Part shown: one piece after another, positions 1 through 64,000 of the stretch
Numbering within the stretch: the first letter of the stretch is position 1
How the letters are laid out: the number at the start of each line of letters is the position of its first letter
Source of the DNA: Escherichia phage humlepung
Sequence record: MN850564.1
Length of the DNA: 64,000 nucleotides
Strand: one strand, 5' to 3'
Notes under the pieces: generated by a model
The model's input: the letters and a program-made list of their open reading frames with translations, nothing else
Databases searched by the model: none
What the model was told of the DNA's origin: nothing
Made by a program: the position numbers and the translations under genes

Positions 1-177
1 ATCGTTAATTTCTACGCAGACCTGCAACTGTCTTATCATGGTCAGTTGAAAGTGGTAGGTATCCACCGTGATGCAGAACTGAAAGACCTGCTAACTCTTG
101 AATCAAGCGTTGATGCTACTGAAGTCAAGAAAGCTCTGGCTGCTAAAGGTATTGATTTCGTACCAACTGGCCTGTAA
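1..177 (+). CDS. 3-prime end of a capsid-module protein (partial; decoration/scaffold-like position)
   Basis: Open frame from window edge to TAA 175-177, immediately upstream of the capsid gene. Confidence 0.4.
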   Translation: MVNFYADLQLSYHGQLKVVGIHRDAELKDLLTLESSVDATEVKKALAAKGIDFVPTGL

Positions 178-210
178 TAACAATAATAAGACATTCTGGA
201 GAATTTTACA

Positions 211-1317
211 ATGTTGACTAATTCTGAAAAAAGCAGATTTTTCCTTGCTGACCTGACTGGTGAAGTCCAGTCTATCCCTAATACTTATGGGTATATTTCC
301 AACTTAGGTCTGTTCCGTTCAGCACCAATCACCCAAACTACTTTCCTTATGGACTTGACTGATTGGGATGTTAGCTTGCTTGATGCGGTAGACCGTGATA
401 GCCGTAAAGCAGAGACTAGCGCACCTGAGCGTGTTCGTCAAATCAGCTTCCCAATGATGTACTTCAAAGAAGTTGAAAGCATCACTCCTGATGAAATTCA
501 GGGTGTACGTCAGCCAGGCACTGCAAACGAACTGACTACTGAAGCTGTAGTACGTGCTAAGAAGCTGATGAAGATTCGTACCAAGTTCGATATTACTCGT
601 GAGTTCCTGTTTATGCAAGCTCTGAAGGGTAAAGTTGTTGATGCTCGTGGTACTCTGTACGCTGACCTGTACAAGCAGTTCGACGTTGAGAAGAAGACTG
701 TTTACTTCGACCTTGACAACCCTAATGCTGACATTGACGCTTCTATTGAAGAACTGCGTATGCACATGGAAGACGAAGCTAAGACTGGCACTGTAATCAA
801 CGGTGAAGAAATTCACGTAGTTGTTGACCGTGTATTCTTCAGCAAACTGGTTAAGCATCCTAAGATTCGTGACGCTTATCTTGCACAGCAGACCCCACTG
901 GCTTGGCAACAGATTACTGGTTCTCTGAGAACTGGTGGTACTGACGGCGTTCAGGCTCATATGAACACCTTCTACTACGGTGGTGTTAAGTTTGTCCAGT
1001 ACAACGGTAAGTTCAAAGACAAGCGTGGTAAGGTTCACACTCTGGTTAGCATTGACAGCGTAGCAGACACTGTTGGTGTTGGTCATGCTTTCCCTAACGT
1101 AGCTATGCTGGGTGAAGCTAACAACATCTTCGAAGTTGCATATGGTCCATGTCCTAAGATGGGTTACGCAAATACACTTGGTCAGGAACTGTATGTATTC
1201 GAATACGAAAAAGACCGTGACGAAGGTATTGACTTCGAAGCTCACTCTTACATGCTGCCATACTGTACTCGTCCTCAGTTGCTGGTAGATGTTCGCGCTG
1301 ATGCTGAAGACAAATAA
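211..1317 (+). CDS. major capsid protein (putative)
   Basis: 368 aa; first large gene of the structural operon, followed by connector/tail genes; assignment by position and size. Confidence 0.5.
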   Translation: MLTNSEKSRFFLADLTGEVQSIPNTYGYISNLGLFRSAPITQTTFLMDLTDWDVSLLDAVDRDSRKAETSAPERVRQISFPMMYFKEVESITPDEIQGVRQPGTANELTTEAVVRAKKLMKIRTKFDITREFLFMQALKGKVVDARGTLYADLYKQFDVEKKTVYFDLDNPNADIDASIEELRMHMEDEAKTGTVINGEEIHVVVDRVFFSKLVKHPKIRDAYLAQQTPLAWQQITGSLRTGGTDGVQAHMNTFYYGGVKFVQYNGKFKDKRGKVHTLVSIDSVADTVGVGHAFPNVAMLGEANNIFEVAYGPCPKMGYANTLGQELYVFEYEKDRDEGIDFEAHSYMLPYCTRPQLLVDVRADAEDK

Positions 1318-1338
1318 TATTCTTAAGGAGGGTTATGA

Positions 1339-1788
1339 ATGTGTTATACAGGCGACCCAGCCAATAACCCTCTTGATAGAGTAAGAATCCTCTGCACAGA
1401 CACCAATAATGATGAAATTCTTATTGAGCAGTCTGTGCTAGAGTGGTTCTATCTAGAATCTGGAAAGGATGAAAAGAAAGCAGCCATCAAAGCTCTTAAA
1501 TATTTACTCTTTCAAGTAGCCAAGATGGGAGATGAGAAGGTTGGTGGTGTTTATTTACGTAACTCTTCCAGATTCAAGTCTCTGAAAGCTGTTTATGACG
1601 ACCTTGTTAAAAGCTCTGTTTCAGGACTACCCTATGCAGGTGGTATTAATCAGTGTGATATTGACATGCGTCGTCAGAATCCTTGCTCTGTCAAGAAATA
1701 CACAGAATATGGTGATGCTGCCAGATACGAAGGCAGAGATTACTGCAACCGTGTTAATGGCGTATTTATTATCGAGCGAGATGAATAA
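1339..1788 (+). CDS. hypothetical head/connector-module protein
   Basis: ATG 1339 preceded by AAGGAGGG; 149 aa; tightly packed after the capsid gene. Confidence 0.45.
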   Translation: MCYTGDPANNPLDRVRILCTDTNNDEILIEQSVLEWFYLESGKDEKKAAIKALKYLLFQVAKMGDEKVGGVYLRNSSRFKSLKAVYDDLVKSSVSGLPYAGGINQCDIDMRRQNPCSVKKYTEYGDAARYEGRDYCNRVNGVFIIERDE

Positions 1789-2270
1789 TGGTTAAAAGGG
1801 TTATTCACCCCGCTAGAGCAAAATTAGTCGGGGCTATGAAGAACTTGCAAACGGCTAATGCTCAAGTTGGGTATTTTCAAGAACAAGGTCAACATAGCTC
1901 TGGTTTTTCTTATCCTGCTTTAATGTATTTACAAGAAGTTATTGGGGTTCCTTCAGCTTCTGGTAAAGTATATCGTAGGTTGTTTGAAATCACTATGATG
2001 CTAAACAAACAGACCTTGTTAGAGCAGACTAAGAAGAATCTATATAAGCAACTTAGCAGTCTCAACACAGACCCTTCAGATACCTTAGAAGCATTTGCAA
2101 AGAATGCTCAAAAGGCAATTAAAAGGGGCTTTGGTAATTCTGCTATCCTCCCTCCTAACGCACCTTCCACAGTCAAGAAAAAAGGCTTTAACGCACCTCT
2201 TGTTGAGACAGGTGACTTAAGAGATAACCTTGCTTATAAAATTTCTACTAAGAAGGGTATTAAGAAATGA
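1788..2270 (+). CDS. hypothetical head-tail joining protein
   Basis: ATGA overlap with upstream stop; 160 aa. Confidence 0.45.
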   Translation: MVKRVIHPARAKLVGAMKNLQTANAQVGYFQEQGQHSSGFSYPALMYLQEVIGVPSASGKVYRRLFEITMMLNKQTLLEQTKKNLYKQLSSLNTDPSDTLEAFAKNAQKAIKRGFGNSAILPPNAPSTVKKKGFNAPLVETGDLRDNLAYKISTKKGIKK

Positions 2271-2668
2271 GACTCTTAAACAGACACAGCTTTGTAGTAA
2301 AGCGTAAAGTCTCTGAAGACGGTTATTATAATGATGATGGTGATTGGGTAGCTTCACAAGATATTGTAGAGGTTAACTGCAAAGGTAATATCCAACCATA
2401 TATCAAAGGTTCTGTAAAGAATGGTACACAGATTGCTTTACCGGAAGGTATCAGGCTTACCGATACAAGAATCCTGTATACCACATATAAACTTAGAACT
2501 TCAGATGATGTAGAGTGGAATGAGTCTGATATTGTTATGATTGATGGTCATGAGTATGAAGTATTTATGACTATGGATTGGTCACAGCAATTAGCCCATA
2601 CGTCCCATTATGAATATATCATTATTAGAAGGGATAAAATGAATGCAGTTAGAAACAGCAGAACTTGA
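2267..2668 (+). CDS. hypothetical head-tail joining protein
   Basis: ATGA overlap at 2267-2270; 133 aa. Confidence 0.45.
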   Translation: MRLLNRHSFVVKRKVSEDGYYNDDGDWVASQDIVEVNCKGNIQPYIKGSVKNGTQIALPEGIRLTDTRILYTTYKLRTSDDVEWNESDIVMIDGHEYEVFMTMDWSQQLAHTSHYEYIIIRRDKMNAVRNSRT

Positions 2669-3242
2669 AAAAGGTCTAGTTAGAACCTTAGTGGATGTTA
2701 TTGGTCACAGACTAGCTCGTGATAAAAATAATAGGCCAAACGTAATTAGAGCTTACCCTTCTGATAACTCAAATGACAAAGGTTTAAAACCTGACCAGCC
2801 ATTTATCACCGTATATTGTCAAGATGCTGCAACACCTTATGGTTGGGTTCTTGATAAGTTTGTTGAGGATGATGTAGTTTGCTACAGAATTGCTTTTCAG
2901 ATTCCAGTATTAATTACGGTGAATGGTAAAGGTGCTCACAGTATTATGCTTGAGCTTAAACAACGATTAGAGATGAGTTCAGTCAGAGATTTAATCCTTG
3001 AAGAAACAGGAGCTACAGTACTAGACACTGGAGCTATCCCGAATGACTATACTTATCTCAATACAGATTTCGAAAATTCTGCACCTCTTGTTGTAACTCT
3101 TGTAAAAAACTCAGTCCTGAAGGATGAACGTGGAAGTATTATTGAGCGTGTCATTGTTGATGGTGAGTTGGTTTATGAAGAAGGACAAGAGCCACCAGAA
3201 TATACTATCCATCTAGATGTAGACTCCAAAGGGGTAAAATAA
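2643..3242 (+). CDS. hypothetical tail completion/neck protein
   Basis: 199 aa; overlaps upstream gene by 26 nt; no alternative in-frame ATG. Confidence 0.4.
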   Translation: MQLETAELEKGLVRTLVDVIGHRLARDKNNRPNVIRAYPSDNSNDKGLKPDQPFITVYCQDAATPYGWVLDKFVEDDVVCYRIAFQIPVLITVNGKGAHSIMLELKQRLEMSSVRDLILEETGATVLDTGAIPNDYTYLNTDFENSAPLVVTLVKNSVLKDERGSIIERVIVDGELVYEEGQEPPEYTIHLDVDSKGVK

Positions 3243-4595
3243 ATGTGGAATCCAATTGTTAATGTAGATATTACATTGAACACCGCAGGAACTACAAGAG
3301 AAGGTTTTGGTTTGCCACTATTCTTAGCTTCAACAGATAACTTTGAAGAAAGAGTACGTGGTTACACTTCCTTAACTGAAGTTGCTGAAGATTTCGATGA
3401 GAATACTGCTGCATATAAGGCTGCTAAACAACTTTGGAGTCAGACTCCTAAAGTAACTCAGCTTTATATCGGTAGACGCGCTATGCAGTACACTGTATCA
3501 ATTCCTGATGCCGTTACCGAAAGTACAGACTACTCAATTACTGTAGCTGTTGGCGGTGGAATTTCTCAACCATACCAGTACACAGCACAAGATTCAGACA
3601 CTGCTGAGGTAGTGTTGCAACAGTTTAAAACACAGATTGAAGCTGACCCAACAATCAAAGATAAGGTTTCTGTGAATGTAACTGGTAGCAATGGCTCTGC
3701 CACAATGATTATTACCAAAGCTGGTGATAATGACTTTGTGAAAGTAACAACCACAGCACAGACTGTATATATTGCAAGTACAACTGCTGATACAGCAGCA
3801 ACTGCTCTGGCAGCTATAGAAGCTTACTCTACTGACTGGTATTTCATTGCAGCAGAAGACAGAACTCAACAGTTTGTCTTAGCAATGGCTTCTGAGATTC
3901 AGGCTCGTAAGAAAATCTTCTTTACGGCTAACTCCGATGTAACAGCCCTACAAGGTACAGAATTAGCCAGTGCAAATGATGTTCCAGCACAGCTTGCTAA
4001 GAATATGTACACTCGTACAGTTTGCTTGTGGCATCACGCAGCAGCAGAAGATTATCCAGAGATGGCATACATTGCTTATGGTGCTCCATATGATGCAGGC
4101 TCAATTGCTTGGGGTAATGCTCAGCTAACTGGCGTAGCAGCTTCTCTACAACCACCTAATCAGAGACCTCTGACAAGTATTCAGAAGTCTGCTTTAGATG
4201 TACGTCACTGTAACTTTATTGACCTTGATGGTGGTGTTCCAGTGGTTCGTAGAGGGATTACTTCTGGTGGGGAATGGATTGATATCGTCCGTGGTGTTGA
4301 CTGGTTAGAATCAGACCTGAAAACTTCTCTGAGAGACTTGCTAATTAACCAGAAGGGTGGTAAGATTACTTATGATGATACTGGTATTACCCGTATTCGT
4401 CAAGTCATTGAAACCTCTCTGCAAAGAGCAGTCAACAGAAACTTCCTGTCATCTTACACAGTTAATGTTCCTAAAGCCTCTCAAGTTGCTTTAGCAGACA
4501 AGAAAGCACGTATCCTGAAAGATGTTACCTTCGCAGGTATCTTAGCAGGGGCTATCTTGGATGTTGACTTGAAAGGTACAGTGGCTTACGAATAA
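3243..4595 (+). CDS. tail sheath protein (putative)
   Basis: 450 aa; immediately upstream of a 148-aa tube-sized gene, chaperones and tape measure (myovirus order). Confidence 0.5.
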   Translation: MWNPIVNVDITLNTAGTTREGFGLPLFLASTDNFEERVRGYTSLTEVAEDFDENTAAYKAAKQLWSQTPKVTQLYIGRRAMQYTVSIPDAVTESTDYSITVAVGGGISQPYQYTAQDSDTAEVVLQQFKTQIEADPTIKDKVSVNVTGSNGSATMIITKAGDNDFVKVTTTAQTVYIASTTADTAATALAAIEAYSTDWYFIAAEDRTQQFVLAMASEIQARKKIFFTANSDVTALQGTELASANDVPAQLAKNMYTRTVCLWHHAAAEDYPEMAYIAYGAPYDAGSIAWGNAQLTGVAASLQPPNQRPLTSIQKSALDVRHCNFIDLDGGVPVVRRGITSGGEWIDIVRGVDWLESDLKTSLRDLLINQKGGKITYDDTGITRIRQVIETSLQRAVNRNFLSSYTVNVPKASQVALADKKARILKDVTFAGILAGAILDVDLKGTVAYE

Positions 4596-4610
4596 TAGAG
4601 GTAAATTGGA

Positions 4611-5057
4611 ATGGCTATGTATCAGCAATATTCCCCTAAAGACGTTGTATGTAGCTGGAACGGCATTGCTATTGAAGGCTTTGCTCCAGACTCATTCTTG
4701 CGTCTACAGAGAACATCACCACTTGTGACACCAGTTGTTGGTGCAGGTGGTCAGGTTGCTCTGACACGAAATGCAGACAAGACAGGTACTATTGAGATTG
4801 AGCTAATGCAGACTTCTCTCTCTAACCAGATGCTTTCTGCAATTCAAGCTAAACAAGACAATATGGAACTTGAAGAAGATATCTCTTCTAACTTCGTAAT
4901 CTACGACCCATCAGGCTCTGTTCTGGCAACTGGTATTAACGCTTGGTTGCAGGAGTTACCACAGATTGAACTTGGTCGTGACCAGAACTCTAAAACTTGG
5001 ATTTTTGGTTGTGAGAAGTTAGACTACACTTCTACAATTCCAGCGTCAAGTGTTTAA
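4611..5057 (+). CDS. tail tube protein (putative)
   Basis: 148 aa between sheath and chaperone genes; followed by a strong terminator. Confidence 0.5.
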   Translation: MAMYQQYSPKDVVCSWNGIAIEGFAPDSFLRLQRTSPLVTPVVGAGGQVALTRNADKTGTIEIELMQTSLSNQMLSAIQAKQDNMELEEDISSNFVIYDPSGSVLATGINAWLQELPQIELGRDQNSKTWIFGCEKLDYTSTIPASSV

Positions 5058-5069
5058 TAAATCCTATAA

Positions 5070-5103
5070 GGGGGAGACTTTAAAAGGTCTTCCCCTTTTT
5101 TGT
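5070..5103 (+). terminator. rho-independent terminator after tube gene
   Basis: GGGGGAGAC...GTCTTCCCC hairpin followed by T8. Confidence 0.6.
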
Positions 5104-5129
5104 TTCTTTTAAAGTATTAAGGAATCACA

Positions 5130-5528
5130 ATGAAAACAGAATCTAGAGTAATTAATGGTAAGAAAGTAAATATCGTTCTGCTTGGGGCAAGAGATGGTAT
5201 TAAGATGTCTATGAAGTTGGGTAAGATTGTTGTCCCAACCTTTGCACAGATGCTATCAAGTCTGACTGACAAGGGTAAGAAAGAAGCTCCAATGGTTCCA
5301 TTTAAAGAACTTGTTGAAGCTTGTTTTGACAGAATTGAAGAAATTAACCTTGAAGAGATGGCTACCCTGCTGTTTCAAGGGGCAACTGTTGATGACTTCC
5401 CACTTAATATTGATACGTACTTCCAAGCAAACTACGGTGAGTTTATTGATTACTTAGCATTTGCGCTGGAGGCAAACTTCGGAAGTTTTTTCGAAGCAAG
5501 CATTTTCAAAAGCCTAACTTCTCAGTAA
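5130..5528 (+). CDS. tail assembly chaperone (G-like, putative)
   Basis: 132 aa between tube and tape measure; RBS AAGGAA; contains T6C slippery run near its 3-prime end. Confidence 0.45.
   Translation: MKTESRVINGKKVNIVLLGARDGIKMSMKLGKIVVPTFAQMLSSLTDKGKKEAPMVPFKELVEACFDRIEEINLEEMATLLFQGATVDDFPLNIDTYFQANYGEFIDYLAFALEANFGSFFEASIFKSLTSQ
5486..5492 (+). other. candidate -1 programmed frameshift site T_TTT_TTC
   Basis: Heptamer in frame 0 of 5130..5528; the -1 frame is open from 5450 to 5770. Confidence 0.35.
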
Positions 5529-5530
5529 AC

Positions 5531-5769
5531 ATGGGTAACACTCTACAGACACCACTAACTGATGCTGCTGTAGAGGCAACCTATGAAGAAGCAGACGAGA
5601 TGAAATTTGTGCTTGCTATTTATGGTATGGAAGGGTGTAAAGAAACACTTGACCAACTCTTTGCTATGACATTCTCTGATTTATTATCATTGAGACAATT
5701 TCTTGAGATTCAGAGGTCGTATAAAGAGGAAATTGCTTACAACGAACTTAGAAGAGCAGGAAAAATGTA

Positions 5770-5770
<1 letters not shown>
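5531..5770 (+). CDS. tail assembly chaperone extension (T-like; -1 frame relative to upstream gene)
   Basis: 79 aa from ATG 5531; lies in -1 frame of the preceding chaperone, directly upstream of tape measure. Confidence 0.4.
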
Positions 5771-13768
<7,998 letters not shown>

Positions 13769-13770
13769 TA

Positions 13771-14919
13771 ATGGCAGTAGGTGAAATTCAAATTAGTGCC
13801 TTGCCTCAAGCAGCCTTACCAATTGACCTTAGTGATATCTTCCATCTTAAACAAGGTATCGAGGATAAAAGATGTACTCTTGAGCAATTACTTGCTCCAC
13901 ACTCAAGCCTAAGAAATAACCCTCATGGTGTTACTAAGACACAAATTGGTTTAGATAACGTTATTAATGCTCTCCAGTTAGTCGCTGAAAATAACTTATC
14001 AGACATTGTTAATGTAGCTGAGGCAAGAGCAAATCTACAGATTATGTCTTCAGAAGAGGTTAATAATCTTATTCAACAGCATATTGATGATAAGAGCAAC
14101 CCACACAATACTACTAAGGCACAGGTTGGGTTAAGCAATGTTCAGAACTGGGTGACATCTAACCTTTATAATGAGGATGCGGATAAGTATGCTACAGCAA
14201 GAGCAGTAAATAACTTGTACAAGGCTGTTCAGGCTTCTTATCCAGTAGGTACTATCCATCTTTCTATGAATCCTGCAAACCCCTCTACATATTTAATTTG
14301 TGGAGGTACTTGGGAGTTAGTCTCAAAAGGGAGAGCACTTGTAGGTTATGATAGTGATTCTAGGCCAGTTGGTTCAACGTTTGGTTCACAGACTACTGCA
14401 TTGACGGTTAATAACATCCCTGCACATACCCACTCAGTGTATGTCACTGGTGGTGGTCACACTCATGGTGCAACGGCCTCTATCAGTGCTTTTGATTATG
14501 GCACTAAAGGGACTACAACGTTTGACTACGGAACCAAGACCGTATCTACTTACGACTATGGCAACAGAACAACAAGTGCCGCTGGCTTAACACAAACAAC
14601 ATTCATTAACCGTGGCTATGCTGATGGTGGCTGGAGAGGTTTATCGGTTGAGGGGGCAAGCTATGACCCAAGAGCTACGTTGACAACAGCTAACAACCAC
14701 ACTCACTCTGTAGCAATTGGTGCGCATAATCATACGGTTGGTATTGGTGCTCACAGCCATTCTGTTGCAATTGGTTCCCACAGCCACTCAGCAACAGTAA
14801 CAGTAACCGGAGCAGGTGAGCATTCGCACTCTGGCACAACTGGTCCAACTGGTTCTGGTCAAGCATTTAGTGTTGAACAGCCATCCTTCGTATTGTATGT
14901 ATGGCAGAGAACAGCTTAA
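13771..14919 (+). CDS. tail fibre protein with C-terminal His-box (HxH) repeats
   Basis: 382 aa; repeated NPHxxTKAQ(I/V)GLxNV motifs; C-terminal HTHS/HNHT/HSHS repeats ending ...VWQRTA, paralogous to the next gene. Confidence 0.6.
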   Translation: MAVGEIQISALPQAALPIDLSDIFHLKQGIEDKRCTLEQLLAPHSSLRNNPHGVTKTQIGLDNVINALQLVAENNLSDIVNVAEARANLQIMSSEEVNNLIQQHIDDKSNPHNTTKAQVGLSNVQNWVTSNLYNEDADKYATARAVNNLYKAVQASYPVGTIHLSMNPANPSTYLICGGTWELVSKGRALVGYDSDSRPVGSTFGSQTTALTVNNIPAHTHSVYVTGGGHTHGATASISAFDYGTKGTTTFDYGTKTVSTYDYGNRTTSAAGLTQTTFINRGYADGGWRGLSVEGASYDPRATLTTANNHTHSVAIGAHNHTVGIGAHSHSVAIGSHSHSATVTVTGAGEHSHSGTTGPTGSGQAFSVEQPSFVLYVWQRTA

Positions 14920-14928
14920 TTTCTTTAC

Positions 14929-14950
14929 AGGGGCTGTATAGCCCCTTTTA
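14929..14950 (+). terminator. hairpin terminator between the two fibre genes
   Basis: AGGGGCTGTATAGCCCCT followed by TTTT; preceded by the CTTTACAG motif shared with the downstream cassette family. Confidence 0.45.
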
Positions 14951-14965
14951 AGAGGAAAATTTATA

Positions 14966-17305
14966 ATGGCAGATTACAAGTTGAGTGAATTAAACTCAAT
15001 CGACACAATCCGTTCAGACGACCTTCTCCATGTCAGGGTTAAAAAGAGACCTGAAATGTTAGGTGATGAAGACCGTCGAATGACCTATCAAGACTTCTTA
15101 GCGTCTTTTAAACTAGAAAGATTTGTTCAGATTGCTGGTAGCACTATGACGGGTGACTTAGGAATTGTCAAGTTACTTTATGGTGGTAAGGCAGTATTTG
15201 ACCCTACAGACTCTTCTGAGATTACTATGGGGGATGTTTTAAAGGCTTTTAAAATCAATGCAAACGGTCTTAAACTAACTATTGCAGATGCTTCAAGGTC
15301 TGCAACTGTTTATCATACTCTGAATAAGCCAAGCCCTAATGAACTTGGGATGAGAACTAATGAAGAGAATGACGCAAGATATGCAAGGTTGGCTGTTACA
15401 AACACATTTAACTCTAAACAGACCATTGTAGCAAATGGGGAACAGTTAACACTAAGGTCTCCTGTGAGTGGGGATAGAGCATACTCTGCTATTGTAGGTA
15501 GGGATGCAAGTAATGAAAAAACTTGGGCTATTGGGAACCTGATTAGGGGTAGTCTTGATGTTCAAATCGAGAGTAAACTAGGTTCCATCCTCACTCTAGG
15601 CACGGCTGCTTCTTTTAATAGGTCTTTATCAATCAATGGTCAAGTGCAACCTTCTGACTTCTCTAACTTGGATGCAAGATACTTCACACAGACAGCAGCT
15701 AATCAGAGATTTGCACAGCTAGTTGGCAATAACACCTTCAGGGGTATTAACAATTTTGTAGGAGAGTTCAATATCACCAGAGATAACGCTGTGCTAGTCA
15801 TTAAGAATGCCACTGCTGCAACTGGACTATACTTGCTGGGGCAGAAGGCTGATGGGACAAACAAGTTCTACTTAGGGACTGATAACTCTGATTCTGCAGT
15901 CAACCTACATAACTACACCACGAGTACAACTATCTCTTTGTCAAATGTGATTACCACTACTAAGACTGTGAAAATCACTGGTCAAGTTCAGCCTTCAGAT
16001 TGGGCTAACATTGACTCTAGATACATTCCAGCAGCAACATTAAGTACAATTGCAAGAACTAATGCAAGTAACACGTTCACTGCAAAGCAGGTTATTAACA
16101 CTAATGGTGAAGCTCTTGTGTTACAAGGAAAAACAACCGCCGCACTTTACATTAGGGGTAAGGACTATGATGGAACGAATAGGTGGTATGTTGGCAATGA
16201 TGACGGTAGTGACACTGTTAGTTTGTATAACTATAAAACTGGTAAAAACCTAAGCATTGGTTCCGAAGTATCAATTAATGCAAACTTAGTAATTGGTGGT
16301 CAAGTACAACCTAGCAACTTCACAAACTTTGATGCAAGGTATTACGGTAAAGCCGAAGCCGATTCAAAGTATTTCTGGTCAGCATTCAGAGCTTCGAAGA
16401 CCGAGGCTGCTGGTGGTGTGGCTTGGGACCAACCATCAGGAATCTATCTTGAGACAAAATCTAGCGGGCAAAACCGTTTAGTCTTGCACATGGCCTCTAA
16501 TGCGAAAGCCCTAACACCATCTGCACAATTAAGATTTGAATCGAAAAATGGTGGGATGTGGTACAGGTCAGCCAGAGACACACTTGGCTTTGAGGTTGAA
16601 TGGTCTAAGGTTTACACTGAAGCTCAGAAACCTACCCCTTCAGAGATTGGTGCATACACTAAAGCTGAAACTGACCAGAAGATTGCAGAAGCAATTAGTG
16701 ACTCTACAGACCTGAATAAAATCTATCCAGTAGGTATTGTGACGTGGTTTAACAGTAATGTTAACCCTAATACAGCACTGCCTGGCCTAACTTGGACGTA
16801 TCTGAAGAATGGTGTTGGTAGGACTATTAGAATTGCAGCAGCAAATGGTTCAGATGTTGCTACAACTGGTGGTTCAGATTCTGTAACGTTAGCTGTTGGT
16901 AACTTACCTTCGCACACGCACAGTTTTTCTGCGACTACCTCATCGTTTGACTACGGAACAAAAAACACTAACACGACTGGTGCTCACACTCACTCTGTAA
17001 GTGGCTCTACTTCATCTGCTGGTAACCACAACCATTCCATTTCGTGGATTGGTCAGAACTCTACACACTACTCTGGTGGTGGTGGTGGTAGTATTGGTGT
17101 AGGACCGGGTTACACCGATGTTAACGGTGCTCACACCCACTCCGTAAGTGGTACTGCCGCTTCTGCTGGTAACCATGCTCACAGTGTTGGTATTGGTGCT
17201 CACAGTCATACAGTAAGTGGTAACACTGGTGGTACAGGTTCTGGTTCAGCATTTAGTGTTACTAACCAGTTCTACAAGTTAATGGCTTGGGTGAGAACTG
17301 CTTAA
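14966..17305 (+). CDS. long tail fibre protein with His-box C-terminus
   Basis: 779 aa; three internal ~110-aa repeats containing GQVQPS(D/N)(F/W)xN(L/I/F)D(A/S)RY; C-terminus HTHS/HNHS/HAHS/HSHT repeats ending ...MAWVRTA. Confidence 0.6.
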   Translation: MADYKLSELNSIDTIRSDDLLHVRVKKRPEMLGDEDRRMTYQDFLASFKLERFVQIAGSTMTGDLGIVKLLYGGKAVFDPTDSSEITMGDVLKAFKINANGLKLTIADASRSATVYHTLNKPSPNELGMRTNEENDARYARLAVTNTFNSKQTIVANGEQLTLRSPVSGDRAYSAIVGRDASNEKTWAIGNLIRGSLDVQIESKLGSILTLGTAASFNRSLSINGQVQPSDFSNLDARYFTQTAANQRFAQLVGNNTFRGINNFVGEFNITRDNAVLVIKNATAATGLYLLGQKADGTNKFYLGTDNSDSAVNLHNYTTSTTISLSNVITTTKTVKITGQVQPSDWANIDSRYIPAATLSTIARTNASNTFTAKQVINTNGEALVLQGKTTAALYIRGKDYDGTNRWYVGNDDGSDTVSLYNYKTGKNLSIGSEVSINANLVIGGQVQPSNFTNFDARYYGKAEADSKYFWSAFRASKTEAAGGVAWDQPSGIYLETKSSGQNRLVLHMASNAKALTPSAQLRFESKNGGMWYRSARDTLGFEVEWSKVYTEAQKPTPSEIGAYTKAETDQKIAEAISDSTDLNKIYPVGIVTWFNSNVNPNTALPGLTWTYLKNGVGRTIRIAAANGSDVATTGGSDSVTLAVGNLPSHTHSFSATTSSFDYGTKNTNTTGAHTHSVSGSTSSAGNHNHSISWIGQNSTHYSGGGGGSIGVGPGYTDVNGAHTHSVSGTAASAGNHAHSVGIGAHSHTVSGNTGGTGSGSAFSVTNQFYKLMAWVRTA

Positions 17306-17312
17306 TCCCTTG

Positions 17313-17341
17313 TTGACTGATTGTTAAGATGGTGTTAATAT
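17313..17341 (+). promoter_or_regulatory. sigma70-like promoter TTGACT-N17-TAATAT
   Basis: Exact hexamers and 17-nt spacer; -10 sits in the loop of inverted repeat AAGATGGTG...CACCATCTT; same hexamers as the promoter at 57761. Confidence 0.55.
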
Positions 17342-17384
17342 TCTTTATGGGTATTCTCACCATCTTGGCTGATGAGGTGATTAA

Positions 17385-17579
17385 ATGCCTACAATCCTAG
17401 CAATTCTTCTAAAAAATCTAGGTAGCTTCTTCTGGAAACTCATTTTATCCCTTCTAAGTGAATACATGATTGAGAAAGTGTTCTTTAAGCTTGCAAGATA
17501 CCTTGCGAGTAAGACAGACACACCTATTGATGATGAGTTCGTAGATAACTTAGAAAAAGCTTTTAAGGGAGAGAAATAA
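17385..17579 (+). CDS. small hypothetical protein (hydrophobic N-terminus)
   Basis: 64 aa; RBS GAGGTGA; ATG 17385. Confidence 0.45.
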   Translation: MPTILAILLKNLGSFFWKLILSLLSEYMIEKVFFKLARYLASKTDTPIDDEFVDNLEKAFKGEK

Positions 17580-17951
17580 ATGAAGTGGCTAGAGGAAGCT
17601 TTTAAAAATAATATTGGTGCAATTGTAGTTGGTATTTTTAGTGTTATCGGAATGTATACCACTATGCAGGTTTCAAGTGGTAAACAAGAAGTGTCTGTCA
17701 CAACAAAGTTACAGCAGTTGGATAATTATTCCAAAAGTAACTATTCAGCTATTCGTGATTTACAGTCTGACATGAGACTGATTCAGCTAGGGATGGAGAA
17801 CCAGAAAGTTCAGTTAGAGAATGTTAAGGGTGAAAACGCAAAACTTACCAAAACTCTTGATAAATTCTCTGACAGTGTGAACAATCTGGCTCAATCAGTA
17901 TCAGCCTTGCAAGCTATTACTGAGAAGAACACAAAGAATACTGAAAAATAA
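17580..17951 (+). CDS. membrane-anchored coiled-coil protein (holin/spanin-like or fibre-associated)
   Basis: 123 aa; N-terminal TM segment IGAIVVGIFSVIGMY then helical region; ATGA-coupled. Confidence 0.45.
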   Translation: MKWLEEAFKNNIGAIVVGIFSVIGMYTTMQVSSGKQEVSVTTKLQQLDNYSKSNYSAIRDLQSDMRLIQLGMENQKVQLENVKGENAKLTKTLDKFSDSVNNLAQSVSALQAITEKNTKNTEK

Positions 17952-17956
17952 AGTTT

Positions 17957-17986
17957 AAGGCTCCTTTTTACGGGAGCCTTTTTTGT
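17957..17986. terminator. terminator at convergence of plus and minus operons
   Basis: GGCTCC...GGAGCC hairpin followed by T6; lies between the stop codons of converging genes. Confidence 0.6.
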
Positions 17987-17987
17987 T

Positions 17988-18887
17988 TTACTTACCTACT
18001 GACAGAGGTGCTTCAATCTTCCCTGCATGTTGGTAGTTGTTAATGCCGCCAATAAAATCACTTGCAGTAAGATGTTTTAAGTCACTTAAAGTGTTAAGTG
18101 GTACACCAATCTCAAAAGTAGGTGCATGGAACTCTTCGTTGTTCATCAGTTCATAAACCTGCTTCATATGATTCTGATAAATCTGAGTATCCCCAAAGAC
18201 ACCTATCAAGTATCGTGGAGTGTACCCAGTCATCTTACAAAGAACTTCCAGAATAAAACCATAAGACGCAATATTAAACGGAAGTCCTAAAAAGGTGTCT
18301 ACAGAACGTTGATACCATTGTAAGTCAACTTCACCTTCGTTGGTGATATAAATCTGAAACAGAACATGACAAGGTGCTAAAGCCATTGAGTTTGCTGCAA
18401 TATCTGCTGCATTCCAAGCATTAACAAGCATGTAACGGTCTGTGATATCACCTTTCATCTTCGTTACTAAGGTTTCTAACTGGTCTACAACACAACCATT
18501 ATGACCTTCAAAGTTTCTCCACTGAACCCCGTAGATTCTACCACCTGCATCTTCTAACCAGTCTTGTTCAGAGGAATAATTAGAGCTTAACCAGCGTTTA
18601 AAATCATCTGACCAGATAGTCCAGCGTTCTCCATCATTTTCACCCCAAGTACGATAACGGAGTTCACCAAGTTTATTCTCACCATTCAGGAACCATAAAG
18701 CTTCCCCAATAACTTGCCGTGTAAACACCTGTTTAGATGTTAAGAGTGGAAAACCAGTACGCATGTCAAAACGAAACTGTGGTGGAGCAAATGCAGAGAT
18801 AACATCTCCAGTTCGTGTAGTACGCAGTTCGCCAACAGATAAAACATGGTTCAGGATATTTTTGTAACTCAAATCAGCTTGTGACAT
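17988..18887 (-). CDS. thyA: thymidylate synthase
   Basis: 299 aa; active-site LAPCH motif; ThyA-like N-terminus. Confidence 0.85.
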   Translation of the reverse strand: MSQADLSYKNILNHVLSVGELRTTRTGDVISAFAPPQFRFDMRTGFPLLTSKQVFTRQVIGEALWFLNGENKLGELRYRTWGENDGERWTIWSDDFKRWLSSNYSSEQDWLEDAGGRIYGVQWRNFEGHNGCVVDQLETLVTKMKGDITDRYMLVNAWNAADIAANSMALAPCHVLFQIYITNEGEVDLQWYQRSVDTFLGLPFNIASYGFILEVLCKMTGYTPRYLIGVFGDTQIYQNHMKQVYELMNNEEFHAPTFEIGVPLNTLSDLKHLTASDFIGGINNYQHAGKIEAPLSVGK

Positions 18888-18888
18888 A

Positions 18889-19434
18889 TCAAAAGTGTCC
18901 TTTTACTTGTGGAACATAAATTTCAAAGGTTGCTTTACCATCATCTGAGGGTCTTGACTGCACCTTTGCAAATACACGGTTATCATACAGCTTATCAAAG
19001 AAGTTTTCAAAAGGTAAATACACAGTGGCTTCTTCAGTAACTTTATGGAAAACTGTATGAAAAACTACACCAGCATACGGTAAAGCATTGACAAGAACAC
19101 CTGCACCACCAATTACAAAAACATCTTCATCAATAGAGCTATCAAGATACTTCAAAAATGCTCCAAAGGATTCTTTACTGGCCTTAGCATACATTACATC
19201 ATCTTTGTCAAAATCTATGCCTAAGTATGGTACAGGATTTGTTAAGATGAGGTTTGCACGTTCTGGTAAAGGCTTACTCCCCAGAGTCTTAAAAGTCTCA
19301 TTACCCATGACTACTAAGTTGTTTTTAGTGAGTCTCTTAAACTCTTGCATATCTTGCTTATGTCGAGGCCACGGCATACCAGTTGGAGTACCAAATTCAC
19401 CGTTTTCACCACTTGCAAATATTAGCTTAATCAT
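18889..19434 (-). CDS. frd: dihydrofolate reductase
   Basis: 181 aa; GMPWP motif, VVMGNETFKTLG, VIGGAGV; adjacent to thyA. Confidence 0.8.
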   Translation of the reverse strand: MIKLIFASGENGEFGTPTGMPWPRHKQDMQEFKRLTKNNLVVMGNETFKTLGSKPLPERANLILTNPVPYLGIDFDKDDVMYAKASKESFGAFLKYLDSSIDEDVFVIGGAGVLVNALPYAGVVFHTVFHKVTEEATVYLPFENFFDKLYDNRVFAKVQSRPSDDGKATFEIYVPQVKGHF

Positions 19435-19691
19435 TTTGTAAACCCTTTCTTAATGAACCAGTTGATGACACTCTTCACAACTTTACTACGATGGTAGATA
19501 AAATGTGGAGAGGGTTGGTATGAACCATAAGCCCAGAAAGCGATAATTTCATTACACCCTGTGCATCGGGTACTTTCTTCAGCAATATGACCGTTGACTA
19601 TTTCACTTACCTCACCTTGTAAGTCTGTACACCCACAATGTGGACAACGGATAGGTGTTCCATCAGACTCATAGCAGTGTTCAATTTTCAT
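19431..19691 (-). CDS. small zinc-ribbon protein
   Basis: 86 aa; CPHCGC...CTGC; ATGA overlap with DHFR gene. Confidence 0.5.
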   Translation of the reverse strand: MKIEHCYESDGTPIRCPHCGCTDLQGEVSEIVNGHIAEESTRCTGCNEIIAFWAYGSYQPSPHFIYHRSKVVKSVINWFIKKGFTK

Positions 19692-20207
19692 CTATTTAAC
19701 CTCAAAAACTGGTTCAAGAACCAATATAAAGTCTACACAGTCATCTTCTTCATCCAGAATACCATCAAAGTTCTTAGGAACGAAGTCGAAGAGGCTCATA
19801 ACAAAACAGTCAGAAGTGACCTTGATAGTTCCTCCCATGTTCTCTACAGTTAACACTGTACGACTTTCTTTTACCTCCCTTAGAAGATTACCCACAAAGT
19901 CATCTAAGAAGTACTTCATCAATGACTTAAAACCTTTAGGATAATCTGTACCAGAGTATGTTTCAATCTGTGGTACAAGCTTAACATTTATACTAGTCTT
20001 TGTTAAGAACGTTTTAGAGAACATGCTATCAGGTAGCTTACAAACAGTCTTTCCAGTACCTTCATGTTCAATCTCAACAAAACCAGCTTCATCGCCACAT
20101 GTAACTATTTTAAAAGATGCTTCATTCTCATAATGTGAAGCCATAAACTTTTTAAGCATCTCTTTAAGGAAATCTGCATGAGCATCTTGTAAGAAGATAT
20201 CAATCAT
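19692..20207 (-). CDS. hypothetical protein
   Basis: 171 aa; RBS AGGTGA; coupled to downstream gene. Confidence 0.5.
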   Translation of the reverse strand: MIDIFLQDAHADFLKEMLKKFMASHYENEASFKIVTCGDEAGFVEIEHEGTGKTVCKLPDSMFSKTFLTKTSINVKLVPQIETYSGTDYPKGFKSLMKYFLDDFVGNLLREVKESRTVLTVENMGGTIKVTSDCFVMSLFDFVPKNFDGILDEEDDCVDFILVLEPVFEVK

Positions 20208-20220
20208 AGTTAATCACCTA

Positions 20221-20580
20221 TTATGGGAACAAGCACTTAATGTCGTCGTTTTTGAAAACAAAACTCGTGTAGTTATGACCATCAACATCCAGCCAAACAG
20301 CCTGAACATCCACACCATCAAGATTCTGGTAAAGCTCTTTGATGAAGTGGTCTTTCACAATCTGACTGCTAGTTGTCTCCAGCTTAATGTTTGAGATTGC
20401 TGAACCTACAGCCATATAACCCATGACACGTTTCTTCTCAGTATGCTTAATCTTACCATCTTTGTAAGCCATAATGAGATTGGAAAGAATCTTCACACCG
20501 TAGTACTTTTCAAGGTGAGTAGGTGCACCATAAAAGCCTAATGCGAAGTTTTCAGAGTGGATGATGTTTTCACGTTTCAT
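20221..20580 (-). CDS. hypothetical protein
   Basis: 119 aa; ATG 20580. Confidence 0.5.
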   Translation of the reverse strand: MKRENIIHSENFALGFYGAPTHLEKYYGVKILSNLIMAYKDGKIKHTEKKRVMGYMAVGSAISNIKLETTSSQIVKDHFIKELYQNLDGVDVQAVWLDVDGHNYTSFVFKNDDIKCLFP

Positions 20581-20581
20581 A

Positions 20582-20881
20582 TTAATCTGCCAACCTTAAA
20601 TTGAAATTAACACCAAATTTTTCACACACTTCCAACATATACTCAAGAGAGACATTGCCAGTGAGATGGATTATGTTGGATACGCGAGCCTGAGAGATAC
20701 CACAAATTTTAGCAACTTGCTCTTGAGAAAGACCTCTGGATTTAATCTCTCTCTTAAAACGATGTGCAACGAAGTCTCTCATTTCGTCTACACCCATTGG
20801 ACAAATATAACTCTCCATTTCAGCCTCTCTATCAGCCTCCCAATCATCTTGTGGAGCATAAGGGTCAAAAGCTTCATTCAT
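20582..20881 (-). CDS. helix-turn-helix (XRE-like) DNA-binding protein
   Basis: LSQEQVAKICGISQARVSNI HTH; start moved from track TTG (20911) to ATG 20881 with RBS. Confidence 0.5.
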   Translation of the reverse strand: MNEAFDPYAPQDDWEADREAEMESYICPMGVDEMRDFVAHRFKREIKSRGLSQEQVAKICGISQARVSNIIHLTGNVSLEYMLEVCEKFGVNFNLRLAD

Positions 20882-21086
20882 CTTTCTTCTTCCGTTTGCG
20901 TGAAGTGTCAATCAATGAATCTATGTTTGTAGCCCTAACCTTTTCACGTTCATCGTTAAGATAATCATCAAGAGCCTTTTCAATCTGTGAATCATCTTGG
21001 CAGATAACTGTAAAGACTGTAAAGCCATCTGTATCATCAATTATCTTACCATAACCGCTTCTGGGATGTAACTTTTTAAGAGCCAT
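20874..21086 (-). CDS. hypothetical protein
   Basis: 70 aa; ATG 21086; basic C-terminus. Confidence 0.45.
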   Translation of the reverse strand: MALKKLHPRSGYGKIIDDTDGFTVFTVICQDDSQIEKALDDYLNDEREKVRATNIDSLIDTSRKRKKKDE

Positions 21087-21087
21087 A

Positions 21088-21471
21088 TCAAATACCTGTG
21101 CAGCTTCTGTTTTCTAAGAAATACTCAACACCATACATAGCTTTTTGCATCAAATCTTCTTTAAACTGGATACGGTGGTTGAGCATAGCTTGTACATCAA
21201 TATCGTCATGGTGTTTCTCTTTAATATTTGCAGATTGCAGGAAATACTCTGCAAGAACACGATACTGGTAGTCAGTTACCTTATCAGTCATCTCTGTCAA
21301 AGACTCTTCAGAGATTGGTTTAAGTAGCTCACCATTAGCCAGAGCAACACCTTTTACAATCTGGCAAGTATCTTCTGGAACACCTGACAAGTCCACATTT
21401 GGAAGTTCTGTTGCATTGACTGGTAAATTCATTGTCATAACCATTGCAGCAGCTAATAAAATCTTTTTCAT
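21088..21471 (-). CDS. secreted protein with N-terminal signal peptide
   Basis: 127 aa; MKKILLAAAMVMTMNLPVNA signal-like N-terminus; RBS GAGGTC. Confidence 0.5.
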   Translation of the reverse strand: MKKILLAAAMVMTMNLPVNATELPNVDLSGVPEDTCQIVKGVALANGELLKPISEESLTEMTDKVTDYQYRVLAEYFLQSANIKEKHHDDIDVQAMLNHRIQFKEDLMQKAMYGVEYFLENRSCTGI

Positions 21472-21589
21472 AATGACCTCAAAGTTATATTAAATTTTGT
21501 ATTACGTTGAGTATAAAAATAAGCTATAACACCTGACTTGTCAACAGATTTTATAGCTTATTTGGCAGATTTTTTATAAGGCTACTGCC

Positions 21590-21830
21590 ATCCTTCCATA
21601 CTATACCCTACCAAACCGTACCTAACCTCACCCTACCGAACCGAACCGTACCTCATTAAAAGACCCTCTTTAAAGACCTTTTAAAAAGGTAAGTCTCATT
21701 TTAATGTAGCTGAGACTAACTACCCATACCAAACAGCACCGCACTATGCCTTACCCCACCTCACCGAGCCTCGCCCCACATCACTTAAAAACCCTTTTCA
21801 AAGACTCTTAAGTGATGTTGGTGAGTACCC
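21590..21830. repeat. G-poor degenerate tandem repeat (2 units of ~105 bp) in a 560-bp non-coding gap
   Basis: Two units of ACC/CCT-rich sequence each followed by TTAAAA(G/A)ACCCT...AAAGAC; hairpin GTCTCA...TGAGAC between them. Confidence 0.5.
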
Positions 21831-22032
21831 GTTGGTTTATGCTGCTCAGTATACTCACCAAATTTTCTATGTCAACAACTTTTTATAAAAAAGTTCTGAT
21901 AGCTATATGTGTCACGAAACAAAAGATTGTAAACAAGACACCCATTGCAAAAGATGTGTCCAAAAGCTTACTTGCAACGTATGACAATACAAAGACAACC
22001 AGTATAAACAGAATGACTGTACTGAACATAGT

Positions 22033-23133
22033 TTACTCATAATCCCTAATAACTAGCCCGACAGGGAACTGTAAAGAACCCTTACGAGTCATCTTCTGGA
22101 ACTGTACCGTTAAAGGCTTCCCGATAAACTCTTCAGGATGCTCAGCAAGATACTGTTTCTTCTCATGAGTAGTCTTCCATGATACATCTACAAAGACGTT
22201 AGGAAGAGTCTCTACAACGAACTTACCATGACCACGTTTATCAGTCTTTACACCAGTCACTTTAAACTCTTCAGTGTGCATCTTCTTGTGCTTAATCAAG
22301 AAGTATGAACGGTGACCACACTCATAGAAAGATTCTTCAGAGATTGAACGGTACATTGCACCTTCAAACTTAGCTTCAACCCACTTATCATGAGCTTCAT
22401 CAAATTCTTCCCAAGAATTTACACGACGAGACTTAACAGGAACAACTTTACAGCCATCTCTAAAGTCATTCAATGGTGAAGTCTCAATAATATCTCTACG
22501 CTCAGGCCACGTCTTAGTGCTGTCACAGATATCGTACCAGTAGAACTGGAGTAGATGTCGGTCTGGATTGTCAGCATTTTTAATCATAGACACAATATCT
22601 TCTAAGTCCCAACCATGAGCATAAATCTCACCATCAAAGTCTTCGACTTGTGGATGCAATTTAAGCAACAAAAGCAAATCTGGGATTAGTTCTGCTGGGA
22701 CGTTGTAAATAGTATTCTCACGAGAATAAGCCGTGAAGCTAACTAAATCAGCATCTCTTGAGATTCTACAACGTACACCATCAAGTTTTGGTTGAGCATC
22801 AGCAGGGAACTTCAGATACTTTGCATGACTAACCTTTGCAGCATCATGAGCAAGCTGTACACCTACCTTCTCAGTATTCTGTGCAGACTCTTTTGTGTAA
22901 GCATAACCTTTACGGTCAACTTGCTTTTTATACTTAGCAGCAACTTCAAAGAGAGCTTGCTGTTCAGCGTTACGCTCATTCTTTTTACCGATGTTCTTAG
23001 GCTCTGCTGTATACTCTTCAAACATCATCTTGCCATTCTCTTTACCATAGGTTGTAATAACTTTGTCACCTACAGCAACACATGACCAGACGTTGAAGGA
23101 ACCATCTTTATTTTGTTTGTACAGAATTGTCAT
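22033..23133 (-). CDS. ATP-dependent DNA ligase
   Basis: KLDGVRC motif I (KxDG); start set to ATG 23133 with GAGG RBS rather than track start 23169. Confidence 0.75.
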   Translation of the reverse strand: MTILYKQNKDGSFNVWSCVAVGDKVITTYGKENGKMMFEEYTAEPKNIGKKNERNAEQQALFEVAAKYKKQVDRKGYAYTKESAQNTEKVGVQLAHDAAKVSHAKYLKFPADAQPKLDGVRCRISRDADLVSFTAYSRENTIYNVPAELIPDLLLLLKLHPQVEDFDGEIYAHGWDLEDIVSMIKNADNPDRHLLQFYWYDICDSTKTWPERRDIIETSPLNDFRDGCKVVPVKSRRVNSWEEFDEAHDKWVEAKFEGAMYRSISEESFYECGHRSYFLIKHKKMHTEEFKVTGVKTDKRGHGKFVVETLPNVFVDVSWKTTHEKKQYLAEHPEEFIGKPLTVQFQKMTRKGSLQFPVGLVIRDYE

Positions 23134-23326
23134 TTTTAACCTCTGAGTGATACCAAGTATTGCAAGCATTACATGCGTAAAGCTCTAAGTCATTTTTATC
23201 TGGTTTGTGGAAACAGTTTGACCCACAACGACACCGGAATAGCTTACCATCAACACGAAGAATGAATGTTTCAAGCTCACCATCTTCTGTAAGAACTGCG
23301 TTCTTAAATTTATCTTCTACAGTCAT
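23108..23326 (-). CDS. small Cys-rich hypothetical protein
   Basis: 72 aa; CRCGSNCFH...CNACN zinc-ribbon-like. Confidence 0.45.
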   Translation of the reverse strand: MTVEDKFKNAVLTEDGELETFILRVDGKLFRCRCGSNCFHKPDKNDLELYACNACNTWYHSEVKNDNSVQTK

Positions 23327-23529
23327 TTTCTCTTACCACCAATCTCTACGTCGATAACTTGAACATCGCCAGCAACATCAAACTTATGAATGATGCTTTC
23401 CACAGTGTAAGTCCAACCCTCAATGCGAACCAACTCACCTTCTCGTGGGACGATTGGATTACGTTGAGCTACGGTTGTAGTGGAGTGAACAACATCATAA
23501 CAATAGATGTAGTTTACTAAGACTTCCAT
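23323..23529 (-). CDS. small hypothetical protein
   Basis: 68 aa from ATG 23529 with GAGGT RBS (the longer track ORF overlaps the lipoprotein gene). Confidence 0.4.
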   Translation of the reverse strand: MEVLVNYIYCYDVVHSTTTVAQRNPIVPREGELVRIEGWTYTVESIIHKFDVAGDVQVIDVEIGGKRK

Positions 23530-23539
23530 CGTGAAAACC

Positions 23540-23809
23540 TCACTCAATAACCGTAGTGTGTGATTGACCATTTTTGCCATAGCTATAAGATGTTGTTGTT
23601 TGGGAGTTTGGACATCTGACAACAACAATATCTCTGCTTATAGCATCACCATGTAACTTGTATACTTTGCAATCTTGCATCTCTGGTGGGAGACTGTAAG
23701 AAGCATTTTTATCTTCATAAGAAGGGTTGCAGCCAGATAGAAAAACAACACCAAGCGCAATTACTGCTTTCCACATAATACTTCCCCAGAGACTGTACAT
23801 TTTCTTCAT
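23540..23809 (-). CDS. lipoprotein (lipobox LSGC)
   Basis: 89 aa; N-terminus MKKMYSLWGSIMWKAVIALGVVFLSGC with lipobox Cys; RBS GGAG. Confidence 0.5.
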   Translation of the reverse strand: MKKMYSLWGSIMWKAVIALGVVFLSGCNPSYEDKNASYSLPPEMQDCKVYKLHGDAISRDIVVVRCPNSQTTTSYSYGKNGQSHTTVIE

Positions 23810-24024
23810 AGCAACTCCAGAATATCAATACGTTCGCCCTTAAGGACTCCAGTACGGTCTCTTGCAATCTTGCCGTCAACAATAAGGATATGTGCAGCCC
23901 TTAAAGAGTCACTATTAAAAGCTTTTACGAACTTACTAGGCATCACTACAATGGGCATCTCCTGAATCAACTCTGGAGTATAGCAATTGTCGTGAAGTTG
24001 CTGAATAACGTCTGCAAGTGTCAT
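23806..24024 (-). CDS. small hypothetical protein
   Basis: 72 aa from ATG 24024 (track start is TTG at 24039); RBS GGAGA. Confidence 0.45.
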   Translation of the reverse strand: MTLADVIQQLHDNCYTPELIQEMPIVVMPSKFVKAFNSDSLRAAHILIVDGKIARDRTGVLKGERIDILELL

Positions 24025-24230
24025 TTTTGATGTCTCCAATACTCAATGTCAATAAGTTCTTGTGCAATGCTTTTAAGGTTACCTTTCAAGAAAACCTTCT
24101 CAGAACCTGAAAGAGATGAATTGTCAATTAACCTGTTCATTCTCTCAAACAACTTCTGCTTACGATTTTTGATAGTCTCCTTTGAAGCACCTTTCATCAT
24201 TGCTGCATGGGTTCTTCCACGATGGCTCAT
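24021..24230 (-). CDS. small basic hypothetical protein
   Basis: 69 aa; strong RBS AGGAGGG. Confidence 0.5.
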   Translation of the reverse strand: MSHRGRTHAAMMKGASKETIKNRKQKLFERMNRLIDNSSLSGSEKVFLKGNLKSIAQELIDIEYWRHQK

Positions 24231-24281
24231 AATCCCTCCTATACAAGATGTAGTATAAGGTACTCTTCCCTGAGCACCTTG

Positions 24282-24785
24282 TCAACTTAGTTTTGCAAAC
24301 TCTCCGTGGAGTTTAATAGCAGCTTCACAGTAAGCTTTATGGGCTTCTTCTGGTGTGTCAAATAAACCAAGTGATGTCCTTTTACCTCTGCATGTTATAG
24401 CTGCCCTCCACTTATTGCAGTCTTTAAAGTAATGTACACCCTTGTAACCTGATTTGTTAGTCGTCTGCTTTACCCTATTTTGAGCATTTCCGTATTTATC
24501 AGTCTCCCTAAGATTAGAAATGTGATTATTACTTCTGTTACCATCAATGTGGTCTATCATCTTAGTGGGTTTGTAACCATGTTCGAACCACCAAACGAGG
24601 TGATGAATTTTTATTACGACATCTTTGAATTTAAGTACTTTGTAACCGTAAGCATCAGCACCTCCTGCAATCTGCCCAGCTTTAGCTTGTCTATTCCTGT
24701 CATACTTGTTGTAGAAGACCCCTTTGTCGGGGTCGTAAATAAAATTATCCTTGTAGTCTTGAAGTGTTAGTGTACGGCGTACCAT
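24282..24785 (-). CDS. HNH homing endonuclease with AP2-like DNA-binding domain
   Basis: IDHIDGNRSNNHISNLRE (HNH) plus YKGVHYFKDCNKWRAAI...LGLFDTPEEAHKAY (AP2-like); start overlaps the 3-prime end of the polymerase gene. Confidence 0.6.
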   Translation of the reverse strand: MVRRTLTLQDYKDNFIYDPDKGVFYNKYDRNRQAKAGQIAGGADAYGYKVLKFKDVVIKIHHLVWWFEHGYKPTKMIDHIDGNRSNNHISNLRETDKYGNAQNRVKQTTNKSGYKGVHYFKDCNKWRAAITCRGKRTSLGLFDTPEEAHKAYCEAAIKLHGEFAKLS

Positions 24786-27466
24786 GTCTTACCTACCTTA
24801 CCAGTGCCTGTAACAAGCGTCTTACTCTTTAATCCAAGATTTTTTGATGCTTGACCATACATTCTATCAATAATCTCCTTAACATCAGGTACATCTTTGG
24901 TTGGAACCTCTAAAGAGACCTCATCGTGGTAACTACAGACCCACCTAGCACCAATAGCTGGCTTCCTACCATTTAGAACTGTAAGCTTGCGCTCTGTTAA
25001 CTCCCTGTTAGCCAAGTTAATACCCTCATTCTGCACCTGCGCCTCACTGCCCATAAGTGTGTAATTCAATAACTTATGTGGAGATTTACACCATAACCAC
25101 GCCCCAGCAACCTTGATATAGCCACCTTTTGCAATTGCAGAAGTCTTTCCGAAAACCTCTTCAAGTGCTTTCTTAGTTGCTTTGAAGTCTTCCTCTAGTC
25201 TATCAAGCAGCTTTTTAATCTTAGGTAGACGCACAAAGTAAGTTTGTTTAGTCAATGCACCCTCTTCCGTAGATGATGCCTTGATAGTTTTTGCAAACTT
25301 CTCGTCTCCGGCTCCAAATAACAGGGCGTAGATGCCATTTTTGCTCTTCTTACGACCTTTTGTAATCTCGTGGAGAAGTTCCTCATCCTGTGTCTCCCTG
25401 CAACGAACAATATCCTCTTCTTTGTTAAGACCAAAGTAAATACTGTTCAGTGTATGCGCATCAGTCCCTGTGTAGACTTCATAGAGGTCATTTTCAGCAT
25501 CATAACGCAGATACTTGTCAGTTTCTGGGTTAAGATACTTGTCAAGATGTTTACAGTAGTATCTACCATCATCTTGCTTAGTGAACTCTACTGACTCTTT
25601 ACCCTCAGTTACCGCTTTAGTGAAGTCTTCATCACCCATAAAGTTACAAAGAAGAACTAGCTGGGCTGAGTTTTGGTCTACGGAGATGATATCTGTACCA
25701 TCTTCACAAGTCCACACCTCCCTCATAGGTGCTCCATAGACAGCAGCACCAGACGGTACGTTTACAATACCATATTGTGTCATACGTCCAGTTGAAGTGC
25801 CAAACACCATTGCACCAGCACTAAGGCGACCATCAGGACGAATCTGGTTCAACCAACCTTTTTCATCATCCTTTGAGTTCTCAATAGTTCTGCGTCGGTG
25901 CATCAAAGTATAGTACTTAGCAATCTTCTGTCCAAGCTCACCTTCAATCGTATCATAAGATGATTCAGTAAGTTTTGGTGAAGTACGGATTAAGCAAGGT
26001 TCAAGCAAATCTGTGTATTTCTTCACAGACCAGTTATGCTCGATGTACTGTACACCTTCATGTTCAACATAACTCAAACCACACCGCTCAACCATTTCCT
26101 GCCACTTAGGATGCTTTGTAATCATCTTTTTATTGTCTTTGAAACGACAAACTTTGATAGGGCGACCATCTGAGTCTTTCTTGTAATTCCAGTCATCTGG
26201 AATCCAACCAACTGATTTCAAGTAGTCTTTAACAACTGCTACCTGAGTCATACGAGAAACTTCAAACTCAATTGGTGTATATGGTGCATCAATCAAACCT
26301 GTGTAGCGACTTGACTCAAGTTCAAAGTGATTGACAACGTGACTGTTATAGTACTTCACAGTCTTGACTGTTTTTACTGGTTTCCAGTCTTTGCATTTTT
26401 TGCCAATCTTTGCATTCAACTCGTTGCAGATTGCACGAGCATCCTTCATCGCTACAAAACCCTCTTTGTACTCTTCACCAGTTACAGAGTTGGTTGGTGT
26501 ATAGCAATTTCTCTTTTCAATGTTAAAAATCTTTGTAGTTGGCTTACCAAATGGTTTGATTTCATAAGTCTGCATCTCACCATTACGTACCTGCTGACGA
26601 TACTTTGTCTTAGGGTACTTGGTAATTCTCTTCAGTCCATCTGCATGACCAAATGTTTCAACATACTCATTCCAAGCTTTTGCAAACTCTTCTCCAGTGA
26701 CTTTACCTTTGGTCTTAATAGTTGGAGGAAGATGTGGTTCAACCTCTGAAGCAAGTTCATTAGTCAATTTGTCAAGCTCCTTTACATGGAACTCCATAAG
26801 CTCCTTATCAGCTTTCCAACCATTGATAGCTTGCTGGCTCATCCAGAAAGATGTCTCTTTAGCTCGCATGTAAGTCTCATAAGTGTCTATACCACACTTC
26901 TTAAGCTTGAGATACTCGTTATCAAGTGCCCGTTTAGTTTTGGCATTAATACGGATATCTTCTACAACACGAGTGAAGATTTCTGCATTCCACACACCCC
27001 AATGTTCAATCTCTGGTTTACGGACACCAACACGAGCACCCCATGCAGCCAAACCATGAGCACCTTTATAACCCTTTGGGGTTGGCCTATCCATCCACTG
27101 AACACGAGACTGGATAAGAGAGTCCTGAAAGAAATTACTCCACGGTTTACACTTTGGATTATCAAAGTTCCATAAATCAGGTGCAATGTGATTGAAAACC
27201 CACCAGTCATAACCGAGACCATTATGGATGCAAAGACGTTTTGCCTTTAACGCAAATTCAACACCTTCACGTAAACCACCTTTGATGTACTTAGTGTACT
27301 TGTGACCGAGGATAGGCTCATCTGTAAAGACCCATACAGGTGGCTCTTCATCGTCAGATTTATAGTCTGCAAAGGCCATTACGTGAACTTTAGTGAACTC
27401 AAGGAGTAAACCATCAGTTTCTGTATCACCAACCAAATGTAAGTTTTTAAAATCTACGTTTTCCAT
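24767..27466 (-). CDS. DNA polymerase, family A (3-prime-5-prime exonuclease plus polymerase)
   Basis: 899 aa from ATG 27466 (RBS AGGGAG); DTETDGL exo motif, K...YG motif B (KNGIYALLFGAG), HDE motif C. Confidence 0.85.
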   Translation of the reverse strand: MENVDFKNLHLVGDTETDGLLLEFTKVHVMAFADYKSDDEEPPVWVFTDEPILGHKYTKYIKGGLREGVEFALKAKRLCIHNGLGYDWWVFNHIAPDLWNFDNPKCKPWSNFFQDSLIQSRVQWMDRPTPKGYKGAHGLAAWGARVGVRKPEIEHWGVWNAEIFTRVVEDIRINAKTKRALDNEYLKLKKCGIDTYETYMRAKETSFWMSQQAINGWKADKELMEFHVKELDKLTNELASEVEPHLPPTIKTKGKVTGEEFAKAWNEYVETFGHADGLKRITKYPKTKYRQQVRNGEMQTYEIKPFGKPTTKIFNIEKRNCYTPTNSVTGEEYKEGFVAMKDARAICNELNAKIGKKCKDWKPVKTVKTVKYYNSHVVNHFELESSRYTGLIDAPYTPIEFEVSRMTQVAVVKDYLKSVGWIPDDWNYKKDSDGRPIKVCRFKDNKKMITKHPKWQEMVERCGLSYVEHEGVQYIEHNWSVKKYTDLLEPCLIRTSPKLTESSYDTIEGELGQKIAKYYTLMHRRRTIENSKDDEKGWLNQIRPDGRLSAGAMVFGTSTGRMTQYGIVNVPSGAAVYGAPMREVWTCEDGTDIISVDQNSAQLVLLCNFMGDEDFTKAVTEGKESVEFTKQDDGRYYCKHLDKYLNPETDKYLRYDAENDLYEVYTGTDAHTLNSIYFGLNKEEDIVRCRETQDEELLHEITKGRKKSKNGIYALLFGAGDEKFAKTIKASSTEEGALTKQTYFVRLPKIKKLLDRLEEDFKATKKALEEVFGKTSAIAKGGYIKVAGAWLWCKSPHKLLNYTLMGSEAQVQNEGINLANRELTERKLTVLNGRKPAIGARWVCSYHDEVSLEVPTKDVPDVKEIIDRMYGQASKNLGLKSKTLVTGTGKVGKTWYAVH

Positions 27467-27723
27467 TTTTACTCCCTCTAAAATCATTAACCTCATACAT
27501 TACTGCAAAAAATTATAAAAAGCAAGTTGACAATGTACTTGACAAGGTGTTAATCTTTGCGAAGTGGGTTTTTACTTAAAAGGTCACTTAACAGTTTAAC
27601 TATACAGATACTTTAAAACTCTTAAAAGATTATTTAATAGCTTTTAAAAAGCTTTAAAGTATAACGTATAGAATACGTTAAGATAAAAGATTAAAACTTA
27701 ATAGTTACTTAAAAGAGGCTTAC
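27467..27723. promoter_or_regulatory. divergent intergenic control region with palindromic operator-like sites
   Basis: Between divergent pol and plus-strand operons; TTGACA x2; palindromes AGCTTTTAAAAAGCT and AACGTATAGAATACGTT (the latter contains a TATAGAAT -10-like element). Confidence 0.5.
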
Positions 27724-28146
27724 ATGCAGAAAATGTTTGTTCACCCAGACATAGCTGACTTTGTTAGAGCTTTGCAGAAGTTGGAAGAACTTGACATTGC
27801 TGCTCAGCGGGAATATGCTCACCATCACAGGAGAATGGTTGATATACAACATGAAATAGAGTTGTCTGAAAACTATGAAGATGACTTAAAATGCTCTGTA
27901 TTTGAGCATATGAAAGATGTTGCTACAGCGAGACGTAAAGCTAAAGACACAGTTGCTTTACTAGATTCTCTTAAAAAGAGGTTGCAAAGTGGTACAGACC
28001 TGTGTAATCTAGCGTCACTGATTAACGATGTTGAAACTTCTTGGGATAGGCACTATTATCCACGTTCTGAAAAGACACTTGACTTTTCTTCATCCGAAAA
28101 CTTAAAATGTTCTAGAAAGAAACTTAACCAACTGAGAGAGAAATAA
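27724..28146 (+). CDS. hypothetical early protein
   Basis: 140 aa; RBS AGAGG. Confidence 0.5.
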   Translation: MQKMFVHPDIADFVRALQKLEELDIAAQREYAHHHRRMVDIQHEIELSENYEDDLKCSVFEHMKDVATARRKAKDTVALLDSLKKRLQSGTDLCNLASLINDVETSWDRHYYPRSEKTLDFSSSENLKCSRKKLNQLREK

Positions 28147-28147
28147 T

Positions 28148-28948
28148 ATGAATATCGATGTAGAAAAGATGCTTGAAGAGAAAGGTGTTGATGAAGCATT
28201 CTTAATCAATGCCGTAGAAAGCATGGCTATGATTCTTCGTGGTAATAACTACACAGAACAGTTTATGCCTGCAAGCTATAACTTGCCTGAAGACAAGTCT
28301 GATAACGGTGCTTTTGCAGAACAGGTTAATATGATGTTGACAGACACTACACTTGCTCTGGCATCTATTGCGGTTGGTGTTGATGCACTTGCTGAGTTCA
28401 TTTTTTATGAAATGCAAAAGAATGACTATATCAGGATGTCAGACGAAGATAAGGAACTGTTGCTGACTAAGGACACTGATTTCATTATTGATACGCTTAT
28501 CTCATCAACGAGTGCTGTTATGGCTGTTCTTGAGAAGCGTATGGAAGAGAAACTTTCACGATATGAAAAACTTGATTGGGGCGTAGAAGAATTAAACCCA
28601 CGAATCAAAGAGATTATCCAGCAAACTAAAGAGTCTTTGGAAGAAGCTGTTGAAAATGACTCTGTAGCTGACATTGAACCACTTCAGGTGAAAGTTGCAC
28701 TGATGATTCCAGCTATCTCTACGATGATGAATATCGTTGCACTAATCCAACTGTCACAGATGATGGGTGTGAGTATTGAGTTCATTGAGGAAATGACTGG
28801 TGGCGTTAGTATGCAAGCAATCAATGATGTTCTGGTGAGCATTGGTGCTTCAATCATTGAAGAGAAGCTGCGCATTAACTTTGGTGATGATTTTGTGAAG
28901 CAAATCTCAGCTATGGCTGAAAAAGAGTCTGCTGACCAACTGCACTAA
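28148..28948 (+). CDS. hypothetical acidic protein
   Basis: 266 aa; coupled start. Confidence 0.5.
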   Translation: MNIDVEKMLEEKGVDEAFLINAVESMAMILRGNNYTEQFMPASYNLPEDKSDNGAFAEQVNMMLTDTTLALASIAVGVDALAEFIFYEMQKNDYIRMSDEDKELLLTKDTDFIIDTLISSTSAVMAVLEKRMEEKLSRYEKLDWGVEELNPRIKEIIQQTKESLEEAVENDSVADIEPLQVKVALMIPAISTMMNIVALIQLSQMMGVSIEFIEEMTGGVSMQAINDVLVSIGASIIEEKLRINFGDDFVKQISAMAEKESADQLH

Positions 28949-28965
28949 GTCTTTATAAATCTTAC

Positions 28966-28991
28966 AAGCCTCCTTAGTTGGGGGCTTTTTA
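28966..28991 (+). terminator. putative terminator
   Basis: AAGCCTCC...GGGGGCTT hairpin (one G-U) followed by T-rich run. Confidence 0.4.
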
Positions 28992-29009
28992 GTAATTAAT
29001 GGAGATAAA

Positions 29010-29753
29010 ATGAGTAATATTATAGCATTTACTGGAAAGGCGCGTTCTGGAAAAGACACCTCATGTTCTATTGTGAAGAACATCTTAGAGGATGAGCACG
29101 GCTACAATGTTGCAGTAATGGCCTTTGCAGACAACCTTAAACTATCTGCATCAAAGATATTTGACTTGACTTGGAATGACCTGTACGGTGAAACTAAAGA
29201 GACTCCGCAGGTATTTGACTTATCATATCATGAACTGATGTTTAAAGTTACGGAAGCTATGGAGTTCACCTTCAGGGATGAACGTTACCATATGGACTTC
29301 AAGCTTATGTCAGAGTTAACCGGACGATTAATCATGGAGCTTAAGAAGGTTGCTAAACCGACTCTATTGACACGTCTGGGGTTTAGTAAAAAGTATAAAT
29401 TCTCATCAAGACAAATTCAACAGATTTGGGGTACTGAAGTTGTCCGTAAAGTAATGGGCGACAAGTTCTGGTCTAAAGACCTTGAAAAAAGAATGGTTAG
29501 ATTCCATGAAATGTGCTCACTTAGAAATCAATATGGTTTTGTCTTAATCAGTGATTTAAGATTTGACTCTGAAGCTGAATGGCTGAGTAGATTTGCACAC
29601 CAAACTATTGAAGTAAAAAGAGACAATGTGGACAAAGTTTCATCACATGTTTCAGAAAATGGGATTTCTACAAAATATGAGCGTGACATTATTCATAATA
29701 ATGGTACTCTTGCAGACCTTGAGAACAAGCTAAGAGCCATCATTAAAGTTTGA
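29010..29753 (+). CDS. deoxynucleoside monophosphate kinase (T4 gp1-like)
   Basis: N-terminal P-loop FTGKARSGKDT resembling T4 dNMP kinase GVKRSGKDT; 247 aa. Confidence 0.55.
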   Translation: MSNIIAFTGKARSGKDTSCSIVKNILEDEHGYNVAVMAFADNLKLSASKIFDLTWNDLYGETKETPQVFDLSYHELMFKVTEAMEFTFRDERYHMDFKLMSELTGRLIMELKKVAKPTLLTRLGFSKKYKFSSRQIQQIWGTEVVRKVMGDKFWSKDLEKRMVRFHEMCSLRNQYGFVLISDLRFDSEAEWLSRFAHQTIEVKRDNVDKVSSHVSENGISTKYERDIIHNNGTLADLENKLRAIIKV

Positions 29754-29761
29754 AAGAGATA

Positions 29762-29962
29762 ATGAAGATGAGAGTAAAAGACAATTTTAAAGTTATTGAC
29801 CACCGTTTAGTGGAACTCTCATCTCTTTCCAATGAGGTAATGATTGAACGTCTTAAGAGAGTTGAATCACGAAGGAAAGAGATTGCAGATGAAATTCATG
29901 AACTGGACAAGATTGAAAATGGATTGAAGGCAGAACTACAACGAAGAGGTGCTAATGTCTAA
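29762..29962 (+). CDS. small coiled-coil protein
   Basis: ATG 29762 (track start 29750 is TTG); 66 aa. Confidence 0.4.
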   Translation: MKMRVKDNFKVIDHRLVELSSLSNEVMIERLKRVESRRKEIADEIHELDKIENGLKAELQRRGANV

Positions 29963-31940
29963 AGGTCGTAAATTGAAAGAGGCTGGTCAGTTTGTTGGTC
30001 ATTGCGCATGTCCACGTTGTGGTTCATCAGATGCTGGTTCAATCTATCACCATGACGATGATTCTTATTCAATGACTTGCTTTAGTTGTAACAAAGGTTT
30101 CCCAGAGTGGGATTTTGATAAAGGACAAATCGTGAGCACTTATTCTACTGGTTCAGACAATAAAAACCGTACTTTCCGTGGAATGGATTTAGACGATGTG
30201 AAAGAAAACCTTGAAGCAATGGACTTAAAGGACAGGAAGATTCCTGCAAAAGTCCTTGAACGCTTAGGTATCAAGGTTGACATTGACAGTGACGGTGAAA
30301 TTGATGCGCACTTCTATCCAACTTACAAACGTAATGAAGATGGTAAGCTAGAACATGTTGGCTACCGTGTTCGTCACCGTTACCCAGAAGACCATCCAAA
30401 AGAGCACCTACGTGGTAAGCTAAAAGACTTTTCAGGTGGTGTTGGAGACATTAAAGGTGAACTGGCAATGTTCGGTTCATGGATTGCTCCAGAAGGTGGT
30501 AACCGTCTATTCATCTGGGAAGGTGAGATGGAATGTGCGACAGCAATCTATATGACCTCTCTTGCGATTAAAGACAAGTCTCGTCGTAAGAATTACTGTC
30601 ACGTATCTGTTCCATCAGGTGCAAACATCAAGTCTATCAAAGACAACTATCAGTACATTACATCATTTGATGAGATTTACTTGTGCTTTGATAACGATGA
30701 AGCAGGTGCTAAAGCTACCAAAGAGGCTGCTGGTATTCTCCCTATTGAGAAGGTTCGTTTATTCCAGTATCCAGAAGGTGTAAAAGACCTTAACGAGTGG
30801 TGGACAAAGTTCTATAAAGAGAAAGATACAGTTCTGGAAGGATTTAAGCAGCGTATCTACAATGCACCTCGTTACTGTCCTGCTGGTATCAAGAACTTCG
30901 CAGATGGTTTTGAGGCAATGAAGAATCGTGGTCAGATTCCATTGATTCCTTTCCCAGAATCTTTCGGAGATTTGAACAGACTGACTTATGGTGGTTATGG
31001 TTTAGGTGAGATTACAACTCTGGCAGCACCATCTTCAGTGGGTAAATCTGCATACACTCGTGAAATGATTTATACTGCTTGGAAAGATACCGATTATAAT
31101 ATTGGTGTAATTCCTGTAGAAGATACCTATGAAGAGTTGATGGAGATGCTTTGTGCAATCCACCTGAGCAAGCAGATTTCTGAGATTCCTTATGATGAAC
31201 GTGATTGGGATGAATTGAAGGAGGCACATGCAGAACTATCTAAAGGTCGTCGTATCCACATCGTAGACCATCAAGGGGCAATTGACCAAGATAACTTACT
31301 GGAGTTTGTTGACTATCTTGTTAATAGCTTAGACTGTAAGATTATTATTCTTGACCCTATTACGTTGGCTCTGTCACGTTCAGATACGGATGAAGAGGAA
31401 GTTTTGTCTGAGCTATTGCGTCGTTGCAAACGCTACCAGTATGCACAAGTGAACGTCTGTCACGTTCGTAAGAGTGCAGGTGGTCAGAAGGCTAACTCTG
31501 AAGGTGGGGATATCTCTGAAGAGGATATTAAAGGCTCTGGTGCGTATTTCCAGATTTCTATGAACAACATTCTGTTAATGCGTAACAAGGTTGACCCAGA
31601 CCCTGTTAAGAAAAACTTGACAAAAATCAAGCTAACTAAATGTCGTCGTCACGGTAAGTCGACGGGTATTGCTGGTCATACTTGGTACAATCCAGATACA
31701 GGACGCCTCATCAAAGCATCTGGTTGCGGAGTTGACATTGATGGTGCAGCAGAAAATATTCGCCAACAGTTTGGTATTGGTGAAGCTGAAGACCATTACG
31801 ATGACTCTTTGCCACATTATGAGGATGAAGTGTTTGACCGTGAGACTGGTGAAGTCTATACTGAAGAGCAGCGCCAAAGCTCAACGATTCCACCTGTATT
31901 AAGTGAGGATGCAGATGACTGCCCATTCGAAACTGAGTGA
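29955..31940 (+). CDS. DNA primase/helicase (T7 gp4-like)
   Basis: Zinc-binding CACPRCG...CFSCNKGF, TOPRIM-like acidic region, Walker A LAAPSSVGKSAYT; start at ATG 29955 after GAAGAGG. Confidence 0.8.
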   Translation: MSKGRKLKEAGQFVGHCACPRCGSSDAGSIYHHDDDSYSMTCFSCNKGFPEWDFDKGQIVSTYSTGSDNKNRTFRGMDLDDVKENLEAMDLKDRKIPAKVLERLGIKVDIDSDGEIDAHFYPTYKRNEDGKLEHVGYRVRHRYPEDHPKEHLRGKLKDFSGGVGDIKGELAMFGSWIAPEGGNRLFIWEGEMECATAIYMTSLAIKDKSRRKNYCHVSVPSGANIKSIKDNYQYITSFDEIYLCFDNDEAGAKATKEAAGILPIEKVRLFQYPEGVKDLNEWWTKFYKEKDTVLEGFKQRIYNAPRYCPAGIKNFADGFEAMKNRGQIPLIPFPESFGDLNRLTYGGYGLGEITTLAAPSSVGKSAYTREMIYTAWKDTDYNIGVIPVEDTYEELMEMLCAIHLSKQISEIPYDERDWDELKEAHAELSKGRRIHIVDHQGAIDQDNLLEFVDYLVNSLDCKIIILDPITLALSRSDTDEEEVLSELLRRCKRYQYAQVNVCHVRKSAGGQKANSEGGDISEEDIKGSGAYFQISMNNILLMRNKVDPDPVKKNLTKIKLTKCRRHGKSTGIAGHTWYNPDTGRLIKASGCGVDIDGAAENIRQQFGIGEAEDHYDDSLPHYEDEVFDRETGEVYTEEQRQSSTIPPVLSEDADDCPFETE

Positions 31941-32010
31941 TAGTTATAAAAGAGAGGGGTTCACACCCTTCTTTGAAGAAAAAAGTTTAAATAAATTTCA
32001 GGAAGAGTGT

Positions 32011-32039
32011 TTGACAAAGATTGATAGATTCTATAGAAT
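32011..32039 (+). promoter_or_regulatory. sigma70-like promoter TTGACA-N17-TAGAAT
   Basis: Exact -35, 17-nt spacer, TAGAAT -10; same architecture as the promoter at 32350. Confidence 0.5.
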
Positions 32040-32192
32040 GCTCCTCATGAAATGCGATGGAGAGGTTGAGATAAAAGAAGATTTTCACCAGAGCATGATT
32101 ACAGTCATCATTGCGCTGCCTCAGCATAATATTAGTTGGCTGTTTATAATTAAAGAAAATGTGTTTGAATATCAAGTATATCGGAGAATATC

Positions 32193-32342
32193 ATGAAACA
32201 CTCTAAAGCATTTGAAAAAGTTTTTGGGGATTCCTTAAAAGCCACTGCTGGAAAACCAGCAAAATACTATGAAGAAAAACGTGTAAGAACTGGAAAAACT
32301 GCACGTAAAGCAGCTTCTAAAGATAAGCACAACTTCCAGTAA
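32193..32342 (+). CDS. small lysine-rich protein (49 aa, below ORF-track cutoff)
   Basis: ATG 32193 with GGAG RBS 6 nt upstream; MKHSKAFEKVFGDSLKATAGKPAKYYEEKRVRTGKTARKAASKDKHNFQ. Confidence 0.4.
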   Translation: MKHSKAFEKVFGDSLKATAGKPAKYYEEKRVRTGKTARKAASKDKHNFQ

Positions 32343-32349
32343 TTAGTAT

Positions 32350-32378
32350 TTGACAATAGAGTATCAACAAACTAGAAT
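32350..32378 (+). promoter_or_regulatory. sigma70-like promoter TTGACA-N17-TAGAAT
   Basis: Exact hexamers, 17-nt spacer, ~35 nt upstream of SSB-like gene. Confidence 0.55.
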
Positions 32379-32414
32379 TGGTACTCTTCATAAATTGAGA
32401 TAGAGGTTTAAATA

Positions 32415-33272
32415 ATGTCTAAAGTTGTTAAAATGAAAGCTCCGGTAGAGAAATACAATGGTACTGAACGCCAAACTCTGCGATACCTGCTGAAAGATGT
32501 CTGGTTTTATTACCTGAACACTTCACCACGTCCGGGAAAAGGTAAGTCTATTGATAAGAAATTCCCAGGCAAAGACTGTAACTACAGCGTATCAATTCTG
32601 GCAGAAGACGGTAACAAACTGTTTAAAGAGTTTACTAAGTCTAAGAAAAATCCAGAAGGCTGGGATAAAGTCACTACTGAAGCAGTTGATGCAGATGACT
32701 TCGAAGAGAAGTTTGGTTGTAAACCACCTTTTGAAGCAGACACTTACTACATCTTGAAAGTAAGTCGTGCAGCAGCTTATAAAGATGGTGCTGTATGGAC
32801 AGCTAAACAGTCATTCCCTGTGATGCTGATTGAAGAAGTAAATGGTAAGCGTGTAGCTGTTAAACAGCCGATGAAGAAAATCAAAGCTCAAGCATCTGAT
32901 AAACATGAAGATGACAAGAACTATGATGTAATTCATCCAGATATTGCAGTCGGTAACGGTTCTTTTGGTAGTGTGATTCTTTCTACTCACTTCTACACTT
33001 TTGAGAACAATGTTCTGACAAAACCTATTCAGGAACAGTTTATCATTGATACTCTTGTACCTTACACTGGTGGTAACGGTGCTAACGGTGAACCTGAACT
33101 GGATGAAGACGAACTGGCTATGCTTGGTCTTGATGGTGTCGAAGATAACGGTGAAATCACTGAAGAAGATGCAACAGACCATAAATCTTCGAATGAGTCT
33201 GATGATGGTGATGATGAAGATTTGCCAGACCCAGATGACGAAGAAGATGAAGACTTCGATACAGAAGACTAA
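32415..33272 (+). CDS. single-stranded DNA-binding protein (putative; acidic C-terminal tail)
   Basis: 285 aa; extremely acidic C-terminus DDGDDEDLPDPDDEEDEDFDTED typical of phage SSBs; own promoter. Confidence 0.5.
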   Translation: MSKVVKMKAPVEKYNGTERQTLRYLLKDVWFYYLNTSPRPGKGKSIDKKFPGKDCNYSVSILAEDGNKLFKEFTKSKKNPEGWDKVTTEAVDADDFEEKFGCKPPFEADTYYILKVSRAAAYKDGAVWTAKQSFPVMLIEEVNGKRVAVKQPMKKIKAQASDKHEDDKNYDVIHPDIAVGNGSFGSVILSTHFYTFENNVLTKPIQEQFIIDTLVPYTGGNGANGEPELDEDELAMLGLDGVEDNGEITEEDATDHKSSNESDDGDDEDLPDPDDEEDEDFDTED

Positions 33273-33290
33273 TCTCTAAAAGTTACTTTA

Positions 33291-33319
33291 AAGCCCTGTA
33301 CTTAGTATGGGGCTTTTTC
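33291..33319 (+). terminator. putative terminator
   Basis: AAGCCC...GGGCTT hairpin followed by T-run. Confidence 0.45.
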
Positions 33320-33334
33320 ATATGGAGAGCCATA

Positions 33335-34375
33335 ATGGAGAAGTACACATTAACAAAGCTTCCCGATTCAGTTACACATGTTTTTATTGACTCTGACAGT
33401 ATTGCCTATAAAGGTGCTTGTGTAGTTGAGAAAGCAAAGTATAAATATGTCAATAAACTCACAGCAGAAGAGTCTGAGCCATTTGATAATGCGAAAGATG
33501 CTGCAAGATGGTTAGCAGACCAGAGAATCCTTGTGGAAGAGCTTGGCCTGACATTTAATGAAGATGAATGGGAAAGGCAGACTTGGAAAGAAGCTAAGAG
33601 TGAAAAAGAAGCTATCATGGCTACTCAACAGGTTCTTCAGGAATGGCTTAAGGTTGTTGGTAAAGAGAGAATTTGGGTAGGTTATCTAACAGAGAAAGGT
33701 GTGCATAAGCATAAAGACATTAAAGGTCTTGAGCACCAATATCAAGGTAACCGTAAAGATGCTGTCACACCAACACACTTAGTTGCTTGTCGTGAGTATC
33801 TTCTGTCAAGACCAGAGTTCAAACTAATTCTTGATGGATTTGAAGCCGATTCTATCGTTATTGCTAAAGCTGAAAAGATGGGTAAAAAGGCTGCCTTGAT
33901 GAGTATTGATAAAGACCTTCGTCAAGCTGAAGGGACTTACTGCATTGATATGACCTATGAAAAGTCACCTTTGATTTTCATTGCTGACAACAACGTAGGT
34001 GAAATTTGGGATTGCCCAATAAAATCGACACCAAAAGCTAAGAAGACAGTTGGGGTAGGTTTTAAATTTCTTTGTTACCAAGCTGTGGCTGGTGATAATG
34101 CTGATAATTATTTTGGTTTAAAGGGCGTTGGTAAGGCTACTGTAATGAAAGCACTTGAAGGTAAAACCACCTACAAAGAGTGTCTTGATGCAATTTATGA
34201 GCTTTATGCTAAGAAAGAGTCATATACTTATGTCTCGTGGGATGGCCAAACAATTACCAGAACACCTTTAGAGTTAATGCAGCAACACTTTTTCTTAGCT
34301 TATCAGGAAAGAAACAAGAAAGACGATTTCACTTTTAAGAAATATAATTGGGAGCCGTGTATGAATGAAGATTAA
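33335..34375 (+). CDS. 5-prime-3-prime exonuclease / flap endonuclease
   Basis: 346 aa; H3TH-like AGDNADNYFGLKGVGKATVMKAL; acidic metal-binding N-terminus. Confidence 0.6.
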   Translation: MEKYTLTKLPDSVTHVFIDSDSIAYKGACVVEKAKYKYVNKLTAEESEPFDNAKDAARWLADQRILVEELGLTFNEDEWERQTWKEAKSEKEAIMATQQVLQEWLKVVGKERIWVGYLTEKGVHKHKDIKGLEHQYQGNRKDAVTPTHLVACREYLLSRPEFKLILDGFEADSIVIAKAEKMGKKAALMSIDKDLRQAEGTYCIDMTYEKSPLIFIADNNVGEIWDCPIKSTPKAKKTVGVGFKFLCYQAVAGDNADNYFGLKGVGKATVMKALEGKTTYKECLDAIYELYAKKESYTYVSWDGQTITRTPLELMQQHFFLAYQERNKKDDFTFKKYNWEPCMNED

Positions 34376-34862
34376 AGGATTTGGCAATTGCCCTACCTAT
34401 GGTCATTGGGTATCTTTATGTGGGGAAGTTGACCCCACTAAACATTTTGGTTTTGTCTATTTAGTGTACTGCAAAAAGACTGGACAGTATTATTTGGGTA
34501 AGAAACAGTTTAATAGCGTGACCAAAAGAAAAGTTGCTGGTAAGACTCGGAAGAAGATAGTCACTAAGGAAAGTGATTGGCTGACTTACGAGACTTCTTC
34601 TGAGTATATCAAAAAAGATATTGAGAGCTTTGGAAAAGAATCTTTTGACTTTTACATTATTCAGACCTACTACACAAAAGGTGGCCTAGTCTATGGTGAA
34701 GCAAACCTTCAACATAAATTCGATGTAATGACAAAAAGGATTGACTCGAAGCTCAGACTCTTCTACAATGCCAATATTGCAGCAATTAAGTTTATTACTA
34801 AAGAAACTTATGAAGATGCTGAAAAAAGAATCCATAAGGTAATGAAAGCAAATTGTGCTTGA
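34365..34862 (+). CDS. GIY-YIG homing endonuclease (putative)
   Basis: FGFVYLVYCKKTGQYYLGKKQF GIY-YIG-like motif; 165 aa; start overlaps exonuclease gene end. Confidence 0.5.
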   Translation: MKIKGFGNCPTYGHWVSLCGEVDPTKHFGFVYLVYCKKTGQYYLGKKQFNSVTKRKVAGKTRKKIVTKESDWLTYETSSEYIKKDIESFGKESFDFYIIQTYYTKGGLVYGEANLQHKFDVMTKRIDSKLRLFYNANIAAIKFITKETYEDAEKRIHKVMKANCA

Positions 34863-34883
34863 TAACTATTGAGAGAGAATAAA

Positions 34884-35132
34884 ATGTTTAACAAAAGTAA
34901 AGCTGTGAGTCATGTAGCAAAAGTTGACAGCAAGATTGAAGAACTTGAGCGCATCCTTGCAAATGCTAGAGAGTCAATAATTAAAGAAGTTGAAGCTGTT
35001 GAGTCTCAAATGCAGCACCTAATGCTTAAACGTCAAGAGCTACGTGAACATCTAGAATATATTGAAACACGAGAGCTAAAGGTTAACAAATATTTTAAGG
35101 AGTCCGAATGTTTAACTCAAGAGAATCAGTAA
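34884..35132 (+). CDS. small coiled-coil protein
   Basis: ATG 34884 (track start 34869 is TTG); 82 aa. Confidence 0.45.
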   Translation: MFNKSKAVSHVAKVDSKIEELERILANARESIIKEVEAVESQMQHLMLKRQELREHLEYIETRELKVNKYFKESECLTQENQ

Positions 35133-35863
35133 AAAACTGGAACCTTCGTTGTGGAAACACTCAAAAGCAACCTTACAGTGATGAGTATTGGGAATCTTTA
35201 AAATCTCAATCTCTGTGTATGCTTGAAGAAGCAAAAGAGCTTGTAAAAGCAATTGAAGAGAAAGACCCCATTGAGACACTGGATGCTCAGGCAGATTTGC
35301 AATATGTTCTTGACGGCTTGATTTATCTGTCACAACATGACCATAACGGTGCTATGAAAGCTGTTTGCCGTAATAATGACCTGAAGTACACAGATGACTA
35401 TGAAGAAGCTTTAAAACGTCTTGCAGACATTGAAAAGCGTACTGGTCAAGAGTGTATTATCAGAATGTCAGTAGTTGATGGTAAAGAGTGGTATGCTATT
35501 GTTCGTGCAGCCGATGGGAAGATTATGAAGCAATCAAATCTCCCTAAAGTACAGCTTGGTGAATACATTGTAGAACTTGAAAGCCAAGAACTTTTTGTGG
35601 TAGTATCTGAGACATGCGTTATCTGCAAAGGTATTGTAGGTAGCTTAAAGGATTTGGGTGTAGATGGTTTTGTAGAAGTTAATCCAATTACCTCTAAAGC
35701 AGATAAAGACTTCTGTAAAGAGAACGGACTATGGATTGCAGATATTGTCTACTATGATGGTGAGCAGTTCCATGTAACCTCATACCCGAAACTGAATTAT
35801 GATGCTAATAACCTGAAGTGCTGGTTAAAAGGGGTTGGTTATAATGGATTCACAGAACATTAA
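35108..35863 (+). CDS. hypothetical protein with MazG-like NTP pyrophosphohydrolase N-terminal region (tentative)
   Basis: RBS AAGGAG; LEEAKELVKAIEE...ETLDAQADLQYVLDGL resembles the MazG EExxE/DxxxD pattern; 251 aa. Confidence 0.35.
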   Translation: MFNSRESVKNWNLRCGNTQKQPYSDEYWESLKSQSLCMLEEAKELVKAIEEKDPIETLDAQADLQYVLDGLIYLSQHDHNGAMKAVCRNNDLKYTDDYEEALKRLADIEKRTGQECIIRMSVVDGKEWYAIVRAADGKIMKQSNLPKVQLGEYIVELESQELFVVVSETCVICKGIVGSLKDLGVDGFVEVNPITSKADKDFCKENGLWIADIVYYDGEQFHVTSYPKLNYDANNLKCWLKGVGYNGFTEH

Positions 35864-36167
35864 TAAAGAGGGTGTGGCTCAGAAGAGCCACTTCTCAAAC
35901 TACAATATTTCTATGACGGTGTTTATGAATGACCCGTTACTAGAAAAATATGGTGAGACTCCAGATACACTTCTGGACAATGAACAAGTTTTAAAAGCAG
36001 TCCTGTACAAATACGGTATTGATATTGAGAAAGAGTATTCTTTTGAAATCTGCCAACACAGAAACACTTTTGGTAAAGTTGTGATGGCTCCACTCTTTAT
36101 GGGCGTAGAAAGGACTGACTATGGCTGGTTGTATCTGAAAAGAAACTTGGAGAAATACCGTGTCTAA
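35844..36167 (+). CDS. hypothetical protein
   Basis: ATG 35844 (track start TTG 35835); 107 aa. Confidence 0.4.
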   Translation: MDSQNINKEGVAQKSHFSNYNISMTVFMNDPLLEKYGETPDTLLDNEQVLKAVLYKYGIDIEKEYSFEICQHRNTFGKVVMAPLFMGVERTDYGWLYLKRNLEKYRV

Positions 36168-36495
36168 AGCAAAAAAGCTATCTTATGATGACATTATCTC
36201 AGGTGCTAAGTTAGGTGTTGATAGTATCGGACAAGATGTTAAGCACGGAGACACAGTCATGTACTGTGATGACCGAAGAGGTAGAAGTGCAATCTTGTTT
36301 GGAAGAATTGTTTGCAAGATGAGAGGTAATTACGTTGTTGCAGACATGGATGTGAACGTTACACAAAAACTTGAAACAATTATGGATGCTAGCGCACCAT
36401 CATGGTTCCTAAATTGTATGCACACCTCGTCAGTCACAAAAGTAAGTGATAAGTTTTACGATATGTGGCAGAATGAGCAAATTTTCAAGATTTAA
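36160..36495 (+). CDS. hypothetical protein (GTG start)
   Basis: GTG 36160 preceded by GGAG; no in-frame ATG until codon 34. Confidence 0.4.
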   Translation: MSKAKKLSYDDIISGAKLGVDSIGQDVKHGDTVMYCDDRRGRSAILFGRIVCKMRGNYVVADMDVNVTQKLETIMDASAPSWFLNCMHTSSVTKVSDKFYDMWQNEQIFKI

Positions 36496-36501
36496 ACTAT
36501 G

Positions 36502-36525
36502 GAGCCTCTTCGGAGGCTCTTTTCA
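36502..36525 (+). terminator. rho-independent terminator
   Basis: GAGCCTC-TTCG-GAGGCTC followed by TTTT. Confidence 0.6.
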
Positions 36526-36541
36526 TCTGTAGGATTCAAAA

Positions 36542-38776
36542 ATGATTAAGACAATTAAAAAATCAAACGGTACAGTAGTAAGCTTTGACCCAGAAAGACT
36601 GAATAAGTGGGCATCATGGGCAGATAAACGTGGGATTATCTGGTCAGAAGTCACTATGGAAGCCATGAAACGTGTCTATGAGGGTTGCACTACAAAAGAG
36701 ATGCACCAAGCCATGATTGATGTTTGTGTTGATAAACAAACTCAAGAGTACTCAGATATGGCTGGACGACTGCTTTTGGGTATTATCTACAAAGAAGCCT
36801 TTGGAGGCTTTACTAAGGTTCCTACGCTGGTTACCTTCGTTAAAAATATGGAGAGAGCAGGACTTTGGGAGAAGATGGATTATTCACAGGAAGAGCTTGA
36901 ATACCTGCAAGGTTACATCGTACACTCAAAAGATATCTCTTACGGTTATGCAGTCTTGAAACAGTTCAGAGACAAGTATGGTATCCGTGATATTAAAACG
37001 GGAAGACTTTTTGAGTCACCACAATTTATGTTTATGGGTATGGCTATGAAAGCTTTTGAGAAGCAACCAAAGCACCGTAGACTGCAAGATGTTATCAAGC
37101 TGTACACTTATCTATCTGACCTGAAGATTAATGCTCCCACACCTTATTTAAACGGTTTAAGAGCTACTAAATCAGGTTATGCGTCATGCTGTTTGATTAA
37201 GGCGAATGATACTGCTGAATCTCTAGGTATTGCTGCAAAGGTTGCCTATGACATGACCACAAAGCAAGCTGGTATTGGGATGCTGATGGAGACTCGCACT
37301 ATTGGTGATGGCATCCGTCAAAATACTATTGAACACATGGGTAAGCTGCCTTATTATAAGCTTGTACGTTCATCTGTAGAGGCAAACAAACAGAAGAGTC
37401 GTGGTGGTTCAGCTAATAACTTCTACACTGCTCTAGACCCGCAGATTGAAGATTTACTGCGTTTGAAGCACCCTACAACGGTTCCTTCTAAACGTATTAA
37501 TGAGATGGACTACTCATTCGGCACAAACGATTATTTCTGGCAGTGTGTTCAGTATGATACAGATTGGTTGCTATTCTCTTACAAAGATGCACCAAAACTC
37601 TATGACATGTTCTACACAGCATCTGCTGATGAGTTTGCTATGGCAGTTGGTCACGCAGTACATACAGGAGTTAAGCACAGACGAGTAAAGGCTCGTGAAA
37701 TTGCTAAGCTGTTTATTCAACAGCGTTATGCTACAGGTCGTGTGTATCCATTCTTCACTAACAATGCAAACACACATACACCATTTAAAGAACCATTGAA
37801 GATGTCAAATCTTTGTATGGAAATTGTATTGCCAGTGTATGGTTTTGAGAAAGAGACAGACCTTTACAGAGACGATGCTGTGAAAGAGGATGGTGAGGTG
37901 GCTCTTTGCTTCCTAGCTAGTTTGGTTGCAGGGAGAATTTCAGAAGATGAATACGCTGACGTTGCTTATTATGCTCTTGCAATGGTTGACTCCGTTATTG
38001 ACCTTATGGATTATCCGTATCCGTCGATGCGTAACCATGTTCAGAAGCGTCGTTCTGTTGGGATTGGCCTTACAAATGTGGCTCATTACCTTGCGAAGAA
38101 CTACGTGAACTACTCTTCACGAGCAGGTAAAACGAAACTTCATGAACTTGCAGAGATGCACTCTTACTATCTGCATGAAGCCTCTCTGAGACTTGCTAAA
38201 GAGCGTGGCGTTCCAGAGTACATGAAGTTCACTAAGTATCCTGAAGGCTGGGTTCCTCCAAAGACAGCTAACAAGAAGATTGATGAAAAGCATGATGCAA
38301 AACTACGATATGATTGGGATGACTTAGCACAACGTATCAAAGAAAATGGTGGAATCCGAAACTCTGTATTAGAAGCTTACATGCCTAATGAGAGTTCTTC
38401 ACTAGCAACTAATACGACAAACGGCTTGTACCCAATTCGTGACTTTATTTTAACTAAAAAGTCTGCAACCGGTAACGTACTGTTTATTGTTCCAGATTAT
38501 GAAGAACTGAAGTATGTCTATGAAATTGCTTGGGATATTGACACCTTTGATATGATTGATTGTTATGCAATTGTTCAAAAGTTCACTGGTCAGGCTATCT
38601 CTTCAGACTTCTATGTTGACTATGCAAAGTCTAAGAAGGTATCATTGGCTCAAGCTTTGAAGTACATGATTTATGCCAACTCGGTAGGTATGAAAACCAT
38701 GTACTACCTTAACAGTCGCATTGGTGTAGGTAAATCTGCACTGCAAGATGCTTATTGCGAGGGTTGTGGTGTTTAG
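36542..38776 (+). CDS. nrdA: ribonucleotide reductase class I large subunit
   Basis: 744 aa; N-terminal ATP-cone (IKKSNGTVVSFDPERL); C-terminal CEGCG; followed by nrdB. Confidence 0.85.
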   Translation: MIKTIKKSNGTVVSFDPERLNKWASWADKRGIIWSEVTMEAMKRVYEGCTTKEMHQAMIDVCVDKQTQEYSDMAGRLLLGIIYKEAFGGFTKVPTLVTFVKNMERAGLWEKMDYSQEELEYLQGYIVHSKDISYGYAVLKQFRDKYGIRDIKTGRLFESPQFMFMGMAMKAFEKQPKHRRLQDVIKLYTYLSDLKINAPTPYLNGLRATKSGYASCCLIKANDTAESLGIAAKVAYDMTTKQAGIGMLMETRTIGDGIRQNTIEHMGKLPYYKLVRSSVEANKQKSRGGSANNFYTALDPQIEDLLRLKHPTTVPSKRINEMDYSFGTNDYFWQCVQYDTDWLLFSYKDAPKLYDMFYTASADEFAMAVGHAVHTGVKHRRVKAREIAKLFIQQRYATGRVYPFFTNNANTHTPFKEPLKMSNLCMEIVLPVYGFEKETDLYRDDAVKEDGEVALCFLASLVAGRISEDEYADVAYYALAMVDSVIDLMDYPYPSMRNHVQKRRSVGIGLTNVAHYLAKNYVNYSSRAGKTKLHELAEMHSYYLHEASLRLAKERGVPEYMKFTKYPEGWVPPKTANKKIDEKHDAKLRYDWDDLAQRIKENGGIRNSVLEAYMPNESSSLATNTTNGLYPIRDFILTKKSATGNVLFIVPDYEELKYVYEIAWDIDTFDMIDCYAIVQKFTGQAISSDFYVDYAKSKKVSLAQALKYMIYANSVGMKTMYYLNSRIGVGKSALQDAYCEGCGV

Positions 38777-38831
38777 TTTTAATAACTATGAGGGTCGTAA
38801 AAGACCCTCTAAAAATAACTTTGGAGAGACC

Positions 38832-39089
38832 ATGAAAGATTTAATAGAAAAACATGAGCGACCTATATACTTGCTCCACAAGCCTCGGAAAACGATGTAC
38901 TATGTGAGTAGCACAGACATGATGATAAAACAAAAGGATGACTCATGGGTTGCTGGTATCTCTTACATCTCTACAGCAGATGGTAAAATCTACGCAAGAC
39001 CTTATGAGATGTTCAATGAAGAAAATTGGGAAGTTTTAGACAGAAAACAAGCCTTAGAAATGATAAAGAAAGGAGAAATCACACTATGA
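38832..39089 (+). CDS. small hypothetical protein
   Basis: ATG 38832 after GGAGAG; 85 aa; stop overlaps nrdB start (ATGA). Confidence 0.4.
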   Translation: MKDLIEKHERPIYLLHKPRKTMYYVSSTDMMIKQKDDSWVAGISYISTADGKIYARPYEMFNEENWEVLDRKQALEMIKKGEITL

Positions 39090-40159
39090 TTAACCAGCAC
39101 CCAATCTTTTTAGGTGGTGAGAGAAAAACTTTTGACTCACTTAATAAGCACTACCCAAAAATCTTTGAACTTTATAAACAACAAAAAGCACAAGACTGGT
39201 CAGAAGATGAGTTCCCTTTTGAGCAATCACGTCTTGATTTTGAGAGTGTGCCAGCATCAATGTCAGGTGTAATGCTTGAGATTCTTAAGTGGCAGTGGGA
39301 AGCAGATACCCAAGTTGCTAAGAGCTTGGCATTCGCCTTTGCACCATTCATCTCTGATGATATTTATGCAACTGCAATTATGAAGCAGTCTGAGATTGAA
39401 AACCTACATGCTCTAACTTACTCGGAGATTGTAAGGCAATGTATTAAAAATCCTGAAACAATCTTAGATGAGATTAACCAGAACGTTGCTGTACAAGACC
39501 GATTAAAAACTGTGAATCGTGTTCTTGAAGAATTACTAGATGAAGGTATAAACTACCGACTGAGTTATGTCCGTGGCTCACTTCTGGACAAAGACCCTTT
39601 ACACTTCCATAAAGTGATTCTGAAAGGTCTATTTGCAGTGACTGCACTGGAAGGTATATCTTTTATGGCATCCTTTGCATGTACTTTTGCACTTGATGCT
39701 CAAGATAAATTTCAGGGTATTGCTCAAGCGGTACAGAAAATTATGCTTGACGAAATCCTTCACACTAAAATTGATATTGAAGTTTTAAAAGAAACTTTAA
39801 GAGATGATGAGTGGCAGAAAGCTTTTCAACAAATTCTTCCAGAGATTAAAGTAATCTTAGATGAAGTAGTTGAAAGTGAAGAGAAATGGTCGTATTATAT
39901 CTTCTCCGAAGGACGTGCTGTAGTTGGCTTAAATACAAAGCTTCTTCATGAGTGGGTTTACTATAATGCTGCCCCGCTGTATGACATGTTTGGCATTCAA
40001 AGAGATTTTGTAGCTCCTAAAGAACCACCTTTGAAGTACATGATTAAGAAGATGGAAATTGATAAAGAGCAGAATGCTAATCAGGAGCAACAGAACGGTG
40101 CGTACCTGTTGAATACTGTTGTAGACGATTTGAATAGTGGATTTTTAGAGGTTCCTTAA
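39086..40159 (+). CDS. nrdB: ribonucleotide reductase class I small subunit
   Basis: 357 aa from ATG 39086 (RBS AAAGGAGAAA); ferritin-like helical protein adjacent to nrdA. Confidence 0.75.
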   Translation: MINQHPIFLGGERKTFDSLNKHYPKIFELYKQQKAQDWSEDEFPFEQSRLDFESVPASMSGVMLEILKWQWEADTQVAKSLAFAFAPFISDDIYATAIMKQSEIENLHALTYSEIVRQCIKNPETILDEINQNVAVQDRLKTVNRVLEELLDEGINYRLSYVRGSLLDKDPLHFHKVILKGLFAVTALEGISFMASFACTFALDAQDKFQGIAQAVQKIMLDEILHTKIDIEVLKETLRDDEWQKAFQQILPEIKVILDEVVESEEKWSYYIFSEGRAVVGLNTKLLHEWVYYNAAPLYDMFGIQRDFVAPKEPPLKYMIKKMEIDKEQNANQEQQNGAYLLNTVVDDLNSGFLEVP

Positions 40160-40401
40160 TGACTTATGTAATTTACTCCAAAACTGGATGCCCTCAGTGT
40201 GAGACTGCAAAGAATTTTGCAAAAGCTCGTGGTATTGACCACGTTGTGAGAATGTTAGGGCAGGATTATGAGCTATCAGACCTGATGGATATTGCACAGA
40301 TGCCAGTTCGTCAGATGCCATTCATCATGAAAACTGATGGACAAAACCTAAAACCTGTTGGTACGCTACAGAATTTTATGGCAGAGGTGAATAATGCTTA
40401 A
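40159..40401 (+). CDS. nrdH: glutaredoxin-like protein
   Basis: 80 aa; CPQC redox motif at N-terminus; directly after nrdB. Confidence 0.65.
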   Translation: MTYVIYSKTGCPQCETAKNFAKARGIDHVVRMLGQDYELSDLMDIAQMPVRQMPFIMKTDGQNLKPVGTLQNFMAEVNNA

Positions 40402-40600
40402 ACGCCTTTGGGAAGGTTTGGTTGTTGATGCACCAGCTATTGTGATTGGTATGCTTATTGTTAACCTATTTACTGACTTTGAACAAGGTTCATTGTTTGG
40501 AGCCATGTTACTATGGGTTATCTTTGAAATATTAGAGATACAGTTAGGTATCACTGAAAAACTAAGAGAACTCTTTGCGAAGTTTTCTAAAAAGATTTAA
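40394..40600 (+). CDS. small membrane protein
   Basis: 68 aa; hydrophobic core; RBS GAGGTGA. Confidence 0.4.
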   Translation: MLKRLWEGLVVDAPAIVIGMLIVNLFTDFEQGSLFGAMLLWVIFEILEIQLGITEKLRELFAKFSKKI

Positions 40601-40606
40601 AATGAA

Positions 40607-40629
40607 AGGGTCTCTTCGGAGACCTTTTT
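40607..40629 (+). terminator. rho-independent terminator
   Basis: GGGTCTC-TTCG-GAGACC followed by TTTTT. Confidence 0.6.
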
Positions 40630-40648
40630 AGCATGTAAAGGGGCAATA

Positions 40649-42793
40649 ATGAACAAAGTACAGATTATTAAAAAGAATGGCTCACTCGAAGAACCTGATA
40701 TCAAAAAAGTTTTAGCAGCAGTCACAAAGTCAGCTAATAGGGTTGGGTATAAAGAACTTCCATCAGATGTTACCCAAGCTCTTGAGTCAGCATTTATGAG
40801 GATTCTGGTAAAATCTACTAAGCAGAATAATTTACTCATTTCAGTAAATGATATTCACAGTATTGTTGAAGGTGCTTTGGCAGAAGTCAATCACGAGATT
40901 TATGAGTCTTACTCAACATATAGAAATTACCGTAAAGAGGTTGCTCAAAATTGGGATGAACTCTACCAGAAGACCAAAGATACACTCTTCTTAGGTGACC
41001 GAGAAAACGCTAATTTTGACAGCAGTTTAATTTCTACAAAAGGCTCAATTATTCGTGGTTACCTGACTAAAGAAATCTTTAAACAGTACCACCTAACACC
41101 AGAGGAACTTGAAGCCATTGAAAAAGGGTTTATCTATATCCATGATTTAAGAGACCTGATTTTTGGTGGTATCAACTGTTGCTTGTTTGACATTGGTAAA
41201 GTGCTGAAAGGTGGCTTTGAAATGTCTGGCATTGAATACTGTGAACCGAAGTCTGTACTGTCAGCCTTACAGGTTATTGGTGATGTAGTTCTTTCAGCAA
41301 CTGCACAGCAATTTGGTGGCTTTACTTTAGCAGAGATTGATAAGGTACTTGTACCGTATGCTAAGAAGTCTCTACGTTACCATGCTGAAAAAGCAACAGC
41401 TTATGGTATTCCTAAAGAACATTACCACAACTATGTCATGGAGCAGCTACAGATTGAATTAACTCAAGGTTTTCAGTCTCTTGAAATGAAGCTCAATACT
41501 GTGCCTTGTAGCCGTGGTGATTTTGCATTCACAACTTTGACATTCGGGTTACTTGACTCAGATATGTCTAATGAAGATAACCGACTGCAATACATGATTG
41601 CAAGCACTCTCCTAGATGTTCGTATGAATGGACAAGGTAAGAGCAAGAAGCCTGTTGTATTCCCTAAACTGGTTTATATTTATGACCAGAAGAGACATAA
41701 TGAGAATATCTGTCAAGGCCACCTGTACAGTAAAGCTATTGAGTGTTGCTCTAAAGCTATGTATCCAGATTTCTTAAGTGTATCTGGACATGGTGCTGTA
41801 GCAGAGGCTTTTGAGCATTCTGGTAAGGTAATTTCACCGATGGGTTGCAGAGCCTTCTTATCTCCATATCTTAATGAGGAAGGAGAAGAGTTCTACGTTG
41901 GTCGTGCTAACATTGGTGCTGTATCTTTGAACTTACCAATGATTTACCAGTATTCTAAAGAGAATGGTTTAGATTTCTGGAAAGAGCTTGATAAGTACCT
42001 AGAGATGATTCGCAGCTTCCACAAGAAACGTTACGAAATGATTGCTAATATGCCAGCAAGTTCTAACCCTCTTGCATTCACACAGGGTGGTCTGTACAAA
42101 GGGAATAAGAAACCTACTGACAGGGTTGGTTGGGATATTGTGAAGTCCTTCACAGCTTCTTTTGGGGTTACTGCGCTTGATGAGCTATCTGTTCTTGCTG
42201 AAGGTAAACGACTTCATGAAGTCGGAAGCTGTAGTTTTGCATACGATGTTCTGGAATACATCAACATGAAAACTGAAGAGTTTAAAAATGAAGATGGCTT
42301 CTTATATGCAGTCTATGGCACTCCAGCAGAATCACTTTGTGGAACTCAGCTAAAACAGTTCAGAGATATGTTTGGCGTTATTAAAGGTGTCTCTGACAAG
42401 GAATACTTTACAAACAGTTTCCATATGAATGTTGCAGCAGACATCTCACCATTTGAGAAGCAGGACTTAGAAGAGCCATTCTTCCATATCTGTAGAGGTG
42501 GTAGAATCCAGTATGTAAGGGTAGCTAACCCAGAAAACTTAACAGCACTTAAAAGTTGTATTACCAGAGGGATGTTGAAGGGTTTTTATCAGGGACTTAA
42601 CTTTGACTTAGCAATCTGTGAACATTGTGGTAACAGACCAAAGGCTGATGTTGAAGAATGTGAGGTTTGCCATTCACATGATATCTCTGTGATTAACAGG
42701 GTGTGTGGGTACTTGTCATTCACAAAAATTAAAGGTCAGTCTCGAATGAATGACGCTAAGATGGCAGAAATTAAGGATAGGGTTTCTATGTAG
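40649..42793 (+). CDS. nrdD: anaerobic ribonucleotide reductase (class III)
   Basis: 714 aa; C-terminal glycyl-radical motif RVCGYL and zinc-ribbon CEHCG...CEVCHS. Confidence 0.85.
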   Translation: MNKVQIIKKNGSLEEPDIKKVLAAVTKSANRVGYKELPSDVTQALESAFMRILVKSTKQNNLLISVNDIHSIVEGALAEVNHEIYESYSTYRNYRKEVAQNWDELYQKTKDTLFLGDRENANFDSSLISTKGSIIRGYLTKEIFKQYHLTPEELEAIEKGFIYIHDLRDLIFGGINCCLFDIGKVLKGGFEMSGIEYCEPKSVLSALQVIGDVVLSATAQQFGGFTLAEIDKVLVPYAKKSLRYHAEKATAYGIPKEHYHNYVMEQLQIELTQGFQSLEMKLNTVPCSRGDFAFTTLTFGLLDSDMSNEDNRLQYMIASTLLDVRMNGQGKSKKPVVFPKLVYIYDQKRHNENICQGHLYSKAIECCSKAMYPDFLSVSGHGAVAEAFEHSGKVISPMGCRAFLSPYLNEEGEEFYVGRANIGAVSLNLPMIYQYSKENGLDFWKELDKYLEMIRSFHKKRYEMIANMPASSNPLAFTQGGLYKGNKKPTDRVGWDIVKSFTASFGVTALDELSVLAEGKRLHEVGSCSFAYDVLEYINMKTEEFKNEDGFLYAVYGTPAESLCGTQLKQFRDMFGVIKGVSDKEYFTNSFHMNVAADISPFEKQDLEEPFFHICRGGRIQYVRVANPENLTALKSCITRGMLKGFYQGLNFDLAICEHCGNRPKADVEECEVCHSHDISVINRVCGYLSFTKIKGQSRMNDAKMAEIKDRVSM

Positions 42794-42800
42794 AATACAA

Positions 42801-43358
42801 ATGAATTACGAACTAATATATAATGCAATTATTAAGAAGGCACATTCTGAAAGGGGTGTGCCTCTTACATACTACAAATGTCAAGGTAAGGGTTATGAAA
42901 GACACCATATCATACCAGTGTGTCTAGGTGGCGATAAAATTAGTGGAGATAATATTGCTCTACTTACACCTAGAGAACATTATATAGCTCATAAATTACT
43001 GGTTAAGATGTATCCAAACAACCACAAGTTATGGTTTGCATGGAACAGACTAGCTCATGATGGCCTAGATAGGAAAATATCATCCAGAGACTATGAAAAG
43101 GTAAGGGCTTTGAACTCGAAAGCTTTATCTATTGTGAATAAAGGTAGGGTTTTCACTGAAGAACATCGAAGACGATTAGGAGAATCTCAAATAGATAATA
43201 CAAAATCAAAAGGTTGTAAAAGGTCTATAGAAACAAGGAAGAGGATGTCAGAAGCCGGAAAAAAGCCAAAGAAAAAGAAAACTTGCCCTCATTGTGGTAT
43301 GACTGGTGGTGCTGGTAACATGACTCGATATCATTTTGACAATTGTAAGAAAAAATAA
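42801..43358 (+). CDS. HNH homing endonuclease
   Basis: YERHHIIPVCLGGDKISGDNIALLTPREHYIAH; start at ATG 42801; inserted between nrdD and nrdG. Confidence 0.6.
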   Translation: MNYELIYNAIIKKAHSERGVPLTYYKCQGKGYERHHIIPVCLGGDKISGDNIALLTPREHYIAHKLLVKMYPNNHKLWFAWNRLAHDGLDRKISSRDYEKVRALNSKALSIVNKGRVFTEEHRRRLGESQIDNTKSKGCKRSIETRKRMSEAGKKPKKKKTCPHCGMTGGAGNMTRYHFDNCKKK

Positions 43359-43378
43359 CCTTATGTAAAACTTGACAA

Positions 43379-43417
43379 GGTGATGTGGGTCTTGATAGGC
43401 TTACATCACCTTTTTTA
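43379..43417 (+). terminator. rho-independent terminator
   Basis: GGTGATGT...ACATCACC hairpin followed by T6. Confidence 0.55.
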
Positions 43418-43430
43418 TTGGATGTTAGAT

Positions 43431-43544
43431 ATGGCAGAAAGTATTATTGGATTGTTCATAGGTTCTGTCTTGCTAGGGTTCTTTTTAGGACTCTCTTATT
43501 GTGAATTGAGAGATAAGTTAAAATGTTTAAGATATCAAAAACGA
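43431..43544 (+). CDS. small hydrophobic peptide (37 aa, below ORF-track cutoff)
   Basis: MAESIIGLFIGSVLLGFFLGLSYCELRDKLKCLRYQKR; ATG 43431; TGATG overlap with next ORF. Confidence 0.3.
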
Positions 43545-43723
43545 TGATATACATACTCCACATTCTAATCTTCTTCTTTGGGGTTAGTGTTATGGTATGG
43601 GGTTTTTCAGACCCACAATGGAGTTTATCATATCATGGTCAGATGGATTTATGGTCATGCTTCAAACCATTTTTAGGGTTAGCTATAGCATTCAGTGCAT
43701 TACCAACTAAGGTGAAATTATGA
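43523..43723 (+). CDS. small membrane protein
   Basis: 66 aa with two hydrophobic segments; alternative start ATG 43544. Confidence 0.4.
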   Translation: MFKISKTMIYILHILIFFFGVSVMVWGFSDPQWSLSYHGQMDLWSCFKPFLGLAIAFSALPTKVKL

Positions 43724-44115
43724 TTAAGTTAAACCAAAAACAGTTAGAGTGGATTAAAGATTACGCCTCAGAGTGTGGTTCTTGCGAAAAGAATCACGTA
43801 AGATACTCAACATTCCATACGACCTTCACATTGTATATCGGCGACAATGTTCTAAGTGATTCTGTAGAAGATGGTGTAGCATTGCCTAATGAATTGCTTG
43901 ACAAATTAGCTGTAGTCACTGGAACTTGGTCTGAAGAAGACGGTCATGAATTATCTGACAATGTTGTCTTCTACAGTCTTGAAAATATTATGAATCCAGA
44001 GTACATTATGCTAATGACTTGTGCACAAGATTGTGTGCCATTACAAAACTTCATTAAAGAGCACTGTGAAGAATTTATTACTAAACAGGTTCCCTGTCAG
44101 GTAGTGTTTGGATGA
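43720..44115 (+). CDS. hypothetical Cys-rich protein
   Basis: 131 aa; RBS AAGGTGA. Confidence 0.45.
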   Translation: MIKLNQKQLEWIKDYASECGSCEKNHVRYSTFHTTFTLYIGDNVLSDSVEDGVALPNELLDKLAVVTGTWSEEDGHELSDNVVFYSLENIMNPEYIMLMTCAQDCVPLQNFIKEHCEEFITKQVPCQVVFG

Positions 44116-44174
44116 GCAAAACAATTCGAAGAAAAGGTTTACAGAACTTTTATATGTATTGGTGAGGTAACTAG

Positions 44175-44660
44175 ATGAATTACATGGAGATTAGACCATT
44201 TGACACAGCTAATGGTGAAGGGGTTCGTGTAAGCCTCTTCGTAGCTGGTTGTAAGCATCACTGTGAAGGCTGCTTTAACAGGGAGTCTTGGAAGTTTAAT
44301 GCTGGTAAGGTATTTACTTATGCAAACCTCTACGGAATCATCCAGCTAATGGGTGATAATGCTGTCAGTGGTTTGTCAATACTTGGTGGAGAACCTCTGG
44401 ATGATAGAAATATTCAAGAGGTTACAGACATATGCAAACGTGTTAAAACTGTTTACCCAGAGAAGACTATATGGCTCTGGACAGGTTTTCAGTTACACGA
44501 AAAAATTCACCTAGATGTAATGAAATATGTTGACGTGGTGATTGATGGTAAGTATGATTCATCTAAACCAACAGTTAAACCATATCGTGGTTCTGATAAC
44601 CAAAACCTCTGGAGAAAAGAGTATGGGTGGCAAGGCGATTGTCAATGGCGAGCAGAGTGA
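44175..44660 (+). CDS. nrdG: anaerobic ribonucleotide reductase activating protein (radical SAM)
   Basis: CKHHCEGCFN CxxxCxxC radical-SAM cluster motif near N-terminus; 161 aa. Confidence 0.8.
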   Translation: MNYMEIRPFDTANGEGVRVSLFVAGCKHHCEGCFNRESWKFNAGKVFTYANLYGIIQLMGDNAVSGLSILGGEPLDDRNIQEVTDICKRVKTVYPEKTIWLWTGFQLHEKIHLDVMKYVDVVIDGKYDSSKPTVKPYRGSDNQNLWRKEYGWQGDCQWRAE

Positions 44661-44898
44661 TTATTCTGGCAAGTGGACTTATGACATAAACAAGTTAGAT
44701 GCCTGGATGATTTATACGAGAGAAAAATTTGGTGCACGTTCATTATGTGCTCTTGCAACGATGGTGAAGAACGTTACCTTTGACATTCATGAATCTGATA
44801 AGTTTGGAGACTTCTACAGGATTCAAAACATCAGAGAAGGTATAACTCCAATCGGTATCACTGAAGAAGAGCTTCATAAGTTCTGTATCAAACTTTAA
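44623..44898 (+). CDS. hypothetical protein
   Basis: ATG 44623 after GGAG; overlaps nrdG 3-prime end in another frame. Confidence 0.35.
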   Translation: MGGKAIVNGEQSDYSGKWTYDINKLDAWMIYTREKFGARSLCALATMVKNVTFDIHESDKFGDFYRIQNIREGITPIGITEEELHKFCIKL

Positions 44899-44913
44899 TG
44901 AGTGAGACTAAAA

Positions 44914-45180
44914 ATGGGAATTTTAGGTAATATGAAAGCTGGCTTCTTGAAGGCACTGGCAAAAGCAGCAGCAATCATTTCTATGACTGGAAAGCAGGTT
45001 GGTGTGGATGCTTCAGCAATTGCACAGGTTCTTGCAAGCCAAATTGAACAGCAGCCTTACATCCACGTTGGACGTGGTAAAGGTGGTAAAAAACAAGCAC
45101 ATCGACCAACTGGTGCAGCAGCTATTAAACGAGCAGCTAAGAAAGCTCGTAACCGTAAACGTAACAAGAAGGCTAAATAA
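44914..45180 (+). CDS. small basic protein (Lys/Arg-rich C-terminus)
   Basis: ATG 44914 (track start 44902 is GTG); C-terminus KKARNRKRNKKAK. Confidence 0.4.
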   Translation: MGILGNMKAGFLKALAKAAAIISMTGKQVGVDASAIAQVLASQIEQQPYIHVGRGKGGKKQAHRPTGAAAIKRAAKKARNRKRNKKAK

Positions 45181-45182
45181 TC

Positions 45183-45503
45183 ATGAGCAAAGTTTATAAC
45201 ACTCGCAAATTACAGATTTTCGTACTGTGCCAGTTTATGGCTAAAGAATACAACTTCTACTATTGTGGTACAGGTTTTATTAGTGATGATGATGGCTCAT
45301 ACCTCCCATTCAAAGAAGCTGTAAAACTCTTTAATGAAGAGAAAAGCTCTAAGAAAGATATTGAAAAGGTTAAGCTAACTTACAGCAAGAAAGATAAGAA
45401 GATTATCTGCCTAGATAACTTTGTGAAAGTTACTGGAGAAGCAAAAGAGTTTATGGATGAGAGTGAGATTTCATTCACAAGCATCTTGAAAGTAGCTCAG
45501 TAA
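45183..45503 (+). CDS. hypothetical protein
   Basis: 106 aa; coupled start. Confidence 0.45.
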   Translation: MSKVYNTRKLQIFVLCQFMAKEYNFYYCGTGFISDDDGSYLPFKEAVKLFNEEKSSKKDIEKVKLTYSKKDKKIICLDNFVKVTGEAKEFMDESEISFTSILKVAQ

Positions 45504-45516
45504 ACAGATACTATAA

Positions 45517-45542
45517 GGGAACTGTAAAGGTTCCCTTTTTAT
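45517..45542 (+). terminator. rho-independent terminator
   Basis: GGGAAC-TGTAAAG-GTTCCC followed by T5. Confidence 0.55.
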
Positions 45543-45554
45543 TTTGGAGATAAT

Positions 45555-46070
45555 ATGTACCTGTCAAACCTGAAACGTTCTGCTGCAATGTCAGTGTTAA
45601 GACTCAGCTTTGAGGAACGTCAAGAGTTCATTGACTCCCACCAATATGACCCTTCAAACTCTAATCACATGATTCTCTGGAATCGTGATAGCACTCGTGA
45701 AAGAGCACTATTCCGCTACTACCCACACTACACCATAGACAACCTGTATGAATGTTTTGTTGTGAAGAACACCATTACAGTACTCAATAAACTTTGCAGA
45801 TACACAGGTAGTCAATCCTTCACATTAGGCCACCACAAACCTGTTACAAAGGGTGGTGAGCATCACTGTGCAAACTGGTTTATCCAGACTAAACTTGATA
45901 ACCAGAAGCAAGGAGATAACCTTCTAAGCACTCCTAAGATGACCTATGAAGAGCAAGAGAAATATATCAAAAATAATATGCCAGATGTGCTTGACAACAA
46001 CTATACAGATTTGGCAATATCTCTCCTGTTGAAGTTCGAGACAGTTTATAGGGCGACTTACAATGGCTAA
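45555..46070 (+). CDS. HNH endonuclease (putative homing endonuclease)
   Basis: LGHHKPVTKGGEHHCANW...N HNH-like motif; RBS GGAGA. Confidence 0.5.
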   Translation: MYLSNLKRSAAMSVLRLSFEERQEFIDSHQYDPSNSNHMILWNRDSTRERALFRYYPHYTIDNLYECFVVKNTITVLNKLCRYTGSQSFTLGHHKPVTKGGEHHCANWFIQTKLDNQKQGDNLLSTPKMTYEEQEKYIKNNMPDVLDNNYTDLAISLLLKFETVYRATYNG

Positions 46071-46341
46071 AGAAAAGTGGGAGATTTTACCACTAGTTAG
46101 TGAAGGCGGTAATGGTTGTGAAATGTACATGATACGTGGTCATGTTCCAGAACCAATTGCACTTGAGATGGTAAACAACTTTACAGATGGCTCTTACAAA
46201 GACTTAGGGGAGCCAACTATAAAGCAGCAATGGGTAAAGCCTGTACCAGACAGCACAGGTAACTGTAGTGTACTTTATCACGTTGTAGACCCTGCAAAAT
46301 GTAAATCTGCAATGGCAGTAACAAACGTAACTTTTGATTGA
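46063..46341 (+). CDS. hypothetical protein
   Basis: 92 aa; overlapping start. Confidence 0.45.
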   Translation: MAKEKWEILPLVSEGGNGCEMYMIRGHVPEPIALEMVNNFTDGSYKDLGEPTIKQQWVKPVPDSTGNCSVLYHVVDPAKCKSAMAVTNVTFD

Positions 46342-46352
46342 GAGAGAAAACT

Positions 46353-47234
46353 ATGAAAACTGTTATTGAAGCCGTCGTCACCGCACAAGAGAAATTCTTC
46401 CACACAGAAAAATTTAATATCATTCAATTCCCATCTGGAGAAATTGGTGGAAACTTCTCTGAAGATTTTGTTAAGTTTACTGAGCGTAATGCTGGTAAGA
46501 TTGATAATGTTATAATTACTGTACAGGGATATGACAAGGATACACTGTTTGCATTAGCTTTGGCTAAGGATGCCGTTGACAGTCTTGTTCCCCAGAAATC
46601 AGCGATGAAAACCGTTGTTTTCGGGTTCTTACCAAATGCTCGATATGACCGCCACATGTTCAAAGGTGATGCAGCAGCACTGAAAGTCTTTGCCAACCTA
46701 GTTAATGCAATGGGCTTTGATGCAGTATGTGCTCTTGACCCTCACAGTAATGTTGCAGAAAACTTATTTAAGTGTTTTCAGAGCATGAAGCAAAAAGATG
46801 TGGCAGTACACTTTGCAAGTGACCCACGCATTGATTTCTTGGTAGCCCCAGATGCAGGTGCAGCTAAGAAGACTGAAGATGCCGCTAAAGAGGTGGATAA
46901 ACCATATATCACAATGTCTAAGGTGCGCAATCTTAAGACTGGAGAAATCACTGGTATGCGAATCCTTGACGATGTTGATTTGACCGATAAAACTGTCATG
47001 ATTCTTGATGATATCTGTGATGGTGGTCGAACCTTCGTAGAGGCAGCTAAACACCTACGTGAAGCAGGTGCAAAACGTGTGGAACTCTATGTAACTCATG
47101 GTATTTTCTCTAAAGGTGTTGAAAACTTACTTGACAATGGTATTGACCATATCTACACTACAAACACTTTAGGTGAAGCTAAAGACCGTGGCTTAACACA
47201 TTACGCCCAAGTTACTGTAGCAACCATTGATTGA
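46353..47234 (+). CDS. ribose-phosphate pyrophosphokinase-like enzyme (candidate ADP-ribose pyrophosphokinase of NARP1)
   Basis: PRTase-type PRPP/ribose-phosphate binding loop VMILDDICDGGRTF; start ATG 46353 after GAGAGAGAAAA (track start TTG). Confidence 0.7.
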   Translation: MKTVIEAVVTAQEKFFHTEKFNIIQFPSGEIGGNFSEDFVKFTERNAGKIDNVIITVQGYDKDTLFALALAKDAVDSLVPQKSAMKTVVFGFLPNARYDRHMFKGDAAALKVFANLVNAMGFDAVCALDPHSNVAENLFKCFQSMKQKDVAVHFASDPRIDFLVAPDAGAAKKTEDAAKEVDKPYITMSKVRNLKTGEITGMRILDDVDLTDKTVMILDDICDGGRTFVEAAKHLREAGAKRVELYVTHGIFSKGVENLLDNGIDHIYTTNTLGEAKDRGLTHYAQVTVATID

Positions 47235-47243
47235 AACTTTATA

Positions 47244-47265
47244 GGGGCTTGAAAGCCCCATTTTG
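47244..47265 (+). terminator. putative terminator/attenuator between the Prs-like and NAMPT-like genes
   Basis: GGGGCT-TGAA-AGCCCC followed by ATTTTG. Confidence 0.4.
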
Positions 47266-47279
47266 AGAGAGATTAAAAG

Positions 47280-49061
47280 ATGACTAAATCGCTTTACGCA
47301 GTACCAGCAGGTTTAAACGCAGATGCTTACAAATCTGGTCATGTTTACCAGTACCCTAGTGCAACAGAATACTTGATGTTCAACCTGACACCACGTAGTG
47401 ACAAATGGTTTAACAGCCCCTTAGCAATTGATGGTGTAGTAGCTTTTGGTATTCAACGTTTCGTTAAAGATTACCTGATAGACCACTGGAACGCCACTTT
47501 CTTTGAACGTGATAAAAAAGAAGCAATTGACGAAATCTTAGAAGTTATGAATGGTGTTCTGGGGAAAGATGCTATCGGTCGAGAGCATTGGGAAGCACTT
47601 CACGACTTAGGTTATCTACCAGTTGAAGTGTACGCTGTAGAAGAAGGCACAGTTGTCCCGATGCGTGTCCCAATGATTGTCTTCCAGAACACTGTTTCAG
47701 GTTTCCATTGGGTAGCAGGTTATCTAGAAGACGCTTTCTCTGCTGAGATTTGGAAGACTTGCACCATTGCAACTATTGCATTGCACTACAAACGTATCTG
47801 TAAGAAGTGGGCTGACCTTACTTGCGACAATGAATTACATTTACCTTATCAGTGCCATGACTTTGCTATGCGTGGTATGTCCGGCTTTACCGATGACGCA
47901 TTTAATGCTGTAGGTCACTTAACCAGCTTTAAAGGAACTGATAGCTTCCCTGCTGTATACACGGCTAAACGCATCTATGGACAGTCTTACCCAATTTCTG
48001 ATATTGGTAGTTCTGTACCAGCCACTGAACACTCTGTAATGTGTGCAAACATTGCTTGGGAAGGTGGTAATGAATTGATTGAAGAGGAAAGACGCTTTAA
48101 AGGTGAGTTGCAAACCTTCCGTCGTTTCTTAACAGAAACTTACCCAACTGGTATTGCAAGTATTGTTTCAGATACTTATAACTTCTGGAGAACTGTGTCA
48201 GAAATCTTACCAGCACTTCGTAAAGAAATTATGGAACGTGATGGTAAGCTGGTAATTCGCCCTGACTCTGGAGACCCTGTACATATTGTCACAGGCTATA
48301 AAGCAATCCACTTAGAGTGTGCTAAGAAGGCTTATTACGAACACTTAAGCAAGCTTGAAGCCAGCGACACAATGTTGAATGCTGTTCTGAACATGAAGCT
48401 TGAAAACATCAATTATGGTATTGCTGGATGGCTACTGTCAGAAGGCTACGAAATGGTTGTTGACAGAGAAGACTTTGAAGTTGCTGATACAGTGCTGTTG
48501 AAAAACGCTTATATGGTTGGTTCTGCAAACGTTGTAACACGTCCTGTAGCTGAGATTGATGGAGCTATTAAGACACTGTACAACATCTTTGGGGGAACTA
48601 TTAACTCTAAAGGGTTTAAGGTACTGGATGAGCATATCGGACTTATCTATGGTGACTCTATCACGCTGGAACGTGCAAACGAAATCCTGAAGCGTCTGTA
48701 TGAAATGGGTTTTGCAAGCTCTAACGTAGTGTTTGGCGTAGGTTCTTACACTTACCAGTACATGACTCGTGACACCTTTGCATTTGCTGTCAAAGCAACT
48801 CTTGCAAGCATTGGTGGTAAAGAGATTATGCTTGCAAAAGACCCTAAAACAGATAGTGGTGTTAAGAAATCTGCCTTTGGTGGTGTAGCACCTATGTGGG
48901 ATGGTGACAAGCTGAAAGCTATAGATGGCTATGGATTCCAGAGTTTTGCAGATGTACTTGACCACCCAGCTTGTGCCTTACGTTTAGTCTTTAGTGACTC
49001 TGAGCAGTTCGGTTACACAACTCTTGGGGATATTCGAAATAATATTGACAAGCAGCTTTAA
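47280..49061 (+). CDS. nadV: nicotinamide phosphoribosyltransferase-like enzyme (candidate Namat of NARP1)
   Basis: 593 aa NAMPT/PBEF-family sized protein directly downstream of the Prs-like gene. Confidence 0.7.
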   Translation: MTKSLYAVPAGLNADAYKSGHVYQYPSATEYLMFNLTPRSDKWFNSPLAIDGVVAFGIQRFVKDYLIDHWNATFFERDKKEAIDEILEVMNGVLGKDAIGREHWEALHDLGYLPVEVYAVEEGTVVPMRVPMIVFQNTVSGFHWVAGYLEDAFSAEIWKTCTIATIALHYKRICKKWADLTCDNELHLPYQCHDFAMRGMSGFTDDAFNAVGHLTSFKGTDSFPAVYTAKRIYGQSYPISDIGSSVPATEHSVMCANIAWEGGNELIEEERRFKGELQTFRRFLTETYPTGIASIVSDTYNFWRTVSEILPALRKEIMERDGKLVIRPDSGDPVHIVTGYKAIHLECAKKAYYEHLSKLEASDTMLNAVLNMKLENINYGIAGWLLSEGYEMVVDREDFEVADTVLLKNAYMVGSANVVTRPVAEIDGAIKTLYNIFGGTINSKGFKVLDEHIGLIYGDSITLERANEILKRLYEMGFASSNVVFGVGSYTYQYMTRDTFAFAVKATLASIGGKEIMLAKDPKTDSGVKKSAFGGVAPMWDGDKLKAIDGYGFQSFADVLDHPACALRLVFSDSEQFGYTTLGDIRNNIDKQL

Positions 49062-49075
49062 AAGTATATGATAAG

Positions 49076-49100
49076 AGGCTCCTACGGGAGCCTTTTTAAT
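49076..49100 (+). terminator. rho-independent terminator
   Basis: AGGCTCC-TACG-GGAGCCT followed by T5. Confidence 0.6.
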
Positions 49101-49114
49101 TTCTGGAGAAAACT

Positions 49115-49450
49115 ATGAAAATCAAAGAGATGAACATCAACATTGTCTTAGAAGAACGTTGGGAGAACATCAAGAAGCCTGAAGATGGTCATAAGTTCCT
49201 TAACAAAATCTTGGTAGCAGCTAAAGAAGAACTGACTGGAAAGGTTGCAGCAGCAATCACAATAAAGGTTTGTGTAAAAGGTCTTCCACAACATCACCAG
49301 TTTGCACTTGACGAGTTTAAAGAAAGCTTCTACAATCCAAACAAACAGATGCTTGAAAGTAACTTTGCAGTATCTACAAGTATCGTTCATGACAGAAGCT
49401 TTATCCTTTACAAAAATATGAGAGGTGAGTCATGCAAGCATATTGGATAG
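49115..49450 (+). CDS. hypothetical protein
   Basis: 111 aa; RBS GGAGAA. Confidence 0.45.
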   Translation: MKIKEMNINIVLEERWENIKKPEDGHKFLNKILVAAKEELTGKVAAAITIKVCVKGLPQHHQFALDEFKESFYNPNKQMLESNFAVSTSIVHDRSFILYKNMRGESCKHIG

Positions 49451-49608
49451 AAATTTTACTGTCACTTGGTAGTGTAGCAGTATTTGTTTACCTCCTTTGT
49501 AAGTACTTTGCAGAGCACAAAAAATGTGACTACTGTAATGGAGAGGGGTACATAAGGGCAGGATGTTGCCCTATGTGTGGTGGTTCTGGTAAAATGTTTA
49601 ATAAGTAA
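49432..49608 (+). CDS. small membrane-anchored zinc-ribbon protein (58 aa, below ORF-track cutoff)
   Basis: ATG 49432 after AGAGGTGAG; hydrophobic N-terminus then CDYCNGEGYIRAGCCPMCGGSG (CxxC...CxxC). Confidence 0.4.
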   Translation: MQAYWIEILLSLGSVAVFVYLLCKYFAEHKKCDYCNGEGYIRAGCCPMCGGSGKMFNK

Positions 49609-49636
49609 TTTAACAGTAAACTGAGAGGAAAGTATT

Positions 49637-52003
49637 ATGCGCATGGTAAACGACCACGCAGAAGTGATTAAGAGTTCAACTTCTTTAGAGACGTCTCAAG
49701 CACAGATTACAATGACACCTGAAATGTTCAGCCTTTTGAGTTCTGGTGTATATACCTTTAAAGAAAGGGCAGTGATTCGTGAACTGTCATGTAACGCAGT
49801 AGATGCTCAGAAAGAAGCTGGAAAAGAGAATATCCCGTTCCATGTGCATTTACCTACTCGTTTTGAGCCTTACTTTGAAGTCCGTGATTTTGGAACTGGA
49901 TTGACTCATGATAAAGTTATGAGTTTGTACCTAAACTACGGGGCTTCTACGAAGAATGACTCTAATGATTACATTGGTGCAATGGGTATCGGCTCAAAAT
50001 CTCCATTTGCAATTGCTCAGTCATTCACAGTATCTAGCTATGTTGACGGTGTTGTTAATAAGTACTCTGTTTATCTTGAGAATGGTATTCCTCAAGTAAC
50101 TAAGCTGACAACTAACCCAACAAAAGAACCTAATGGTTTAGCTGTACGTGTGGCAGTTGCTGACCACCGTATCTCAAAGTTCTTTGAAGAAGCTGGTAAT
50201 GTATACTCATACTTTGCTGTAAAACCAGAAAGTAATATTGTGTACGACGATGTATTAGCAGATATGAACGTCATTGCCCGTGAAGAGGGTGTTTATGATG
50301 CCATGATTCATAAGCAAAGTTGGCGTTCTAGTGGTAACAGGACAGAGTTTAATGTGGTGATGGGTAACATTGCCTACCCTGTTAACATGGAAGCATTACT
50401 TGGTGATGACTTCTTCAAAGTATTGCCAGAATTTTTCCGTAGGAGCGTAGACCTTGTAAACATCTACATGCCTATTGGTTCAGTTGCTATTGCAGCTTCT
50501 CGTGAAGCATTGCAGATGAATGACACGACAAAAAATGTTATCATTGAGGCTACTAAAAAGATAACTGAAGCCATTACAAAGGATGTTATCAAGAAAGTTA
50601 ATAGCCAACCTACACTCATGGATGCTGCACAGGCTTATGCTGAGTTACGTTTGAACTCACGAGAGATGTTTAATGCTGTGTGTCCAAAGCTAGAGTGGGG
50701 AGGCGTTAAGCTTGATTCTCTGGAAGAAGAATTGCTAAACATTCGTCGTGGGATTATCTACGCAGAAGACGGCTCAGTCATTTATGAACGTGACGGTAAA
50801 GGTAATATTAAGGTTGACAGTAAAGGAAACAACATTCCTAAAGTGGACTACCTATACAATCCAGTTGCTTATGTCAAGTTCAACTCTTTAGAGAGTAAGA
50901 TTCGTGCAACAGCACTTTCCTACACTCAAGAGGCAAGTATGTTCAATATCTTTGGTGCAATGCGTAAAAGCCAAATTGAACAGTTTTTGTTCGTGATTAA
51001 TGACCGTCGCAATAAAAACGGAACTGAGAAGACTGTAGGACGCAATCAAATCTTGCGTGGTGCATGTCGAGACTACGCCAACGAGTCAAGTCTGTTTCGC
51101 AGATACAATGGTATTGTGTTTGTATTCTCGACTGAAAAAGAGCTAGATGACTTAATCAACCTACACAAACTTGATAAAAGCTTGTTAAAGATTGTGAAAA
51201 TGTCTGATAAGGAGCACCATTACCAGCGCAAAGAAGCTGTAAGGGGTGTTGTAAAACTCTGGAAAGCTGTTCCATCAGAAACTAAAGCTTCATACACAGA
51301 GGTGTCAGAAGACCTAGATACAATTGAAGAACCCCAGCTTTATATCAAGGCAGTAGGCGACACAGTTGATGGTGAATGTTTTTGCTCATCCCCAGAAGAT
51401 GTAGCTAAAACAATTGCTAATGTTATAGGAAAAACAGTCTATGTTTTCCGAAAAGCAAATTGGAAAAAGATACCAGAAGACTGGATTGAAGTAGATGAGA
51501 AGCTATTGAATGACAGCTTAACTGATGTTCACTGGATTAATCATAACAGGTATATGACACGTATCTATATGAATGGTGTCCTTGACCTTACAAGTAGTTG
51601 GATTATTGCCAGAAACTTTACGTTTAATAACAAGAAGATTTCTCGCGGGTATTGCTATTCACGAGATACAAACAAAACCATCTTCTTAGAAGGTAATGAG
51701 AATGCTGTTGAGGCAATGTTTGGTAAGATTCAGTATGTGGCTGCACCGTTTGCATACACTTACACTATCAGTGTTCTTCAGGATTTGAAGTCATGCCTTG
51801 ACAATGATACAAAACTGTACAAAAAGATTAAGAAAGCGGGTGACCGCATGGTTATCAAACTGACAAACTATCTTTCAAAAAGAAAACAAGAAAACTTCTT
51901 GCTTTCTCATTTAGATTGGAATAAAGTGTCACCCATCGAAGTGAGTAAGTTCTTAGGTTTTGATGTGAAGTGTGTTCCAGAAGGAACTACAATTTACGAT
52001 TAA
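49637..52003 (+). CDS. rIIA: rIIA-like protein (GHKL-type ATPase fold)
   Basis: 788 aa; N-terminal GHKL motifs ELSCNAVDA, DFGTG, GAMGIGSKS; followed by rIIB-sized gene. Confidence 0.6.
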   Translation: MRMVNDHAEVIKSSTSLETSQAQITMTPEMFSLLSSGVYTFKERAVIRELSCNAVDAQKEAGKENIPFHVHLPTRFEPYFEVRDFGTGLTHDKVMSLYLNYGASTKNDSNDYIGAMGIGSKSPFAIAQSFTVSSYVDGVVNKYSVYLENGIPQVTKLTTNPTKEPNGLAVRVAVADHRISKFFEEAGNVYSYFAVKPESNIVYDDVLADMNVIAREEGVYDAMIHKQSWRSSGNRTEFNVVMGNIAYPVNMEALLGDDFFKVLPEFFRRSVDLVNIYMPIGSVAIAASREALQMNDTTKNVIIEATKKITEAITKDVIKKVNSQPTLMDAAQAYAELRLNSREMFNAVCPKLEWGGVKLDSLEEELLNIRRGIIYAEDGSVIYERDGKGNIKVDSKGNNIPKVDYLYNPVAYVKFNSLESKIRATALSYTQEASMFNIFGAMRKSQIEQFLFVINDRRNKNGTEKTVGRNQILRGACRDYANESSLFRRYNGIVFVFSTEKELDDLINLHKLDKSLLKIVKMSDKEHHYQRKEAVRGVVKLWKAVPSETKASYTEVSEDLDTIEEPQLYIKAVGDTVDGECFCSSPEDVAKTIANVIGKTVYVFRKANWKKIPEDWIEVDEKLLNDSLTDVHWINHNRYMTRIYMNGVLDLTSSWIIARNFTFNNKKISRGYCYSRDTNKTIFLEGNENAVEAMFGKIQYVAAPFAYTYTISVLQDLKSCLDNDTKLYKKIKKAGDRMVIKLTNYLSKRKQENFLLSHLDWNKVSPIEVSKFLGFDVKCVPEGTTIYD

Positions 52004-52008
52004 AGTGT

Positions 52009-52038
52009 TTGACAAGGGGCTTCGAAGCCCCTTAGAAT
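52009..52038 (+). promoter_or_regulatory. promoter TTGACA-N18-TAGAAT with perfect GC palindrome in the spacer
   Basis: -35 TTGACA, spacer contains GGGGCTTCGAAGCCCC (doubles as hairpin after rIIA), -10 TAGAAT. Confidence 0.45.
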
Positions 52039-52082
52039 AGCCTTACAAAATGATTTATTAACTAACAAGAGAGAGTAATAAG

Positions 52083-53192
52083 ATGACTACTAAAACTAAA
52101 GCACAGATTGACGCAGAAATTTACGAACTGGTTAAAGAAGGTAAGCTGACTAAAACAGCTATTGCACAGAAATTCAATACTTCAACCCGTTCAGTTGGTC
52201 GTGCTGTAGAGCGTCATGAAGCAACCTTAAAAGGTAAGAAAAAGGTAGCTTCTAAACCAGCTACGAAGACTTTGAAGCAAGTTGCTAAATCAGTTAAAAA
52301 GAAAGCTGACAAACCAGTTGAAAAGGTTGTTAAAGAGCCTGTACAGAAAGCTCCGGTAAATAAACTGCATGAAGCTATGCAGAATGGCAACCAAATTGAG
52401 TACATGATTACTGGCGACTCTGTTATCATGACTTTCGGTGCAGATTCTGAAATCGTTGAATCTACCCATCCGAACTACAAAGAAATCGTGATGGCTGTTG
52501 TATCCGGTGAGTATAAGAAAGCTTTCGAACTGATGAACATTCGTAAGTCTATCGAAAACTTCACTCAGGGTGCTATCACCATCAAAGGTGACAAGTTATT
52601 CTACGGTGCTGTTGAGATGCGTTCTACTCTGGTTGACCGTATTCTTCACATGATGAAGACTGGAGATAAGGGTTTTGAACGCCTTGTGATGTTCTTCGAA
52701 AAACTGATGGAAAACCCATCTAAAGACTCTGTAGAACAACTTTGGGGATTCGTATCTCACCTTGATGTTGAAATTGATGAAGAAGGCTACATCATTGGTT
52801 GGAAGAAAGTCTCTACTCATGAAGGCAAGCTGGTTGACTCCCACACCTACAGAGTACCTAATGATTTGGGTAACATTGTAGAAATGCCACGTTGGATGGT
52901 TGATAATAACCGTAACGTGACTTGCTCTCAGGGTCTTCACGTTGGTGCTTGGGATTATGTTCGTTGCTTCTCAGGTGATACAATCCTGAAGGTTCGTGTC
53001 CATCCACGAGATGTTGTATCTGTTCCAACTGATTACAACGATATGAAGATGCGTTCGTCTCGTTATGAAGTTGCAGCAATCGTTGATAATCAACGTAAAG
53101 TGCTGAAAGAATGGGATGGCAAGACTGAAGCTTTGCATGTCATCGTTGGCACTGCTGGTGAACTAATCTCCCAACGTAAACGTGAAATCTAA
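52083..53192 (+). CDS. rIIB: rIIB-like protein
   Basis: 369 aa directly downstream of rIIA-like gene; basic N-terminal region. Confidence 0.5.
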   Translation: MTTKTKAQIDAEIYELVKEGKLTKTAIAQKFNTSTRSVGRAVERHEATLKGKKKVASKPATKTLKQVAKSVKKKADKPVEKVVKEPVQKAPVNKLHEAMQNGNQIEYMITGDSVIMTFGADSEIVESTHPNYKEIVMAVVSGEYKKAFELMNIRKSIENFTQGAITIKGDKLFYGAVEMRSTLVDRILHMMKTGDKGFERLVMFFEKLMENPSKDSVEQLWGFVSHLDVEIDEEGYIIGWKKVSTHEGKLVDSHTYRVPNDLGNIVEMPRWMVDNNRNVTCSQGLHVGAWDYVRCFSGDTILKVRVHPRDVVSVPTDYNDMKMRSSRYEVAAIVDNQRKVLKEWDGKTEALHVIVGTAGELISQRKREI

Positions 53193-53206
53193 TAAGTAAT
53201 TTCTTA

Positions 53207-53232
53207 AAAGGCTGCTTCGGCGGCCTTTTTTA
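53207..53232 (+). terminator. rho-independent terminator
   Basis: AGGCTGC-TTCG-GCGGCCT followed by T6. Confidence 0.55.
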
Positions 53233-53292
53233 TTTGTATTTTGTGCAGAGTGCTGTATAATTGTTGTCACGATAAACTAAACAGGAGAACCA

Positions 53293-53841
53293 ATGAAGAA
53301 ATTGATTCTAGGTTTGTGCTTAATGTTTACAGCACACTTATCTTATGCAGTTGACTGCCCAGAGCTATCAATTAGCCAAAAAGTAAACATGTTAAAAGCT
53401 TACCAGTATGGTGAGAATAACATGGGTAAAGGTTGGGGTATCACTCTAGCTGCTATAGCCTTACAAGAGTCAGAGTTAGGTCTGAAGGTAGAGAATAAAA
53501 AGACACATGATTATGGTATCTTCCAGAATCACTTGAAGACTGTTGTAAAGCGTAACAAAATTAGTCCTAATGTGGCTAAAAAGAAACTCTTAAAAGACTT
53601 TGACTATGCTGCGAAGGAAACTCACAAAGAGCTTGAGTTTTGGACAAAGGTGCATGGTCAGCCAAAGTCAAAGAAGACTTTACAAAAAGTTTTAGCATCA
53701 TATAATGCTGGGTATTCGTACAAAATCCCTAAAGCTAAGAAATATTCTCAAGATGTCTATAACAACATGAAAGTCATTGCTCAATGTGAATTTGCAATAA
53801 ACATTTCTAAGGTAAACCATGAAAAAATTAAAAAAGTCTGA
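53293..53841 (+). CDS. secreted lytic transglycosylase-like protein (SLT/lysozyme-like domain)
   Basis: Signal-like N-terminus MKKLILGLCLMFTAHLSYA; ALQESELGL...DYGIFQN resembles the SLT catalytic E-S...GxxQ motif. Confidence 0.45.
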   Translation: MKKLILGLCLMFTAHLSYAVDCPELSISQKVNMLKAYQYGENNMGKGWGITLAAIALQESELGLKVENKKTHDYGIFQNHLKTVVKRNKISPNVAKKKLLKDFDYAAKETHKELEFWTKVHGQPKSKKTLQKVLASYNAGYSYKIPKAKKYSQDVYNNMKVIAQCEFAINISKVNHEKIKKV

Positions 53842-54514
53842 TGAAGTATTGTGTCATGCTTACGACTTACATCCTCATGAGTTAGGTCTTGATTCCTGTG
53901 TATGGACTCCAGAACAGTGTAGGGATTTTGAAGACACTGCAAGAGAAGTTGTATGTTCACTCGAAGAGTTCCACACATCAGAGCCAATTGTGAATGTTGT
54001 AGATAAAGAGACTGGACAAACTATAGGTGTAAGTCGTGATAGCTTAGTCATAGTCAATAAAGACCTTGTAGAAAAAGGTAACCTCATCTTAGCAGATATT
54101 GATGGTGTTCTTACAAATTTTAATCACGAAGATTGCTCAACGGAATTGACTGATGGGTCATTCTCACAGTACACTAATCTTCTTGACTCTGTAAGAGCAA
54201 AACCAACGTATGTCTTTAGTATTATTGATGCAATTGCTAATCATGCTGCCATTGGACTCTTGACAGCGAGAGGTGAATCTCAGAGAATACCTACTGAGAT
54301 GTTTTTAAGGCATAACACAGAGCATGACTACATGCTTTTTATGCGTGGTTTTGGGACTAACTCTATAAGTGCAGAAAGTTTGAAAGTGAGGATGATTCAG
54401 TCTTGCATTCTGCCTTACTTTAATATAGTATGTTTTATAGAAGACACAGAGAAGAATGTGCAGAAGGTGAACAGAATACTTCCACACATCAAAACCATGT
54501 TAGTTAAACATTGA
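53819..54514 (+). CDS. HAD-superfamily hydrolase-like protein (C-terminal domain)
   Basis: LILADIDGVLTNF matches HAD motif I (DxDGT/V); 231 aa. Confidence 0.4.
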   Translation: MKKLKKSDEVLCHAYDLHPHELGLDSCVWTPEQCRDFEDTAREVVCSLEEFHTSEPIVNVVDKETGQTIGVSRDSLVIVNKDLVEKGNLILADIDGVLTNFNHEDCSTELTDGSFSQYTNLLDSVRAKPTYVFSIIDAIANHAAIGLLTARGESQRIPTEMFLRHNTEHDYMLFMRGFGTNSISAESLKVRMIQSCILPYFNIVCFIEDTEKNVQKVNRILPHIKTMLVKH

Positions 54515-54524
54515 GAGAAAACTT

Positions 54525-54989
54525 ATGAACAATATCATTACGGTAGCACTGGACGTTACGGCAAACAAATCTGAAGTAGTTCGTAACATTATCAAGAGCA
54601 ACTTTGAGGGTAAAATTTTCCGTGCTGTCAACGTAAAAGCAGACGGTAACATCCGAGAGTATCGTGCTCTTTTGAATGTTAAGAAACACGTAAAAGGTTC
54701 TGGCTCAACCACAGCACACAAAGAAAACCTGATGACTATCTATGATATGGGGATGGCTTCAGAATTAGGTGCTGAAGGTATTGTTAAAGAAGGTGCTCCG
54801 TATCGCTCTTTCAATCTGGAAACTGCTCTTATGCTTTCCTTTACAAGTGGTTCTAAAACAACTACTTATCTCTTTACTGATGCTGCAACGGTATCTGCTA
54901 TCAAGGATAGCACTGTCAAAGCTGGGGTAGCTGCTGCTGCAAAAGCTTCTTCGATGGCTGCAAATGTCCTTGCTAAAGTCCTCGGTTAA
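54525..54989 (+). CDS. hypothetical protein
   Basis: 154 aa; followed by strong terminator. Confidence 0.5.
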   Translation: MNNIITVALDVTANKSEVVRNIIKSNFEGKIFRAVNVKADGNIREYRALLNVKKHVKGSGSTTAHKENLMTIYDMGMASELGAEGIVKEGAPYRSFNLETALMLSFTSGSKTTTYLFTDAATVSAIKDSTVKAGVAAAAKASSMAANVLAKVLG

Positions 54990-55000
54990 GGTTAAGATAC

Positions 55001-55024
55001 AGGCTCCTTCGGGAGCCTTTTTCA
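55001..55024 (+). terminator. rho-independent terminator
   Basis: AGGCTCC-TTCG-GGAGCCT followed by T5. Confidence 0.6.
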
Positions 55025-55041
55025 TTTCAGGAGATTGTTAA

Positions 55042-55389
55042 ATGACATTTAAAGAGTTCTGTCAAGCTACTTTCATAATTGTTTTCTTAGTTGGTGCAGG
55101 TGTCTGGGGAGGATACTCTTACAGAGACTATCAAGTTGCTGAAGCTGAGCTAAATAATGAGAAACTAATAAGTGTTGCTAAAGATGCTTATCAGGAAGGT
55201 TTAGCCACACTCAGCACCAATTACAAAAATGATTTGAAAGATGTGCTTGCTAAGAATAAGCATACAAAAGAGGTACTAACGTATGAAAAGACTAAGCCAG
55301 AGTTTTATAATGTTTGTGTTACTGATAATTATGTCAGGGTGTTCAACGAACAAAGTGAGCAGTACATTCAAAAACTCCCAAGTAAGTGA
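55042..55389 (+). CDS. i-spanin-like protein (N-terminal TM plus helical periplasmic domain)
   Basis: 115 aa; TM segment ATFIIVFLVGAGVWGGYSY; RBS AGGAGA; 3-prime end overlapped by lipoprotein gene. Confidence 0.4.
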   Translation: MTFKEFCQATFIIVFLVGAGVWGGYSYRDYQVAEAELNNEKLISVAKDAYQEGLATLSTNYKNDLKDVLAKNKHTKEVLTYEKTKPEFYNVCVTDNYVRVFNEQSEQYIQKLPSK

Positions 55390-55552
55390 GAGTGATAAGT
55401 ACACTCAAGAAGAATCACGGTATATCATCAAAGGCAACACAGGTAGTGATGTAGCAGCAGCACTTGAGTTCTACCGTGACGGATTTTACCAGTGTACAAT
55501 CAAAGCTAATAACCTTATTGACATGATTTTATTAGGGAATAAGCAGCAATGA
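55283..55552 (+). CDS. o-spanin-like lipoprotein (overlapping, +1 frame)
   Basis: 89 aa; MKRLSQSFIMFVLLIIMSGC lipobox-like signal; starts inside preceding gene. Confidence 0.4.
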   Translation: MKRLSQSFIMFVLLIIMSGCSTNKVSSTFKNSQVSESDKYTQEESRYIIKGNTGSDVAAALEFYRDGFYQCTIKANNLIDMILLGNKQQ

Positions 55553-55818
55553 CAGAGAACGAAGATACTTTCTATGTAGAAGGGTACTTACTGCTACCAC
55601 GACCAAAAGAAACTTATATGCGGGTTGATTTCTCACCAACCATTATGGATAACGTGATGTGTCATATCTTTATGCAAGGTGTCACAGCACAACTTAAGCA
55701 TGTTGGTAAAGAGTGCAAAATAAAGGTTGACACTCATCCAGAAATCAAAGAGAATCACTACACATGGTTCTTACCAGACTCTAAAGAAATCTTAGCAGTT
55801 CTTAAAACGAGGAAGTAA
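55549..55818 (+). CDS. hypothetical protein
   Basis: 89 aa; ATGA-coupled. Confidence 0.45.
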   Translation: MTENEDTFYVEGYLLLPRPKETYMRVDFSPTIMDNVMCHIFMQGVTAQLKHVGKECKIKVDTHPEIKENHYTWFLPDSKEILAVLKTRK

Positions 55819-55820
55819 CT

Positions 55821-56150
55821 ATGCAGATTAATGGAAGAGACTTTGTAGCCGTTTACTACGACGAGAAAGATAAAGAAGTTGGTGTAGCACAAGTAACCTA
55901 TGGCAATGGTAAGTGGCTATATGGAACAATCGCAGTAGTAGGAACAAGAAGTGATACAAAAACTTTTAAAGATTGTGTTGACCTTCTTGAAGAATCCGTC
56001 CACAATCATTGGTGTCTGATATGGATGACTGACAATGAAGTGATGGAACGTTTCAAAAAGATTGATATCAACATAGACAGCATTGAGCATGTTGACTTGT
56101 ATGAACTGACTGAGAAGGTAAATTATGAAAGTAATTCTAGCCAGAGATAA
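55821..56150 (+). CDS. hypothetical protein
   Basis: 109 aa; RBS GAGGAAG. Confidence 0.45.
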   Translation: MQINGRDFVAVYYDEKDKEVGVAQVTYGNGKWLYGTIAVVGTRSDTKTFKDCVDLLEESVHNHWCLIWMTDNEVMERFKKIDINIDSIEHVDLYELTEKVNYESNSSQR

Positions 56151-56352
56151 AAAGACACGGAAAATTATCCGGTCAGCAGTATTTATTGGAAGAAATGAAG
56201 TGATTCCTTTTACAGCAAATGATGTGATAGTCTACAGGAAAAAATTAGCATTCAGTTATTGCTTACGTGGCTTTATCTCCCAGCCATTAGAAGATTTTAA
56301 AAATCGTTGTGGTAAAGGCATCATCATTCAAGAGGCAATTATTCATGGCTGA
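56125..56352 (+). CDS. hypothetical protein
   Basis: 75 aa. Confidence 0.4.
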   Translation: MKVILARDKKTRKIIRSAVFIGRNEVIPFTANDVIVYRKKLAFSYCLRGFISQPLEDFKNRCGKGIIIQEAIIHG

Positions 56353-56545
56353 CTTCTGCAAAGACTGTGCTATCGAGATGTTTGGGCGTGATACAGGTGA
56401 TTTAAAAGGTCTTATCACTGAAGATGACTTTAAAGCTGGCTATGCAATGCCAGTAATCTGTGAAGGTTGTGGATGTATCTGGGTAGACCATGAGGGGCAA
56501 CGTGTAAAACCTTCAGAAGATAAAGAATCTTGGGAGAGATGTTAA
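56345..56545 (+). CDS. small zinc-ribbon protein
   Basis: ATG 56345; CKDC...CEGCGC; coupled to macro-domain gene. Confidence 0.4.
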   Translation: MADFCKDCAIEMFGRDTGDLKGLITEDDFKAGYAMPVICEGCGCIWVDHEGQRVKPSEDKESWERC

Positions 56546-57331
56546 ATGGGTATTGTAAAAATAATCAATGGTGATATCTTTGCCGAATTTGATAAAGGTA
56601 AGTTTGACATCATCGGTCACGGTTGCAACTGTATGAATTTAATGGGTGCAGGTATCGCTGACAAGATTTCTAAACTTTACCCAAAAGCATATGAGACCGA
56701 TACAGAAGTTTATCTATATGCAGGTGGTATAGGACACAAACCCTGTGAAAATTTACTGGGTAATTTCTCTGTAGCACGTTTAAAACAAGGTCGAATAGCT
56801 AACCTTTACACTCAGCTTAAGACTGGTAAAGATGCCCGATACAGTGCTTTAGAATCATCTTTGAAACAGCTTAACAGATACTGTGAAGTCAATCAGTTGA
56901 AGAAAGTCGGGTTACCTATGATTGGCGCAGGTATCGGTGGACTAGACCCTCAAGCCGTCACAGTTATCATTAATCAGGTGATGAAGAGTGTAGATGTTTA
57001 TCTGTATGTCTACGAAGGAGAGATGTACCACAAGTTACGCTCAGGTTGGAATAACTACTGTGAACCAGAATACTTTGCAGGTGTAGTAATGTTCACAGAT
57101 GATACAGTTACCCTCTTCAGACGAAGAAAAGGTAAGATACATCAAAGTAACCCTCCGGTTGAGAAGATGTCTCTAAGTAACGCTCTAGTTACCCACCTGT
57201 CGAAGAGCAATCACAGAATTGCAGTAACATTTGGCAGTGATGCGGATACTTATATCTATGCAAGAACTGATGAGGATATCGAGTTAATCTTCTCTTCACC
57301 AGAGCTTACCTTCTTAGACGCAAAGAACTAA
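56546..57331 (+). CDS. macro-domain (ADP-ribose binding/hydrolase) protein with C-terminal extension
   Basis: N-terminus INGDIFAEF...DIIGHGCNCMNLMGAGIADKI fits the macro-domain GDI...NAAN...GGGV pattern; 261 aa. Confidence 0.55.
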   Translation: MGIVKIINGDIFAEFDKGKFDIIGHGCNCMNLMGAGIADKISKLYPKAYETDTEVYLYAGGIGHKPCENLLGNFSVARLKQGRIANLYTQLKTGKDARYSALESSLKQLNRYCEVNQLKKVGLPMIGAGIGGLDPQAVTVIINQVMKSVDVYLYVYEGEMYHKLRSGWNNYCEPEYFAGVVMFTDDTVTLFRRRKGKIHQSNPPVEKMSLSNALVTHLSKSNHRIAVTFGSDADTYIYARTDEDIELIFSSPELTFLDAKN

Positions 57332-57405
57332 GAAACTTCGTAGCATATTCACAATAGACTAAGCCTTTCTTATCTGGTAAATTTTTTCAGGTAAGGAGGG
57401 CTTTT

Positions 57406-57585
57406 TCATTTTAGAATTGTGCAGGTAGAGTTATGTAGAGAAATCTATAGAGAAAATTTTGAACTCCAAAGAGAAAATTCATTTTCAAACTGTGCAGGTA
57501 ATCTCCAAAGAGCTTTTTCATTTTCAAAACGTGCAGACCCCGCTCAGGTCGGGCAAGAAAAATCATTTTAGAATTGTGCAGGTAG
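57406..57585 (+). repeat. iteron-like direct repeats (4 copies of ~23 bp TCATTTT(A/C)(G/A)AA(T/C)(T/C)GTGCAGGTA)
   Basis: Copies at 57406, 57479, 57518, 57563; copies 1 and 4 identical; CTCCAAAGAG also repeated. Confidence 0.6.
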
Positions 57586-57600
57586 GTTTTTATAGACAGC

Positions 57601-57640
57601 CAGCCCAACCCCTCTCCCCCTCTTACTCCCCCTCTCCCCA
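57601..57640 (+). repeat. polypyrimidine C-rich tract
   Basis: CAGCCCAACCCCTCTCCCCCTCTTACTCCCCCTCTCCCC, between iterons and strong promoter. Confidence 0.5.
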
Positions 57641-57760
57641 AAAGTCAAGAGAAAAATTTGTAGCGGATTGAAAAATAATTCTTGATTTGCGTTCTGTTTT
57701 GTGGTAGTCGTGCGCACCCGTTTCATTACAGTTTTGCCAAAAATATTTTTAAGATTTTTA

Positions 57761-57852
57761 TTGACTCTTTGAACGTGGTTATCTAATATTTACATCAACG
57801 GGGAGGGAATGACCTTCCCCACTAAATAAAATCCTAAACTGGAGATTCAAAA
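57761..57852 (+). promoter_or_regulatory. cassette type 1 (promoter TTGACT-N17-TAATAT, 5-prime hairpin, conserved leader with GGAG)
   Basis: Hairpin GGGGAGGGAATGACCTTCCCC at 57800-57820; leader ACTAAATAAAATCCTAAACTGGAGATTCAAAAATG. Confidence 0.65.
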
Positions 57853-58236
57853 ATGGCATACCGCGCACCGAAATTCATCAATAAAGAAAATTTTCGTAAT
57901 GTATTAGAGAAGGTGCTTGATGAAAAATTTAACGGCAAAATAATTGTTGTTCACGCATACAATTTCAAGTATGATATCAACGGGAATAAAATCAACCATT
58001 ACACGGCAACTATGTTAGATGGCAATCTTTCAAGTGAAAAAGCCGTACTGAATGCACTTGCCGGACGTGGAAAAAACCTGATAAGATGCGATAAGAGACG
58101 TTATCAGGGTGGCGCATATGGTTACGATGATGCTATTTATCATCTTGAAAATATGGGCTATCAAGTAGAAAAAGCTGGAGTATCACAAATCATCGGCAGT
58201 GATGGCTATGTAACAATCTTCAAAATTAACAAATAA
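57853..58236 (+). CDS. cassette gene A, hypothetical
   Basis: 127 aa; starts ATG GCA in conserved leader. Confidence 0.55.
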   Translation: MAYRAPKFINKENFRNVLEKVLDEKFNGKIIVVHAYNFKYDINGNKINHYTATMLDGNLSSEKAVLNALAGRGKNLIRCDKRRYQGGAYGYDDAIYHLENMGYQVEKAGVSQIIGSDGYVTIFKINK

Positions 58237-58322
58237 AGTACTTTACAGGGGGCTTATAGTTCGATAAAGTAAGCCCCAGATAAAGAGCTTTACCACTAAA
58301 TCCTAAATTGGAGAACTTAAAA
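58234..58322 (+). repeat. cassette type 2 (palindrome TAAAGTACTTTA, hairpin, conserved leader)
   Basis: Palindrome begins with upstream stop codon; hairpin GGGGCTTATAGTTCGATAAAGTAAGCCCC without U-tract; shared leader/SD. Confidence 0.6.
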
Positions 58323-58613
58323 ATGGCTATTATCAAAAACGTTGTAATTCCCGCAAAAACTCGTGATGACGCTCGCATCATGGCGAAAAAGTTAGGCGGG
58401 AAAGTGGTTGACAATGGAAAACAATCTGCTGTAAGATGGGGTGTGAAGGCTGATAAACAGTTGAAGTTAAAAAATTCACCGATAAACCTTTTTACATGTG
58501 TAAACACTATCGGGAAGACAAATGTATACACGAAAAAAGCATATATTAGACGCGTAGCATTAACATCCCCCATTCGTACAATGAGAAGTTATGCAAAGCT
58601 GAAAATTAACTGA
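58323..58613 (+). CDS. cassette gene B, small basic protein
   Basis: ATG 58323 (track start is TTG); 96 aa; MAII N-terminus. Confidence 0.5.
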   Translation: MAIIKNVVIPAKTRDDARIMAKKLGGKVVDNGKQSAVRWGVKADKQLKLKNSPINLFTCVNTIGKTNVYTKKAYIRRVALTSPIRTMRSYAKLKIN

Positions 58614-58700
58614 TAAAGTACTTTACAGGGGGCTTAAAAGTTGGTATCTTAAGCCCCAGATAAAGAGCTTTACCACTAAATCCTAAACTGGAGATTCAAA
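58614..58700 (+). repeat. cassette type 2
   Basis: TAAAGTACTTTA palindrome; hairpin GGGGCTTAA...TTAAGCCCC with changed loop; conserved leader. Confidence 0.6.
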
Positions 58701-59213
58701 ATGAAAACTGTAGACGCTACTTTTGAAGTTGTAAAAGAAAAATTCACTATTATTTATGAAGCGGTAAATTGCTACGAAGCAAGCCATAATCTTGATAATT
58801 GGAAGTTTACAGATGACCATCAAGGCGGCGTGACTGTTAAAAACCCTAACTGTCAGCGTAACGATTTTAAATATGCAATCCCTTTAAATTATAGCCTTAA
58901 ACAGCTTTCTAGTGACTATGCAAAACAAGGCCGGGAAAATCCATCAAAAGAGGCTTACGCAAGCTTACAGAAAGAACTAGAAAGAGATTTAGAGGCTTCA
59001 GAGTACAACCTTGCCGCGAAAGTTGTCGATGCAAACGGTAACACGGTTTTAGAAAGTTTTTATCTTGGTTATGCTTTCGATTGGTGCTATAGTGACGGTG
59101 ATGATTTAGAGGAAAGACTAAAAGAAGAGGTGAGCAATTCAGACGCAGAAACTGAAGTATTAGAACGTTTGGAATCGTTGAAAGACTCAGTGATGAATAT
59201 CTTTAAGAACTAA
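58701..59213 (+). CDS. cassette gene C, acidic hypothetical protein
   Basis: 170 aa; acidic C-terminal half. Confidence 0.5.
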   Translation: MKTVDATFEVVKEKFTIIYEAVNCYEASHNLDNWKFTDDHQGGVTVKNPNCQRNDFKYAIPLNYSLKQLSSDYAKQGRENPSKEAYASLQKELERDLEASEYNLAAKVVDANGNTVLESFYLGYAFDWCYSDGDDLEERLKEEVSNSDAETEVLERLESLKDSVMNIFKN

Positions 59214-59305
59214 ATAGATTTCTTTACACGGGGTTATCAAGCTGGTAAGATAGCCCCAGATAAAGAGATTTATCAAATAAAGCCCTTAAACTAGGAGATT
59301 CTAAA
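59214..59305 (+). repeat. cassette type 2 (diverged copy)
   Basis: CTTTACACGGGGTTATC...GATAGCCCCAGATAAAGAG; hairpin retained with a G-U pair. Confidence 0.45.
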
Positions 59306-59602
59306 ATGAAATTATCAAATCAAGTGCGTGAAAATCTGAGCAAATTACTCAACAAAATTGATTTTATCGAGACATCAAGAAATAATCATGATGTTATGGA
59401 ATGGTTGCACGGCAAAATAAAAGGCCGTCGCGTAGTGATTTGCTTATGGAATAGTTGCAGGGAGTATAAAAAACCTGTATTGCAAGTAAATATTTATGAT
59501 GATACTTTTAAAAGTCCAGTAAAGTCTAAAAGTGACTTATTAGAATCCTATGAGATAACTGTAAATGGCAAAGTATCACGTAAAGAGGAAACACCATGTT
59601 AA
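59306..59602 (+). CDS. cassette gene D, hypothetical
   Basis: 98 aa. Confidence 0.5.
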   Translation: MKLSNQVRENLSKLLNKIDFIETSRNNHDVMEWLHGKIKGRRVVICLWNSCREYKKPVLQVNIYDDTFKSPVKSKSDLLESYEITVNGKVSRKEETPC

Positions 59603-59928
59603 TGACTGGCATCACCGCAATCCTTGCCATTTTCGCGCTATATAAGGCATATAAAGCCTATAATCTAGCAAATAAGGCAATCACGCAACAGGTCAATAAT
59701 AGCTTTGTAATGAGCTTTCTGGAGCGTTTAAGTGATGAACAAATAAAACGGTTAGAAATGAGCTTCAGATTTCAATCAAAAACTTATCAAATCAGCGACA
59801 TTTTCAAAGATGATTTTCAGTTAGTCGATGATTATAATTCTCTGATAAATGCTTTAAATGTCAGTGACTTAAAAGACTACTACGCTGTAATTGTTCAAGA
59901 ATTGAGCAAACGAAAAAATTCCTCTTGA
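59596..59928 (+). CDS. cassette gene E, membrane-anchored protein
   Basis: 110 aa; N-terminal TM segment ITAILAIFALY; coupled to gene D. Confidence 0.45.
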   Translation: MLMTGITAILAIFALYKAYKAYNLANKAITQQVNNSFVMSFLERLSDEQIKRLEMSFRFQSKTYQISDIFKDDFQLVDDYNSLINALNVSDLKDYYAVIVQELSKRKNSS

Positions 59929-60015
59929 TTTTGGTTTTTAAAACAAGTAAATTACTAATCAACGGGAGGTAATAACCTCCCCACTAAGTAAAGTCCTTAA
60001 ACTAGGAGATTCAAA
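59925..60015 (+). promoter_or_regulatory. cassette type 1 (TTGATT-N17-TAAATT, hairpin, leader)
   Basis: Hairpin GGGAGGTAATAACCTCCC (compensatory changes on both arms); conserved leader. Confidence 0.6.
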
Positions 60016-60288
60016 ATGTACACTACTAACAACGGTCGCACCTTAAACGTAACCATTCGTCACTATGTGAACGGTGTAATGCACTTCGAAGATTTACAAG
60101 CCGAACAACATATCTTAGATTGGCAACTTGCAGGACTACAAAAAACTGCTACAGGATACGGGAAAAAGATTCCAACCAGTTGGAAAGTATACTACGAAGG
60201 CCGTTTGCGCAGAATTTATCAGGATGTGCAAAGCAATAGCGCATCGAGTTACATCATAGTAAAAGGTAAAAAGCTGCATTTAGTGTAA
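60016..60288 (+). CDS. cassette gene F, hypothetical
   Basis: 90 aa. Confidence 0.5.
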   Translation: MYTTNNGRTLNVTIRHYVNGVMHFEDLQAEQHILDWQLAGLQKTATGYGKKIPTSWKVYYEGRLRRIYQDVQSNSASSYIIVKGKKLHLV

Positions 60289-60374
60289 AGTACTTTACAG
60301 GGGGCTTATAGTTCGATAAAGTAAGCCCCAGATAAAGAGCTTTACCACTAAATCCTAAATTGGAGAACTTAAAA
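60286..60374 (+). repeat. cassette type 2
   Basis: Near-identical to copy at 58234 (stop TAA embedded in palindrome). Confidence 0.6.
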
Positions 60375-60779
60375 ATGGCTATTAATAACCGTGAATTATC
60401 AATCTTAAAAGCACGTTTGACCGTTAACCGGATTAATGTTATCACGTCATCAGCGCCTGATGAGACATTGCACAACATTATCGGGAAGATTCAAAGCGTT
60501 ATCTTAGACGTTGAAAACGTAAAAAAATCATTGGCTGACGTTGCATCAGGTATCACGCTAGACGGCGCACAATATGAAATGGCTGACATGTTAGGCAAAT
60601 CAAAGATAATGAATAAAGAGCTTGATTTAAAAATGTTTCGATTTGCTGTTAAAGTATGGCTATCCGTCGAGTATGACGCTAATTTTGCAATCGCTGATTT
60701 CTTTGCCACTTGGTTACAACGTAATTTGACAAATCACGATTTTCGTGATGTCTGTGATGCAATTTATGCAGAACTCTAA
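60375..60779 (+). CDS. cassette gene G, hypothetical
   Basis: ATG 60375 (track start TTG); 134 aa; MAIN N-terminus. Confidence 0.5.
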   Translation: MAINNRELSILKARLTVNRINVITSSAPDETLHNIIGKIQSVILDVENVKKSLADVASGITLDGAQYEMADMLGKSKIMNKELDLKMFRFAVKVWLSVEYDANFAIADFFATWLQRNLTNHDFRDVCDAIYAEL

Positions 60780-60787
60780 AAATTTTG

Positions 60788-60879
60788 TTGACACCGGTTT
60801 TTAGATAGATTAAATTACACATCAACGGGGAGGGAGTGACCTTCCCCACTAAGTAAAGTCCTAAACTGGAGATTCTAAA
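60788..60879 (+). promoter_or_regulatory. cassette type 1 (TTGACA-N17-TAAATT, hairpin, leader)
   Basis: Hairpin GGGGAGGGAGTGACCTTCCCC. Confidence 0.65.
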
Positions 60880-61083
60880 ATGGCTATTATTAACGGCTTA
60901 AACATTGAAACTACACACATCAAAGATATCAAAGTTGGCGATATAGTCCTTTCCCACGGCGTAGAAAAAACTGTCACTACAAAGGATATCAAAGAGGATT
61001 CTTTCATGGGTAGGACTCTCTTCGGTGATTCTTATTGCTTAGGGTATCTTGCAGTCTTAAAAGTTGTCAAAAATAACAAATAA
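60880..61083 (+). CDS. cassette gene H, small hypothetical
   Basis: 67 aa; MAII N-terminus. Confidence 0.5.
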   Translation: MAIINGLNIETTHIKDIKVGDIVLSHGVEKTVTTKDIKEDSFMGRTLFGDSYCLGYLAVLKVVKNNK

Positions 61084-61169
61084 AGTACTTTACAAGGGGC
61101 TTATAGTTCGATAAAGTAAGCCCCAGATAAAGAGCTTTACCACTAAATCCTAAACTGGAGATTCAAAAA
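61081..61169 (+). repeat. cassette type 2
   Basis: TAAAGTACTTTACAAGGGGCTTATAGTTCGATAAAGTAAGCCCC...leader. Confidence 0.6.
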
Positions 61170-61712
61170 ATGAAATGCTTTCACGGTACTACTCAAGAAA
61201 ACTTTATCAACCTGATTAATAATGGTGATAAGCCATCAGGTGCATGGAATTGTTCGGATATGGACGGCAATTTTTACGTGTACCCAGAAAATAAAATCTA
61301 TGGCGACGATGAGGAAGAGATAATCTCTGAAGGTATCCAGCAAGCGTTAGGTAATGCCACTATTACGGCCGCTTTCCAGATGAAAACCCAAAATATTGTT
61401 ATCTTAGAACTTGATATCCCAGAGGATGACCTAAATGACGATTATTCTTGTGATAATATGTCTGGCGTAGCAAGTTTTACAGAATACTTCGATTTAAATT
61501 GGATTAAAAAGGTTTACGTAACAGAGTTTAACGCTATGTATTCGCCTTTTTGTCTTCCTTCATTGGATAACCCAAATTTAAATTATCTTGATGAGTCTCT
61601 GGAGCTTCTTGCTAAAAGTGTCCAACAGTCGGACAGTATTCAGGTTTTTTGTGACATCATGGACACACTAACGGGAAACATCGCAGAAGAGGATTTAAAG
61701 AGCTTTTTCTAA
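61170..61712 (+). CDS. cassette gene I, acidic hypothetical protein
   Basis: 180 aa. Confidence 0.5.
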   Translation: MKCFHGTTQENFINLINNGDKPSGAWNCSDMDGNFYVYPENKIYGDDEEEIISEGIQQALGNATITAAFQMKTQNIVILELDIPEDDLNDDYSCDNMSGVASFTEYFDLNWIKKVYVTEFNAMYSPFCLPSLDNPNLNYLDESLELLAKSVQQSDSIQVFCDIMDTLTGNIAEEDLKSFF

Positions 61713-61744
61713 AAACCTATGCAATCGCCTTATAAACACTGATT

Positions 61745-61764
61745 AGCCCCTCACAGGGGCTTTT
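61745..61764 (+). terminator. rho-independent terminator
   Basis: GCCCC-TCACA-GGGGC followed by TTTT. Confidence 0.5.
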
Positions 61765-61778
61765 AAGAGGCTTAAATC

Positions 61779-62012
61779 ATGCTTACAACCGTTTATCTTA
61801 TCCTTTCTATTTGTAATGGTCATTCATGTGATTTTAAAGGGCTTGAGGAGTTTACAGGAAGTAAAGAAAATGCTGTTCAGGTCTGTCAGATAGCAAGGCA
61901 AGACTACCCCGCCAGTGATGACATACAATGTTACTTTAAGACAGAAGATGAAGATGGTATCTATTTCGATAGTGTAGACGGTCAATATGAAATAATTATA
62001 GAAAAAGACTAG
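61779..62012 (+). CDS. cassette gene J, small Cys-containing protein
   Basis: 77 aa; RBS AAGAGG. Confidence 0.45.
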   Translation: MLTTVYLILSICNGHSCDFKGLEEFTGSKENAVQVCQIARQDYPASDDIQCYFKTEDEDGIYFDSVDGQYEIIIEKD

Positions 62013-62102
62013 ACAAGCCTGATAAAAATCTGTAAATTACTAATCAACGGGGAGGGAATGACCTTCCCCACTAAACAAAATCCTAAACTGGAGATTCAAA
62101 AA
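62010..62102 (+). promoter_or_regulatory. cassette type 1 (TAGACA-N17-TAAATT, hairpin, leader)
   Basis: Hairpin GGGGAGGGAATGACCTTCCCC at 62049-62069. Confidence 0.6.
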
Positions 62103-62444
62103 ATGGCTTATGTAACCGTAATTACCGATAAAGCTGGCGCATCTTGGTCAACTCAGGTTAGTGATAAGATGTCGCCTATGCAGTGCCTAAAATACTTTGA
62201 ACAGTGGAACAAAGGCGAGGACACAAGCCCCTTTCACGTAATGCAGATTATTCATGTAGACAATGAAGGGAAGAAAACAACTCTGAATAGTGAGTACTAC
62301 GCAAGCCGTTTTGAAACGAGAAGTAAAGCAATGAAGCTCTTACGTGAGGCCGGATATGGTCACATTGCCGCGATAATCTGGGATGACCTTCTAAAAAGTC
62401 AACGTATCAGCTATGTAAAGCCTGAAAAAATATTCATCAGTTAA
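62103..62444 (+). CDS. cassette gene K, hypothetical
   Basis: ATG 62103 (track ORF starts inside the hairpin at 62058); 113 aa. Confidence 0.5.
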   Translation: MAYVTVITDKAGASWSTQVSDKMSPMQCLKYFEQWNKGEDTSPFHVMQIIHVDNEGKKTTLNSEYYASRFETRSKAMKLLREAGYGHIAAIIWDDLLKSQRISYVKPEKIFIS

Positions 62445-62573
62445 TCAATAACTTACAAAAAACTTTTAAAAAAGTGTTGACAATACCCCTTGACATTGGT
62501 AACTTTGTTCGAGGGGGTTTATCTAAAAGGGATTCACTTAAAAGATTCTTTATAGATAAGCTTAAAAAATTGC

Positions 62574-62663
62574 TTGCAATCAGCTATCAAAACAAGTAAA
62601 TTACTAATCAACGGGAGGGATGACCTCCCCACTAAATAAAATCCTTAAACTAGGAGAGTCAAA
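62574..62663 (+). promoter_or_regulatory. cassette type 1 (TTGCAA-N17-TAAATT, hairpin, leader)
   Basis: Hairpin GGGAGGGATGACCTCCCC; additional TTGACA motifs at 62475-62495 upstream. Confidence 0.6.
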
Positions 62664-63194
62664 ATGAACAAGTTTAAAGCTATCAACTTCATTCGTTCAA
62701 ATGCTGTAATGTCAAAACCTGTAAAAGACACATACGAATTTCGCTGCAATGGGGTACACTTTGCAACCATCACTAAGTCAGAAAACGGGGCTTATTACGT
62801 ACATCGTCGTAATGTTGCAACCGTTGTAGTCTCTCACTTTATGCAAGCTGTAGCGGAGTTATTACCGTTATTCTTAGAGATTTATCTAGGTGAGTGTAAA
62901 AACGTTCGTAACCACGTTAAAAACCTTTTAAACGGTTATAAAATGGCTTATGAACGTTCTATCAAGTCCTTGAACAAGTTCTATAAATCCCCTGTAAATA
63001 CTGTTTCAATGGCTTACACTGTAAGCGGTGAGTTGGTTAGCCTCTTCGAAGTAGAAGAAATTGAACTATATGACTCACGTCCTAGCGGTTACTCTAAGAC
63101 ACTGGGAGAAGGATTATCTTTCAATATCAAGAACTTAGAAAAAACTTTAAAAGATATTGAAAAAGATATTGACGAGACAATCAAAAGTCTGTAA
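62664..63194 (+). CDS. cassette gene L, hypothetical
   Basis: 176 aa. Confidence 0.5.
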   Translation: MNKFKAINFIRSNAVMSKPVKDTYEFRCNGVHFATITKSENGAYYVHRRNVATVVVSHFMQAVAELLPLFLEIYLGECKNVRNHVKNLLNGYKMAYERSIKSLNKFYKSPVNTVSMAYTVSGELVSLFEVEEIELYDSRPSGYSKTLGEGLSFNIKNLEKTLKDIEKDIDETIKSL

Positions 63195-63260
63195 ATTGTC
63201 AATCAACGGGGAGGGAATGACCTTCCCCACTAAATGAAGTCCTAAACTGGAGATTCTAAA
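63169..63260 (+). promoter_or_regulatory. cassette type 1 (TTGACG-N17-TAAATT, hairpin, leader); -35 lies inside the 3-prime end of gene L
   Basis: Hairpin GGGGAGGGAATGACCTTCCCC at 63208-63228. Confidence 0.6.
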
Positions 63261-63509
63261 ATGGCTACTATCCGCGCAACTGTTAACGAATTCGGCTTCT
63301 ACTCTCTGGACGTTAAATTTGACCTTGTAGGTACTGATAACACCTTTGAAATGGTGAAAGGCCTTATCAGCCAGACCATCAGTGACTACAACCCCTCTGA
63401 TGAATTCTGGAAAGAAACAAAACAGGAAGTTCTCAAAGAGGGTTATACATACCACTACTGGGGTGAAAAAATTGTCTCCCTGTACTACGACAAAAAAGGC
63501 ACTAACTAA
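63261..63509 (+). CDS. cassette gene M, hypothetical
   Basis: 82 aa; MATI N-terminus. Confidence 0.5.
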   Translation: MATIRATVNEFGFYSLDVKFDLVGTDNTFEMVKGLISQTISDYNPSDEFWKETKQEVLKEGYTYHYWGEKIVSLYYDKKGTN

Positions 63510-63547
63510 ACGCCGCAACGGGGCTAAATAGCCCCAGATACCTTTAC

Positions 63548-63575
63548 AGCCCCTTTCCCATAGGGGCTTTTTTAC
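63548..63575 (+). terminator. rho-independent terminator closing the cassette array
   Basis: AGCCCC...GGGGCT followed by T6; preceded by a type-2-like hairpin GGGGCTAAATAGCCCCAGATA. Confidence 0.55.
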
Positions 63576-64000
63576 GTCTTATCAAATCCCTTATACAACC
63601 CTTTCCCTTTCCTTTCCAGAATCTTATCAGACCTTAAAAAGCAATAACTCTATAGTCTACTCTATAGCCTTTTATCAAATCAACTTAAATATAAGCCCAT
63701 AACCCGAAAGGGAAGGGCAACCGTTTAAACGCTCTATAAAGCTCTATAACAGCCTTATCAACCTAACTTAAGGGATTGCATTAACTCACCCTAAAAAGCC
63801 CTTTATAAAGCTTCCCAGAGACTTAAAAGAATCTTATAAGGGTGTAAGCTTTATTATCTCGTTAGCTATCTTGTGAACTACTAAACAAGCCCCTTGATAG
63901 TAACTGAAAAGTATGTTATAGGGGCTTTAAAGTTACTTTGAAGTGGCTTAAAAGTTACGTAAATGCTAGCCCCCTTAACATTTTCTTAACAATTTCTTAA
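63576..64000. repeat. non-coding repeat-rich region (CTTATCA x5, CTCTATA x4, AAGTTAC x2)
   Basis: No ORF of 60 aa or more on either strand; short direct repeats and pyrimidine-rich tracts. Confidence 0.5.

Follow-up and report, generated by a model that had tools for sequence, protein, structure and literature searches.

Two overlapping genes on the plus strand of Escherichia phage humlepung (sequence record MN850564.1) encode a small membrane protein and a small lipoprotein-like protein, and the question raised by this locus is whether the two form a spanin of the Rz/Rz1 type or a membrane-targeted pair with a different role, such as superinfection exclusion. Within the 64,000-nucleotide stretch that was analysed (the window), the ORF listing and direct reading of the sequence both confirmed the proposed pair, which consists of a 115-aa ORF with an ATG start at 55042-55389 (the i-spanin gene) and an 89-aa ORF with an ATG start at 55283-55552 (the o-spanin gene). 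The start-to-start offset of 241 nt places the o-spanin ORF in the +1 frame, and the two genes share 107 nt of dual-coding sequence (55283-55389), an arrangement that falls among those expected of spanins, in which the o-spanin gene is embedded in, overlaps or immediately follows the i-spanin gene. The original prediction had spoken of an embedded/overlapped architecture; because the o-spanin ORF continues for 163 nt beyond the i-spanin stop, the architecture is overlapped and not embedded. Shine-Dalgarno-like sequences precede both starts, with AGGAG at 55029-55033 (8 nt 5' of the i-spanin ATG) and AAAGAGG at 55267-55273 (inside the i-spanin gene, 9 nt 5' of the o-spanin ATG), and ribosome-binding sites are annotated at the equivalent places in the Mushroom record. 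At the other end of the pair, the o-spanin stop and the start codon of the following gene overlap in an ATGA at 55549-55552. The reading of the pair as a two-component spanin agrees with the available tests, with existing annotation and with curation, and we consider it highly probable (roughly 0.88) that the two genes encode such a spanin of the Felix O1/'JH2' family.

The 115-aa protein displayed a single hydrophobic peak at residues about 6-24 (Kyte-Doolittle 19-residue mean of 1.75), within an anchor placed at about 6-25, which bears out the N-terminal transmembrane helix that had been proposed for it. This anchor is followed by a periplasmic domain of about 88 aa that is predicted to be helical, and the AlphaFold2 model of this remainder was indeed helical at low confidence (pLDDT 56); a small protein with one N-terminal transmembrane domain (TMD) and a largely helical periplasmic domain is the form expected of an i-spanin, with the helices here modelled at low confidence. 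The periplasmic domain is short, and a crude heptad count revealed a weak heptad pattern. The positive-inside rule gave no clear topology for the N-terminus (MTFKEF), and we infer a type II, N-in orientation. Comparison with PHROGs returned a full-length profile match to phrog_1152, 'Rz-like spanin' (E = 8.9e-42, residues 1-115 on positions 2-124 of the 127-position profile), which places the protein in that group. Near its C-terminus lies a conserved module, EKTKPxFxNxCxTDxYxxxFN, with an invariant Cys92 (alignment A2), and across distant pairs the same module, at residues 82-102, takes the form EK-x-x-x-x-F/Y-x-N-x-C-x-T/S-x-x-Y-x-x-x-F/Y-N.

The N-terminus of the 89-aa protein (MKRLSQSFIMFVLLIIMSG, then CS) fits a PROSITE-type prokaryotic lipoprotein pattern, with K2 and R3 in the n-region, an MSGC lipobox, Cys20 and a Ser at position +2. 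On the basis of the lipobox pattern and the AlphaFold2 model, the protein can be divided into a signal peptide (residues 1-19), a predicted lipid-modified Cys20, a linker (21-53) and a C-terminal helical module (54-87). The model itself (pLDDT 59) comprised a signal helix, a low-confidence linker at about 21-53, which is probably flexible, and the C-terminal helices; as the models of both proteins were of low confidence, they were used for secondary structure only. The combination of a lipobox Cys with a residue other than Asp at +2 is characteristic of o-spanins, and with Ser at this position the protein is without an inner-membrane retention signal, so that sorting to the outer membrane is predicted. 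The C-terminal module contains invariant G54, C71, N76 and L78 and follows the pattern G54, then L-E/D-F/W-Y, then C71-x-x-x-x-N76-x-L78-I/V-D/E (alignment A3). Among PHROGs, the o-spanin matched phrog_4180, which has no assigned function (E = 1.2e-50), and weakly phrog_456, 'Rz-like spanin' (E = 1.9e-4).

Both proteins belong to a family that has been described by curation. Over 4.5 kb, more than 200 Felixounavirus genomes match this region at 95-98% identity, Felix O1, Mushroom and adrianh among them, and the pair is labelled i-spanin and o-spanin in the adrianh record and in the annotation of Mushroom by the Center for Phage Technology. In SpaninDB (Kongari et al. 2018, BMC Bioinformatics 19:326; PMC6139136), Felix01 is listed under 'overlapped', and Felix01, FO1a, FSL_SP-107, Mushroom, Moogle and WV8 belong to both 'JH2' families, that of the i-spanins with 15 members (phiEco32 and NJ01 among them) and that of the o-spanins with 11. 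Under the family definition of that database (identity and length coverage of at least 40% each), the humlepung proteins fall into both families, with full-length identities to Felix O1 of 97.4% for the i-spanin and 96.6% for the o-spanin, the latter being 100% identical over its full length to that of FSL SP-107. The overlapped architecture, the lengths and the lipobox are all those of the 'JH2' members, and no difference of substance was found, humlepung being another Felixounavirus isolate. The pair is thus already catalogued as an overlapped two-component spanin of the Felix O1/'JH2' family, known by prediction and with a putative function; the literature found on this family is at the level of annotation, with no experimental test of any member. 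GenBank records of Felixounavirus are inconsistent on the o-spanin, many of them calling it a 'hypothetical protein' or missing the ORF. The adrianh record (adrianh 5331) places its start at the internal Met10, by which the basic n-region of the signal peptide is lost, and one record labels the i-spanin ORF 'o-spanin'. The region was also seen in the record of Staphylococcus phage SA1 (GU169904), which suggests that this record is a mixed or mis-assigned assembly.

To follow conservation, we searched IMG/VR with the i-spanin protein, which yielded 29 loci (76-100% protein identity), and found both ORFs intact, with identical lengths and offset, in 29/29. The lipobox reads [ILT][MI]SGC across these loci with an invariant Cys, in line with the lipobox-like signal (IIMSGC) that the original prediction had picked out, and i-spanin C92 and o-spanin C71 were likewise unchanged in every locus, providing each protein with a periplasmic cysteine for putative intermolecular disulfides; by the spanin definitions of Summer et al. 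2007 and Kongari et al. 2018, at least one such cysteine is usual, being present in 507 of 528 systems. Among 28 distinct DNA sequences, 39% of sites were variable in the part coding for the i-spanin only (59/95 at i-frame third positions) and 42% in the part coding for the o-spanin only (46/69 at o-frame third positions), compared with 24% in the overlap, where no codon-position bias was present and changes silent in one of the two frames were enriched (17/30 observed vs 101/279 possible non-stop changes). Both overlapping frames are under purifying selection, and both genes are real. Read in one frame, the overlap encodes the conserved C-terminal i-spanin module, and read in the other, the o-spanin signal peptide and the first part of its linker, so that the most constrained part of the one protein lies over the least constrained part of the other, which makes dual coding easier to sustain. 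The same layout, with the conserved i-spanin end lying over the o-spanin signal peptide and linker, accounts for the fact that EP335, a distant phage, has an o-spanin signal peptide (MKRLSQFFIMFALV...) nearly identical to that of humlepung.

This selection analysis bears directly on the possibility that only the 115-aa gene is real and that the 89-aa +1 ORF and its lipobox are accidental. Such a view could draw on the absent or 'hypothetical' entries in many annotated relatives, on a comparative paper that reports the i-spanin alone in one phage (PMC8300805), and on the fact that the N-terminus owes part of its conservation to that of the i-spanin, as the EP335 signal peptide illustrates. Overlapped o-spanin genes are, however, known to escape gene callers (PMC6139136), and the third-position bias of the 163 nt past the i-spanin stop is in the o-frame, the ORF is intact at all the loci examined, and homologues only 29-34% identical to the humlepung o-spanin (alignment A3) have retained both the lipobox Cys and the C-terminal module across four phage groups. 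The dual-frame signature of variation indicates that the ORF did not arise by chance; a spurious 89-aa ORF was excluded by the selection analysis, and we give this explanation almost no weight. Given the missing or 'hypothetical' entries in GenBank, the evidence for dual coding favours consistent annotation of the o-spanin gene.

The second possibility, which we regard as very improbable although less so than an accidental ORF, is that the pair is membrane-targeted and serves a purpose other than lysis, such as superinfection exclusion, masking of a receptor by the lipoprotein in the manner of T5 Llp or Cor, or control of lysis timing. It takes support from the neighbouring genes, which are of early or middle type (rIIA/rIIB, polynucleotide kinase, macro-domain phosphatase) and not lysis genes, from the lack of the proline-rich region of Rz1 in the o-spanin, and from a lysis function that is found in the literature only as annotation. 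Early genes are, however, also the setting of the T4 spanins, which lie beside pseT, and a type II membrane protein that is always paired with a lipoprotein, with C-terminal modules and cysteines co-conserved between the two, constitutes a spanin signature. The pair gave no PADLOC match at E <= 0.1 and no match to an exclusion family in Pfam or NCBIfam, the only matches across these three collections being sub-threshold ones to lipoprotein signal peptides, and no other spanin candidates are known in these genomes (PMC4392139, PMC4319497). With no defence or exclusion family among the matches and with homologues placed in lysis cassettes, as described below, the superinfection exclusion entertained in the original prediction found no support.

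By tblastn, homologues of both proteins were detected in unrelated phage groups at 22-34% identity to the humlepung proteins (alignments A2 and A3), and the C-terminal module and one invariant periplasmic cysteine per protein were kept across four such groups. Two of these phages carry the pair within a lysis cassette. In Proteus phage VB_PmiS-Isfahan, a holin (phrog_198), a small ORF and an endolysin-like protein come, in this order, before a phrog_1152 i-spanin and its overlapped lipoprotein ORF; Klebsiella phage phi_KPN_H2 has a holin (phrog_24402), an endolysin (phrog_315) and a membrane protein, followed by a phrog_1152 i-spanin that likewise has an overlapped lipoprotein ORF. These gene orders indicate that the homologous pair takes the place of the spanin genes in classical lysis cassettes of other phages, which argues against a role outside lysis. 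The two pairs share with humlepung the same conserved C-terminal modules, whereas they differ from it in directly following holin and endolysin genes and in having o-spanins with 1-2 prolines and extra cysteines; among the distant members as a whole, the mature o-spanins contain 0-4 prolines. Among protein searches, those by word index returned close relatives only, and in an exhaustive search of representatives the o-spanin produced five matches, of which two were close relatives, two were genuine distant relatives (P0040 and P0042) and one (P0041) was rejected as a spurious repeat protein. The small number of protein matches probably reflects the rarity with which overlapped o-spanin genes are called.

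As the original prediction had stated, neither a holin nor an endolysin gene is adjacent to the pair in humlepung, and the linkage to these genes that is usual, though not obligatory, for spanins is thus lacking. The annotated putative holin (17580-17951, plus strand, 123 aa, one TMD) is about 37 kb away; it is called 'holin' in adrianh and several relatives and corresponds to phrog_4038, listed without assigned function in PHROG, and its assignment appears to derive from topology only. This single-TMD ORF is preceded by a 64-aa ORF (phrog_402), the two together occupying 17385-17951 on the plus strand directly after the tail-fibre gene. Searches of the window by tblastn gave no endolysin match with Felix O1 gp35 or with T4 lysozyme (the latter being an approximate query sequence); the endolysin, a homologue of Felix O1 gp35, lies outside the window. 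In Felix O1-like phages, a dispersed arrangement of the lysis genes is documented as normal (PMC4319497, PMC3185647): holin-lysin cassettes are absent from the Felix O1 genome, in which the lysin gp35 has no neighbouring holin, as in T4 (PMC3185647), the Moogle announcement describes the lysis genes of these phages as "scattered around the genome", and the Mushroom and Moogle genome papers report a T4-like dispersed lysis system with these spanins. Since Felix O1-like phages and T4 both scatter their lysis genes, the doubt that had been raised from the missing holin and endolysin neighbours does not hold. Nor does the doubt raised from the proline-poor o-spanin, since the T4 o-spanin family is also without a proline-rich region (PMC6139136); this region is a trait of the lambda family and not general to spanins.

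We then compared the pair with spanins of tested function. No match to the Pfam Rz/Rz1 families was obtained at E <= 0.1, and homology to lambda Rz/Rz1 was rejected, the pair belonging to a different spanin family. The lambda and humlepung pairs are alike in comprising a type II inner-membrane protein and a lipoprotein of the outer membrane whose gene is in the +1 frame, and in offering periplasmic cysteines for intermolecular disulfides, but the lambda genes are embedded and those of humlepung are overlapped and located outside a lysis cassette. The i-spanin is also shorter than that of lambda (115 vs 153 aa) and the o-spanin longer than Rz1, with a predicted helical C-terminal module. About 10 of the 40 residues of Rz1 are prolines. 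The humlepung o-spanin, by contrast, has none among the 70 residues of its mature form, and with an ORF that runs 163 nt past the i-spanin stop it departs from Rz1 in both composition and gene arrangement. Likewise, T4 PseT.3/PseT.2 showed no sequence similarity to the pair (BLASTP E = 17 and 8.7). Both are nevertheless two-component spanins of myoviruses with dispersed lysis genes (soluble lysozyme, single-TMD holin), T4 also lacking linkage of its spanin genes to holin and endolysin genes, and in both the o-spanin lacks a proline-rich region and a polynucleotide kinase gene is found no more than about 1 kb from the spanin genes (PMC6139136, PMC4392139). They differ in that the T4 spanin genes are 'separated' and not overlapped, in that their order relative to the kinase is reversed, and in that the T4 i-spanin has no periplasmic cysteine, unlike the humlepung i-spanin with its invariant Cys92. 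The humlepung kinase (pseT-like, phrog_3970) is encoded at 53819-54514 on the plus strand, 0.5 kb from the spanin genes, and T4 pseT.3/pseT.2 adjoin pseT; this shared neighbourhood may have arisen by chance or may be left over from a once common gene order.

On the model of lambda Rz/Rz1 and T4 PseT.3/PseT.2, the i-spanin would reside in the inner membrane and the o-spanin would be anchored by its lipid in the outer membrane, on the side of the inner leaflet, with their C-terminal modules binding each other and the resulting complex bridging the periplasm through the peptidoglycan mesh. Homodimers would probably be locked by disulfides at Cys92 of the i-spanin and Cys71 of the o-spanin. Once the dispersed holin and soluble lysozyme had destroyed the cell wall, the complexes would be free to collapse and to fuse the inner and outer membranes, and this fusion would remove the last barrier to virion release. 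The importance of the two-component spanin reading lies mainly in correct annotation, as the pair is the module for outer-membrane disruption that would be expected in this well-studied phage genus, which serves in Salmonella typing and biocontrol.

A variant of this reading, which we put forward tentatively and think unlikely, holds that the Felix O1/JH2 spanins work unlike Rz/Rz1, through a helical-bundle interaction instead of a coiled coil and polyproline, or have an added role. The helical-bundle version follows from a proline-free o-spanin with a folded, helical C-terminal module and from a short i-spanin of weak coiled-coil character. If true, membrane fusion or another form of outer-membrane disruption would proceed via a helical bundle, and a possible added role would be regulated expression behind an upstream hairpin. 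As spanins free of proline, the Felix O1/JH2 proteins are in any case a reasonable comparator for mechanistic studies of spanin-mediated membrane fusion.

The hairpin in question was found by a consensus scan as a terminator-like, GC-rich stem (AGGCTCCTTCGGGAGCCT) with a T-run at 55001-55026 on the plus strand, between a 154-aa gene and the i-spanin gene; the hairpin itself spans 55001-55018 and is only 24 nt upstream of the i-spanin ATG. No sigma-70-like promoter was present between the hairpin and this ATG, and together these features suggest that the spanin genes may be expressed by read-through or attenuated transcription. Further upstream, the plus-strand gene at 53293-53841, 1.2 kb away from the spanin genes, codes for a protein of 182 aa whose signal peptide (MKKLILGLCLMFTAHLSYA) looks cleavable. 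It is annotated as 'putative lysin' in adrianh and as 'endoribonuclease, T4 RegB-like' in Mushroom, and it belongs to phrog_600, which is without known function. Considered as the missing adjacent endolysin, this protein gave a match to the Pfam SLT lytic transglycosylase family below threshold (E = 1.2e-3, 18.8 bits vs a cut-off of 21.3) and no PDB sequence match.

Elsewhere in the window, a lipoprotein-like 89-aa ORF (MKKMYSLWGSIMWKAVIALGVVFLSGC...; phrog_902, no assigned function) occupies 23540-23809 on the minus strand with no obvious type II membrane partner next to it, and this ORF is a better candidate than the spanin pair for a non-lysis lipoprotein role, for example in exclusion. Downstream of the spanin genes, four direct copies of TCATTTTMRAAYTGTGCAG were observed on the plus strand at 57406, 57479, 57518 and 57563, where about 0.01 copies would be expected by chance. 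The element had no copy elsewhere in the window and no Rfam match. The four copies are spaced 39-73 nt apart within a 0.5-kb gene-free stretch (57332-57852) and could represent a putative cluster of promoters or regulator-binding sites.

Follow-up and report, generated by a model that had tools for sequence, protein, structure and literature searches.

What does a phage that carries the NAD+-reconstituting NARP1 genes do with a macrodomain protein that ends in an orphan domain? The question is raised by Escherichia phage humlepung (MN850564.1), a Felixounavirus (Felix O1-like), of which a stretch of 64,000 nt (hereafter, the window) was analysed. A first-pass annotation of the sequence had placed at 56345-57331 a macrodomain protein with a C-terminal extension, coupled to a small zinc-ribbon protein. 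These coordinates are exact and comprise two ORFs, 56345-56545 and 56546-57331, with the following features:

56345..56545, + strand: putative zinc-ribbon ORF, 66 aa (PHROG 2210), with an ATG start and its stop codon TAA at 56543-56545
56532..56538, + strand: Shine-Dalgarno-like GGGAGAG, as read from the sequence, 7 nt 5' of the macro ATG
56546..57331, + strand: macro-CTD gene, an ORF of 261 aa plus stop codon
56546..57016, + strand: macrodomain, aa 1-157 (Pfam Macro match, PHROG 335)
57014..57328, + strand: C-terminal domain (CTD), aa 157-261, an orphan alpha+beta module made of a helix, six strands and a helix

The macro-CTD gene is not newly found, as it is already annotated in more than 200 Felixounavirus records in GenBank, whose ~95% identical homologues are labelled phosphatase, macro domain protein or O-acetyl-ADP-ribose deacetylase. 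An Rfam scan of 55000-58500 gave zero matches.

The macrodomain assignment was borne out. Pfam PF01661 (Macro) matches aa 25-141 with 32.3 bits, above the gathering threshold of 22, and the predicted structure, a check that the first-pass annotation had proposed, has the three-layer alpha/beta/alpha macro fold. The protein is a member of PHROG 335 (E 1e-111) and also of VOG1382, which is the Tk.4/Adpp family of phage macrodomains. Across the PHROG 335 family, H25, N28, G36, A38, P46, G72, Q90, P124 and G127 are invariant, and the domain has two glycine-rich loops, MGAGIA (aa 33-38) and IGAGIGG (aa 126-132). ADP-ribose binding and hydrolysis are predicted from the conserved N28 and these two loops. 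N28 aligns with the Asn that was mutated as the catalytic residue of PhiKZ AdfM (PMC13309987), while TARG1, DarG and PhiKZ AdfM have their catalytic Lys in the column that the invariant Q90 fills, and the position of TARG1 D125 is a Gly. Therefore, DarG-like chemistry is not simply transferable to this protein. The loop that follows Q90, TQLKTGKDARY, equals in length that of Tk.4, TARG1 and PhiKZ AdfM; all three of these proteins are tied to macromolecule-bound ADP-ribose. The enzyme part itself is ordinary.

The CTD is the only new element of the gene. The ~110-aa extension, to which no function had been assigned, is real: across 18 homologues its ~105 aa are conserved in length and weakly conserved in sequence, and when modelled alone it folds with a pLDDT of 80 and keeps the secondary structure that it has in the model of the whole protein. 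Macro proteins bearing this extension form one clade (98% bootstrap); in the PHROG 335 family at large, many different C-terminal add-ons are found among the members. We sought family or fold relatives of the CTD and found none, and neither the rest of the window nor the related loci yielded a paralogue. In a profile search of a database of 1.84 billion representatives, two matches of 114 aa and 54 aa are fragments of the macro-CTD gene itself. The additional matches are giant repeat proteins with scores summed over multiple stretches (a retrotransposon polyprotein, a YDG/MBG adhesin, and sortilin and PQQ propellers), and we judged them to be spurious.

The two domains evolve at different rates. 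Mean pairwise identity is 30% for the CTD versus 58% for the macrodomain, so that the CTD diverges about twice as fast. Moreover, one contig that shares 94% identity with the window over 9.5 kb of flanking DNA carries a macro-CTD allele whose protein is just 41% identical, its CTD being 20% identical to that of the window. The locus is an allele-replacement hotspot, and the fast divergence of the CTD and the allele swap are signatures of an arms race.

The proposed functional coupling to the zinc-ribbon protein did not find support. The arrangement of the two genes is compact: the ATG of the macro-CTD ORF abuts the ribbon stop codon, the ribbon ORF itself starts with an 8-nt overlap with the ORF upstream, and the GGGAGAG run sits within the 3' end of the ribbon ORF, a position from which it could couple translation of the macro gene. 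The putative ribbon has two CxxC pairs (C5/C8 and C39/C42), whose cysteines are invariant in five divergent homologues (Ounavirinae, T5, Vequintavirus), plus a VDHEG motif; searches of Pfam and PDB with this ORF gave no match. We consider it improbable that both genes form an obligate system, translationally coupled and interacting, with the ribbon as a DNA-binding or regulatory subunit. The abutting codons and the Shine-Dalgarno-like run would suit such a system. So would the IMG/VR loci: all 29 that carry this type of CTD, even where macro identity falls to 41%, have the ribbon directly upstream, and 0 of 50 other macro loci do. Similarly, a distant relative (L007) has a different CxxC...CxxC mini-ORF overlapping the macro start. 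However, the ribbon family counts 835 phage records versus 257 for the macro-CTD protein, and a further contig (L006) has no ribbon upstream. Ribbon homologues 58-75% identical occur in three other phages. That of T5 (ORF059) is surrounded by tRNA genes and homing endonucleases and has no macro gene next to it, that of Vequintavirus Bas56 (Bas56_0041) neighbours a tail-fibre gene and is far from any macro gene, and in Hafnia phage Zyzzx two genes lie between ribbon and macro gene. Nor do the two genes co-vary, since the near-identical Felixounavirus with the divergent allele has a ribbon of 98% identity. The ribbon family is independent and widespread, with members in T5 and the Vequintavirinae, and its adjacency to the macro gene, conserved only within the Ounavirinae, reflects Ounavirinae synteny. 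The ribbon gene is a conserved neighbour, not a demonstrated partner.

The second element of context lies upstream of the macro gene:

46338..47234, + strand: Adps, the PRPS-like ADP-ribose pyrophosphokinase of NARP1 (Pfam Pribosyltran + Pribosyl_synth)
47280..49061, + strand: Namat, the NAMPT-like nicotinamide ADP-ribose transferase of NARP1 (Pfam NAPRTase, 6e-35)
49076-49103: related hairpin copy, 15 nt past the Namat stop
about 53215-53235: related hairpin copy
55001..55028, + strand: terminator-like hairpin AGGCTCCTTCGGGAGCCT followed by a T-run, found by sequence pattern matches

What had been described as a NARP1-like pair is true NARP1, with adjacent Adps and Namat genes whose products are each 40% identical to the characterised enzymes of Vibrio phage Gary (E 6e-41 and 4e-68, respectively). 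NARP1 was discovered in Felixounavirus Bas63, as genes 79-80 (10.1101/2024.02.11.579819), and the window phage belongs to the same genus. Between the Namat stop and the macro start lie 7,485 bp and 12 ORFs. The hairpin pattern has 4 matches in the window versus 0 expected, and three terminator-like hairpins would set NARP1 apart from a second unit, of which the macro gene is the last member. On this reading of the sequence, the macro gene probably lies outside the NARP1 transcription unit.

We tentatively propose that the product of ORF 56546-57331 is a two-domain phage counter-defence enzyme with Tk.4-like de-ADP-ribosylation of DarT2-modified DNA as its activity. The macrodomain would bind ADP-ribose and hydrolyse the group on C1'' of the distal ribose, using the family-invariant H25, N28 and Q90 and not the TARG1/DarG lysine. 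ADP-ribose would in this way be stripped from phage ssDNA modified on thymidine by a DarT2-type toxin, and replication could proceed. This fits the earlier suggestion of a role against DarT, because the closest studied relative is Tk.4, whose knockout sensitises T4 to DarTG2 (10.1101/2025.11.20.689424). Against the DNA-hydrolase reading, the macrodomains of NARP1-associated Otagovirus phages (35-36%) are about as close as Tk.4, and the phage also carries NARP1. In the neighbour-joining tree, the window clade does not group robustly with Tk.4, and the backbone among the Tk.4, Adpp and window clades lacks resolution. The literature search found no Felixounavirus phenotypes on DarTG2 hosts, Felixounavirus data are absent from the DarTG1 paper (PMC11825919), and the macro-CTD gene is not mentioned in the text available from the PhageMaP study of Bas63 (PMC11482910).

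The main competitor takes its cue from Adpp of Vibrio phage Gary, an ADPR-1''-phosphate phosphatase that extends NARP1 against aRES, a RES-domain NAD+ phosphorylase (10.64898/2026.01.28.702374). Acting in trans, the window macrodomain would turn the aRES product ADPR-1''-P into ADP-ribose, from which Adps and Namat rebuild NAD+; we regard this as possible, if on the doubtful side. It would amount to a split NARP1-AP pathway, an idea to which we give the same guarded standing. Several observations agree with it. The protein belongs to the same family as Gary Adpp (27% identity, E 9e-14, over the whole domain), with all family-invariant residues in common; the phage has NARP1, an orthologue of the founding Bas63 system; its host range overlaps with the bacteria in which aRES is found (E. 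coli, Klebsiella and Enterobacter); and the traditional annotation as a phosphatase or Poa1p-like protein is in line with it. In addition, 20 of the 22 related loci with full flanks have Namat at a distance of 9.3-9.6 kb upstream of the macro gene, and the same placement recurs in divergent contigs (L006-L008), but this co-occurrence may merely reflect conserved genome order in Ounavirinae. Other points speak against it: the rule by which NARP1-AP is detected requires a macro gene no more than two genes away from NARP1, unlike here, and Table S1 of the same preprint is without any Escherichia or Salmonella phage (10.64898/2026.01.28.702374). Furthermore, the terminator-like hairpins stand between the NARP1 and macro units. 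An aromatic insertion, 5-9 residues long, follows the Gln in all NARP1-adjacent Adpps of Osterman Table S1, parts 1-2, but is lacking in the window protein; it is an empirical feature of the NARP1-adjacent examples inspected and not a criterion of those authors. The insertion is also present in IMG/VR loci with the macro gene between Namat and Adps (L069, L071, L078). The text of the aRES preprint does not give the names of the phages tested. We favour DNA de-ADP-ribosylation over the Adpp role because of the Tk.4-type short loop and the lack of the insertion typical of NARP1-adjacent Adpps.

Two further readings are less probable. One, which we deem unlikely, is a hydrolase of other or broad specificity that takes ADP-ribose off RNA or protein, or deacetylates O-acetyl-ADP-ribose, with the CTD directing it to its target. 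Targets of this kind include CmdT-type mRNA modification, host ART toxins and the phage's own modifications. SCO6735 (5e3b, E 9e-21) and TARG1 (O-acetyl-ADP-ribose deacetylase 1 by its PDB name) are among the best PDB sequence relatives, promiscuity is frequent among macrodomains, and the many different C-terminal add-ons in the family suggest varied targeting. SCO6735 is presumably a protein-Glu de-MARylase that is likewise without the TARG1 lysine. However, action on protein or RNA has been shown for no member of this phage family, and T-even phages, which form the T4/Tk.4 group, are still restricted by CmdTAC (PMC11618068); therefore that RNA target, at least, is not countered by the Tk.4 family. 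The other, a non-catalytic binder that sequesters ADP-ribose-derived immune signals (gcADPR, His-ADPR) as Tad sponges do, is very unlikely indeed. Macrodomains do bind ADPR derivatives, and those of Thoeris ThsA sense His-ADPR, but H25, N28, Q90 and both glycine loops are family-invariant, as expected of an enzyme, and two family members have enzyme-type roles.

Returning to the proposed anti-DarT enzyme, its CTD would be a lineage-specific, rapidly diverging adaptor for protein recognition, which could touch the toxin in the manner of DarG's second domain. We also considered the CTD as a DarG-like ssDNA mimic or nucleic-acid binder and rejected this, as it has no conserved acidic or basic character and its pI ranges from 4.6 to 9.5. 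One could speculate, though we think it rather unlikely, that the CTD is a hypervariable target-recognition module, that macrodomain and CTD make up a DarG-like, two-pronged orphan antitoxin, and that allele replacement tracks variants of host defence. Just as speculatively, such an antitoxin would both reverse the modification and directly bind the toxin or another defence protein. As a further possibility, the enzyme may also feed NARP1 with ADP-ribose derived from ADPR-1''-P; if so, one protein would join the anti-DarT and NAD+-reconstitution arms, in the very genus in which NARP1 was discovered. The fold, family, conserved active-site residues, architecture, evolutionary rates and gene context are observed, whereas we infer what the enzyme acts on, what the CTD does and which defence system is countered.

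In preprints of 2025-2026, one family of phage macrodomains has been given two counter-defence roles, anti-DarTG2 for Tk.4 and ADPR-1''-P phosphatase against aRES for Adpp. The kinship with both supports the link to ADP-ribose/NAD+ counter-defence drawn in the first-pass annotation. The Felixounavirus protein represents a third branch, with the active-site loop of Tk.4 and the NARP1 genomic background of Adpp, and it therefore offers a natural test of bifunctionality in the family and of the sequence features that set the substrate. Since Bas63 is genetically tractable and has already been used to define NARP1, the predictions are directly testable. The CTD is a candidate module for specificity or protein binding, and domains of this sort are often a sign of direct contact with host immunity. 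Should the protein turn out to be just a macro hydrolase whose tail is structural, this is a routine annotation.

Among known proteins, yeast Poa1p and human TARG1 (Poa1p-like/ALC1-like) are the closest structural class of the window macrodomain; NCBI names its relatives 'Poa1p_like family protein with Macro domain'. PhiKZ gp104, also called AdfM (PMC13309987), is 24% identical to the window protein (E 1e-4). The macrodomain plus second domain architecture parallels that of DarG (PMC11825919), by analogy. However, the CTD is unrelated by sequence and fold to the C-terminal domain of DarG, and comparison of the CTD with DarG models gave no match. The catalytic lysine (DarG K80/TARG1 K84 position) is absent, with Q90 instead, and the pairing of a DarT-binding C-terminal domain with a neighbouring darT gene was not found. 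The NCBIfam DarG equivalog NF048014, for which the cut-off is 250 bits, scores 47.6 and is matched at model positions 4-153 of 338 only; this match, like that to the PADLOC DarG model, is limited to the macro part.

With Adpp, the protein shares the macro family and its invariant residues, and both phages carry Adps and Namat. In contrast, Adpp is encoded within the NARP1 operon and the window gene 7.5 kb downstream, behind hairpins; Adpp-type proteins usually have G, A or S, not T, before the Gln, and they have no C-terminal domain.

T4 Tk.4 is the closest characterised homologue (35% identity, E 6e-24, aa 3-157). It is a stand-alone macrodomain of 155 aa, whereas in the window protein an orphan domain of 105 aa follows, and a sister-group relation between the two is not resolved in the tree. 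To our knowledge, T4 has no NARP1. The HIDEN-SEQ preprint describes Tk.4 as AdfM, for anti-DarT factor macrodomain, and its DNA-hydrolase mechanism is the inference of its authors, not biochemistry (10.1101/2025.11.20.689424). The likenesses extend from the shared PHROG/VOG family and the common HGCNC and NLYTQ motifs to the short loop after NLYTQ that is without an aromatic insertion (TQLKTGKDARY in the window, TQFQPGPNFEY in T4). Both proteins have Gln in place of the TARG1/DarG lysine, and both come from large virulent enterobacterial myoviruses.

The phage belongs to the Felix O1-like myoviruses (Felixounavirus, Ounavirinae), and the 2.8 kb around the macro-CTD gene, which encodes a macrodomain followed by a C-terminal domain (CTD), share 92-94% identity with dozens of Felixounavirus phages of Escherichia, Salmonella and Shigella. 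The region 56345-57331, which the first-pass annotation had assigned to a macro-domain protein and a small zinc-ribbon protein, does exactly bound two plus-strand ORFs:

56345-56545, +, zinc-ribbon ORF, 66 aa
7 nt 5' of the macro-CTD ATG, GGGAGAG run
56546-57331, +, macro-CTD ORF, 261 aa

The macro-CTD ATG directly abuts the TAA of the 66-aa ORF, whose start overlaps the preceding 75-aa ORF by 8 nt; this overlap and the abutting stop and start thus describe a tightly packed gene string closing a rightward block. Next comes a 500-bp intergenic region whose length varies among relatives. Within it, at 57406-57581, a 19-nt motif, TCATTTTMRAAHYGTGCAG, occurs four times in direct orientation, set in ~34-nt repeats with 39-73 bp spacing and confined to this interval within the 64-kb window (4 matches versus 0 expected). 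The array could be a protein-binding array or a leftover mobile insertion site. A sigma-70-like promoter, TTGACT-17-TAATAT, lies 3' of the repeats at 57761-57789.

Several lines of evidence bear out the macrodomain assignment of the N-terminal part. Pfam PF01661 matches aa 25-141 (32.3 bits, cut-off 22), PHROG 335 ("phosphatase") matches aa 1-260 (E 1e-111), and an AlphaFold2 model built with 19 homologues reaches pLDDT 86.9 and pTM 0.85. Against PDB sequences, the family profile retrieves BT1257 (9e-23), SCO6735 (9e-21), TARG1 (1e-19), DarG (4e-19) and Poa1p (5e-16). The gene is already known to databases: more than 200 GenBank Felixounavirus records carry it, labelled "putative phosphatase", "macro domain protein", "O-acetyl-ADP-ribose deacetylase" or "Poa1p_like". 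By tblastn, relatives occur in 2,784 phage records, with full-length cover in only 257.

Two relatives have recently been studied and linked to counter-defence. The protein shares 35% identity (E 6e-24) with T4 Tk.4; in a transposon screen, tk.4 alone among T4 genes proved conditionally required on hosts carrying the DNA ADP-ribosylating defence DarTG2, and a clean knockout sensitised T4 to DarTG2 (10.1101/2025.11.20.689424). The authors named Tk.4 AdfM and inferred that it removes ADP-ribose from thymidine in DNA (10.1101/2025.11.20.689424). The second relative, Adpp of Vibrio phage Gary, is 27% identical to the window protein (E 9e-14) and 35% identical to Tk.4. The RES-domain NAD+ phosphorylase aRES produces ADPR-1''-phosphate, which purified Gary Adpp turns into ADP-ribose, and the Adps-Adpp-Namat operon ("NARP1-AP") defeats aRES (10.64898/2026.01.28.702374). 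PhiKZ gp104, likewise called AdfM, is a true DarG-like enzyme with demonstrated DNA de-ADP-ribosylation (PMC13309987), but direct comparison with the window protein gives only 24% identity (E 1e-4). The name AdfM therefore covers two proteins, Tk.4 with Gln at the catalytic-Lys position and the DarG-like gp104 with Lys, and annotation transfer between them needs care.

Nine residues do not vary among 19 diverse family members: H25, N28, G36, A38, P46, G72, Q90, P124 and G127. Two IMG/VR loci, L041 and L042, have Gln at the otherwise fixed His25 position. The counterpart of N28 in PhiKZ AdfM is N23, and mutating N23 reduces activity (PMC13309987); G131 occupies the column of TARG1 D125. Q90 falls in the column of the catalytic lysine K84 of TARG1 and the PTK motif of PhiKZ AdfM, so the TARG1/DarG lysine mechanism is unusable by the family, Tk.4 included. 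Straight after this Gln, all NARP1-adjacent macrodomains read in Osterman Table S1, parts 1-2 (~80 entries from about a dozen lineages), carry an aromatic-rich insertion of 5-9 residues (for example QYNYGREEG, QYHWHAHKVAPG, QEFYGYN and QYDYRRAYG). All three IMG/VR loci with the macro gene between Namat and Adps (L069, L071, L078) are likewise long-loop. This loop splits the family: T4 Tk.4, Kuttervirus, the window clade and numerous metagenomic relatives have instead a short TQxxPGxN version, equal in length to that of TARG1 and PhiKZ AdfM. Its sequence thus places the window protein with Tk.4 in the short-loop type, and we infer that the post-Gln loop may carry functional meaning.

The NARP1-like pair reported earlier, the Adps and Namat genes of NAD+ reconstitution, is genuine and of the Bas63 type; NARP1 was first found in Bas63, a Felixounavirus. 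The pair and the hairpin-plus-T-run elements (consensus CTTCGGGAGCC TTTTCATTT) are as follows:

46338-47234, Adps, 40% identity to Gary Adps
47280-49061, Namat, 40% identity to Gary Namat
~36508, hairpin-plus-T-run element
49076-49103, hairpin-plus-T-run element
~53215-53235, hairpin-plus-T-run element
55001-55028, hairpin-plus-T-run element

Pfam gave no match for the small ORFs beside the pair (46063-46341, 49115-49450). Namat and the macro gene are separated by 7,485 bp and 12 ORFs, including rIIA, rIIB, lysin, a PNK-like gene and spanins, and by three of the GC-hairpin copies, the first beginning 15 nt past the Namat stop. These elements follow Namat, rIIB and ORF 54525-54989, in each case on the 3' side of a gene block, and are likely an intrinsic terminator family punctuating the rightward early/middle region. 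Given this distance, the ORFs and the hairpins, the macro gene lies outside the operon that defines Adpp; the table of the Adpp paper lists no Escherichia or Salmonella phages (10.64898/2026.01.28.702374). The order Namat, rIIA-rIIB, macro is kept in relatives down to 33-41% macro identity and in 20 of the 22 IMG/VR loci whose flanks are complete, which may be mere subfamily genome order.

The C-terminal extension noted at first pass, residues 157-261, proved to be an orphan domain. It is predicted as alpha+beta (helix, six strands, helix), with or without the macrodomain. Neither Pfam nor PDB sequences gave a match, BFVD returned its own family alone, and searching 1.84 billion representatives exhaustively with a profile yielded nothing beyond macro fusions, fragments of the gene and spurious repeat proteins. 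Extension-bearing proteins form one clade (98% bootstrap), so the fusion arose once. The CTD evolves much faster than the enzyme domain: mean pairwise identity is 58% for the macrodomain versus 30% for the CTD, and identities to the window protein are 81% and 54% in homologue P0002 and 53% and 20% in P0009. Other Ounavirinae-like phages (Hafnia Zyzzx, L041, L042) have ~100-aa tails with no detectable similarity to the window CTD or to one another. The family gains different C-terminal add-ons repeatedly (P0026, P0031; L041, L042, L068, L089, L005): a cREC_REC domain (PF20274) in P0026, an acidic tail in Erwinia phage FBB1, and 50-90-aa tails in L068 and L089.

The macro-CTD gene is also exchanged. 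L008, a metagenomic Felixounavirus contig, matches the window at 94.4% identity across 9.5 kb on the upstream side and at 97% on the downstream side; between ~56690-57500 and L008 10140-10930, nucleotide identity falls to 45-60%, indicating that the gene was swapped for an allele 41% identical in protein. In several GenBank Felixounaviruses the match likewise covers no more than the query's first 216-345 nt. The interval 56690-57500 is an allele-replacement hotspot. The left breakpoint against L008 lies within the first ~50 codons, and the 75-aa ORF (56125-56352) is likewise diverged there. Fast divergence with allele replacement is typical where proteins conflict directly with host factors, and on these grounds the CTD may be a recognition module.

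The zinc ribbon (PHROG 2210) has invariant C5, C8, C39 and C42 and a VDHEG motif. In all 29 Ounavirinae IMG/VR loci it lies immediately 5' of the macro-CTD gene, whereas none of 50 other macro genes has it within a 10-kb neighbourhood. The family reaches into unrelated groups (Ounavirinae, Demerecviridae, Vequintavirinae, Pseudomonas and Stenotrophomonas siphoviruses), with 835 phage records and identities of 58-75%: in T5 it is ORF059 (L003 2501-2701), amid tRNA genes and homing endonucleases, and in Vequintavirus Bas56 it is Bas56_0041 (L004 2501-2701), adjoining a tail-fibre gene. In Hafnia Zyzzx two genes separate ribbon and macro gene, and the L008 ribbon is still 98% identical beside the swapped macro-CTD gene. 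The spread, the gap and the swap speak against the coupling implied by the first-pass annotation, whose reading was otherwise largely right, and a two-gene system of ribbon and macro protein is quite improbable. We read the adjacency as conserved synteny, with translational coupling possible, and not as a sign of a functional pair. In distant L007 (35% macro identity), a 63-aa CxxC...CxxC ORF (9810-10001) with no evident sequence similarity to the ribbon overlaps the macro start codon; such an arrangement could have recurred by chance, or small zinc-binding ORFs could have become paired with the macro gene convergently. L006, another distant relative, has no such mini-ORF at this position. So well conserved across unrelated phage families, the ribbon merits study by itself.

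Fold, family, conserved catalytic residues, architecture, context and evolutionary rates can be stated firmly for the window protein, and a non-catalytic sponge is scarcely credible. We tentatively favour a role like that of Tk.4, in which the protein would reverse DarT2-type DNA ADP-ribosylation, because similarity is highest to Tk.4, the short loop is common to both, the gene is set apart from the NARP1 unit and the two-domain layout resembles DarG. Against it stand the unproven biochemistry of Tk.4, the missing DarG lysine and a tree without resolution. A serious rival, which we consider rather unlikely, is that the macrodomain would act as Adpp from beyond the NARP1 unit; the phage's dependence on NARP1, the chemistry shared within the family and the presence of aRES in its hosts speak for it. 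The two roles are not mutually exclusive. That the substrate is some other ADP-ribose conjugate is improbable, and the T-even phages, the group of T4 and Tk.4, are still sensitive to the mRNA ADP-ribosyltransferase CmdTAC.

Compared with known systems, the macrodomain belongs to a known, now partly characterised phage counter-defence family, and the new element is its orphan, fast-evolving, recombining CTD. The macro-CTD gene offers an experimentally accessible case for how one macrodomain family splits between anti-DarT and NAD+-reconstitution roles.

Follow-up and report, generated by a model that had tools for sequence, protein, structure and literature searches.

The non-coding DNA ahead of the right-end gene cassette of Escherichia phage humlepung (MN850564.1), a member of Felixounavirus, carries an array of four direct repeats that, on the pattern of its conservation, is most likely a cis-acting DNA element made of same-orientation binding sites for one sequence-specific protein. 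The window, that is, the whole stretch of DNA analysed here (64,000 nucleotides), contains the array motif, TCATTTY-N6-GTGCAG(GT), in four + strand copies, all within 180 bp, and no further occurrence was found in the window or elsewhere in the complete Bas63 genome (~87 kb); the degenerate 19-mer at up to three mismatches is expected 0.29 times by chance in the whole 64-kb window, which has one unrelated three-mismatch match elsewhere. We tentatively favor a role for the array as a boundary or control element, which we regard as possible rather than probable. The binding of a protein to the array, the identity of that protein and the action of the complex are what we infer.

The first-pass annotation of this DNA had described four same-strand direct repeats separated by 39-73 bp, with identical first and last copies, and all of this holds: the cores start at + strand positions 57406, 57479, 57518 and 57563 (spacings of 73, 39 and 45 bp), and copies 1 and 4 agree over 23 nt. 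It had also taken CTCCAAAGAG to be repeated along with the cores, which is correct for copies 2 and 3 only, copies 1 and 4 having related purine-rich boxes in its place. The four units are as follows.

57389..57426, + strand: repeat unit 1, purine-rich box AGGTAAGGAGGGC, T-tract, core TCATTTTAGAATTGTGCAGGT (core 57406-57426).
57462..57499, + strand: repeat unit 2, box AACTCCAAAGAG (CTCCAAAGAG at 57464-57473), AAAAT, core TCATTTTCAAACTGTGCAGGT (57479-57499).
57501..57536, + strand: repeat unit 3, box ATCTCCAAAGAG (CTCCAAAGAG at 57503-57512), CTTTT, core TCATTTTCAAAACGTGCAG (57518-57536).
57546..57583, + strand: repeat unit 4, box AGGTCGGGCAAG, AAAAA, core TCATTTTAGAATTGTGCAGGT (57563-57583).

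Each unit, 36-47 bp long, opens with a purine-rich box that is specific to the lineage, continues with an A/T tract of 4-5 bp and closes with a bipartite core, TCATTTY-N6-GTGCA(G/T), whose two conserved halves start 13 bp apart; the box of unit 4, AGGTCGGGCAAG, is homologous to the Erwinia-phage linker AGGTCTGGCAAG. A repeat search revealed direct repeats only, with no significant inverted repeats inside the array. A promoter within the repeats was rejected, the TAGAAT of copies 1 and 4 having no -35 element and not being kept in the other copies or in other phages. Sites for host factors (MarA/SoxS/Rob marbox, DnaA box, IHF, Fis, Fur, CRP and Chi), checked by eye against their consensus sequences, were likewise rejected; by the same check, the GCAC element of the marbox alone fits the array, the second marbox element being 1-2 bp out of register.

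Conservation in related phages, which had been proposed as a check on the array, was observed: the number, order and orientation of the repeats are kept in four genera and in more distant relatives. The array occupies the same genomic position in ~289 phage records from four genera, with 3-6 copies, compared to 257 records with the capsid gene (megablast level), the two counts being nearly 1:1 in each host group, and it is apparently present in every Felix O1-like phage genome checked, once per genome. L028 and L029, considered as array-free comparators, turned out to be an unrelated phage and were uninformative. Among eight clade representatives the half-sites and A-box are 95-96% identical, as against 69% for the middle N6, 54% for the array spacers and 69% for the end of the neighboring gene. 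Four copies at near-constant spacing are kept even at flanking-protein identities of no more than 63-70%, and the array extends to Erwinia phages and to relatives whose flanking protein is 35-37% identical, the spacing sets being 73/39/45 bp (this genome), 75/41/45, 37/37/39 (Erwinia), 37/41/47/47/47 (L075) and 91/35/45 (L076). The core ends in T in every one of the four Erwinia copies and the six L075 copies and in G in all others, and the tract preceding the left half-site alternates between AAAAA and TTTTT among copies. The GTGCAT shared by all Erwinia and L075 copies is a sign of a co-evolving DNA site, and so is the AAAAA/TTTTT switch, since it is the same in duplex DNA and not in RNA.

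Outside these phages, searches of the genomes of 185,579 bacterial species, of the PLSDB plasmids and of 5,426 E. coli genomes found no counterpart of the array; the bacterial genome scan gave seven matches, all of them perfect tandem repeats unrelated to the array and from taxa other than enterobacteria, and the non-Ounavirinae motif matches in IMG/VR, metagenomes and bacterial genomes were all in-frame coding repeats or unrelated satellites. The array is the most conserved non-coding element found in the region, and its conservation pattern is that of a DNA-level site. The first-pass annotation had offered a replication origin or a multi-site regulator binding region. Because the half-sites are far better conserved than the spacers and the array is kept across genera, the conservation pattern supports the multi-site binding region, whereas the origin gained nothing specific.

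The region had also been described as having no credible ORF. Open frames do in fact cross the array, one on the + strand starting at a TTG (57459..57671) and others on the minus strand, but every coding test failed. A small protein gene with an internal peptide repeat, encoded either by the + strand ORF 57459-57671 or by minus-strand bas63_0096/0097 in Bas63, is therefore a reading that we consider extremely unlikely, even though stop-free frames of 70-97 codons occur on both strands in several clades, the 39- and 45-bp spacings are divisible by three, and ORFs are annotated here in Bas63 and other records. The + strand frame has neither an ATG nor a ribosome-binding site, it is interrupted by a TAG in VpaE1 and loses 2 bp in wV8, and the variable sites show no third-position excess (8/6/3 at third/first/second codon positions). 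The Moogle and Susp clades put the copies in different frames (41-bp spacing) with the DNA motif intact, and the spacings of 37/37/39 bp in Erwinia phages and 37/41/47 bp in L075 break any frame, the Erwinia set ruling out a repeated peptide. We conclude that the array is non-coding. The small ORFs that several records place over it are spurious, and caution is warranted in annotation.

To either side of the array lie features that bear on its possible role in transcription.

56546..57331, + strand: upstream gene, 261-aa macro-domain protein, annotated 'phosphatase'.
57361..57412, + strand: intrinsic terminator, 17-bp stem (57361-57377 / 57387-57403) and T-tract TTTTTCATTTT.
57607..57641, no strand assigned: perfect homopyrimidine mirror repeat in the poly-C tract, 16-nt arms, 3-nt centre TTA.
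57641..57690, no strand assigned: highly conserved non-coding block AAAAGTCAAGAGAAAAATTTGTAGCGGATTGAAAAATAATTCTTGATT, mean pairwise identity 0.90 across clades.
57761..57789, + strand: sigma-70-type promoter TTGACT-N17-TAATAT (promoter scan; annotated promoter in ASO1A).
57794..57852, + strand: leader hairpin and ribosome-binding module, recurring before several downstream cassette genes.
57853..58236, + strand: first cassette gene, 127 aa, phrog_4495 (ORF map, PHROGs).

The macro-domain protein gene closes the rIIA-rIIB-PNK-spanin block. The terminator behind it, whose T-tract TTTTTCATTTT reaches into the left half of copy 1, folds at -24.9 kcal/mol (z=-6.2; 0/200 shuffles equally stable) and is annotated as such in the ASO1A record; in Si3-type phages its left arm is changed and the pairing preserved. 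Downstream, the promoter scan recovered the TTGACT-N17-TAATAT promoter already proposed for this DNA, which lies 179 bp past the array and drives the first right-end cassette gene, the opening member of a block of small + strand genes reaching the terminal repeat. The AT-rich stretch reported to lead into this promoter is present as well, but it is merely the upstream element of the promoter (0.2-0.6 percentile for low duplex stability, similar to other cassette promoters) and not the least stable DNA of the window. Copies of the leader module, 90-96% identical, are located near 60819, 62043, 62607 and 63202 (self-BLAST), and block AAAAGTCAAGAGAAAAATTTGTAGCGGATTGAAAAATAATTCTTGATT is retained in poly-C as well as alternative-allele phages. 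The distance from array to promoter is +173 to +179 bp in the Felix, Susp and Moogle groups and +204 bp in Erwinia phages; across the four genera the array thus holds a fixed place between the terminator T-tail and the promoter.

The array starts at the T-tail of the strong terminator that ends the delayed-early/middle rII-to-macro gene block and stands ~175-205 bp before the first strong sigma-70 promoter of the right-end block of small immediate-early genes. As a boundary or control element, it would bind a protein that acts as a roadblock reinforcing termination or that controls the early block, by silencing it or setting its timing. Downstream of the array, ORFs 13, 16, 20, 21 and 22 of Felix O1 peak 5 min after infection and ORFs 1-10, upstream of the array, peak at 10-25 min (PMC3185647), and the array separates these two sets of genes. 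Several observations speak against this role: at 175-355 bp from the promoter, the array is rather distant for simple repression, the other cassette promoters of this family stand without one, and an intrinsic terminator of this stability may need no reinforcement. Moreover, no binding partner emerged, the only recognisable DNA-binding protein of the window being an HTH regulator encoded 37 kb away (20582-20908, minus strand), and palindromes are the usual targets of such proteins. Its position by itself says little, since any single-copy element here would sit on the same boundary, and the TTAACA or TGTTAA repeats beyond the array in the relatives L105, L076 and L075 hint at a link to genome ends and not to transcription. 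As for the binding partner, the C-terminal domain of the macro-domain protein was considered and rejected, L105 having the array without the domain and L075 having it 2 kb from the gene.

The 40-nt C-rich tract pointed out after the repeats is likewise real (57600-57639; 27 C, 8 T, 4 A and 1 G) and begins 22-28 nt past the array in four genera. It contains the only mirror repeat of the window with arms of at least 10 nt, and the mirror symmetry of 57607-57641, together with a pyrimidine content of 86% overall, would suit H-DNA (triplex) formation. An obligatory part of the element it is not, for most sampled Felixounavirus records (~60% of relatives) carry an unrelated ~50-bp segment in its place. 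The contigs L014 and L015 both stop at 57629, one of them continuing into a Nextera adapter, and the mirror repeat seems to break assemblies.

Transcripts of these repeats could also be imagined to act as RNA, be it as a type III toxin-antitoxin decoy (ToxI-like), as a protein-sponge RNA or as a Rho-loading region, a reading that we judge very unlikely. Tandem units of 37-47 nt in 3-6 copies in non-coding phage DNA do resemble antitoxin repeat arrays, and the + strand transcript would be unusually unstructured before entering a C-rich, G-poor tract (27 C and 1 G of 40) suiting Rho loading. However, a strong terminator precedes the array and no promoter is directed into it, the repeats are non-identical, differing in the middle, and the A5/T5 switch is incompatible with a common RNA motif. 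Rfam yielded no match, ToxI included (E<=10), the fold z-scores were +1.75 and +1.10, and RNAalifold returned -7.3 kcal/mol with no compensatory pairs, and both a structured RNA and membership in a known RNA family were rejected; the C-rich tract, for its part, is replaced in most sampled Felixounaviruses. The searches of bacteria, plasmids and E. coli found no counterpart array and none beside a toxin gene, and the type III antitoxin mimic was rejected for lack of a bacterial or plasmid counterpart.

A replication origin or replication-control site, with the repeats serving as iterons for an initiator that might reside in a domain of some replisome protein, is rather unlikely in our estimation; as an origin, the site would melt with the aid of negative supercoiling behind the strong promoter, which fires away from the array. 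The asymmetric 19-21-bp core, the direct repeats in 3-6 copies at one locus per genome and the change common to all copies agree with this reading, and at least three direct repeats in one orientation at a single locus, as expected of iterons, are present here (four cores, + strand). The adjacent outward promoter is strong and the mirror repeat supercoil-sensitive, and this group of phages has no defined origin (PMC3185647), nor did we find a paper that supplies one. Conversely, the units are spaced irregularly (37-91 bp) and without the regular helical phasing of classical iterons at 20-24 bp, the GC skew is unchanged at 57.4 kb, and no exceptional AT-rich unwinding segment is nearby. The least stable DNA of the window at every scale is 27589-27710, situated between the DNA polymerase gene and a + strand block and accompanied by tandem TTGACA promoters and the GC-skew minimum, and 27.5-27.7 kb is a stronger candidate for a classical origin than the array. 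No Rep/O/DnaA-like initiator was found among ten neighbors in Pfam, ten proteins in PHROGs and the Bas63 annotation, many small proteins being uncharacterised. T7 replication starts at promoters and not at iterons. The replisome of these phages is T7-like (PMC3185647). The Bas63 knockout map, in which ~46-66 kb is uniformly non-essential, argues weakly in the same direction because it is gene-level and the site redundant. Separately, we note that the PhageMaP study of Bas63 gives no score for the array locus.

The array also stands in a fixed relation to the end of the genome, which is marked by one further feature.

63969..64000, + strand: left end of the direct terminal repeat (DTR), the physical genome end (MH571750 alignment); the window ends 32 nt in.

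MH571750 has an exact 613-bp prefix identical to its suffix, base 1 of which aligns to window position 63969, and the reported DTRs are 581-613 bp long (PMC6454146, PMC8303462, PMC4837284). The DTR lies 6.4 kb downstream of the array in this genome and 7.4 kb in Hena2, and from the array start to the right DTR end is ~7.2 kb of ~87.7 kb (~8%). A physical genome end inside the poly-C tract, suggested by the ends of L014 and L015, was rejected on the position of the MH571750 DTR.

These relations raise the idea of an element linked to the genome end, namely a recognition or assembly site for packaging or concatemer processing that once lay beside the DTR and was later separated from it by inserted cassettes, which we hold to be improbable. 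In its favor are the fixed polarity, the conserved position, with the array preceding the DTR by 6.4-7.4 kb in the Felix and Erwinia groups, and the TTAACA repeats (eight copies in L105) or TGTTAA-like repeats (L076, L075) that directly follow the array and resemble those filling the DTR. These phages also have no identified small terminase subunit (PMC3185647, PMC4837284). Against it, the DTR has a dense repeat set of its own, a more natural recognition signal, and the TTAACA run of L105 is not accompanied by the long series of TGTTAA that marks a real DTR. Known terminase recognition sites (such as lambda cosB, T7/T3 pac, P1 pac) lie within ~200 bp of the cut, whereas the cut site here is 6.4 kb from the array.

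By analogy with the injection stop of T5, the array might instead be a checkpoint for DNA entry, at which a host or ejected protein would pause transfer after the right-terminal ~7 kb; we give this very little credence. The non-coding repeats are better conserved than neighboring genes, lie ~8% from the end and bound small early genes with strong host-type promoters, properties that the T5 stop signal shares (bioRxiv 10.1101/866236). Yet the inverted repeats, palindromes and DnaA boxes of the T5 type are absent from the array (DnaA boxes judged by eye), the early genes here are transcribed toward the genome end, and L105 has almost no genes between the array and its putative end repeats; two-step transfer, moreover, is not known in any Ounavirinae. 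Taken more broadly, a polar checkpoint, whether an entry stop or an end-linked assembly site, that delimits the right-terminal ~7 kb (8%) with its immediate-early genes strikes us as a decidedly long shot. If true, it would explain the fixed polarity toward the end, the conservation above that of any neighboring gene, the location of the array next to TTAACA/TGTTAA terminal-type repeats in divergent lineages and possibly the clustering of contig ends just past the array, and the entry-stop version would mean that a contractile-tailed phage uses two-step transfer of the T5 kind.

Biocontrol and therapy are the uses for which Felix O1 and its relatives, classical typing phages, are now being isolated widely, and the Felix O1 genome paper states that the mode of temporal transcription regulation is not known and defines no origin (PMC3185647). 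Among the papers searched, none describes the array, which is apparently new to the literature. As a single-copy, subfamily-wide cis-site it offers a concrete handle, a 180-bp probe for the binding protein and a defined deletion target, and the difference between GTGCAG and GTGCAT is a natural specificity swap for recognition tests.

Compared with known systems, the array resembles the theta-type iterons (lambda ori with its four O-protein sites; P1, F, R6K and RK2) in its one-orientation cores of ~19-22 bp at a single non-coding locus, in a copy number that differs among relatives and in copies that change jointly between lineages, but differs from them in spacing (37-91 versus ~20-24 bp) and in having no recognisable initiator gene, outstanding AT-rich unwinding element, skew signal or plasmid sequence similarity. 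The T5 iss consists of inverted repeats of more than 1 kb, palindromes and paired DnaA boxes within a 10-kb terminal repeat, whereas the array, which lies outside a terminal repeat of 0.6 kb, comprises simple direct repeats over 180-260 bp; both are non-coding repeats better conserved than their neighbors, ~8% from the end, that bound early genes with host promoters. With ToxI and phage pseudo-ToxI decoys the array has in common a few direct tandem repeats of ~36-47 nt in non-coding phage DNA, but its units are non-identical and it is without promoter, Rfam match, conserved RNA structure or toxin-linked bacterial locus. Lambda cosB, with the R sites of the terminase small subunit, has three to four short asymmetric direct repeats tens of bp apart and lies within ~150 bp of cosN; the array is of similar build, and in divergent relatives abuts terminal-repeat-type repeats, although in the Felix and Erwinia groups it is 6.4-7.4 kb from the cut site. 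Finally, while this phage is strictly lytic, with no partition genes or matching regulator found and a single array rather than dispersed sites, the array is like the asymmetric operators of P1 C1 and the sopC/parC arrays (sopC having periods of ~40 bp) in its asymmetric, one-orientation sites, which in those systems assemble a higher-order protein-DNA complex.

The window derives from a Felix O1-like myovirus of the genus Felixounavirus, and the 561 bases surrounding the array show 95-99% identity to dozens of phages with deposited sequences. The array, four direct repeats with the core TCATTTY-N6-GTGCA(G/T), sits within a 521-bp intergenic gap.

Features of the array locus (window coordinates)
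ending at 57331: upstream gene, 261-aa macro-domain protein (Pfam Macro)
immediately before copy 1: strong intrinsic terminator with a 17-bp stem (-24.9 kcal/mol, z = -6.2)
57406, 57479, 57518 and 57563 (starts), + strand: repeat copies 1 to 4, spacing 73, 39 and 45 bp
57600-57639: C-rich tract, 27 C and 1 G in 40 bases
57607-57641: perfect mirror repeat with 16-nt arms, in the C-rich tract
57761-57789, + strand: promoter TTGACT-N17-TAATAT (promoter scan)
57853 (start), + strand: first member of an extended series of small + strand genes (ORF map)

The four copies lie exactly where the first-pass annotation had placed them, and, as it had noted, copy 1 matches copy 4 at all 23 nt. With three mismatches allowed, chance would yield 0.29 matches in the whole window; we observed four within 180 bp, all on the + strand. 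The T-tail of the terminator is the left half of copy 1. In the window phage the identity of copy 1 (57406-57428) to copy 4 (57563-57585) includes the variable middle bases, and since copy 1 differs (TCATTTCAGGATT...) in most relatives, this pattern suggests gene conversion between the two copies.

Among 26 related loci taken from IMG/VR, all carry the array in the same order and with near-identical spacing, even in clades where identity of the flanking protein drops to 63-70%. Mean pairwise identity over eight clade representatives was 0.96 for the left half-site, 0.95 for the right half-site and 0.96 for the CTCCAAAGAG box, as against 0.69 for the six bases separating the half-sites, 0.54 for the array spacers and 0.69 for the end of the neighbouring gene. 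Sensitive BLAST matched the array in 289 phage records and megablast-level searches matched the capsid gene in 257, with counts nearly 1:1 per host group; the surplus consists mainly of 28 Erwinia phages (Kolesnikvirus), in which four tandem units spaced 37, 37 and 39 bp occupy the same syntenic place and GTGCAT replaces GTGCAG in every copy. The array extends to more distant relatives that share rIIB/PNK synteny (flanking protein 35-37% identical), and copy number is four in the divergent lineages L076 and L105, six in the divergent lineage L075 and three in Si3-type phages. In the consensus from 39 units in 10 phages, a purine-rich box specific to the lineage precedes an A/T tract of 4-5 bp, after which come TCATTTY, six AT-rich bases and GTGCA(G/T). 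Neither the rest of the window nor the rest of the complete Bas63 genome contains the motif. From the conservation pattern and the base change common to all copies, we infer that the array is bound by a protein. In one IMG/VR contig (L017), unrelated GC-rich sequence takes over mid-array just before copy 4, from about position 4000 (window ~57553 onward); chimeric assembly is the probable cause.

Both strands have frames without stops running through the array, and in some records ORFs are annotated there, but these frames fail coding tests, which rules out a coding sequence. The + frame has neither an ATG nor a ribosome-binding site, and in clades where the spacing is 41 bp the copies no longer share one reading frame. 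An in-frame stop occurs in VpaE1, and wV8 has lost 2 bp. Variable sites are not enriched at third positions (8/6/3 for third/first/second), and the spacings of distant relatives (37/37/39 and 37/41/47) cannot keep frame. The small ORFs annotated over the array in deposited genomes, such as bas63_0096/0097 (Bas63, MZ501086 64142-64457, window ~57411-57726) and those in Coenus (PV037719 4483-4689), are very likely spurious. A structured RNA was likewise ruled out: shuffled sequence folds at least as well as either strand (z = +1.75 and +1.10), for seven divergent arrays RNAalifold gave -7.3 kcal/mol with no compensatory pairs, and no Rfam family matched even at E <= 10. Depending on the copy, AAAAA or TTTTT precedes the left half, a switch that is equivalent in duplex DNA and not in RNA, and we regard a role at the RNA level as very improbable. 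An antitoxin-type decoy, a host site and a plasmid site were also rejected, as no relative emerged when 185,579 bacterial species genomes were scanned for a two-copy pattern or when BLAST was run against 72,556 plasmids and 5,426 complete E. coli genomes. Relaxed scanning of IMG/VR and JGI metagenomes yielded Ounavirinae arrays and otherwise only in-frame coding repeats and satellites that are unrelated to them. The repeat list in the Felix O1 genome paper starts at 24 bp and does not include those of the array (PMC3185647), nor were their sequences found printed in any paper searched, and the array is undescribed within the limits of that literature.

By RT-PCR in Felix O1, ORFs 13, 16, 20, 21 and 22, downstream of the array, belong to the 5-min class, and ORFs 1-10, upstream of it, peak at 10-25 min (PMC3185647); the array, just behind a strong terminator, thus occupies the border between temporal classes. 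Downstream, a sigma-70 promoter comes next, +173 to +179 bp away in the Felix, Susp and Moogle groups and +204 bp away in Erwinia phages. Based on this position, the terminator and the promoter distance, we tentatively favour a reading in which the array would be a protein-bound boundary or control element. A T5-like entry stop seems a most doubtful alternative.

The first-pass annotation had proposed a replication origin or a multi-site regulator-binding region, and the origin half of this proposal gained no specific support. GC skew does not change sign at 57.4 kb (it does at ~18 kb and ~28 kb, tracking gene orientation), the AT-rich patch by the array amounts to no more than the upstream element of the promoter (0.2-0.6 percentile, like other cassette promoters), neither the neighbours nor a curated annotation include a recognisable initiator-like protein, the unit spacing is unlike that of classical iterons, and the Felix O1 replisome is T7-like (PMC3185647). 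The least stable DNA of the window at 40-, 60- and 100-bp scales (27589-27710) lies in a divergent, ~80% AT intergenic region by the DNA polymerase gene (27496-27724). With its tandem TTGACA promoters, several CTTAAAAG-type repeats and the lowest cumulative GC skew, this region is the better candidate for a classical origin. We consider an origin or replication-control role for the array possible but unlikely.

The C-rich tract begins 22-28 nt past the array and holds a mirror repeat unmatched in size in the 64 kb, by its sequence a textbook case of the H-DNA-forming type; as + strand RNA it would be C-rich and G-poor. Erwinia phages have a shorter tract. The segment after copy 4 (57586-57640) exists as two alleles: either the poly-C mirror repeat or, unrelated to it, a G-rich segment of ~50 bp (GGTGGGTGCAGGTGGGGATGTCGCC...) that contributes one extra GTGCAGGT half-site and is exchanged at exact boundaries within conserved sequence (L002, L013, L018, L019 and Bas63 64317-64370). 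The majority (~60%) of sampled GenBank Felixounaviruses carry the alternative, 36 of 60 evenly sampled records covering only 81-83% of the query, in two pieces, so the poly-C tract is dispensable for the array.

Two contigs share their last base within the poly-C tract, and one of them continues into Nextera adapter, but the tract was rejected as the physical genome end because the direct terminal repeat (DTR) begins at window 63969. MH571750, analysed with PhageTerm (PMC6454146), has an exact 613-bp terminal repeat whose first base aligns there; terminal repeats of 581 and 608 bp are reported for relatives, the latter determined experimentally. This puts the array 6.4 kb upstream of the terminal repeat (7.4 kb in Erwinia phage Hena2), ~8% of the genome from the right end. 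The DTR (left end at window 63969-64000, continuing past the window; MH571750 1-613; Hena2 1-870) is filled with 3-6 TTAACA copies followed by 13-18 TGTTAA/CTTGTTAG copies, an architecture with which the Hena2 record also starts, and these repeats are presumably packaging or end-processing signals. As TTAACA or TGTTAA-like repeats, similar to those of the DTR, immediately follow the arrays of L105, L076 and L075, an end-linked role in packaging or processing was considered; we judge it improbable. Unusually many independent contigs and records end at or just past the mirror repeat or shortly after the array (window 57629-57690; L014, L015, L024, L074, L075, L128 and GenBank MT446388). These ends are not explained by repeats, since sequence that recurs elsewhere in the genome does not begin until 57792. 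They are probably due to the effect of the homopyrimidine tract on coverage or assembly; a nick or fragile site in virion DNA is a less likely cause.

A hairpin and ribosome-binding leader recurs at 90-96% identity before several small genes of the right-end block (57794-57860, 60819-60884, 62043-62110, 62607-62664 and 63202-63265). In T4-type phages, promoter/stem-loop cassettes are thought to mediate gene shuffling, and the right-end leader repeats resemble such cassettes.

Follow-up and report, generated by a model that had tools for sequence, protein, structure and literature searches.

PeSL (promoter-early stem-loop) cassettes are known from T4-type phages, in which the stem-loop lies most commonly between the -35 and -10 hexamers and the T4/PST promoter consensus is TTTACW-N17-TAYWAT (Arbiol et al., 2010, PMC2839356; Comeau et al., 2014, PMC4122927). 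In the myovirus genome of halovirus HF2, two classes of intergenic repeats act as promoters, according to the abstract of the report (PMC8707807). The Felix O1 genome paper listed 57-bp direct repeats (genes 15/16 and 19/20) and 39-bp direct repeats (genes 18/19 and 20/21) (Whichard et al., 2010, PMC3185647). No PeSL-type description for the Felix O1-like lineage was found in the literature searched.

Escherichia phage humlepung (MN850564.1) is a Felixounavirus of the Felix O1 type. Within the window analysed here, a stretch of 64,000 nucleotides, a 5.8-kb array (57761-63574) contains 11 modules with 13 small ORFs (g1 to g13) and 11 cassettes, six of Type 1 and five of Type 2. It corresponds to Felix O1 genes 14-23 and is bounded by two intrinsic terminators. 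It seems likely that this block is a hyperplastic region of early genes in this Felix O1-like phage, built of 11 modules that each carry a self-contained cassette ahead of one or two small ORFs without relation to one another, and that the modules recombine at the cassettes.

Anatomy of the array

The features are as follows (all on the + strand; L numbers denote related loci).

57363-57410, +: intrinsic terminator at the upstream array boundary, closing the preceding transcription unit (Felix O1 t13); sequence match to t13 (PMC3185647, Table 2), annotated terminator in phage AYO145A
57761-57852, +: Type 1 cassette of g1; -35 TTGACT 57761-57766, -10 TAATAT 57784-57789, hairpin 57800-57820, Shine-Dalgarno leader to the ATG at 57853
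57853-58236, +: g1, 127 aa, phrog_4495
58234-58322, +: Type 2 cassette of g2; lower stem 58234-58245/58281-58292, upper stem 58249-58257/58269-58277, TTTACA 58242-58247, TAAAGT 58265-58270; g1 stop codon in the lower stem; then the leader
58323-58613, +: g2, 96 aa, accessory; missing from L002 and L011, tandem duplicate in L022
58614-58700, +: Type 2 cassette of g3, TTTACA-N17-TATCTT
58701-59213, +: g3, 170 aa, accessory; missing from L003, L012, L018 and L021, with differing junctions
59215-59305, +: divergent Type 2 cassette of the g4-g5 module, TTTACA-N17-TAAGAT
59306-59928, +: g4 (98 aa) and g5 (110 aa; start 59596), a two-gene module with a 7-nt overlap and one cassette
59925-60015, +: Type 1 cassette of g6; -35 TTGATT includes the g5 stop codon, -10 TAAATT 59948-59953, shorter hairpin 59964-59981
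60016-60288, +: g6, 90 aa
60286-60374, +: Type 2 cassette of g7
60375-60779, +: g7, 134 aa, core
60788-60879, +: Type 1 cassette of g8; TTGACA-N17-TAAATT, hairpin 60827-60847; annotated promoter in AYO145A
60880-61083, +: g8, 67 aa, accessory; missing from L004, L023 and L026
61081-61169, +: Type 2 cassette of the g9-g10 module
61170-61712, +: g9, 180 aa, predicted ADP-ribosyltransferase-like fold
61746-61764, +: terminator-like hairpin between g9 and g10, read from sequence; GCCCC-TCACA-GGGGC, then TTTT
61779-62012, +: g10, 77 aa, without its own cassette, always linked to g9
62010-62102, +: Type 1 cassette of g11; -35 TAGACA includes the g10 stop codon, -10 TAAATT, hairpin 62049-62069
62103-62444, +: g11, 113 aa
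62445-62573, +: spacer with an additional TTGACA-rich stretch and a 41-codon GTG ORF (62474-62599); probably a decayed module
62574-62663, +: Type 1 cassette of g12; -35 TTGCAA, -10 TAAATT 62597-62602, hairpin 62613-62629
62664-63194, +: g12, 176 aa
63169-63260, +: Type 1 cassette of g13; -35 TTGACG within g12, g12 stop codon within -10 TAAATT, hairpin 63208-63228
63261-63509, +: g13, 82 aa
63516-63548, +: half cassette at the array end, CAACGGGGCT-AAAT-AGCCCCAGATA-CCTTTACA
63548-63574, +: intrinsic terminator at the downstream array boundary, where Felix O1 has t23

The repeated elements lie where the sequence-only reading had placed them, and their counts are far above chance. With up to three mismatches, CCTAAACTGGAGATTC has six matches against 0.62 expected, all within 57833-63256; the 31-nt Type 1 hairpin block has four against 0 expected, and exact TAAAGTACTTTA occurs four times, in the array only. 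A search of positions 1-57300 found no comparable cassette family, and within the 64-kb window the cassettes are confined to the array. That every small gene has an element is true of 11 of the 13 genes but not of g5 and g10, so that the cassettes head 11 modules rather than 13 genes. Both types do share a common leader, as had been claimed, although the variants CCTAAATTGGAGAAC and CCTTAAACTAGGAGA exist. The g7 cassette is identical to that of g2 across the entire 86-nt intergenic element and the first codons (ATGGCTATTA), while the half cassette combines a Type 1 5' context and a Type 2 3' context with one TTTACA. The end of the spacer ORF resembles x28, a 46-aa membrane ORF present at the same place in L022, L023 and L025.

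As had been noticed earlier, six array proteins (g1, g2, g7, g8, g11 and g13) start with MAY, MAI or MAT, a proportion (6/13) well above that of ORFs elsewhere in the window (10/80; Fisher p = 0.009). The proteins are indeed unrelated to each other, the best BLASTP match among the 13 having E = 0.43, with no paralogy, and no Pfam family was found among them. Structure modelling covered g3 and g9. An ADP-ribosyltransferase-like fold is predicted for g9, in which H5-G-T is near-invariant and Y36/Y38 and E80 are invariant. The suggestion of a reservoir of host-takeover or anti-defence genes draws on this one protein; the confident model of g3 gave no match in structural comparison, and no function was recognisable in the array proteins other than g9.

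Structure and predicted roles of the cassettes

Type 1 consists of a sigma70-like promoter, then a G+C hairpin, then the shared Shine-Dalgarno leader. The 17-nt spacer of the proposed promoter is present in all six copies, but the pattern TTGAC[A/T/G] fits only three of the six -35 hexamers (TTGACT, TTGATT, TTGACA, TAGACA, TTGCAA and TTGACG). Homology between the repeats starts only at about the -10, the -35s sitting in the unrelated 3' ends of upstream genes, and despite this a TTGACA-like -35 is found at exactly 17 nt in every copy. We infer that this host sigma70 promoter (-35, 17 nt, TAAATT) drives its module. The hairpin lies about 10 nt past the -10 hexamer, so that the transcript made from this promoter would begin with it and continue into a leader of about 35 nt with the Shine-Dalgarno site GGAG.

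Type 2 is a 59-nt two-part hairpin. The five copies described earlier are all present, but the palindrome is perfect in only four, and what was taken for a palindrome plus a hairpin is one long hairpin with the palindrome as its 5' arm. The divergent copy at 59215 reads TAGATTTCTTTA and has matching changes in the partner arm (TAAAGAGATTTA), these compensatory changes keeping its lower stem fully paired.

Covariance models of the elements recovered copies of both types from 22 loci, 128 of Type 1 and 119 of Type 2, all inside the array. The humlepung hairpins were without exception more stable than shuffled controls, with z of -1.9 to -3.4 for Type 1 and -3.1 to -5.9 for Type 2. Pairing is kept in 96.5% of cells in Type 1, with double changes in three pairs, and in 99% of cells in Type 2 (113 distinct copies) compared with at most 53% when the partners were slid, with compensatory changes in five pairs including lower-stem G-C to U-A. 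On the sense strand G.U wobbles greatly outnumber A.C in both types (90 against 25 in Type 1; 201 against 9 in Type 2), which indicates that the hairpin structure is selected in the sense strand.

A promoter-like motif, TTTACA-N17-TAnnnT, is also embedded in Type 2, all five copies scoring 9/12. TTTACA is kept in 112 of the 113 distinct copies, and T1, A2 and T6 of the -10 in 110, with 17 nt between the hexamers in 105 copies and 18 nt in five; positions 3-5 are free to vary, and 13 different hexamers occur. Type 2 is therefore probably a promoter too, with the hairpin in its spacer, which brings it closer to PeSL than the sequence-only reading had held. Its -10 hexamers match TATAAT at only four of six positions, and a generic promoter scan of the region gave 24 sites against 19.2 in shuffles, no excess. 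Furthermore, the TTTA of the -35 and the last T of the -10 are stem positions, and part of their conservation could be structural.

This overlap with the stem suits a different reading, possible but rather unlikely, by which only Type 1 elements are promoters and Type 2 elements are RNA signals in polycistronic early transcripts, either RNase III-type processing sites or 3' stabilisers that set cistrons apart, like those among the early genes of T7; TTTACA-N17-TAnnnT would then be a by-product of an irregular hairpin of about 20 bp with a 3x3 internal loop. T7 RNase III sites share the general shape of the Type 2 hairpin. The two-part hairpin (11-13 plus 9 bp, with the internal loop) is moreover strongly conserved, covarying and sense-strand selected, and two of its parts, the invariant AGATAAAGAG and the internal-loop CA, are more conserved than pairing alone would demand. 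However, a processing hairpin offers no obvious reason for a loop TA that is invariant 17-18 nt from TTTACA while adjacent loop positions vary, and terminating ribosomes would open a stem that contains the upstream stop codon. The published T4/PST PeSL consensus and the usual placing of PeSL stem-loops between -35 and -10 also speak for a promoter.

If both types are promoters, as we prefer, the Type 2 hairpin would form in sense RNA when transcription reads through from upstream, with the preceding ORF's stop codon in its lower stem, and would probably attenuate or stabilise the upstream transcript. Neither hairpin type is followed by a U-run, and attenuation is thus an assumption taken from the PeSL work. 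Transcription would restart from the embedded T4-early-like promoter just 3' of the upper stem, before the shared leader. The timing may be early; in Felix O1 RT-PCR, the maximum came at 5 min for array ORFs 16, 20, 21 and 22, and at 25 min, not 5 min, for ORFs 14, 17, 19 and 23 (PMC3185647). No transcription-start, reporter or cleavage data were found in the literature searched on Felix O1-like phages.

Module variation among related loci

Rather than an identical gene set with constant boundaries, the gene maps of 22 related loci show single modules present, absent, duplicated or reordered. Cassettes make up 16.6% of the sequence and contain 72 of the 114 internal similarity breakpoints; most of the others fall within 20 nt of a cassette, and hybrid cassettes persist at the junctions. 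The slot between g7 and g9 has five states (empty, g8, x19, g8-x19 and x19-g8), and where g8 is absent the Type 1 cassette is joined straight to g9. Loss of g3 has left at least three different junction types, x30 is joined via the leader alone, and L022 carries the cassette and g2 duplicated in tandem. Hairpin-loop variants are mosaic across orthologous slots. In GenBank phage records g7 was found in 233, g8 in 177 and x19 in 55.

These comparative patterns support the earlier proposal of a recombination-competent cassette system. The 75-90-nt cassettes, with the leader common to both types, are the sole homology between otherwise unrelated modules, and general homologous recombination at these shared sequences, whether inside a single genome or between relatives infecting the same cell, would delete, duplicate, insert or reorder modules and swap alleles of whole modules. 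Each gene would remain expressible afterwards, the same scheme as has been proposed for PeSL in T4-type phages.

Intergenic junctions are partly expected, since only phages with intact genes survive. The cassettes might accordingly be ordinary strong expression signals under purifying selection, with recombination occurring anywhere, selection for intact genes and no promotion of rearrangement by the repeats. Survivorship of this kind would by itself make the junctions that are seen intergenic, and some mosaic boundaries do lie inside ORFs. In the comparison with phage allfine, the closest relative, identity alternates by module between 100% and 80-94%; three of the five block boundaries are in cassettes and the other two inside ORFs, which shows that recombination also takes place outside cassettes. 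We nevertheless regard this account as improbable, given that each junction leaves exactly one hybrid cassette with crossover points varying within the shared sequence, and that the unrelated ORFs share no further homology through which single modules could be precisely deleted or duplicated, or their order swapped. Loop variants differing at about eight of 13 positions also move between slots, which requires exchange between cassettes.

An array of unrelated small ORFs, each 59-nt imperfect hairpin directly 3' of a cassette ORF and a half cassette terminating the array recall integron attC sites. It is highly improbable, however, that the hairpins are sites of a dedicated exchange, site-specific or acting on single-stranded DNA, in place of general homologous recombination, because crossovers are found in the leader, at AGATAAAGAG and close to the ATG rather than at a fixed point, the leader by itself suffices for recombination between the two types, attC core sites (RYYYAAC / GTTRRRY) are absent, and the cassette is limited to one phage lineage. 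The cassette sequence was seen only in contigs of Felix O1 size, with no sign of transfer between lineages.

Comparison with described systems

The direct repeats of Felix O1 are the same elements, the 57-bp repeat being Type 2 and the 39-bp repeat the Type 1 promoter; they were given only as direct repeats (PMC3185647), and the structural, regulatory and evolutionary reading is added here.

Like HF2, the array has two classes of repeated intergenic sequence, the promoter action being that of HF2, which differs in its archaeal host and promoter type; its abstract mentions neither a hairpin-plus-leader architecture nor module shuffling (PMC8707807).

Both resemblance and difference are also evident with regard to T7. 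In the T7 early region host-RNA-polymerase promoters are followed by RNase III sites between cistrons, and these sites are not known to be repeated cassettes tied to gene shuffling. The array likewise would be an early gene block read by host polymerase, with irregular hairpins some 20 bp long lying between its cistrons, but nearly every module in it has its own promoter-like motif.

The analogy with PeSL, made in the sequence-only reading, is borne out at the level of sequence for each feature compared, in architecture as well as evolutionary behaviour. In both systems the intergenic repeats extend from the stop codon of one gene to the start codon of the next; they include an A+T-rich stretch, a sigma70-like promoter (17-nt spacer), a G/C stem-loop whose position relative to the promoter varies, and the Shine-Dalgarno site. 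Both cluster in a hyperplastic region before ORFans, and both show insertions, deletions and replacements between close relatives with junctions in the motifs. The T4/PST consensus also resembles the Type 2 motif. Unlike PeSL, the array belongs to the Ounavirinae and shares no sequence similarity with the T4-like elements, and any promoter, attenuator, terminator or mini-circle activity of its cassettes is putative. It has only two discrete classes with one common leader reaching the first codons, its Type 2 is a long two-part hairpin including the stop codon and the -35, and all copies lie in one contiguous terminator-bounded block. PeSL-like cassette architecture and behaviour appear to extend to a lineage outside the T4-type phages.

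Setting and gene content of the array

The region 57700-63600 was matched by 256 phage records, nearly all from Escherichia, Salmonella, Shigella and Citrobacter phages of the genus Felixounavirus, and in 52 of these the match spans 80% or more of the region, at approximately 90% identity. In annotated relatives the array genes are listed as hypothetical proteins only. Intrinsic terminators flank the array on both sides, one corresponding by sequence to t13 of phage Felix O1 and the other by position to t23, so the array can be equated with Felix O1 genes 14-23. The gene directly upstream (56546-57331) encodes a Pfam Macro domain, while on the 3' side a long non-coding stretch is followed by opposite-strand genes.

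Thirteen ORFs (g1 to g13 in order) on the + strand fill 57853-63509. The intergenic printout contained six copies of one repeated cassette (Type 1) and five of another (Type 2), 11 in all and heading 11 modules, a module being a cassette with its one or two ORFs.

Genes headed by the two cassette types, from the intergenic sequence
57853, 60016, 60880, 62103, 62664, 63261; + strand; starts of the genes headed by a Type 1 cassette
58323, 58701, 59306, 60375, 61170; + strand; starts of the genes headed by a Type 2 cassette

Both repeats occur well above chance, with every copy inside 57761-63574 and no further copy in the rest of the 64 kb, confirming that the repeated cassette array proposed from the sequence is real. 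The accompanying claim that every small gene is preceded by an element is correct for the 11 modules and fails for g5, which has no cassette and overlaps g4 by 7 nt, and for g10, which is preceded by a terminator-like hairpin instead. The shared MAY, MAI or MAT start of six proteins was also borne out (6/13 in the array against 10/80 elsewhere in the window, p = 0.009). No paralogy was detected among the 13 proteins, and an origin of the array by gene duplication was ruled out since the ORFs are mutually unrelated. The g11-g12 gap (62445-62663) is unusually long. Besides additional TTGACA motifs it contains a GTG ORF of 41 codons (62474-62599) whose end resembles x28, a predicted membrane ORF of 46 aa that three relatives (L022, L023 and L025) have at the same position; the content of the gap is probably a decaying module.

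Pfam families were found for none of 23 array proteins, PHROG matches for g1-g10 were confined to families of 'unknown function', and a PDB sequence search with g1, g3, g9 and g12 gave no match. The g9 protein belongs to the core of the array, and homologues occur in phages of Pseudomonas, Erwinia and Vibrio. It is predicted to be ADP-ribosyltransferase-like, a fold defined by a beta-sandwich core and a catalytic triad of H-Y-E or R-S-E, and its conserved H5-G-T, Y36/Y38 and E80 are on the expected strands. The model of g3 is confident and had zero structural matches. The array marks out a compact early-gene set for host-takeover and anti-defence tests, one that includes the ADP-ribosyltransferase-like protein and has the macro-domain gene just upstream.

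The surroundings of the array have features of their own. Between the upstream terminator and the first cassette lie 430 non-coding nt (57332-57760) with four copies of TCATTTT(A/C)(G/A)AA(T/C)(T/G)GTGCAG (at about 57406, 57480, 57519 and 57563) and a C/T-rich tract (57600-57640), and four unrelated 41-nt repeats occupy the same place in Pectobacterium phage Arno162 (L031, 2024-2247). This stretch may be an iteron-like origin or a packaging region, and the small minus-strand ORFs annotated there in phage Bas63 look spurious. On the other side, from 63600-64000 onward (7809-8940 in phage allfine, L077), approximately 1.6 kb of non-coding sequence precedes convergent genes and carries short repeats (ctctatag / ctataaagctctataac), annotated as a repeat_region in allfine. 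Since several GenBank records begin or end 0.5-1.6 kb past the array, this stretch may hold the physical end of the genome, which in phage UAB_Phi87 is a terminal repeat of roughly 600 bp; contig ends are scattered and do not place it. The whole array is also present at 91% identity in the 147-kb record of Staphylococcus phage SA1 (GU169904.1, 129657-135442), where it is probably contaminating Felix O1-like sequence.

Promoter motifs and hairpins of the two cassettes

The Type 1 repeat extends from about the -10 (GTAAATTAC.AATCAACGGGG) to the ATG, approximately 75 nt, leaving the -35 outside it in the unrelated 3' ends of the preceding genes. The six -35 hexamers (TTGACT, TTGATT, TTGACA, TAGACA, TTGCAA and TTGACG) are nevertheless all TTGACA-like, with a spacer of exactly 17 nt; the narrower pattern TTGAC[A/T/G] of the sequence-only reading describes three of them and misses the other three. 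Because the -35s are maintained at this distance though they lie outside the repeat, we take promoter function to be under selection at each Type 1 site. In three cases the upstream stop codon falls within the -35 or -10. The hairpin, GGGGAGGG-AATGA-CCTTCCCC or shorter variants, starts 10 nt past the -10 and would sit at the 5' end of the transcript if this started about 7 nt past the -10. A covariance model covering 128 Type 1 copies in 22 loci had 96.5% of hairpin cells paired, with double changes in three pairs, and in more distant relatives the hairpin has another sequence (GGGGC...GCCCC).

The Type 2 cassette had been described as a perfect palindrome plus a hairpin. The repeat stands, and the palindrome is perfect in four of the five copies, the copy at 59215 being the exception; the architecture has to be redrawn. 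The supposed palindrome, TAAAGTACTTTA, is complementary to TAAAGAGCTTTA 47 nt downstream, and these arms combine with an upper stem of 9 bp (GGGGCTTAT / GTAAGCCCC) and an internal loop (3x3) in one two-part hairpin of 59 nt, with folding z-scores against shuffles of -3.1 to -5.9. The divergent copy (59215) has a non-palindromic first arm, TAGATTTCTTTA, but a partner, TAAAGAGATTTA, that has changed to match, so that 13/13 pairs form. Across 119 copies (113 distinct), 99.0% of the Type 2 pairing cells are paired compared with at most 53% when partners are slid, and compensatory changes affect five pairs, among them a lower-stem G-C to U-A.

A palindromic double-stranded operator at TAAAGTACTTTA was excluded by the arm at 59215, non-palindromic yet complementary to its partner, and by the strand bias of the wobbles. 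Sense-strand G.U wobbles far exceed A.C wobbles (201 against 9 in Type 2, 90 against 25 in Type 1), which argues for selection of the hairpins on the sense strand, RNA being the simplest reading. An intrinsic terminator was rejected for the cassette hairpins since no U-run follows, ACTAAAT or AGATAAAG coming next; a terminator scan of the array region matched 63548-63574 only and zero cassettes. An Rfam scan of 57000-64000 at E <= 1 returned just two chance matches, both below threshold. The Type 2 shape (11-13 + 9 bp with the 3x3 internal loop) is compatible with the outline of a T7-early-type RNase III site, an irregular duplex of some two turns with an internal loop, located between cistrons and cut by the host enzyme. 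The stop codon of the upstream ORF falls in the lower stem.

A promoter motif is embedded in the same hairpin. A consensus scan flagged all five copies (TTTACA-N17-TAAAGT, -TATCTT or -TAAGAT). Among the 113 distinct copies TTTACA is retained in 112 and TAnnnT in 110, at a spacing of 17 nt (105 copies) or 18 nt (5 copies). The -10 occurs as 13 different hexamers with positions 3-5 near random, and its invariant TA sits in an otherwise variable hairpin loop. This conservation, together with the likeness to the published T4/PST consensus TTTACW-N17-TAYWAT of promoter-early stem-loop (PeSL) cassettes (Arbiol et al. 2010, PMC2839356; Comeau et al. 2014, PMC4122927), suggests that Type 2 is probably a promoter cassette also. 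As TTTA and the last T of the motif double as stem positions, the promoter reading of Type 2 stays inferential.

Both cassette types end in the same leader, CCACTAAAT..CC(T)TAAACT(A)GGAGATTC.AAAATG, whose variants are scattered irrespective of gene or cassette type. At the array end (63516-63574) a half cassette (CAACGGGGCT-AAAT-AGCCCCAGATA-CCTTTACA) is fused to the terminator and has both Type 1 and Type 2 flanks, and these mixed flanks suggest a common origin of the two hairpin types.

Module exchange among relatives

Relatives were sampled as 28 loci found via the macro-domain gene plus four annotated records; their ORFs were clustered (those of the relatives' arrays bear x-names) and cassette type was mapped against gene. 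Genomes carry 8-16 cassettes each, and g2, g3, g8, g12, x14, x15, x19, x26, x27, x30, x32 and x44 are present in some and absent from others. The slot between g7 and g9 alone has five states: empty (L004), g8 (the window), x19 (L020, L022), g8-x19 (L008) and x19-g8 (L013). In GenBank, 233 phage records carry g7, 177 g8 and 55 x19. The cassette type heading a gene also varies, g8 having Type 1 in the window and Type 2 in L013, and g11 having Type 2 in L003; where g8 is absent, g9 takes over the Type 1 cassette. Loss of g3 involved at least three junction types (a crossover beside the ATG in L003, one at AGATAAAGAG in L021 and a third type in L018), x30 was joined via the leader only, and in L022 a cassette and g2 are duplicated in tandem with a 430-nt period. 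Hairpin-loop variants differing at about 8 of 13 positions have been swapped between orthologous slots. The more distant L028 and L029, with a macro protein 41% identical, contain zero cassettes.

Internal BLAST breakpoints fell inside cassettes in 72 of 114 cases (against 21 loci, the events being non-independent), cassettes making up 16.6% of the sequence, and most of the remainder lay no more than 20 nt from a cassette. Compared with the closest relative, phage allfine, identity changes from module to module, being either 100% or 80-94%; of five block boundaries, three are in cassettes and two inside ORFs. An insertion of 500 nt, x26-x15, is joined between Type 1 hairpin and leader. The proposal of a recombination-competent cassette system that swaps small ORFs is therefore supported, with the corrections given above, as modules vary among relatives and junctions lie in cassettes.

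General homologous recombination between cassettes best explains these rearrangements, because the cassettes are the sole homology between unrelated modules and the crossover points are spread across them; it would yield the deletions, duplications, insertions, reorderings and allele swaps. Integron-like or other fixed-site exchange was rejected since crossover points vary, and no attC core sites (RYYYAAC / GTTRRRY) were found in cassette sequence. The array probably works as an insulated, multi-promoter block in which host RNA polymerase initiates at each cassette, the hairpins stabilise sense transcripts at the 5' or 3' end or attenuate read-through, and the common leader supplies every ORF with the same translation start. 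By RT-PCR in Felix O1, ORFs 16, 20, 21 and 22 peak at 5 min and ORFs 14, 17, 19 and 23 at 25 min (PMC3185647), which is compatible, but weakly, with early expression of the array.

A bolder and rather unlikely possibility is that exchange between neighbouring cassettes excises single-ORF mini-circles, which are packaged and re-inserted in co-infecting Felix O1-like phages, and that Type 2 is in addition a dual switch. The lower stem of Type 2 would be opened by the ribosome that terminates on the preceding ORF, coupling upstream translation to attenuation and to a restart of transcription for the next module. If true, the Felix O1-like lineage would possess a cassette-exchange pool of early genes, and the cassettes would be more than passive homology.

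The cassette array explains why sequenced Felix O1-group isolates differ chiefly by the small ORFs of one block, and gives annotators a rule for that block, namely 11-16 cassettes in each genome. Phages of this group are widely used for typing, biocontrol and therapy directed at Salmonella and E. coli, and the presence of members such as Bas63 in public collections leaves the promoter, attenuator and mini-circle predictions open to direct test.

Comparison with PeSL cassettes

The analogy drawn in the sequence-only reading with the PeSL cassettes of T4-type phages was well founded, all five of their sequence-level features being found in the array. Sigma70-like -35 and -10 motifs with a spacer of about 17 nt occur in 6/6 Type 1 and 5/5 Type 2 cassettes, Type 2 and Type 1 alike being compared at the level of sequence only, with 9-10 of 12 hexamer positions matched. 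There is a stable G/C stem-loop, 10 nt past the -10 in Type 1 and over the spacer and -10 in Type 2, with covariation in both. The bounds are an upstream stop codon and a Shine-Dalgarno sequence with start codon, here GGAG 8-9 nt before the ATG. The motifs are concentrated in a hyperplastic region, fronting genes of unknown function, and the insertion, deletion and replacement junctions between close relatives fall in them.

The host phage, however, is a Felixounavirus and not T4-type, and the cassettes have no sequence relationship to described PeSLs; the exact 20-nt Type 2 core was found only in Felix O1-sized viral contigs. As PeSL sequences differ among T4-like groups too (PMC2839356; PMC4122927), the missing kinship is a matter of lineage rather than mechanism. 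The PeSL mechanism is already established in T4-type phages, with demonstrated promoter and terminator/attenuator activity and with encapsidated mini-circles that form when neighbouring cassettes exchange; its functional steps in the Felix O1-like array are inferred. The Felix O1 genome paper (PMC3185647) already lists both elements, one a 57-bp and the other a 39-bp direct repeat, but does not interpret them, and a literature search on Felix O1-like phages returned only this 2010 list, with no PeSL link or transcript map; a 2025 transcriptome of phage K1B4 concerns a Kagunavirus and is hence off topic.

A repeat of similar design was observed in Pseudomonas phage PA10, a Pakpunavirus (L032), where 4-7 copies of TTGACAGCTTAGGCCATTCCTGTAGAATGGCCCTCAAGCAAGACAAAC lie around the g9 homologue (910-8713). 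It comprises a TTGACA-N17-TAGAAT promoter with a dyad, GGCCATTC..GAATGGCC, across the spacer and -10, and is PeSL-like in design although its sequence is unrelated and the phage belongs to a different group of myoviruses. With such a repeated promoter and spacer dyad present in a Pakpunavirus that carries a homologue of g9, cassettes of this kind may be widespread. The PeSL principle, in which portable promoter-hairpin-ribosome-site cassettes keep shuffled genes expressible and supply the homology for exchange, reaches, with the present array, beyond the T4-type phages to the Felix O1 group.
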